Part shown: positions 1 to 6,866 of the stretch, in pieces
Position numbering within the stretch: position 1 is the stretch's first letter
How the letters are laid out: every line of letters starts with the position of its first letter
DNA from: a virus
Taxonomy: Duplodnaviria > Heunggongvirae > Uroviricota > Caudoviricetes
Virus record (IMG/VR): IMGVR_UViG_2558860274_000009
Span: 1-6,866 of that record
Length of the DNA: 6,866 bases
Strand: one strand, 5' to 3'
Translations under genes and position numbers: made by a program
The notes under the pieces: model-generated
What the model was told of the DNA's origin: nothing
Seen by the model: the letters and a program-made list of their open reading frames with translations, nothing else
The model's database searches: none

Positions 1-17
1 TTTTATTTCTTCATGCC

Positions 18-41
18 AAAAGGGAGTAATCTCCCTTTTTT
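18..41 (+). terminator. Rho-independent terminator-like hairpin upstream of yfaA
   Basis: AAAA / GGGAG (22-26) - loop TAAT - CTCCC (31-35) followed by TTTTTT (36-41). Likely terminates the upstream gene (gyrA in the K-12 gene order, if this locus is syntenic). Confidence 0.45.
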
Positions 42-148
42 GAATTGAAAAGTCCAGGCTGCAAAGTCTGGGCTTTTGTTGTATTAAGGCGCGAGAAAAT
101 TTTGCATCGCCCGTAAAAAATGGCTGGCTTTACACAAGGAATGTGGCA

Positions 149-1846
149 ATGAGTGGTGAAAAAAGGGCGAAAGGCTGGCGGTTTTATGGTCTTGTAGGTT
201 TTGGCGCAATAGCACTGCTTTCCGCGGGTGTCTGGGCATTGCAATATGCTGGCAGTGGGCCAGAAAAAACGTTGTCGCCTCTGGTGGTGCACAACAATCT
301 GCAAATCGATCTCAATGAGCCGGACCTCTTTCTCGACAGCGATTCGTTAAGCCAGCTTCCCAAAGACCTCCTCACAATTCCTTTTCTGCGCGATGTTCTA
401 AGTGAAGATTTTGTTTTTTATTATCAGAACCATGCTGACCGTCTGGGGATTGAAGGTAGTATTCGGCGCATTGTGTATGAACATGATTTAACGCTGAAAG
501 ATAAGCTCTTTTCTTCATTGTTAGACCAGCCAGCGCAAGCGGCGCTGTGGCACGACAAACAAGGCCATCTCTCGCATTATATCGTGCTGATTCAACGCAG
601 TGGTTTGAGTAAGTTATTGGAGCCGTTACTGTTTGCCGCCACCAGCGACAGCCAGTTAAGTAAGACGGAGATCAGTAGCATTACGATTAATAATGAAACC
701 ATACCTGTTTATCAACTGCGCTATAACGGCAATAACTCACTGCTGTTTACCCGTTATCAGGACAAGATGCTGGTTTTTTCCAGCACAGATATGTTGTTTA
801 AAGGCGACCAGCAGGATACCGAAGCCACGGCGATCGCGAGTGATTTGTTGAGCGGGAAAAAACACTGGGAGGCCAGCTTTGGCCTGGAAGACCGTTTACA
901 ATCCTCCGCTGAAAAAACACTTGTTCGCCAGCGTATCGTGGTTAGCGCTAATTTGCTGGGTTTAGGTTACCAGCGGTTAATTCCTTCTTTTGCTGGCGTG
1001 CGCTTTGAAATGAGCAATGATGGCTGGCGCAGCTTTCTGGCGTTGAATGATGAATCCGCCAGTGTCGATGCCAGTTTTGATTTCACTCCGGTATGGCGCA
1101 GTATGCCTGCTGGTGCCAGCTTCTGCGTGGCGCTGCCTTATTCGCACGGTATTGCCGAAGAGATGCTCTCGCATATCAGCCAGGAAAACGACAAATTGAG
1201 CGGGATGTTGGACGGTGCTGCCGGGCTATGCTGGTATGAAGATTCCAGGTTGCAAACCCCCCTGTTTGTTGGCCAATTTGATGGCGCTGCCGAGCAAGCG
1301 CAACTGCCAGGGAAGCTGTTTACACAAACAATCGGGGCCCTCGAGAGCAAAGCACCTGAAGGTGTGTTGCCGGTAACGCAAACACAACAGGGCGACGCGC
1401 AAATCTGGCGGCGTGAAGTCAGCTCCCGTTATGGTCAGTATCCCGCAGCCCAGGCGGCGAAACCAGAACAACTGATGTCCGATTATTTTTTCCGCGTCTC
1501 GCTGGCGATGCAGAACAAGACGCTGATTTTCTCCCTTGACGACACGCTGGTCAATAACGCGCTGCAAACGCTGAACAAAACGCGCCCGGCAATGGTGGAT
1601 GTAATACCGGCTGATGGCGTCATTCCGGTCTATATCAATCCACAAGGGGTGGCAAAATTACTGCGTAATGAAACATTGGCCAGCTTGCCAAAAAACCTTG
1701 AGCCTGTTTTTTATAACGCAGCGCAGACTTTATTAATGCCGAAGCTGGACGCTTTATCGCAACAACCCCGTTATGCAATGAAACTGGTCAAGATGGAGCC
1801 CGGGGCTGCCTGGCAGTGGTTGCCTGTTAGCTGGCAACCATTATGA
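149..1846 (+). CDS. yfaA: YfaA-like protein (DUF2138 family), member of the yfaS alpha-2-macroglobulin operon
   Basis: Long ORF (track 143..1846, GTG at 143). ATG at 149 is preferred because AAGGA at 135-139 gives a 9-nt spacer. N-terminal hydrophobic segment [25 protein letters not shown] suggests a signal anchor. Protein recognised from memory as E. coli YfaA; gene order yfaA then yfaT matches the K-12 locus. Confidence 0.85.
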
Positions 1847-2469
1847 GGCGCGTGTTGTCGGCGCTGATTTGCTGGCTGTTTTGTTTTTTCGCCCATAGCG
1901 AAATGCTGGATGTCGAACAATCGGGACTATTTCGTGCCTGGTTTGTGCGCATTGCCCAGGAACAACTTCGTCAGGGGCCAAGCCCACGTTGGTATCAGCA
2001 GGATTGCGCGGGTCTGGTGCGCTTTGCGGCAAACGAGGCGTTGAAAGTTCATGACAGTAAATGGCTAAAAAATAACAGCATATCTAACCAATATCTGCCG
2101 CCGGAGATGGCGCTAACACCTGAACAGCGGCAATTGGCACAAAACTGGAGCCAGGGGAATGGGAAAACTGGCCCCTATGTGACCGCAATTAATTTGATTC
2201 AGTACAACAGCCATTTTATTGGCCAGGACATAAACCAGGCGTTGCCTGGCGATATGATTTTTTTCGATCAGGGCGATGACCAGCACTTAATGGTATGGAT
2301 GGGACGTTACATCATCTACCACACCGGAAGCGCCACAAAAACTGACAACGGAATGCGCGCAGTCAGTCTGCAACAACTTATGACATGGAAGTTGTATATT
2401 AAAAATTTCATTAATTATCAATATGTTAATGTGCGCTGGTCATTATTAATCAAAATAAAACCATTATGA
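1843..2469 (+). CDS. yfaT: YfaT-like protein (DUF1175 family); 3' end appears to be encoded by prophage arm DNA
   Basis: 208-codon ORF. ATG at 1843 overlaps the yfaA stop (ATGA), indicating translational coupling. N-terminus [19 protein letters not shown] looks like a signal peptide. Composition switches to AT-rich at about 2378, so the last ~28 codons lie in the phage attachment arm. Confidence 0.7.
2376..2463. other. attL: attL-like region: candidate core (about 2376-2390) plus phage P' arm with arm-type Int-binding-like motifs
   Basis: Region 2391-2446 aligns by eye with the lambda P' arm (lambda GTTGGCATTATAAAAAAGCATTGCTTATCAATTTGTTGCAACGAACAGGTCACTAT versus window gttgtatattaaaaatttcattaattatcaatatgttaatgtgcgctggtcattat). 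Arm-type-like GGTCATTAT and AACCATTAT precede the int stop, as in lambda. The 15 bp at the core position (acttatgacatggaa) differ from the lambda core. Sharp GC to AT switch at about 2378. Confidence 0.5.
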
Positions 2470-3534
2470 TATTTCAATTTTGTCCCACTCCCGCCCGCGA
2501 CTGTCCCTGTAACGCGCCGCCATTGAATCTGATTTATGCCCGAGAAGACGTTGAGCAAACTTATCGCCAATCTGATTCCGGTATAGCCTCGCCGACAGGC
2601 TGCGCAGTTCATGGAATGTTGGCGGGTCTCCATCAAATGAGAGTCCAGATGCATTTCTCGCCTTTGTAAAATACTTAGATACTGTTTTCGGGGAAAGCGG
2701 TTCGTGATGCGTTGATGCAATTATTGTTTCACTGCCGCTGGCCTCCCTGCATTTCTGTAGTGTATCAGCCAATGAGATATTGAGCGCGTCAATCGTTAGC
2801 GTCAGCGGAATGGCGAGCTTAGCCCCTGTTTTACCCTGCTCAATGTGAAGATGGTTGTCGTTTATGTCTGACCATTTCATTCTGCATAAATCGCCTACTC
2901 TCTGCCCTGTAACGACAGCCAAATCCATTGCCAGCCTCAGCCAGATTGGGAGCGGTTCGGCTGCATGGTAAATCGCGACATATTCATTAGCTGTCAGTCT
3001 TGAACGCCTTACTTCTGATTTTTCTGTGCGGGTTGCTGTTACCGGATTCGTAGCCACATGCCCCTCGGCTATTGCCTCACGAAAAACGTCAACAAGGGTT
3101 GACCTGATTAATTTTGCGGAAGCCGCTTTACCTTCTGCTACGTAGGTGTTTAGCATTGCTGCCACCTCTTTCGTTGATATGTCAGCGAGCGGTTTGTCCG
3201 GCAATTTTCTTCGGATTGCCCTGATTTTGCTGGCGTAGTCGAGTAGAGTTTTCGGCCTGATACCCCTCTCGCTGAGGATTGTTTCATATCGGTCAAGCCA
3301 CGCATGAAGAGTGATTGCGTCAGCGCCTTTAATTCTGTCTATCAGTGACTCACGCCTGTTCCCGGATAGCAACTCAATATTGGCCTGTATTGCTTCAGTG
3401 ATTGCTATCCTCCTGTCTCGGCCTAATCCGAACTCTTTACCCGTCCTTGGGTCCCTGTAGCAGTAATATCCATTGTTTCTTATATAAAGGTTAGGGGGTA
3501 AATCCCGGCGCTCATGACTTCGCCTTCTTCCCAT
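2464..3534 (-). CDS. int: Lambda-family tyrosine integrase
   Basis: 356 aa. First ~55 aa ([55 protein letters not shown]) match lambda Int arm-binding domain as recalled; the rest is diverged but retains the catalytic signature ([24 protein letters not shown] with the terminal Tyr) and the C-terminal REWDKIEI. Overlaps xis by 23 bp as in lambda. Confidence 0.95.
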
Positions 3535-3730
3535 TTCTGATCCTCTTCAAAAGGCTACTTGTTACTGGTCGATTTAAGTCAACCTTTACCGCTGATTCGT
3601 GGAACAGATACTCTCTTCCATCCTTAACCGGAGGAGGGAATATCCTGCATTCGCGCACCCATCGACGAACTGTTTCAAGGCTTCTTGGGCGTCGCTGGCG
3701 TGCATTCCACTCCTGAAGTGTCAAGTACAT
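3512..3730 (-). CDS. xis: Excisionase Xis (near-identical to phage lambda Xis)
   Basis: 72 aa, [70 protein letters not shown]; matches lambda Xis from memory except about 2 residues. Sits directly upstream of and overlapping int. Confidence 0.95.
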   Translation of the reverse strand: MYLTLQEWNARQRRPRSLETVRRWVRECRIFPPPVKDGREYLFHESAVKVDLNRPVTSSLLKRIRNGKKAKS

Positions 3731-3750
3731 CGCAAAGTCTCCGCAATTAC

Positions 3751-3776
3751 ACGCAAGAAAAGCCGCATTGATGCGG
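3751..3776 (-). terminator. Hairpin plus T-tract on the minus strand just upstream of xis
   Basis: Perfect 7-bp stem GCCGCAT / loop TG / ATGCGGC (3761-3776). On the minus strand it is followed by TTTTCTTG. Lambda has a hairpin at the equivalent position as recalled. Confidence 0.3.
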
Positions 3777-3953
3777 CAATGGTAGGTCTGGATATCTTGA
3801 GAAATGAACAGGCCTCATTGAGTGTGAGGCTGTGGTTAGTCCTTGCGTAGCTCGCTAATTCTTCTGTAAGTCTCTGGTGCTTTGTTTCCGTGTATCTTCA
3901 TTTCAGACTTCAACAGAGCGACGAGGGAATCCCATTCGTTGAGGATGCCTTTG

Positions 3954-4088
3954 AATAACCTGGTTGCCCAGGGCAATGTTCTGCCTGTTCTGTACGGTGA
4001 ACTGCGCGTGGGGTCACGTGTGGTCTCTCAGGAGATCAGCACGGCAGATGAAGGGGATGGTGGTCAGGTTGTGGTTATTGGTCGCTGA
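3954..4088 (+). pseudogene. I: 3' fragment (last ~45 codons) of tail assembly protein gene I
   Basis: Translation NNLVAQGNVLPVLYGELRVGSRVVSQEISTADEGDGGQVVVIGR* matches the C-terminus of lambda gpI as recalled. The upstream part of track ORF 3882..4088 (MFPCIFISDFNRATRESHSLRMPL) has no I-like character, so this is a truncated remnant. Confidence 0.65.
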
Positions 4089-4089
4089 T

Positions 4090-4115
4090 AATCACCGCCA
4101 GCTATGACGGTGATT
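4090..4115. terminator. Inverted repeat between the convergent I fragment and sodC (possible bidirectional terminator)
   Basis: AATCACCG (4090-4097) ... CGGTGATT (4108-4115), 8-bp stem with 10-nt loop, immediately after the I stop and 15 bp past the sodC stop. No strong T-tract. Confidence 0.3.
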
Positions 4116-4130
4116 GCTTTAGGCTGTTTG

Positions 4131-4652
4131 TTATTTAATTATTCCGCATGCCAGTCTTGCGCCCCCACCCCCCAGAGGAGCAGGTGAATCGGAATGATTA
4201 TCCCCTCCGGCATGAATCATGATCGCCCGTTCTTTTATCTGGCTTATTTTTTTTATTTTTGGACTCAGAACCGGGTTTTCTGCATTTCCTTCTGAGTTGA
4301 CATAGAGTGCTGGTAGATCACCCAGATGGCCCTCCGGATTGTACGGCCCAAGATGTTTATTTGTTTGTTCAGGATCATAATGCCCACCGGCAGCAAGAGC
4401 TGGCACTTTTTTTCCATTAATCAGACCGGGATCACAACTGGCATTTTCATGGATATGAAAGCCATGTAACCCTGGTGGCAGTTCTTTCAGATGAGGAGTG
4501 AACAGCAATCCGTAGCTGGTTTCTGAAATAGTTATTTCCCCTATATTTTTCCCTACTCCTTCTGAGGAAACGAGATTTACAGGGATCGTCATTGTATCAG
4601 CCATTACGGCTCCACTAAGTAGCGCAGTTACAGCAAGTATTTTTTTTATCAT
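4131..4652 (-). CDS. sodC: Periplasmic Cu,Zn superoxide dismutase, prophage-borne (moron)
   Basis: 173 aa. Signal peptide MIKKILAVTALLSGAVMA. Cu,Zn-SOD motifs HGFHIHE, GGHYDP, GHLGDLP, HAGGDNHSD and C-terminal GGGGARLACGIIK. Opposite orientation to the flanking tail genes. Confidence 0.9.
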   Translation of the reverse strand: MIKKILAVTALLSGAVMADTMTIPVNLVSSEGVGKNIGEITISETSYGLLFTPHLKELPPGLHGFHIHENASCDPGLINGKKVPALAAGGHYDPEQTNKHLGPYNPEGHLGDLPALYVNSEGNAENPVLSPKIKKISQIKERAIMIHAGGDNHSDSPAPLGGGGARLACGIIK

Positions 4653-4785
4653 AAATACCCCGTCATTTCGTGTTGTTAATCAAGGTGATTTAAGTTTTAA
4701 CAAATGAAATACAACAGATGCATTTTTGTTGCAAGCGGTCGTTATATGGTTCGCATAAAATTGATTACTGTTTCGGGAATTATCT

Positions 4786-5162
4786 ATGGGTAAAGGTGGC
4801 AGTAAGGGGCATACCCCGCGCGAAGCGAAGGACAACCTGAAATCATCCCAGATGCTGAGCGTGATAGACGCCATCAGTGAAGGGCCGATTGAAGGTCCGG
4901 TGGACGGATTAAAAAGTGTGCTGCTGAACAGTACGCCAGTGCTGGACAGTGAGGGGAATACCAATATCTCCGGTGTCACGGTGGTGTTCCGGGCAGGTGA
5001 GCAGGAGCAGACACCGCCGGAGGGATTTGAATCCTCCGGCTCCGAGACGGTGCTGGGTACGGAAGTGAAGTACGACACACCGATTACCCGGACCATCACG
5101 TCGGCAAACATCGACCGTCTGCGCTTTACCTTCGGTGTTCAGGCACTGGTGGAAACCGAATC
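4786..5162 (+). pseudogene. J: 5' fragment (~125 codons) of tail tip / host specificity gene J, joined out of frame to collagen-like sequence
   Basis: [124 protein letters not shown] matches the lambda gpJ N-terminus as recalled. After about 5162 the same frame gives Arg/Pro/Gly-rich out-of-frame text to a stop at 5361. Full J is about 1130 aa. Confidence 0.75.
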
Positions 5163-5168
5163 CCCACC

Positions 5169-5738
5169 GTGGAGGGACCTCCCGGGCCAAAGGGGGAACA
5201 GGGGCCCGCTGGCCCTCAGGGGCCGAAGGGTGATAAGGGAGAGCGTGGTGACACCGGTCCTGTCGGGGCAACCGGCGAACGGGGACCGAGAGGAGATACA
5301 GGTCCGGCAGGCCCGCAGGGGTCGAAAGGCGACAGGGGGGAACGGGGAGAGACCGGTCTGACGGGAAGTACAGGTCCACAGGGGCCAAAGGGAGATACTG
5401 GTGCAGCAGGCCCGGCAGGCCCACAGGGACCGAAAGGCGAAACAGGAGCGGCAGGTCCGGTGGGGGCTACCGGACCTCAGGGGCCGAAGGGAGACCCGGG
5501 CGAGACACAAATCCGTTTTCGTCTGGGGCCGATGAGCATTATTGAGACAAACAGCTATGGCTGGTTCCCGGATACAGATGGTGCGCTCATCACCGGACTG
5601 ACCTTTCTTGACCCCAAAGATGCCACACAGGTTCAGGGGATGTTTCAGCATTTGCAGGTCAGGTTTGGTGACGGGCCGTGGCAGGATGTTAAGGGGCTGG
5701 ATGAAGTGGGCAGTGATACAGGCAGAACAGGAGAATGA
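5169..5738 (+). CDS. Collagen-like phage tail fibre protein, 5'-truncated (collagen triple-helix repeats plus C-terminal globular domain)
   Basis: This frame is open from 5031 with no ATG; the track start is GTG at 5169 and has no Shine-Dalgarno. 36 uninterrupted Gly-X-Y triplets (5175-5498), then a non-repetitive C-terminal domain ([77 protein letters not shown]). Typical of collagen-like side tail fibre proteins of EHEC prophages. Probably a remnant rather than an expressed gene. Confidence 0.6.
5175..5504 (+). repeat. Collagen-like Gly-X-Y coding repeat (36 consecutive triplets), GC-rich
   Basis: Direct reading of frame 3: [108 protein letters not shown], then GE. Confidence 0.9.
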
Positions 5739-5739
5739 C

Positions 5740-6009
5740 ATGAATATACTAAAAAAACTTATGCAGTGTCTGTGTGGTTGCGGAAAGCATGATGGCCGTG
5801 AACACGTGCAGTCGCCTACAGCACAGCTGCGACTGGGACCGGCAGACATTCTGGAGTCCGATGAGAATGGCATTATCCCGGAGCAGGCCAGGGTAATCAC
5901 GCAGGTGGTGATACTGGATGCGGATAAAAAGCAGATACAGTGCGTGGTAAGACCGCTGCAAATTCTGCGTGCTGACGGGACGTGGGAAAATATTGGCTGG
6001 ATGAAGTAA
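5740..6009 (+). CDS. Hypothetical small protein (89 aa) coupled to the tail-fibre gene
   Basis: ATG at 5740 preceded by AGGAG (5727-5731) and starting 1 nt after the tail-fibre stop (TGA 5736-5738). Sequence MNILKKLMQCLCGCGKHDG... has a Cys-rich N-terminus. Followed by a strong terminator. Track ORF 5608..6009 is the same frame with an upstream ATG that lies inside the tail-fibre gene and has no RBS. Confidence 0.55.
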   Translation: MNILKKLMQCLCGCGKHDGREHVQSPTAQLRLGPADILESDENGIIPEQARVITQVVILDADKKQIQCVVRPLQILRADGTWENIGWMK

Positions 6010-6025
6010 CCCGACAGCTTCACAA

Positions 6026-6050
6026 AACCGGAGTCTGGCTCCGGTTTTTT
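6026..6050 (+). terminator. Rho-independent terminator after the 89-aa ORF
   Basis: AAAA / CCGGAG (6028-6033) - loop TCTGG - CTCCGG (6039-6044) followed by TTTTTT (6045-6050). Confidence 0.65.
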
Positions 6051-6072
6051 GTTGTCATGTCATGGTGATGTT

Positions 6073-6087
6073 TGTTAATGAAGTTAA
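6073..6087 (+). repeat. Direct repeat copy 1 (TGTTAATGAAGTTAA) upstream of nleG
   Basis: Exact 15-bp match to 6191-6205, 118 bp apart, in the AT-rich region upstream of the effector gene. Confidence 0.7.
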
Positions 6088-6190
6088 ATTTATTTTGGCT
6101 TGATAATGGAGTCTTATCTTTTGCAAGACTGATAATGGTGTGTGAAAGCATTGTGATAAGTAAGATGCTTCAACAGGAAATCAAGTAAAA

Positions 6191-6205
6191 TGTTAATGAA
6201 GTTAA
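6191..6205 (+). repeat. Direct repeat copy 2 (TGTTAATGAAGTTAA), immediately upstream of the nleG ribosome-binding site
   Basis: Exact 15-bp match to 6073-6087; ends 13 bp before the nleG ATG. Confidence 0.7.
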
Positions 6206-6218
6206 TGGGGGTTTTATT

Positions 6219-6866: not shown

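Follow-up and report, generated by a model that had tools for sequence, protein, structure and literature searches.

The closest described relative of the recombination module analysed here is that of phage HK022 (Yagil et al. 1989, J Mol Biol 207:695; GenBank X51962), whose own attachment site lies between torS and torT. N99D and H329R are determinants of the change from lambda to HK022 specificity (PMC10863862). The HK022 overlap is experimentally arbitrary if it is matched between the partners (PMC7736782), and HK022 Int has been retargeted by overlap changes, for which the 7-bp overlap could be any that matched and the 5-bp half-sites were only loosely defined (Kolot et al. 2015; PMC7736782). 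Insertion of prophages in yfaT has been documented before (PMC3603311, PMC7192596); the supplements of the TIGER paper contain no yfaT entry as text. Among 5,426 complete E. coli genomes, 177 carry an attL of the yfaT type described below.

The window, i.e. the complete stretch of 6,866 nt that was analysed, showed 100% identity to Escherichia albertii KF1 (CP007025), and an Rfam scan of the window gave zero matches. A 50-mer taken from yfaT had no exact match among the GTDB genomes; the species was recognised by means of YfaA. We interpret its int-xis module as the attL-side end of a decayed lambdoid prophage of 7,074 bp in yfaT of E. albertii (KF1 or an identical genome). According to this interpretation, to which we assign a probability of roughly 0.8, the module is of the HK022 type, the yfaT address is encoded in attP and autonomous excision is improbable.

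The int gene (2464-3534, minus strand) was identified from its full-length ORF, Pfam and alignments as coding for an HK022-type heterobivalent tyrosine integrase of 356 aa. The protein comprises the lambda arm-binding domain (PF09003, 7e-29), a SAM-like core-binding domain (PF02899, 2e-14) and the Phage_integrase catalytic domain (PF00589, 4e-41). In the gap-free alignment to lambda Int, the catalytic residues R212, K235, H308, R311, H333 and Y342 are all kept, which agrees with a first-pass annotation of this DNA stating that they were retained despite the divergence of the protein. Compared to HK022 Int, an identity of 97.7% was determined, and at six positions (D99, P282, K283, K287, R319 and R329) all residues are identical to HK022 and differ from lambda. 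P282, K283, K287 and R319 were reportedly described by Dorgai, Yagil and Weisberg in 1995 as HK022-type core-specificity residues. Judged from its sequence, Int is a lambda-family heterobivalent tyrosine integrase of the HK022 specificity class. In KF1 it carries a derived A171E in the linker joining the core-binding and catalytic domains, while the Int of the E. coli O26 prophage at yfaT has A171, the same as in the torS-torT phages.

The neighbouring xis gene (3512-3730, minus strand) is likewise full length, so that both ORFs are intact and located as annotated before. It encodes a lambda/HK022-type excisionase, a winged-helix protein of 72 aa (PF07825, 4e-41), and overlaps the start of int by 23 nt, as in lambda. 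Xis is identical to lambda Xis in 70 of 72 residues, which confirms the near-identity noted earlier, to HK022 Xis in 71/72 and to Xis of the O26 prophage in 72/72. Directly upstream of the xis ATG, a TTGC-N6-TTGC box on the minus strand (TTGCGTGTAATTGC, 3743-3756) is identical to lambda and presumably represents the counterpart of the cII-dependent lambda promoter pI. In lambda, pI requires cII, and the pI transcript is not known to encode Xis. Further upstream, a terminator scan detected two terminator-like hairpins on the minus strand between 3762 and 3830 (3777-3762 and 3830-3812), both of which are kept in HK022 according to an alignment with HK022 and lambda.

At attL, yfaT (DUF1175; 1843-2469, plus strand) is fused to phage DNA, as determined from its ORF, PF06672 and an alignment with yfaT of K-12 and O26. 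Codons 1-183 are chromosomal, while the final 25 codons and the stop originate from the phage P' arm. The homology to the empty sites of K-12 and the E. albertii type strain stops at 2391, which places the insertion in the 3' end of yfaT, as had been proposed. It was also considered whether the phage restores the 3' end of yfaT; this was ruled out, since the 25 C-terminal residues supplied by the phage bear no resemblance to the 24 of native YfaT. The gene's own 3' end, displaced by the insertion, is still present at attR.

Comparing attB, attL and attR (type strain with KF1, and K-12 with O26) gave an attL core at 2374-2394, composed of the B half-site CAACTTA (2374-2380), the overlap TGACATG (2381-2387) and the C' half-site GAAGTTG (2388-2394); the boundaries of the half-sites and the 7-bp overlap were set by alignment to the HK022 and lambda cores, and overlap length and cleavage positions are inferred. 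The sequence common to attL and attR is CTT[A/C]TGACATGGAAG at 2377-2391, with an exact match over 11 bases (2381-2391). The core reported in the first-pass annotation (2376-2390) is therefore present, but its coordinates were one base off; its difference from the lambda core was confirmed by the comparison. To the right follows the P' half of the yfaT-type attP cassette (2392-2513), which is colinear with the P' arms of HK022 and lambda and contains an IHF H'-like site (TTATCAATATGTTA, 2415-2428), P'1 (2436-2446), P'2 (2447-2456), P'3 (2457-2467) and the last 17 int codons.

The attP reconstructed from attL and attR has the core CTCCTTC-TGACATG-GAAGTTG and is colinear with attP of HK022 and lambda, with an identical P1 and conserved P2, H', P'1-3 and sib region. 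Arm-type sites are found in the P as well as the P' arm, and the core has two inverted half-sites about a 7-bp overlap deduced from the alignment, which makes this a complex attP. The junction of this attP, as it would occur in a free phage or excised circle, gave no exact match in IMG/VR or the JGI metagenomes, and the best match among the INPHARED phages reached 77.7% (phage Gally, torS-torT type). The yfaT-type attP cassette is known so far from prophages and never from an isolated phage.

A search downstream for a second copy of the core located a matching attR in KF1 at the window-equivalent positions 9451-9465, i.e. 2.6 kb past the window end. Joining the left part of attL with the right part of attR yields the exact empty attB of the E. 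albertii type strain. Between the two sites, the 7,074-bp element of KF1 contains only int, xis, a tail-I fragment, sodC, J and tail-fibre fragments, nleG and nleA. The functions of an inducible complete lambdoid prophage, namely immunity (cI/cro, pL/pR), N/Q, replication, lysis and a head and tail gene set, are missing between attL and attR. The deletion junction was located at 3954-3959, where the early-left region abuts the 3' end of a gene resembling tail I of lambda. The O26 homology stops at 3956; from 3957 to 4089, the sequence corresponds to the terminal part of tail I in intact prophages. Missing, from upstream of xis through to the tail genes, are pL, N, the immunity region, cII and the replication, lysis and head genes.

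Both flanks of the element are typical of E. albertii; the prophage DNA, in contrast, shares 99.9% identity with the O26 prophage that occupies this site in E. coli, which points to a phage transfer across species followed by site-specific integration. Identical att junctions were found in two species, each with species-typical flanks. The high E. coli identity of 2201-2391 does not reflect imported flanking DNA; this was ruled out, as the empty-site E. albertii type strain is equally conserved locally and both flanks are E. albertii-typical. The decay of the remnant appears to be ongoing, since the sister strain CP117580 is without 2514-3955 and has thus lost int and xis. That the left end of this deletion (2513) coincides with the boundary of the attP cassette was judged to be without meaning, because this boundary is given by nothing more than the last informative SNP (2512), past which the sequences do not differ.

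Compared to lambda Int, the protein showed an overall identity of 76%, which is unevenly distributed: 55/55 residues are identical in segment 1-55, 74/106 in 64-169 and 138/186 in 170-355 (Fisher p = 7e-8 for segment heterogeneity at the protein level), and past residue 55 the identity amounts to about 72%. The divergence is domain-wise and not uniform, so that both parts of the earlier description, a match to lambda over the first ~55 residues and diverged core-binding and catalytic domains, hold true. At the DNA level, the maximum chi-square breakpoint lies at 3371, with 609/907 identical positions to the left and 376/390 to the right. Together with the sliding identity, this delimits a lambda-shared segment of 96-100% nucleotide identity (3371-3760, minus strand) that comprises int codons 1 to ~55, the whole of xis and the pI region. 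The mosaic is, as judged from these alignments, the long-known relationship of lambda and HK022 and results from recombination, not selection.

For the choice of the insertion site, phage Stx1a_NIID112183 is instructive. It sits at torS-torT, as seen from the repeat CTTAAGGTGAATAAG beside torS sequence, and its Int differs from that of KF1 solely by A171E and the last residue. Its DNA is identical to the window at 1246/1248 positions (99.8%) over 2514-3760, compared to 92/121 (76%) over 2392-2513, and the overlap is AGGTGAA at torS-torT and TGACATG at yfaT. At a third site, upstream of ibsB, the overlap is AATAAGG with C and C' half-sites as in HK022. Since a near-identical Int serves torS-torT and the elements differ only in the attP cassette, the yfaT address is, on these comparisons, encoded in attP, by the overlap TGACATG and the core bases next to it, and not in Int. 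Beyond the present element, we regard it as somewhat probable that HK022-type integrases are naturally 'address-programmable', i.e. that one near-invariant Int (>=98.6% identical) serves at least three sites (torS-torT, upstream of ibsB, yfaT) via exchange of a ~300-bp attP cassette flanked by the conserved sib region and the 3' end of int, in which the 7-bp overlap, together with a few bases of the core, would specify the address.

Two other explanations for the composition of the module have to be weighed against recombination and an attP-encoded address. Strong purifying selection on arm-binding functions could have preserved the lambda identity of xis and the Int N-terminus without any recombinational mosaic, and since arm-type and Xis sites are common to both systems, these parts are functionally constrained. 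This explanation fails because selection at the protein level would leave the synonymous divergence in place, while the nucleotide identity jumps abruptly from 67% to 96% near 3371, synonymous positions included, and the synonymous divergence in 3371-3730 does not equal that in 2464-3370; we give it hardly any credence. The divergence of the core-binding and catalytic domains, which are 70-74% identical to lambda, could instead have created the yfaT specificity, as the first-pass annotation implied with a lambda-like module retargeted to yfaT, and the core is indeed unlike that of lambda. While a lambda-like module at yfaT was confirmed, Int divergence as the cause of the retargeting was not, as the same Int, apart from A171E and the C-terminal residue, is encoded by a phage integrated at torS-torT. 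Moreover, the Int encoded upstream of ibsB shows only 4 internal differences, the O26 prophage at yfaT keeps the A171 of the torS-torT phages, and all yfaT-specific differences lie within attP. On these sequence comparisons, a specificity created by Int divergence appears very improbable and is largely refuted.

The present state of the remnant can be interpreted in different ways. All DNA parts needed for excision, i.e. attL, attR, int and xis, are by their sequence still present, in line with the earlier suggestion that the remnant might still excise; its expression, in contrast, is doubtful, with pL, N and cII lost and hairpins ahead of xis. An unaided excision, spontaneous or upon SOS induction, would be favoured by the intact genes and sites, by a pI region identical to lambda and by sodC lying upstream in the same transcription direction, from which, or from another promoter, read-through into xis-int may occur. 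However, repressor, operator, pL, N and cII are all missing from the 7-kb element, which therefore holds no SOS responder; the properties of pI given above, as well as the position of the two hairpins between sodC and xis, also speak against it, and several E. albertii genomes retain the remnant with only a few SNPs. We thus consider autonomous excision unlikely, because the promoters and regulators of xis-int are deleted and terminators precede xis. Alternatively, the module could be functionally dead, with ORFs intact only through recent decay and A171E or arm-site changes crippling it even with a helper. The derived state of A171E in the KF1 lineage and its position between the domains would fit, as would the loss of int and xis in the sister strain without visible consequence and the few SNPs separating the remnant from intact E. 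coli prophages, which left little time for inactivating mutations. Against this stands that all defining residues and sites are present and that attL and attR equal those of the 50-kb O26 prophage bar one base in the P arm. A dead module is a possible but rather doubtful explanation, though less so than unaided excision.

Under the preferred interpretation of a decayed HK022-type prophage, the arm-binding N-terminus of Int and Xis, both of the lambda/HK022 type, would go with an arm-site architecture shared with lambda, while the core-binding and catalytic domains would supply the HK022-type core recognition. Int and IHF would then exchange strands inside the TGACATG overlap common to attP and the attB in yfaT. 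With the drivers of xis-int (pL with N, and cII for pI) deleted and terminators ahead of xis, excision would depend on Int and Xis made by read-through or supplied in trans.

For the annotation of KF1, this means that the nleG/nleA/sodC island at yfaT can be described as a delimited prophage remnant, probably immobile, whose att sites are precisely placed. More generally, the comparison provides natural evidence that site choice in HK022-type integrases shifts by attP core swaps rather than by protein evolution, much as HK022 Int is used in the laboratory on overlaps made by design. A further lesson is not to deduce where a prophage is inserted from the similarity of its integrase alone.

Altogether, the int-xis module is of the textbook HK022 type and lies in a decaying prophage with effector cargo, inserted in a gene already catalogued as a target. 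HK022 shows the same mosaic relation to lambda (Int 1-55 identical, remainder diverged), and its attP is colinear with the yfaT-type attP, shares the arm-type sites and has C and C' half-sites that are similar (ATCCTTT and TAAGTTG in HK022, CTCCTTC and GAAGTTG in the yfaT type). The attP cassettes are about 75-80% identical, and P'2 and P'3 are 1-2 bases off. The differences concern the overlap and attB (AGGTGAA between torS and torT, TGACATG within yfaT) and the fact that HK022 is a phage, whereas the yfaT module is part of a 7-kb remnant. Lambda shares the domain architecture, catalytic residues, Xis (70/72), Int 1-55, pI region, sib region and arm-site layout, but differs in the core-binding and catalytic domains (about 72%), the core sites, the overlap and attB. 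In phage 21 and e14 at icd, phage DNA replaces the 3' end of the target by a homologue, which is not the case for the yfaT element.

A further close counterpart is the lambdoid nleA/nleG prophage at yfaT in E. coli O26:H11 11368 and other EHEC. It has the same attL and attR, an Int differing by 1 aa, an identical Xis, 99.9% DNA identity over window positions 2392-3956 and the same nleG and nleA effector cargo adjoining attR. In contrast to the E. albertii element, which lost all of these, the O26 prophage of ~50 kb comprises immunity, replication, lysis, head and tail genes, while the sodC cassette between tail gene fragments was gained in the E. albertii element. Finally, the rule derived from engineered HK022 Int (PMC7736782) fits the three natural att pairs at yfaT, torS-torT and upstream of ibsB; there, laboratory constructs were used, whereas the present cases are natural attP cassettes at bacterial sites, known from sequence.

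Escherichia albertii KF1 (CP007025.1, confirmed as the KF1 accession in PMC3907721) matches the window with 100% identity over all 6,866 bases, and the feature layout was derived from an ORF listing and Pfam scans. The genes int (2464-3534, 356 aa) and xis (3512-3730, 72 aa) lie on the minus strand. The first-pass annotation had described them as an intact lambda-like module with a mosaic integrase, and this observation proved to be real and far beyond chance. While Xis matches lambda Xis in 70 of 72 residues, Int aligns without gaps to lambda Int at 76% identity, unevenly distributed over the segments (Fisher p = 7e-8): 55/55 identical residues in 1-55, 74/106 in 64-169 and 138/186 in 170-355. 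The divergence is thus domain-wise and not uniform, and the catalytic residues R212, K235, H308, R311, H333 and Y342 are all kept. At the DNA level, a sharp breakpoint at 3371 separates the int-body side, 67% identical to lambda (609/907), from a side of 96% identity (376/390) containing int codons 1-55, xis and the pI region. Since synonymous positions are equally affected, the pattern reflects recombinational mosaicism rather than selective conservation.

Compared by tblastn against 50,697 phage records, Int was 99.7% identical to the integrase of the Stx1a-converting phage Stx1a_NIID112183 and 97.7% to that of HK022 (X51962); the identity was about 76% to the integrases of lambda and 434, and 39% to that of phage 21. 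One residue differs from Int of the lambdoid prophage at yfaT in E. coli O26:H11 11368 (O26 prophage), and Xis matches HK022 Xis in 71/72 residues. The core-specificity positions D99, P282, K283, K287, R319 and R329, at which the HK022 and lambda integrases differ, are all HK022-like; P282, K283, K287 and R319 were reportedly identified by Dorgai, Yagil and Weisberg 1995. D99 and R329 have been described as specificity determinants (PMC10863862). With Int, Xis and specificity residues of the HK022 kind, the mosaic integrase therefore represents the classical relationship between lambda and HK022, for which PMC7736782 and PMC6814406 cite the description of Yagil et al. 1989. The feature is an HK022-type module with an uncharacterised attP variant, located within a prophage remnant. 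Int codon 171 (3022-3024), in the linker between core-binding and catalytic domains and near Int-h position E174, reads GAA (Glu) in KF1 and GCA (Ala) in E. albertii CP070292, the O26 prophage, HK022 and lambda. A171E is a derived change in the KF1 lineage, CP070292 having retained A171.

The chromosomal part of the window comprises yfaA (DUF2138, 143-1846) and yfaT (DUF1175, 1843-2469), both on the plus strand. It shares about 86% DNA identity with E. coli, and YfaA shows 99% identity to the E. albertii type strain, whose yfaT site is empty, compared to about 90% to E. coli YfaA. The last ~190 nt of yfaT before the core (2201-2391) are 91-96% identical between E. albertii and E. coli and the rest of yfaA-yfaT 80-88%; since the type strain has the same pattern, this conservation does not stem from the prophage. 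CP070292 carries an IS66-family element in yfaA (window ~661-671; 1913-4443 of the compared CP070292 stretch) and otherwise the same remnant.

Homology to the empty sites stops at 2391 in both K-12 and the type strain. The downstream attR copy of the core, which the first-pass annotation had proposed to search for, was found in KF1 as CTTCTGACATGGAAG at window-equivalent 9451-9465 (KF1 numbered on past the window end), 2,585 bases past the window end; near-identical relatives share this attR. The element measures 7,074 bp. Joining the left part of attL to the right part of attR restores the empty attB of the type strain base for base, and the 4 kb downstream of the element are colinear with the type strain at 99% identity. 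The sole mismatch in the 15-bp repeat (A in attL and attB, C in attR) is situated to the left of the 11-bp exact block TGACATGGAAG, which agrees with strand exchange within this block. Searches of isolated phages and metagenomic contigs gave no yfaT-type attP junction; attP is therefore reconstructed and not observed. The 7 kb of inserted DNA now part yfaS-yfaQ-yfaP from the upstream yfaA-yfaT.

Positions 2392-3956 are 99.9% identical to the O26 prophage, a ~50-kb nleA/nleG prophage, compared to 80-92% for the flanks. Both KF1 flanks are as E. albertii-like as in the type strain; therefore the phage integrated site-specifically in E. albertii, and its arrival together with E. coli flanking DNA is ruled out. 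As a prophage-disrupted gene, yfaT has already been catalogued (PMC3603311, PMC7192596). The O26 homology ends at 3956, where the 3' end of a lambda tail-I-like gene begins (fragment, 3957-4089, plus strand), and further internal deletions joined J' to a tail-fibre fragment. None of pL, N, cI/cro, cII and the replication, lysis and head genes is left in the element. In the two intact prophages compared, only ~60 nt separate I from J; in the remnant, the tail-I and J fragments are separated by a cassette (4090-4785, minus strand) with the Cu/Zn superoxide dismutase gene sodC (4131-4652, minus strand). The tail module (4786-6009) is fragmented: the 5' end of J (372 nt; N-terminal fragment, 4786-5157, plus strand) is fused near 5153-5157 to the C-terminal part of a collagen-repeat tail fibre (fragments at 5169-6009, plus strand), followed by a Phage_fiber_C protein of 89 aa. 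The collagen repeats at 5399-5501 show a SNP cluster among related strains. The type III effector gene nleG (6219-6866, plus strand, 215 aa) is intact, and outside the window (window-equivalent 7560-8882) a 440-aa gene occupies the nleA position beside attR, as in the O26 prophage. Altogether, the remnant looks pruned to sodC and effectors. In the sister strain E. albertii CP117580, 2514-3955 (int and xis) is deleted at a TAAC microhomology (7730-7745 of the compared CP117580 stretch versus window 2505-2520 and 3950-3965). The right end of this deletion lies 0-4 nt from KF1's own older deletion junction, beside the palindrome CCTGGTTGCCCAGG, which could reflect a deletion hotspot or sequential deletions. 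The A171E change in the KF1 lineage and the int-xis loss in CP117580 are signs of ongoing decay.

The remnant has kept int, xis and both att sites intact, and its attL and attR differ from those of the full-length O26 prophage by a single base, located in the P arm. Upstream of xis, the TTGC-N6-TTGC box is the same as lambda's. Lambda expresses xis only from pL and with N antitermination, while the cII-dependent pI yields Int only. Both drivers are deleted here. The interval from sodC to xis, which share one orientation, contains two terminator-like hairpins on the minus strand (3777-3762 and 3830-3812) that are conserved with HK022. Autonomous excision would for these reasons be unlikely, while it seems plausible that the element could be excised by Int and Xis provided in trans.

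The first-pass annotation had further implied that the divergence of Int from lambda underlies the targeting of yfaT. While its lambda-like intact module and attR stood, this link was not supported, since a nearly identical Int serves another site. Stx1a_NIID112183 sits at torS-torT, its record starting with torS sequence and bearing an annotated duplication CTTAAGGTGAATAAG; its Int and the window Int differ at just two positions, A171E and the C-terminal residue. The DNA is identical in 1246/1248 positions over 2514-3760 but only in 92/121 over 2392-2513, where the P' arm and the final 17 codons of int lie and the changes are mostly synonymous. Since Int of the O26 prophage at yfaT has A171, as in the torS-torT phages, no residue separates the integrases of the two sites. 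A third site was found in E. coli Z1323CEC0004, where an Int with four internal differences adjoins mdtA. The C and C' half-sites of its attP are those of HK022 itself (ATCCTTT, TAAGTTG), but the overlap is AATAAGG (1480-1500 of the compared stretch), and its attB lies directly upstream of ibsB (GGCCATA-AATAAGG-AAAGGGT in K-12). Among 5,426 complete E. coli genomes, attL of the yfaT type occurred in 177, of the torS-torT type in 195 and of the ibsB-upstream type in 85. Experiments on HK022 showed that any overlap sequence works if attP and attB share it, and that the half-sites are only loosely constrained (PMC7736782). The three-site data are consistent with these experiments, which argues that site choice, and with it the yfaT address, is encoded in attP and not in Int. 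One Int serving three natural sites is the most interesting outcome, and the current view of the mechanism is unchanged.

When aligned with the HK022 and lambda cores to set the half-site and overlap limits, the yfaT-type attP core reads CTCCTTC / TGACATG / GAAGTTG and the yfaT attB core CAACTTA / TGACATG / GAAGGAC. The corresponding HK022 cores are ATCCTTT / AGGTGAA / TAAGTTG for attP and GCACTTT / AGGTGAA / AAAGGTT for attB, which lies between torS and torT (PMC6814406) and was verified in K-12. The overlap and B' half-site of the yfaT attB (ATGGAAGGACACCCGATG) include the yfaS Shine-Dalgarno sequence, with the yfaS start codon immediately after (2381-2405 and window-equivalent 9455-9480); the ibsB attB also spans the ibsB ribosome-binding site, and in HK022-type sites, the B' motif xAAGG is similar to a Shine-Dalgarno sequence. 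In the P' arm, a sigma-70-like site (ATGACC-18-GATAAT, 2414-2443, minus strand) points outward, antisense into yfaT; for the HK022 P' arm, an outward-reading promoter that drives torS has been reported (PMC6814406). The yfaT-type and HK022 systems are alike in that C and B' are of the CCTT kind and C' and B of the ACTT kind, and the reconstructed attP is colinear with HK022 and lambda attP throughout the sib region, P1 (identical), P2, the Xis/Fis region, the IHF H' site and P'1-3.

Follow-up and report, generated by a model that had tools for sequence, protein, structure and literature searches.

We conclude with considerable confidence that the 3′ end of yfaT in Escherichia albertii KF1 is occupied by the attL of an HK022-type lambdoid prophage remnant, that the 25 residues which this element adds to YfaT are an accidental by-product of integration, and that YfaT is likely impaired. 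The stretch of DNA that was analyzed (hereafter the window; 6,866 bases) is identical to a segment of the KF1 genome (CP007025.1; L009, 8159-15024). It contains yfaA, the host gene upstream of yfaT with which yfaT shares an operon, the chimeric yfaT itself, and part of the prophage remnant (Table 1), from which the regulatory, replication, and morphogenesis genes have all been lost. Internal deletions are evident in the remnant (3731-4130 and 4786-5738), and a gpJ N-terminal fragment adjoins the collagen-repeat tail-fibre ORF at ~5160-5169. A 68-aa ORF that follows xis (3731-4130) is without a family match, and a 440-aa ORF on the minus strand outside the window, between nleG and attR (L009 15721-17040), has no Pfam match.

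In the mechanism that we propose, HK022-type Int would have catalyzed site-specific recombination at a 15-bp core in the 3′ end of yfaT, to which the HK022-like module would have been steered by a different 7-bp overlap. Strand exchange would then have fused the first 183 codons of yfaT to the P′ arm of the phage, and the ribosome would translate the arm DNA until it meets a TGA overlapping with the stop codon of int. The resulting tail would displace a conserved, structured segment of 24 residues, including a β-strand of the MagC fold. Because the sequence of the arm is set by its IHF and Int arm-binding sites, the 25-residue tail would be an accidental by-product.

Table 1. Features of the window and of the attachment sites. 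Positions refer to the window unless another record is given.
Feature	Position	Strand	Basis
yfaA (DUF2138, MagB-like)	143-1846	+	ORF; Pfam DUF2138, 4.4e-275
yfaT, chimeric, 208 aa	1843-2469	+	ORF
Host-derived part of yfaT, codons 1-183, ending ...LMTWK	1843-2391	+	Identity to empty-site E. albertii
att core of attL, 15 bp, CTTATGACATGGAAG	2377-2391		Comparison of attL, attR, and attB
TGACATGGAAG, exact identity of attL, attR, and attB	2381-2391		
Phage-encoded YfaT tail, 25 codons plus TGA stop	2392-2469	+	Translation; without homology to the empty site
P′ arm of HK022/lambda-type attachment site	2392-2467		Alignment with HK022 and lambda attP
Putative IHF H′-like site, TATCAATATGTTA	2416-2428		Homology; match to IHF consensus WATCAANNNNTTR
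Putative arm-type Int-site homologue, TGGTCATTAT	2437-2446		Homology, pattern position
Putative arm-type Int-site homologue, TAATCAAAAT	2447-2456		Homology, pattern position
Putative arm-type Int-site homologue, AAACCATTAT	2458-2467		Homology, pattern position
int, HK022-type heterobivalent tyrosine integrase, 356 aa	2464-3534	-	Identity to HK022 Int; Pfam
xis, excisionase, 72 aa	3512-3730	-	Pfam Exc, 3.6e-41
Prophage remnant, remainder within the window	3731-6866		Pfam matches
sodC, Cu/Zn superoxide dismutase, cargo	4131-4652	-	Pfam
gpJ N-terminal fragment (FNIII-A)	4786-5160		Pfam
Collagen-like tail-fibre ORF (collagen repeats)	5169-5738		Pfam
Tail-fibre C-terminal ORF	5740-6009		Pfam
nleG, NleG-family type III effector, cargo	6219-6866	+	Pfam
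attR core, CTTCTGACATGGAAG	L009 17609-17623 (outside the window, 7,074 bp from attL)		
Predicted attB junction, CTTATGACATGGAAGGACACC			
Predicted attP junction, CTTCTGACATGGAAGTTGTAT			

Junction between host and phage DNA

The preliminary description of this DNA drew attention to an abrupt change in composition at the end of yfaT, and this is borne out by the GC content, which is 50.2% in the body of yfaT (1843-2376), 20.8% between 2392 and 2463, and 48.7% in int. The crossover had been placed at about position 2378. That position does lie inside yfaT, but it is the second base of the 15-bp core, and unambiguous phage DNA begins at 2392. When the window was compared by megablast with 5,426 complete E. 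coli genomes, the match in prophage-free E. coli, including K-12, ran only through position 2391; in 176 of the genomes (~3%), it continued through the AT-rich stretch into int. An intact attB is present in 5,201 of the 5,426, and a junction identical to that of the window was also found in at least eight E. albertii assemblies.

A same-species control is provided by the E. albertii type strain, NBRC 107761, in which the site is empty. Up to position 2391, its DNA and that of the window agree at 99.1% of bases; beyond that point, only 3-8 bases in every 20 match, the level expected at random. At the protein level, 183/183 residues of YfaT are identical in the two strains before the tails diverge, and a comparison with K-12 YfaT places the breakpoint at the same position, after K183 (...LMTWK), where a native tail of 24 aa gives way to one of 25 aa. 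The native protein is therefore not identical to that of the window through to its final residue, and the last codons of yfaT do derive from phage arm DNA, as had been suggested, since these 25 codons are the P′ arm. Details of the earlier account needed adjustment: the yfaT frame indeed stays open into the arm, but for 25 sense codons (2392-2466) rather than about 28, and it does end inside the 3′ end of int, with an overlap of 6 nt rather than 5 (TTATGA, 2464-2469), which is made up of the int stop codon (TTA on the plus strand, 2464-2466) and that of yfaT (TGA, 2467-2469).

We give almost no credence to the idea that no integration took place, and that the 3′ end of this yfaT represents either native, lineage-specific divergence in E. 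albertii or an assembly artefact. Species divergence does exist, the yfaT genes of the window and of E. coli sharing only ~90% identity. However, the native tail is present at the empty site of the same species, the DNA that encodes the tail has 83% identity with the P′ arm of HK022 and adjoins an HK022-type int, an attR carrying the displaced native 3′ end lies 7 kb downstream, and the identical junction recurs in the 176 E. coli genomes and the E. albertii assemblies noted above.

Variation at the site was seen in E. coli ECMA0423, a species representative, whose empty site reads GACACCCATCGATACCC in place of GACACCCGATGGATACCC (L043, reverse complement, ~4487); in this variant, the native YfaT tail is changed and the ATG of yfaS is lost. 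A 252-bp low-coverage contig labelled Chromohalobacter sp. (L038) contains Escherichia-type yfaT sequence, which probably reflects contamination of that assembly.

Attachment sites and the yfaS operon

Comparison of attL, attR, and attB yielded a core of the form CTT(A/C)TGACATGGAAG, within which exact identity extends over 11 bp. The sequence TGACATGGAAG is common to attL in the window, attR in KF1 (L009), attB in K-12 and NBRC 107761, and a contiguous attP in IMG/VR contigs. From the alignment with the HK022 core, CTTT[AGGTGAA]TAAG, we infer that the 7-bp overlap is TGACATG (2381-2387). Measured from core to core, the element in KF1 comprises 7,074 bp. Its attR (ctccttcTGACATGGAAGgacacccgATGgataccc) has kept the native 3′ end of yfaT (KDTRW...LAR and the stop codon), together with the yfaS start codon, and this native 3′ end is identical to that of the empty-site strain at 599 of 600 positions. 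On the attR side, the P arm (L009 17380-17623) can be aligned with its counterparts in HK022 and lambda, the sib hairpin region included. With its integrase, P′ arm, shared core, and matching attR, the feature is, as far as can be judged from sequence, the attL of an HK022/lambda-type (heterobivalent tyrosine integrase) site.

In IMG/VR, 16 contigs contain an unbroken copy of the attP junction that we reconstructed, CTTCTGACATGGAAGTTG. In 12 of them, the P′ side of this junction is immediately followed by an int gene (82-89% aa identity), and neither yfaT nor yfaS is found in the vicinity. These contigs could be tandem prophages instead of free phage genomes. No contiguous attP was found among GenBank phages in a megablast search with the arm and int; in HK022, mEp235, Gally, H19J, and Stx1a phages, the similarity begins only at the AAG of the core.

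The core is located 8 nt upstream of the longest in-frame ATG of yfaS, which encodes the alpha-2-macroglobulin (L009 17613-17640). The native tail of yfaT and the yfaS gene have 67 nt in common (L001 2039-2124). At attR, the yfaS start and the 8 nt upstream of it are left intact. The whole prophage now lies between yfaA-yfaT and yfaS-yfaQ-yfaP. Insertion at this point thus cuts yfaS-yfaQ-yfaP off from the upstream part of the operon, and we would expect a polar effect in which yfaS, yfaQ, and yfaP are separated from the upstream promoter. When the attR P arm was scanned for promoters that might drive yfaS, three promoter-like sites were obtained, where 4.4 would be expected. As regards yfaS itself, the region of overlap with yfaT encodes a signal-peptide-like N-terminus, and its ribosome-binding site may be GGAAGGA, which lies partly in the core and partly beyond it; in the RefSeq annotation of K-12, the yfaS pseudogene starts instead at a downstream GTG.

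Both yfaA and yfaS are intact ORFs in KF1, where decay of the operon is not obvious, a point that tells against our reading. Several other E. albertii strains (L003, L004, and L008, ~10627-10843) have a deletion of int-xis, with the chimeric yfaT and sodC kept. One strain has an IS66 upstream of yfaT at the position where others have yfaA (L007 6328-8640), and no yfaA gene was called in L004, L007, and L008. The loss of int-xis and the disruption of yfaA are consistent with a fixed remnant in a dispensable operon.

Given that attR keeps the native 3′ end, excision in silico regenerates a 207-aa gene. One might therefore regard the element as a reversible switch of the regulated gene integrity type, which turns yfaT off and uncouples yfaS-yfaQ-yfaP until excision by Int and Xis, under some particular condition, restores the operon. 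Such a role would fit with the intact int and xis ORFs of KF1, with the intact cores of attL and attR, the latter joined to the exact native 3′ end, and with the appearance of yfaT/DUF1175 among the regulated gene integrity candidates of the TIGER survey (Mageeney et al., 2020; PMC7192596). We nevertheless consider it unlikely, because the regulatory genes of the phage are gone, leaving nothing known to control int and xis, and because the E. albertii strains that lack int-xis yet have a chimeric yfaT, some of them with a disrupted yfaA, look like the outcome of fixation and decay.

The phage-derived tail of YfaT

It had been proposed that the element may alter the C-terminus of one component of the alpha-2-macroglobulin system, which is encoded by the Mag/Yfa operon, and that it seems to provide yfaT with a substitute 3′ end, a strategy described as common among phages whose attB lies inside a gene. 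The first part is correct, in that the native tail has been replaced by 25 phage-arm residues. The second part, in its adaptive form, would mean that the arm evolved to keep yfaT open and to provide a working C-terminus, so as to make integration harmless in the style of phage 21 or e14 in icd. The location of attB within coding sequence is in keeping with this idea, but the tail is unlike the native one, conserved residues are lost, and the length of the tail is variable.

The native tail ranks among the best-conserved regions of the family. Across 43 diverse homologues, it has 12 invariant positions out of 24, plus 4 that are almost invariant, and all 16 of these are lost in the chimera. The native tail is also kept almost unchanged in Pseudomonas aeruginosa MagC (PDB 7BK8) and across a wider list of homologues. 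Although a short NFI motif is found in both tails, as might be expected of a substitute, their overall similarity is at the level of shuffled sequences and is not significant (Smith-Waterman score 19, P = 0.30 against shuffles).

The body of the chimera is still that of a clear member of the MagC/DUF1175 family, with a Pfam match that covers residues 20-182 (profile positions 20-202 of 226; 157.9 bits, 3.6e-46). In native K-12 YfaT, the match extends to residue 205 (profile positions 20-225; 195.9 bits); the fall from 195.9 to 157.9 bits is in part due to species divergence between K-12 and E. albertii. A full-length PF06672 match that includes the C-terminal DTRWIP..NPNFIG.YRL.FL segment was not obtained with the chimera. 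In AlphaFold models, the native tail has a pLDDT of 90-94 and contains a β-strand at 196-202, whereas the chimeric tail stays below 60 (47-57). Since, in the region of the chimeric tail, the underlying alignment is built from native tails, we use this comparison as supporting evidence only, and it is not a measure of stability.

If the tail were a working C-terminus, it might be expected to be conserved across independent yfaT lysogens, but such conservation is largely absent. Related elements at the same core specify tails of 3, 7, 18, 25, or 44 residues. Elements in S. flexneri with the same junction encode a tail of three codons (LHV, then stop). In the complete genome of E. coli 03_3469, an A-run is one base shorter, which results in a frameshifted tail of 18 aa, and attP variants have predicted tails of 7 aa (LFVQKSY, then stop) or 44 aa. 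The run in question lies near the start of the P′ arm (AAAAA, 2401-2405 in the window) and is A4 or A5 among near-identical arms (those compared being the window, L034 at ~852-855, L018, L020, L022, L024, and L032); the change from A4 to A5 shifts the yfaT frame, giving 18 versus 25 aa, or 44 versus 7 aa. We considered whether the tail LYIKIS of E. coli P0003 was an artefact of a contig end, but rejected this explanation in light of the real one-base-shorter A-run in genome 03_3469.

Also in favor of adaptation is the open frame itself, with 25 open codons in DNA of 21% GC. In the homologous frame, the arms of HK022, the Stx1a phage, and lambda have a stop at codon 4, and those of HK022 and the Stx1a phage have another at codon 11. 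These stops are missing from the window arm, and the chimera is 208 aa long, compared with 207 aa for the native protein. The loss of stops and the near-native length could hint at selection; however, a frame of 25 open codons occurs in 7.5% of shuffles at the composition of the arm (P = 0.075), so that openness alone is not beyond chance. Published surveys, moreover, class yfaT as disrupted. On balance, we regard an adaptive substitute 3′ end as highly unlikely. A related reading, in which the open tail is no accident, but arose when the phage lineage lost the two stops of HK022, so that a near-native YfaT is made and the element acts as a reversible or modulatory switch of the Yfa/Mag operon, strikes us as distinctly unlikely. 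Such a switch might also use an HK022-like outward promoter antisense to yfaT. In HK022, an outward-reading promoter near attL drives torS (PMC6814406); were it conserved at ~2392-2600 of the window on the minus strand, the transcript would be antisense to yfaT-yfaA.

Our preferred reading is thus one of ordinary gene disruption and not of phage-supplied repair, the sequence evidence speaking against the phage tail as a functional substitute. YfaT is most likely inactivated or impaired, although the chimera could retain partial activity. The insertion probably disables YfaT and uncouples yfaS, the type II alpha-2-macroglobulin gene, from its operon, and because many strains of E. albertii carry it, as do ~3% of the complete genomes of E. 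coli, this could matter for studies of a poorly understood periplasmic system. The main practical value of the finding lies in annotation. In RefSeq, the 208-aa form is named "DUF1175 domain-containing protein"; since this protein is a chimera of host and phage sequence, family alignments and structural work should not count it among the natural variants of YfaT/MagC.

Comparison with known systems

Disruption of yfaT by a prophage is already known, and is an ordinary kind of event that will not surprise specialists. The gene is among the conserved genes found to be disrupted by prophage integration (Bobay et al., 2013; PMC3603311), and the TIGER survey reported that, in E. coli, HMM coverage of DUF1175 falls from 18-216 in the uninterrupted gene to 18-194 in the interrupted one (PMC7192596), a reduction that mirrors the loss of Pfam coverage in the window YfaT. 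Both entries concern E. coli, whereas the window derives from an E. albertii remnant, but they describe the same gene and the same type of event. Neither the HK022-type nature of the module nor the frame variability of the tail was found in the text and supplements of these studies that were searched (PMC3603311 and PMC7192596).

As in the case of phage 21 and e14, attB is located in the 3′ end of a coding gene, which receives new terminal codons from the end of the prophage. Those two elements integrate in icd and supply a duplicated 3′ end that preserves function. The length of the icd ORF is likewise preserved upon integration (Bobay et al., 2013; PMC3603311). Unlike the situation at icd, the tail acquired by yfaT is unrelated to the residues it replaces, varies in length, and removes a conserved segment; the two hallmarks of the icd type, similarity of the tail to the displaced residues and its conservation among elements, are both absent.

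Lambda shares the architecture of the P′ arm, and the names given here to the IHF and arm-type sites are taken from the established anatomy of the lambda att site, by homology only. The integration site of lambda is intergenic, between gal and bio, and its core, GCTTTTTTATACTAA, differs from that of the window. The arm had originally been aligned with the lambda P′ arm. That alignment stands, at 67% identity, but the HK022 arm is closer, at 83%, and with an amino acid identity of 97% between the window Int and that of HK022, compared with 76% for the lambda enzyme, lambda was rejected as the closest relative.

The resemblance to HK022 extends to the whole integration module, with homologous P and P′ arms and a Xis that is also encoded in the window. 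Int has an N-terminal arm-binding domain (Pfam Arm-DNA-bind_1, 7.3e-29) and a catalytic domain (Phage_integrase, 4e-41), and shares with HK022 the residues D99, P282, K283, K287, and R319, at positions which we take to be those that separate HK022 from lambda core specificity; the role of Int residues in this distinction was reportedly worked out by Dorgai, Yagil, and Weisberg. Apart from the two stops of its P′ arm, in the frame that the window arm keeps open, HK022 differs in the center of the core. The flanks, CTT...AAGTTG, are common to both, but HK022 has CCTTT[AGGTGAA]TAAGTTG where the window has CCTTC[TGACATG]GAAGTTG. The target differs as well: HK022 integrates in the torS-torT intergenic spacer, as do Stx1a phages with the HK022 core, whereas the element described here occupies yfaT coding sequence at the yfaT/yfaS junction, and the attB specificity of HK022 (overlap AGGTGAA, integration at torS-torT) was not found in it. 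HK022 Int tolerates an arbitrary 7-bp overlap, provided that attP and attB match (PMC7736782), and an overlap of TGACATG instead of AGGTGAA would thus redirect integration from torS-torT to yfaT. Natural isolates would therefore show an HK022-type module that has been redirected to a new chromosomal site by the central bases of its core alone, in agreement with the experimentally known promiscuity of HK022 toward the overlap.

Follow-up and report, generated by a model that had tools for sequence, protein, structure and literature searches.

Escherichia albertii is an emerging attaching-effacing enteropathogen, and prophage-borne sodC is a textbook cargo gene. In Salmonella, sodCI of the Gifsy-2 prophage encodes a periplasmic Cu,Zn superoxide dismutase from an antisense gene in the tail gene region, where it lies between lom and gpL. 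This gene is a proven virulence factor (PMC7380047). Lysogens express it at a high level with their lytic genes shut off, and accessory loci typically have an antisense orientation (PMC7067206). A different gene, sodCIII (STM0924) of the Salmonella prophage Fels-1, is likewise antisense but lies between the gpI and gpJ homologues, and the same antisense I-sodC-J order is seen in Stx2a-converting phages and for sodC-F1 and sodC-F2 of E. coli O157:H7 (prophages CP-933R/V). The two O157:H7 prophage genes are expressed, independently of growth phase, and their products are dimeric and more stable than the chromosomal SodC (PMC2569942).

The locus studied here lies in a stretch of 6,866 nucleotides (the window; IMG/VR record IMGVR_UViG_2558860274_000009, positions 1 to 6,866). 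As the initial annotation of this DNA had described, an antisense sodC is the sole gene between the stop codon of I and the start codon of J. The block measures 696 bp, and the gene is at 4131-4652. Its assignment to a kind of gene known from Salmonella and EHEC prophages was borne out by the Fels-1, Gifsy-2 and Stx2a phage genes, and the antisense I-sodC-J layout itself is already known from Fels-1 and the EHEC Stx2a phages, so that the window represents a new allele and a new host instance of it. The sodC-bearing enterobacterial viral contigs of IMG/VR fall into four classes, all antisense: the window type (6 contigs), the Fels-1 type (2 contigs) and the EHEC type (~30 contigs), all at the I-J position (~38 contigs together), and the SodCI type, at lom-L (15 contigs).

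Closer comparison separated the window allele from each of these. The Fels-1 cassette is also ~690 bp long and has its left edge at the I stop codon, as in the window, but the SodCIII and window proteins are only 66% identical, and Fels-1 keeps the phage spacer hairpin before J, whereas nothing of the spacer is left in the window. The Fels-1 cassette (L002, 3944-4630) in turn aligned with 86% identity over ~690 bp to a copy on a contig with an IncFII replicon (L097, 4884-5582), which adjoins Tn3 and IS21 fragments. At one end the homology reaches the I stop codon of Fels-1, and at the other it breaks off just short of the phage spacer hairpin, so that one discrete unit is found both in a phage and on a plasmid. 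The EHEC sodC prophages resemble those carrying the window type in residing in an attaching-effacing pathogen and in having type III effectors aboard. SodC-F is, however, only 57% identical to the window protein, and the EHEC type, unlike the window, has ~190 bp between I and the 3' end of sodC and a different, GC-rich terminator. Gifsy-2 sodCI differs from the window gene in occupying the lom-gpL rather than the I-J position. The window allele therefore shares its antisense gpI/gpJ position with the Fels-1 and EHEC alleles, but orthology to either was rejected because of the 66% and 57% identities, the different junctions and untranslated regions, and nearest relatives that are not phage-borne.

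The sodC coding sequence (4131-4652, minus strand), delimited by the open reading frame map and by Pfam and NCBIfam profiles, encodes a product of 173 amino acids. The product gave a full-length match to Pfam Sod_Cu (PF00080) with 113.2 bits (cut-off 28.9) and scored 214.5 bits against the NCBIfam SodC equivalog NF007628 (curated cut-off 165). Its best matches in the PDB were Salmonella SodCI (1eqw and 6d52, E ~1e-67) and Yersinia SodC (2wwn), with 62-66% identity to these crystallised enzymes; Gifsy-2 SodCI, the best structural match, is 62% identical to the window protein. Bit scores were 231 for the dimeric SodCI and 224 for Yersinia SodC, against 191 for the monomeric E. coli SodC and 197 for SodCII, a lead as to whether the window enzyme may be dimeric. 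In the protein search of genome contigs, the relatives among the matches listed (Pseudomonas, Yersinia and others) had at most 65% identity.

We aligned the protein with SodCI, SodCIII, the EHEC phage enzyme (SodC-F) and four further copies from plasmids or other contexts. Invariant columns of this alignment contain every Cu ligand (H66, H68, H91 and H147) and Zn ligand (H91, H100, H109 and D112), the C73-C169 disulfide pair and the active-site R166, and the ligand residues also line up with those of crystallised SodCI; the roles of these metal ligands, cysteines and arginine are presumed from established knowledge of the family. A lack of conserved Cu/Zn ligand histidines had been named in the initial annotation as a potential objection to its assignment, and every ligand residue is present. 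The N-terminus (codons 1-18, 4599-4652, minus strand; MIKKILAVTALLSGAVMA followed by D) has K3 and K4, then a hydrophobic core and V-M-A before the D, and lacks a lipobox Cys; alignment to the mature SodCI chains of the crystal structures begins at residue 19-20 of the window protein. It looks like a cleavable Sec-type signal peptide without a lipobox. Since profiles, ligands and signal peptide are all present, we judged the parts of a periplasmic Cu,Zn superoxide dismutase to be complete: as read from its sequence, 4131-4652 is an intact gene for a periplasmic-type enzyme that is predicted to be active, and the original identification as a Cu,Zn superoxide dismutase was confirmed by the Pfam, NCBIfam and PDB matches and by the invariant ligands.

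The limits of the cassette were set by comparison with phages that lack it, as had been suggested at the outset. In BLASTN searches against phage Perceval, 3952-4089 matched the 3' end of I (91% identity) and 4786-5157 the 5' end of J (98%). The stretch from 4089 to 4786 had no phage counterpart, and no alignment extended upstream of 4786 in any phage of the collection. Because the phage alignments end at these points, the insert corresponds to 4090-4785 (minus strand), with its edges at 4089/4090 and 4785/4786. It stands in place of the phage I-J spacer, which in lambda and Perceval measures 57-59 nt and consists of a GC-rich hairpin followed by a T-run, and which has the same length in other top phage matches. 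The belief that the lambda I stop and J start overlap, on which the initial annotation had drawn, proved wrong, as the two are 57 nt apart with a hairpin between them. Among 418 phage records with matches to the I/J flanks, not one spans the insert (0/418), more than 400 lambdoid phages have only the ~59-bp spacer at this site, and nucleotide similarity to the insert itself was found in only 5 phage records. The GC content of the cassette is 42.5%, compared with 55.5% in the I' flank and 57.0% in the J' flank, and falls to 33% in its 5' non-coding part.

The left edge of the cassette is formed by the 3' hairpin of the sodC transcript (4090-4115, minus strand), found by an inverted-repeat search and by fold energy. 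Its arms (4090-4100 and 4105-4115) enclose a 4-nt loop, giving a stem of ~10-11 bp and 26 nt overall, with a fold energy of -15.9 kcal/mol (z -3.7) on the sodC-sense strand, so that the flanking hairpin reported at first is real. No canonical U-tract follows it, and the terminator scan made no call there. The same hairpin is present in a plasmid relative (L094) and in a relative from another context (L096), with one pair varying between U.G, U-A and C-G. It is therefore conserved across three genomic contexts with a compensatory change, and in both relatives the homology to the window ends at 4089, exactly at the cassette edge. These comparisons of sequence place the hairpin with the cassette and not with the phage, and it is likely to act as a terminator or as an RNA-stabilising stem.

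At the opposite end, the sodC 5' region (4653-4785, minus strand, divergent from J) was read directly from the sequence as 133 bp of 33% GC with a Shine-Dalgarno-like GGGG at 4658-4661. The upstream region attributed to the gene from the beginning is thus present, but the promoter scan of these 133 bp found no sigma-70 consensus promoter in it. A scan for CRP, FNR, PhoP and Fur sites returned one weak resemblance to a PhoP site (TGTATTTCATTTGTTAA, with 3 mismatches) and half matches of the FNR kind, which we discounted as being at chance level for DNA of 33% GC. The plasmid and other-context relatives carry a CRP-like palindrome, GTGA-N6-TCAC, ~100 nt upstream of sodC (L094, 4901-4914; L096, 2737-2750), and the upstream region in the window lacks it. 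An own terminator together with an own promoter is consequently only half demonstrated, the hairpin having been seen and the promoter scan having been blank. We also considered a transposon, an insertion sequence or an integron cassette, and rejected this origin: a repeat search of 3900-4900 gave only short edge matches of chance quality, with no terminal inverted repeats, target-site duplication or attC-type site at the cassette ends.

Morons, as Juhala et al. (2000) and Cumby et al. (2012) are said to have defined them, lie inserted between adjacent genes and differ from these in composition; they reportedly also have their own promoter and terminator, are expressed in the prophage and are dispensable for lytic growth. 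The sodC cassette is inserted between genes that are adjacent in related phages, and its GC content differs from that of the flanking phage genes. Its absence from the same site in more than 400 related phages, this difference in composition (42.5% against 55-57%) and the conserved 3' hairpin support its classification as a moron, the term the initial annotation had chosen. Moron-type expression from a repressed prophage and dispensability for lytic growth would be expected from the antisense orientation and by analogy with the published behaviour of sodCI and sodC-F. Taking these data together, the block is very probably a self-contained moron of E. albertii lambdoid prophages that encodes a periplasmic Cu,Zn superoxide dismutase.

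In the mechanism we propose, sodC would be transcribed from its own promoter, located in the 133-bp AT-rich region beside J and independent of lytic induction; such a promoter would be required because the gene is antisense to the late tail operon. The transcript would end at, or be stabilised by, the hairpin abutting the I stop codon. The precursor would leave the cytoplasm through the Sec pathway, with cleavage after Ala18, and the mature protein would fold with one disulfide, bind Cu and Zn and convert superoxide outside the cytoplasmic membrane, for example that of the host oxidative burst, into H2O2 and O2. In intact prophages, the antiterminated late transcript would have to read through the cassette to J, whose ribosome-binding site would also have to come from the last few bases of 4653-4785. 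Our expectations on export, metal loading and activity, and on a transcription of its own, expression in the lysogen and a host benefit, are projected from the enzyme family and from sodCI and sodC-F.

The origin of the cassette was approached through its relatives outside phages. Beyond the 99% cluster of the window SodC itself, the next relatives have 73% and 71% amino acid identity (71-75% at the nucleotide level); the former adjoins a fimbrial operon and the latter is on a plasmid contig with traD and ccdAB. These non-phage Enterobacteriaceae genes (P0002 and P0004, and copies on Salmonella environmental plasmids) are the closest to the window allele outside its cluster. They share its 3' hairpin and its 3' homology edge, but they adjoin traD/ccdAB, a gene for a SPATE autotransporter or a fimbrial operon, with no phage flank, and their upstream regions differ from that of the window. 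The phylogenetic comparison proposed initially was informative in part: it gave the 62% identity to SodCI, but the deep nodes of a neighbour-joining tree of SodC proteins were unresolved and its bootstrap values unreliable, for which reason pairwise identities were used instead.

We read these relationships, on the basis of the sequences compared, as indicating that the I-J gap has been filled, or its contents replaced, at least 3 separate times by cassettes that also circulate on plasmids. An alternative that deserves consideration, and that we regard as unlikely, is that all I-J sodC genes descend from one ancient capture, after which the window, Fels-1 and EHEC versions diverged or recombined, with the plasmid copies being derived from phages. 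Such a common origin would account for the single gap and single antisense orientation of the three types and for a left edge lying directly at the I stop codon in the window as well as in Fels-1 (the 3' regions of these two align weakly); it is also compatible with the unresolved deep branches of the tree. It is harder to reconcile with proteins that are just 57-66% identical to each other while SodCIII is 90% identical to the IncFII-plasmid protein and the window SodC is closest (71-73%) to non-phage copies. The junctions also differ, with the spacer hairpin kept in Fels-1, none in the window, and ~190 bp plus a different terminator in the EHEC type; the 5' regions of the three types have no significant similarity (z 1.6-2.0), and the plasmid copies have no phage flank. 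The 133-nt spacing between sodC and J that the window shares with the EHEC type was tried as a sign of homology and rejected, as the two segments have 33% ungapped identity, which was equalled by 233 of 5000 shuffles.

The exact 173-aa protein was found on 324 contigs under the record name "superoxide dismutase [Cu-Zn] SodC [Escherichia albertii]". Published genome papers assign the complete genomes with this protein to E. albertii. The allele is thus already automatically annotated in public genomes, and in the literature searched, E. albertii genome papers included, we found no discussion of phage-borne sodC in this species. The exact protein also occurs in a few E. coli drafts, whereas complete E. 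coli genomes contain no copy at >80% nucleotide identity and have instead the EHEC type (65%) and a poultry or plasmid type (68%).

Eight E. albertii loci, retrieved by exact protein sequence so that protein identity among them is partly by construction, were examined for context. In 7 of the 8, the cassette lies between a full-length I (190-200 aa) and a full-length J (1137-1159 aa), within complete-looking lambdoid prophages that have differing sets of type III effectors, among them NleG, NleB-like, Cif, OspG-like, NleC-like and SopA-like proteins. The eighth (L007, accession CP117580) is the same remnant as in the window, minus int and xis. In the prophages with full-length I and J the cassette is contiguous and 97-99.8% identical. 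Across the loci compared (L005-L012), copies of the ~697-bp cassette show 0-3 differences and the 133-bp 5' region is 100% identical, while the adjacent 372 bp of J have up to 25 differing positions. This pattern in the sequences suggests that the cassette has spread, or has been homogenised, across the mosaic tail modules of E. albertii prophages. Purifying selection, for which the zero non-synonymous differences might be taken, was rejected as a conclusion, the loci having been picked by exact protein identity.

The copy in the window is in a decayed E. albertii prophage, as judged by the arrangement of its genes, with I and J reduced to stubs. The chromosomal genes yfaA and yfaT (143-2469) precede it. 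The match to yfaT of prophage-free E. coli extends to ~2391, and that to int-bearing prophages begins at ~2377, which places the att core at roughly 2377-2391, where the host and prophage homologies meet; the last ~26 codons of the yfaT open reading frame (2377-2469) are phage-derived. An intact lambda-type int (2464-3534, minus strand) and xis (3512-3730, minus strand), both identified by Pfam, form the left end of this gutted prophage, which is integrated in the 3' end of yfaT, a site occupied by a full prophage in E. coli O26, O103 and other strains. Read against the O26 prophage and Perceval, homology to the former reaches 3956 and then jumps into I' (3952-4088, plus strand), which consists of the last 45 codons and the TGA stop (4086-4088) of the lambda-type tail assembly gene I. 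The 5' end of I' is thus a deletion junction with the xis-upstream region, with TGAAT microhomology at 3952-3956.

A second deletion lies beyond the cassette. J' (4786-5157, plus strand) holds the first 124 codons of the tip attachment protein J, and the Pfam family FNIII-A_GpJ matches only residues 86-125 of its open reading frame. At 5153-5157, across an AAACC overlap, it runs out of frame into the C-terminal portion of a collagen-repeat tail fibre, producing a chimeric J'/tail-fibre pseudogene of 191 codons (4786-5361); the counterpart of the window from 5153 on is inside the L005 tail-fibre gene. The preservation of I and J, asserted at first, therefore holds for the stop codon at 4086-4088 and the start codon at 4786 but not for the genes, of which only 45 and 124 codons are left. 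The collagen-repeat tail-fibre C-terminus (5169-5738, plus strand) and a Phage_fiber_C protein of 89 aa (5740-6009, plus strand), both assigned by Pfam and mapped to L005 and L007, are followed by a complete gene for an NleG-family type III effector of 215 aa (6219-6866, plus strand; Pfam T3SS_NleG, 4e-38), whose translation has a CPITL...P motif that we take to be U-box-like. This nleG has a low GC content (38-43%), has been retained in the remnant and ends with its final base at the window edge.

The remnant is missing almost all that lay between xis and I, and from J codon 124 to the tail-fibre C-terminus, and because the surrounding prophage has been deleted, the cassette would survive as fixed chromosomal cargo together with nleG. 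Its retention could be chance, and the window sodC might be a silent passenger of a decaying prophage that has merely not yet been inactivated. Both of its neighbours are pseudogene stubs, ~35 kb of prophage are gone and the AT-rich region upstream of the gene has no recognisable promoter, all of which would fit such a passenger. The sodC open reading frame, 5' region and hairpin are, however, identical to copies in intact prophages, two separate deletions come no closer to the cassette than 137 bp and 372 bp, and in another strain, L007, int and xis are missing as well, yet the cassette and nleG are still there. On this evidence we consider a silent passenger improbable.

Two further readings concern the insertion site. 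At least 3 unrelated cassette lineages occupy the I-J position, all of them antisense, and in two of these the plasmid homology ends a few bases from the I stop codon. It is conceivable, although we give it little credence, that the I-J spacer is a preferred landing site for hairpin-ended sodC units of ~640-700 bp that shuttle between IncF-type plasmids and phages; if this reading held, it would imply a precise and not yet recognised capture mechanism instead of random illegitimate recombination followed by selection. That a gene at the I-J position is ancestral and was lost from most lambdoid phages, a scenario already raised in the initial annotation, can practically be dismissed, since the recurrence of sodC at this gap in several phage groups is outweighed by the homologous 57-59 nt spacer with its hairpin in lambda, Perceval and hundreds of other phages, by a cassette GC content unlike that of both flanks, and by cassette homologues with the same ends outside phages.

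Returning to repeated acquisition of plasmid-shared cassettes, the locus offers a clean example of one intergenic gap in phages being filled repeatedly by unrelated versions of one accessory gene, and of the same sodC cassettes moving between plasmids and phages. In E. albertii, phage-borne sodC is plausible as a fitness or virulence factor because it is found on 324 contigs and in several effector-bearing prophages, and is kept in gutted remnants. The current understanding of morons and of SodC is unchanged by these findings; what is mildly unusual is only that unrelated cassettes, which plasmids carry too, have come to occupy the I-J gap again and again, and that this cassette has survived so tightly between two deletions.

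Two minor observations concern the rest of the window. Rfam gave a single, sub-threshold hit upstream of yfaA (Termite-leu at 15-89; 24.9 bits against a gathering threshold of 51, E 0.05), which is almost certainly due to chance. The L007 remnant (E. albertii CP117580) lacks window positions 2514-3955, a deletion that removes xis and most of int and has TAAC microhomology where its ends meet (window 2510-2513 and 3952-3959; L007 10694-10697). Its right breakpoint lies 0-4 nt from the older TGAAT junction of the window between the gene upstream of xis and I', so that in the window and in L007 two differing left partners are joined to I' at almost one base.

Follow-up and report, generated by a model that had tools for sequence, protein, structure and literature searches.

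The tail region of a prophage remnant in Escherichia albertii very probably bears the scar of a microhomology deletion that left two pseudogene fragments, J′ and stf′, in a decayed lambdoid prophage. J′ is the 5′ end of the tail gene J and is read in frame 1; stf′ is the 3′ half of a collagen-like side tail fibre gene and is read in frame 3. Decay of this kind is ordinary and already documented in prophages, including the frame-broken copies of the collagen-like fibre gene EPclA in O157. The window, that is, the whole stretch of 6,866 nucleotides analysed here, is matched from end to end by CP007025.1 (6,866/6,866 nt, 100% identity), where it corresponds to 5216-12081 of the locus examined (L004). 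CP007025 is the chromosome of E. albertii KF1 (PMC3907721). The initial annotation had set the region in an EHEC host, which has to be replaced by E. albertii KF1; in agreement with this host, yfaA/DUF2138 and DUF1175/yfaT, the chromosomal genes on the left, share only ~91% identity with their E. coli counterparts. The features of the window are as follows.

143-1846, plus strand: yfaA (ORF and Pfam).
1843-2469, plus strand: DUF1175 (yfaT) (ORF and Pfam).
2377-2391, plus strand: candidate attL core CTTATGACATGGAAG inside DUF1175/yfaT (direct repeat).
2464-3534, minus strand: lambda-type integrase, the left end of the remnant (Pfam; colinear with E. coli prophages at the same site).
3512-3730, minus strand: excisionase (Pfam; colinear with E. 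coli prophages at the same site).
3955-4088, plus strand: I′, the last ~45 codons of the tail assembly gene I (comparison with intact prophages).
4131-4652, minus strand: sodC, an intact cargo gene (moron) between I and J (PF00080).
4786-5157, plus strand: J′ fragment, codons 1-124 (frame 1, homology to intact J).
5153-5157, plus strand: deletion joint 2, with the 5-nt microhomology AAACC (three-way alignment).
5154-5738, plus strand: stf′ fragment, codons 244-437 and the stop codon (frame 3, homology to the intact fibre gene).
5158-5361, plus strand: out-of-frame tail of the J′ ORF, 67 Arg/Gly/Pro-rich codons from collagen DNA (translation).
5175-5507, plus strand: complete collagen (Col) domain, 37 uninterrupted Gly-X-Y triplets, 111 aa (triplet count; PF01391, E=1.7e-19).
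5508-5735, plus strand: complete PfC (PF06820) C-terminal trimerisation domain (profile positions 1-64/64, E=1e-34).
5740-6009, plus strand: intact stand-alone PF06820 ORF, 89 aa (E=3e-33).
6024-6048, plus strand: intrinsic-terminator-like hairpin with a T run, ending the fibre operon (sequence scan).
6219-6866, plus strand: nleG, an intact T3SS effector gene (PF06416).

The remnant spans ~7.1 kb at yfaT/DUF1175 and is bounded by a direct repeat, the partner of the candidate attL core lying 7.07 kb downstream in KF1 and matching it at 14/15 positions. The same integration site is used by prophages of E. coli O26 and O103, with int and xis likewise at one end, and in the O26 prophage the matching attR position begins a partial DUF1175 fragment. 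Beyond the window, the KF1 chromosome continues with nleA and then attR. The only genes surviving in the remnant are int, xis, sodC, nleG, and nleA, while no head, tail morphogenesis, lysis, replication, or regulatory gene is left in the ORF list, the Pfam matches, or the genes of the KF1 locus. Lytic-cycle genes have been lost at two mapped joints, one at 3955-3956 and the other at 5153-5157. Downstream of the second joint, the 89-aa PF06820 ORF is 100% identical to the O26 copy and comes after stf in every intact prophage read, and nleG differs from its O26 counterpart at 1 of 645 nt. An Rfam scan of the window at the gathering threshold returned no match.

The J half of the joint is well defined. 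Positions 4786-5157 align without gaps to nt 1-372 of the intact J of an E. coli O103 prophage (98.4% DNA identity) and to J in nine intact E. albertii prophages (97.4-99.8%), and the alignment ends at 5157 each time. At the protein level, J′ aligns end to end with residues 1-124 of lambda J (8iyk_J, E=4e-73; 9e7m_Ja, E=3e-73), which bears out the J-like N-terminus originally described in frame 1, although its length is 124 codons rather than about 125. Unlike lambda J, J′ lacks the hub, Ig, and receptor-binding domains. Homology to the full J architecture (FNIII-A, Phage-tail_3 hub, Ig, tail-tip, and C-terminal receptor-binding domains) ends at codon 124, so that only 11% of a 1132-1159-aa protein is kept, and the FNIII-A domain (PF24801) is represented by profile positions 3-42 of 126, being cut after about a third. 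The J proteins of intact neighbours, by comparison, measure 1137-1159 aa and contain all domains. Past the joint, the frame-1 ORF runs through collagen DNA until it meets the stop codon at 5359-5361; public assemblies call the resulting 191-aa hybrid as a gene.

The other half belongs to the EPclA class, of which EHEC prophages carry many copies and whose 437-aa members are organised as PfN (PF08400), PCoil, Col (111 aa), and PfC (PF06820) (Ghosh et al., 2012, PLoS One 7:e37872, PMC3368898). From 5153 to 6866, the window is colinear and gap-free with the prophage of O26:H11 11368 from nt 729 of its fibre gene onward (437-aa gene, WP_000279018.1). Fibre codon 244 starts at 5154, placing the collagen-like coding in frame 3, as had been proposed. 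Homology covers fibre nt 729-1314; the Col-then-PfC order of EPclA is present in stf′, and residues 1-243, which comprise PfN and the Ala/Ser/Glu-rich coiled-coil PCoil, are absent. The Col domain is as long as that of intact 437-aa EPclA proteins, and the earlier reading of the collagen and C-terminal domains as intact holds for 37 of 37 triplets and all 64 positions of the PF06820 profile. As at EPclA loci, stf′ is followed by the 89-aa PF06820 ORF. Unlike EPclA, it has lost its native start, its ribosome-binding site, and its place in a late operon, lies out of frame behind J codon 124, and is found in E. albertii.

Comparison of both halves with intact relatives locates the joint to the nucleotide. 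At its flanks, J reads GTGGAAACC followed by ACC..., and the fibre gene reads GCCGTAAACC followed by GAATCC...; the two homology blocks overlap by AAACC at 5153-5157. The expected share of random joins with a microhomology of at least 5 nt is ~0.5%. In the nine intact E. albertii prophages, the left block (I, sodC, and the 5′ end of J) always stops at 5157 and the right block (the 3′ half of the fibre gene) always begins at 5153, and the same endpoints were obtained against L009-L019. The initial annotation had put the breakpoint at about 5160-5170, where J similarity was thought to end; alignment to intact lambdoid prophages, the check it had proposed, moves it to 5153-5157 and maps the endpoints to J nt 372 and fibre nt 729. 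Its central claims, a deletion joint and an out-of-frame fusion, are upheld: in the alignment, frame 1 belongs to J and frame 3 to the fibre gene, and both endpoints recur 3.8-4.6 kb apart in the nine intact prophages. Their spacing there is 3,831-3,836 nt in prophages that lack lom and 4,572 nt in those that have it, and the interval holds the rest of J, the optional lom, and the 5′ end of the fibre gene. Most of J and the 5′ part of the fibre gene are thus gone, as had been stated, whereas a lom-like gene may or may not have gone with them: protein-identical fibre alleles occur in lom-less prophages (L009, L014), but lom is present in the O26 prophage that occupies this att site.

Rather than a conserved architecture, the joint is a rare scar confined to a narrow lineage around KF1. 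A 76-nt string across it is identical in six assemblies, namely KF1, two drafts, two metagenome assemblies, and the closed genome CP117580.1 (L012). Between the last and KF1 there are only 8 SNPs in 18.4 kb, but CP117580.1 has in addition lost 1,442 bp (window 2514-3955), and with them int and xis. Because the joint is identical in CP117580.1 despite this additional deletion, it is inherited and not an assembly error. Among 5,426 complete E. coli genomes, no place covered both sides of the J-collagen joint with any of three queries (3700-6866, 3700-5200, and 5100-5215), and an exact 23-mer across it had no match in GTDB species representatives, JGI metagenome contigs, or IMG/VR viral contigs. 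No genome shows a related intact prophage with the same junction in one continuous frame.

An artefact, whether a single-base frameshift or repeated prophage sequence wrongly joined in the KF1 assembly, deserves consideration on technical grounds, given that KF1 was assembled partly from homopolymer-error-prone Ion Torrent and 454 reads (PMC3907721) and that the many paralogous lambdoid prophages of E. albertii could confuse assemblers. Such an origin is nevertheless extremely improbable. The six identical junctions come from independent assemblies of separate projects, one of them another closed genome whose local structure differs, and none restores a single frame. Moreover, the sides of the joint derive from genes 3.8-4.6 kb apart, so that correcting a single base cannot restore a natural gene.

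The first joint, at 3955-3956, connects DNA upstream of xis to I′. Positions 3731-3956 are 100% identical to E. coli O26/O111-type prophages, and this identity runs up to 3956. The region that follows is of a different kind: the int-xis and stf-nleG blocks match E. coli O26 prophages at 98-100%, while I-sodC-J is of the type seen in E. albertii. In the 5,426 complete E. coli genomes, nothing exceeds 68% identity to the sodC cassette that separates I from J, and a search of genome_contigs with a 23-mer taken between sodC and J gave 0 matches. Megablast of 3731-5738 against phage records recovered the fibre half only, with no deposited phage carrying I-sodC-J at that sensitivity. In contrast, an exact look-up of the SodC protein found ten places, nine of them intact lambdoid prophages, and the accessions of these places occur in E. 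albertii genome papers. Gene order in the nine is ...K, I, sodC, J, (lom), stf, PfC ORF, and effectors, and the intact prophages of L014 and L017 also end in nleG...nleA.

This mixed ancestry could also be explained by illegitimate recombination between two prophages or phage genomes, a splicing event that would set I-sodC-J of E. albertii type between O26-like int-xis and stf-nleG-nleA and end in the same two pseudogene fragments. The 1.2-kb I′-sodC-J′ block is indeed flanked on both sides by illegitimate joints, and its neighbours resemble E. coli O26-type prophages closely, with 2 differences in 1,127 nt (~99.8% identity) over 5740-6866 and, as noted, none over 3731-3956; the E. coli genomes, for their part, hold no close counterpart of the sodC cassette. 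However, I-sodC-J is already combined with stf, the PfC ORF, nleG, and nleA in L014 and L017, which makes a single prophage with all the retained genes a realistic parent. Since the combination already exists there, a mosaic parent and two simple deletions are sufficient, and the splicing event is unlikely. Mosaicism is the rule among lambdoid phages. The nearest comparison at the site itself is the O26:H11 11368 prophage at yfaT, which shares the integration site, the int-xis segment, and the order stf, PfC ORF, nleG, transposase fragment, nleA, and attR, continuing gap-free into yfaS. That prophage is larger and still has J, lom, and stf, whereas the KF1 copy has been cut to ~7.1 kb by two illegitimate deletions and, unlike it, contains the E. 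albertii-type sodC cassette between I and J.

Under the deletion reading, the ancestor would have been a lambdoid prophage in yfaT/DUF1175 whose tail end ran I, sodC, J, (lom), stf, the small PfC ORF, nleG, nleA, and attR. A RecA-independent, microhomology-mediated event probably then removed ~3.8 kb from a lom-less parent or ~4.6 kb from one with lom, joining J codon 124 to stf codon 243/244 at the common pentamer AAACC; slipped mispairing or illegitimate recombination is the mechanism that we infer. As the phases of J and stf differ, the J′ ORF would from then on read 67 nonsense codons before its stop, and the fibre fragment would have lost its start codon, its ribosome-binding site, the PfN attachment domain, and the coiled-coil. 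A separate deletion at 3955-3956 would have taken the whole stretch between a point upstream of xis and the 3′ end of gene I. From these data we also infer the order of the two deletions, a lack of expression of the fragments, and selection for the cargo genes: J′ and stf′ would be non-functional and would persist only through the retained cargo genes that flank them.

That neither piece is likely to yield a functional tail protein had been proposed from the outset, and the domain content is consistent with it: J′ breaks off within FNIII-A, and stf′ lacks its native start and PfN. The DNA of stf′ is nonetheless still protein-competent, because the equivalent Col-PfC fragment folds as a stable trimer in vitro. 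Both the Col-PfC proteolytic fragment of EPclA and PfC alone form stable trimers, the Col-PfC helix having a Tm of 42 °C, and PfC nucleates the triple helix (PMC3368898). The piece retained in stf′ corresponds to this characterised Col-PfC fragment. Frame 3 is open over 5031-5738 and contains an ORF of 189 aa from GTG 5169, the start suggested in the initial annotation for a truncated product. Such a product is possible insofar as Col-PfC is foldable, but no signal speaks for it: the codon is an internal Val in 11 of 11 intact alleles, its SD duplex is weak (-3.3 kcal/mol, compared with -7.4 for the PfC ORF and -9.1 for nleG), and consensus scans gave no promoter-like site. Specifically, no plus-strand sigma-70-like site was found in 3700-6300 by a simple consensus scan; like the SD comparison, also a simple scan, this is not proof of silence. 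Q and pR′, the late promoter system, are absent from the remnant. Fibre genes are normally driven by the late promoter with the Q antiterminator.

Synthesis of an active truncated protein, either Col-PfC from GTG 5169 or PfC alone from GTG 5460 or ATG 5532, which might for instance poison full-length fibres by co-trimerising with them, can be weighed against these observations. Besides the open frame and the stability of both trimers (PMC3368898), it may draw on the moderate SD duplex of GTG 5460 (-7.0 kcal/mol), on the ORFs that gene callers start at 5532 (68 aa) or 5460 when annotating public assemblies, and on the stand-alone PF06820 protein naturally encoded just downstream. It is still very unlikely, given the weak SD at 5169, the lack of a promoter-like site upstream, and the deletion of the late promoter and Q. 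The Met at 5532 is allelic, and the joint is confined to its narrow lineage. In addition, stf′ has two private replacements, V to E at 5172 and P to S at 5322, at residues otherwise invariant in 11 intact alleles. A co-opted role for a Col-PfC half translated from an internal start, as a dominant-negative factor acting on the side fibres of other prophages or as a trimeric collagen-like host-interaction protein, is highly improbable. Were it true, the full-length collagen-like fibres of other E. albertii lambdoid prophages could incorporate headless Col-PfC or PfC chains, since PfC nucleates trimerisation.

The two frames might alternatively be bridged by programmed -1 frameshifting in the 5031-5361 overlap, yielding a chimeric J-collagen tail protein. 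Frame 3 does stand in the -1 phase relative to frame 1, and read in the phase of frame 1 the overlap contains two formal X XXY YYZ heptamers, one at 5181 (C CCG GGC) and one at 5202 (G GGC CCG). Both are GC-only and an expected by-product of Gly-Pro codons, and to our knowledge GC-only heptamers are not among the efficient slippery sites of bacteria. The overlap thus offers neither an efficient slippery heptamer nor a conserved arrangement, the two-frame organisation being absent from all intact prophages examined and from the 5,426 E. coli genomes. No other tail gene is left as a partner, and J(1-124) cuts FNIII-A after a third. The probability of a frameshifted chimera is accordingly close to nil, and a deletion scar with two pseudogene fragments remains the preferred reading.

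The sequence of stf′ itself has changed little. The nearest intact allele among complete E. coli genomes (L009) is 99.0% identical in DNA, with 6 nt differences, 4 synonymous and 2 nonsynonymous, and no internal stop or frameshift occurs in stf′. Decay since the deletion is therefore minimal, which counts against the pseudogene reading. Relative to the O26 allele, the dN/dS of stf′ is 0.19; this value was rejected as a measure of present-day constraint, the differences being inherited allelic variation, given that a 99%-identical intact allele exists. ATG 5532 was likewise considered as a start newly created in the remnant and rejected, as Met is found there in 8 of 11 intact alleles, an ordinary allelic variant. 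Frame-broken EPclA copies (EPclA*) are also listed for O157 prophages (PMC3368898, Table 2).

Taken as a precisely mapped case of stepwise decay, the locus illustrates how short-microhomology deletions may strip a prophage of structural genes and leave its cargo (sodC, nleG, and nleA) intact, with KF1 and CP117580.1 representing two successive stages. The joint also offers a possible marker for the KF1-like lineage of E. albertii. For annotation, the 191-aa 'J-like' ORF and the 68- and 92-aa 'fibre C-terminal' ORFs should be flagged as pseudogene fragments.

Among the retained genes, the SodC protein has its best solved matches in chains 6d52 and 1eqw (E ~1e-67), which we take to be Salmonella SodCI of prophage Gifsy-2. 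The sodC of the remnant is predicted to encode a phage-borne periplasmic Cu,Zn superoxide dismutase of this kind and is placed on the reverse strand as cargo among tail genes. It is a context gene that lies outside the J/fibre joint.

The prophage remnant spans approximately 7.1 kb in full (window 2377-6866 and 7592-14680 of the Escherichia albertii KF1 region) and retains only int, xis, and three cargo/virulence genes, sodC, nleG, and nleA, all of which seem intact. Both deletions, the joint at 3955-3956 that links DNA upstream of xis to the 3' end of tail gene I (I') and the joint at 5153-5157 between the J fragment (J') and the collagen-like fibre fragment, end no more than a few hundred bases from sodC. 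Such a pattern would fit selection for cargo genes while structural genes were purged. Two features of the remnant and its boundary are:

Window 1843-2469, DUF1175/yfaT ORF (Pfam MagC), spanning the candidate attL core at 2377-2391
Window 4089-4785, sodC cargo cassette between tail genes I and J, with sodC at 4131-4652 on the minus strand

SodC is a protein of 173 amino acids, and an exact-protein look-up found the identical protein in 337 index blocks. Nine of the ten places read were intact E. albertii lambdoid prophages. No match to the cassette above 68% identity was found among complete E. coli genomes, and at megablast sensitivity the I'-sodC-J' block had no match in deposited phage records. 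The nearest solved structures to SodC are the Cu,Zn superoxide dismutase chains 6d52 and 1eqw, which are chains of Salmonella SodCI of Gifsy-2.

The fibre C-terminus carries a PF06820 trimerisation domain (5508-5735), which is followed in tandem by a second copy in a separate ORF of 89 amino acids (5740-6009) beginning 2 nt past the fibre stop codon. This pair is kept in all intact prophages examined. In the intact fibre alleles of two E. albertii prophages (L016 and L017), the collagen domain has lost 21 and 36 residues in frame, corresponding to 7 and 12 Gly-X-Y triplets, which illustrates slippage-driven variation in repeat length. Slippage-type length variation and the larger out-of-frame deletion at 5153-5157 have affected one and the same fibre gene.

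Between window 5153-6866 and the prophage of E. coli O26:H11 there are 36 differences, 34 of which lie within the collagen/PF06820 fragment. Only 2 of 1,127 nt differ across the 89-residue PF06820 ORF, the intergenic region, and nleG, so that the E. albertii remnant is ∼99.8% identical to the E. coli prophage over this stretch, whereas the flanking chromosome is just ∼91% identical. This disparity indicates recent phage exchange between the species, together with allele shuffling inside the collagen repeats.

Since the DUF1175/yfaT ORF crosses the candidate attL core, its final ∼26 codons come from prophage DNA. The ORF and the 3' end of int share 6 nt. The original 3' end of the gene, now displaced, is found at attR in both KF1 and O26.

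A sister strain of KF1 (CP117580.1) displays an additional deletion of 1,442 bp, corresponding to window 2514-3955, through which int and xis were lost. Its joint (window 2510-2513/3956-3959) lies at a TAAC microhomology. The right end falls 0-4 nt from the older xis-upstream/I' joint of KF1, for which the chance of a random endpoint so near is roughly estimated at 2-3%, and immediately adjoins the inverted repeat CCTGGttgcCCAGG (window 3959-3972). The region around this joint and repeat may constitute a local deletion hot spot.
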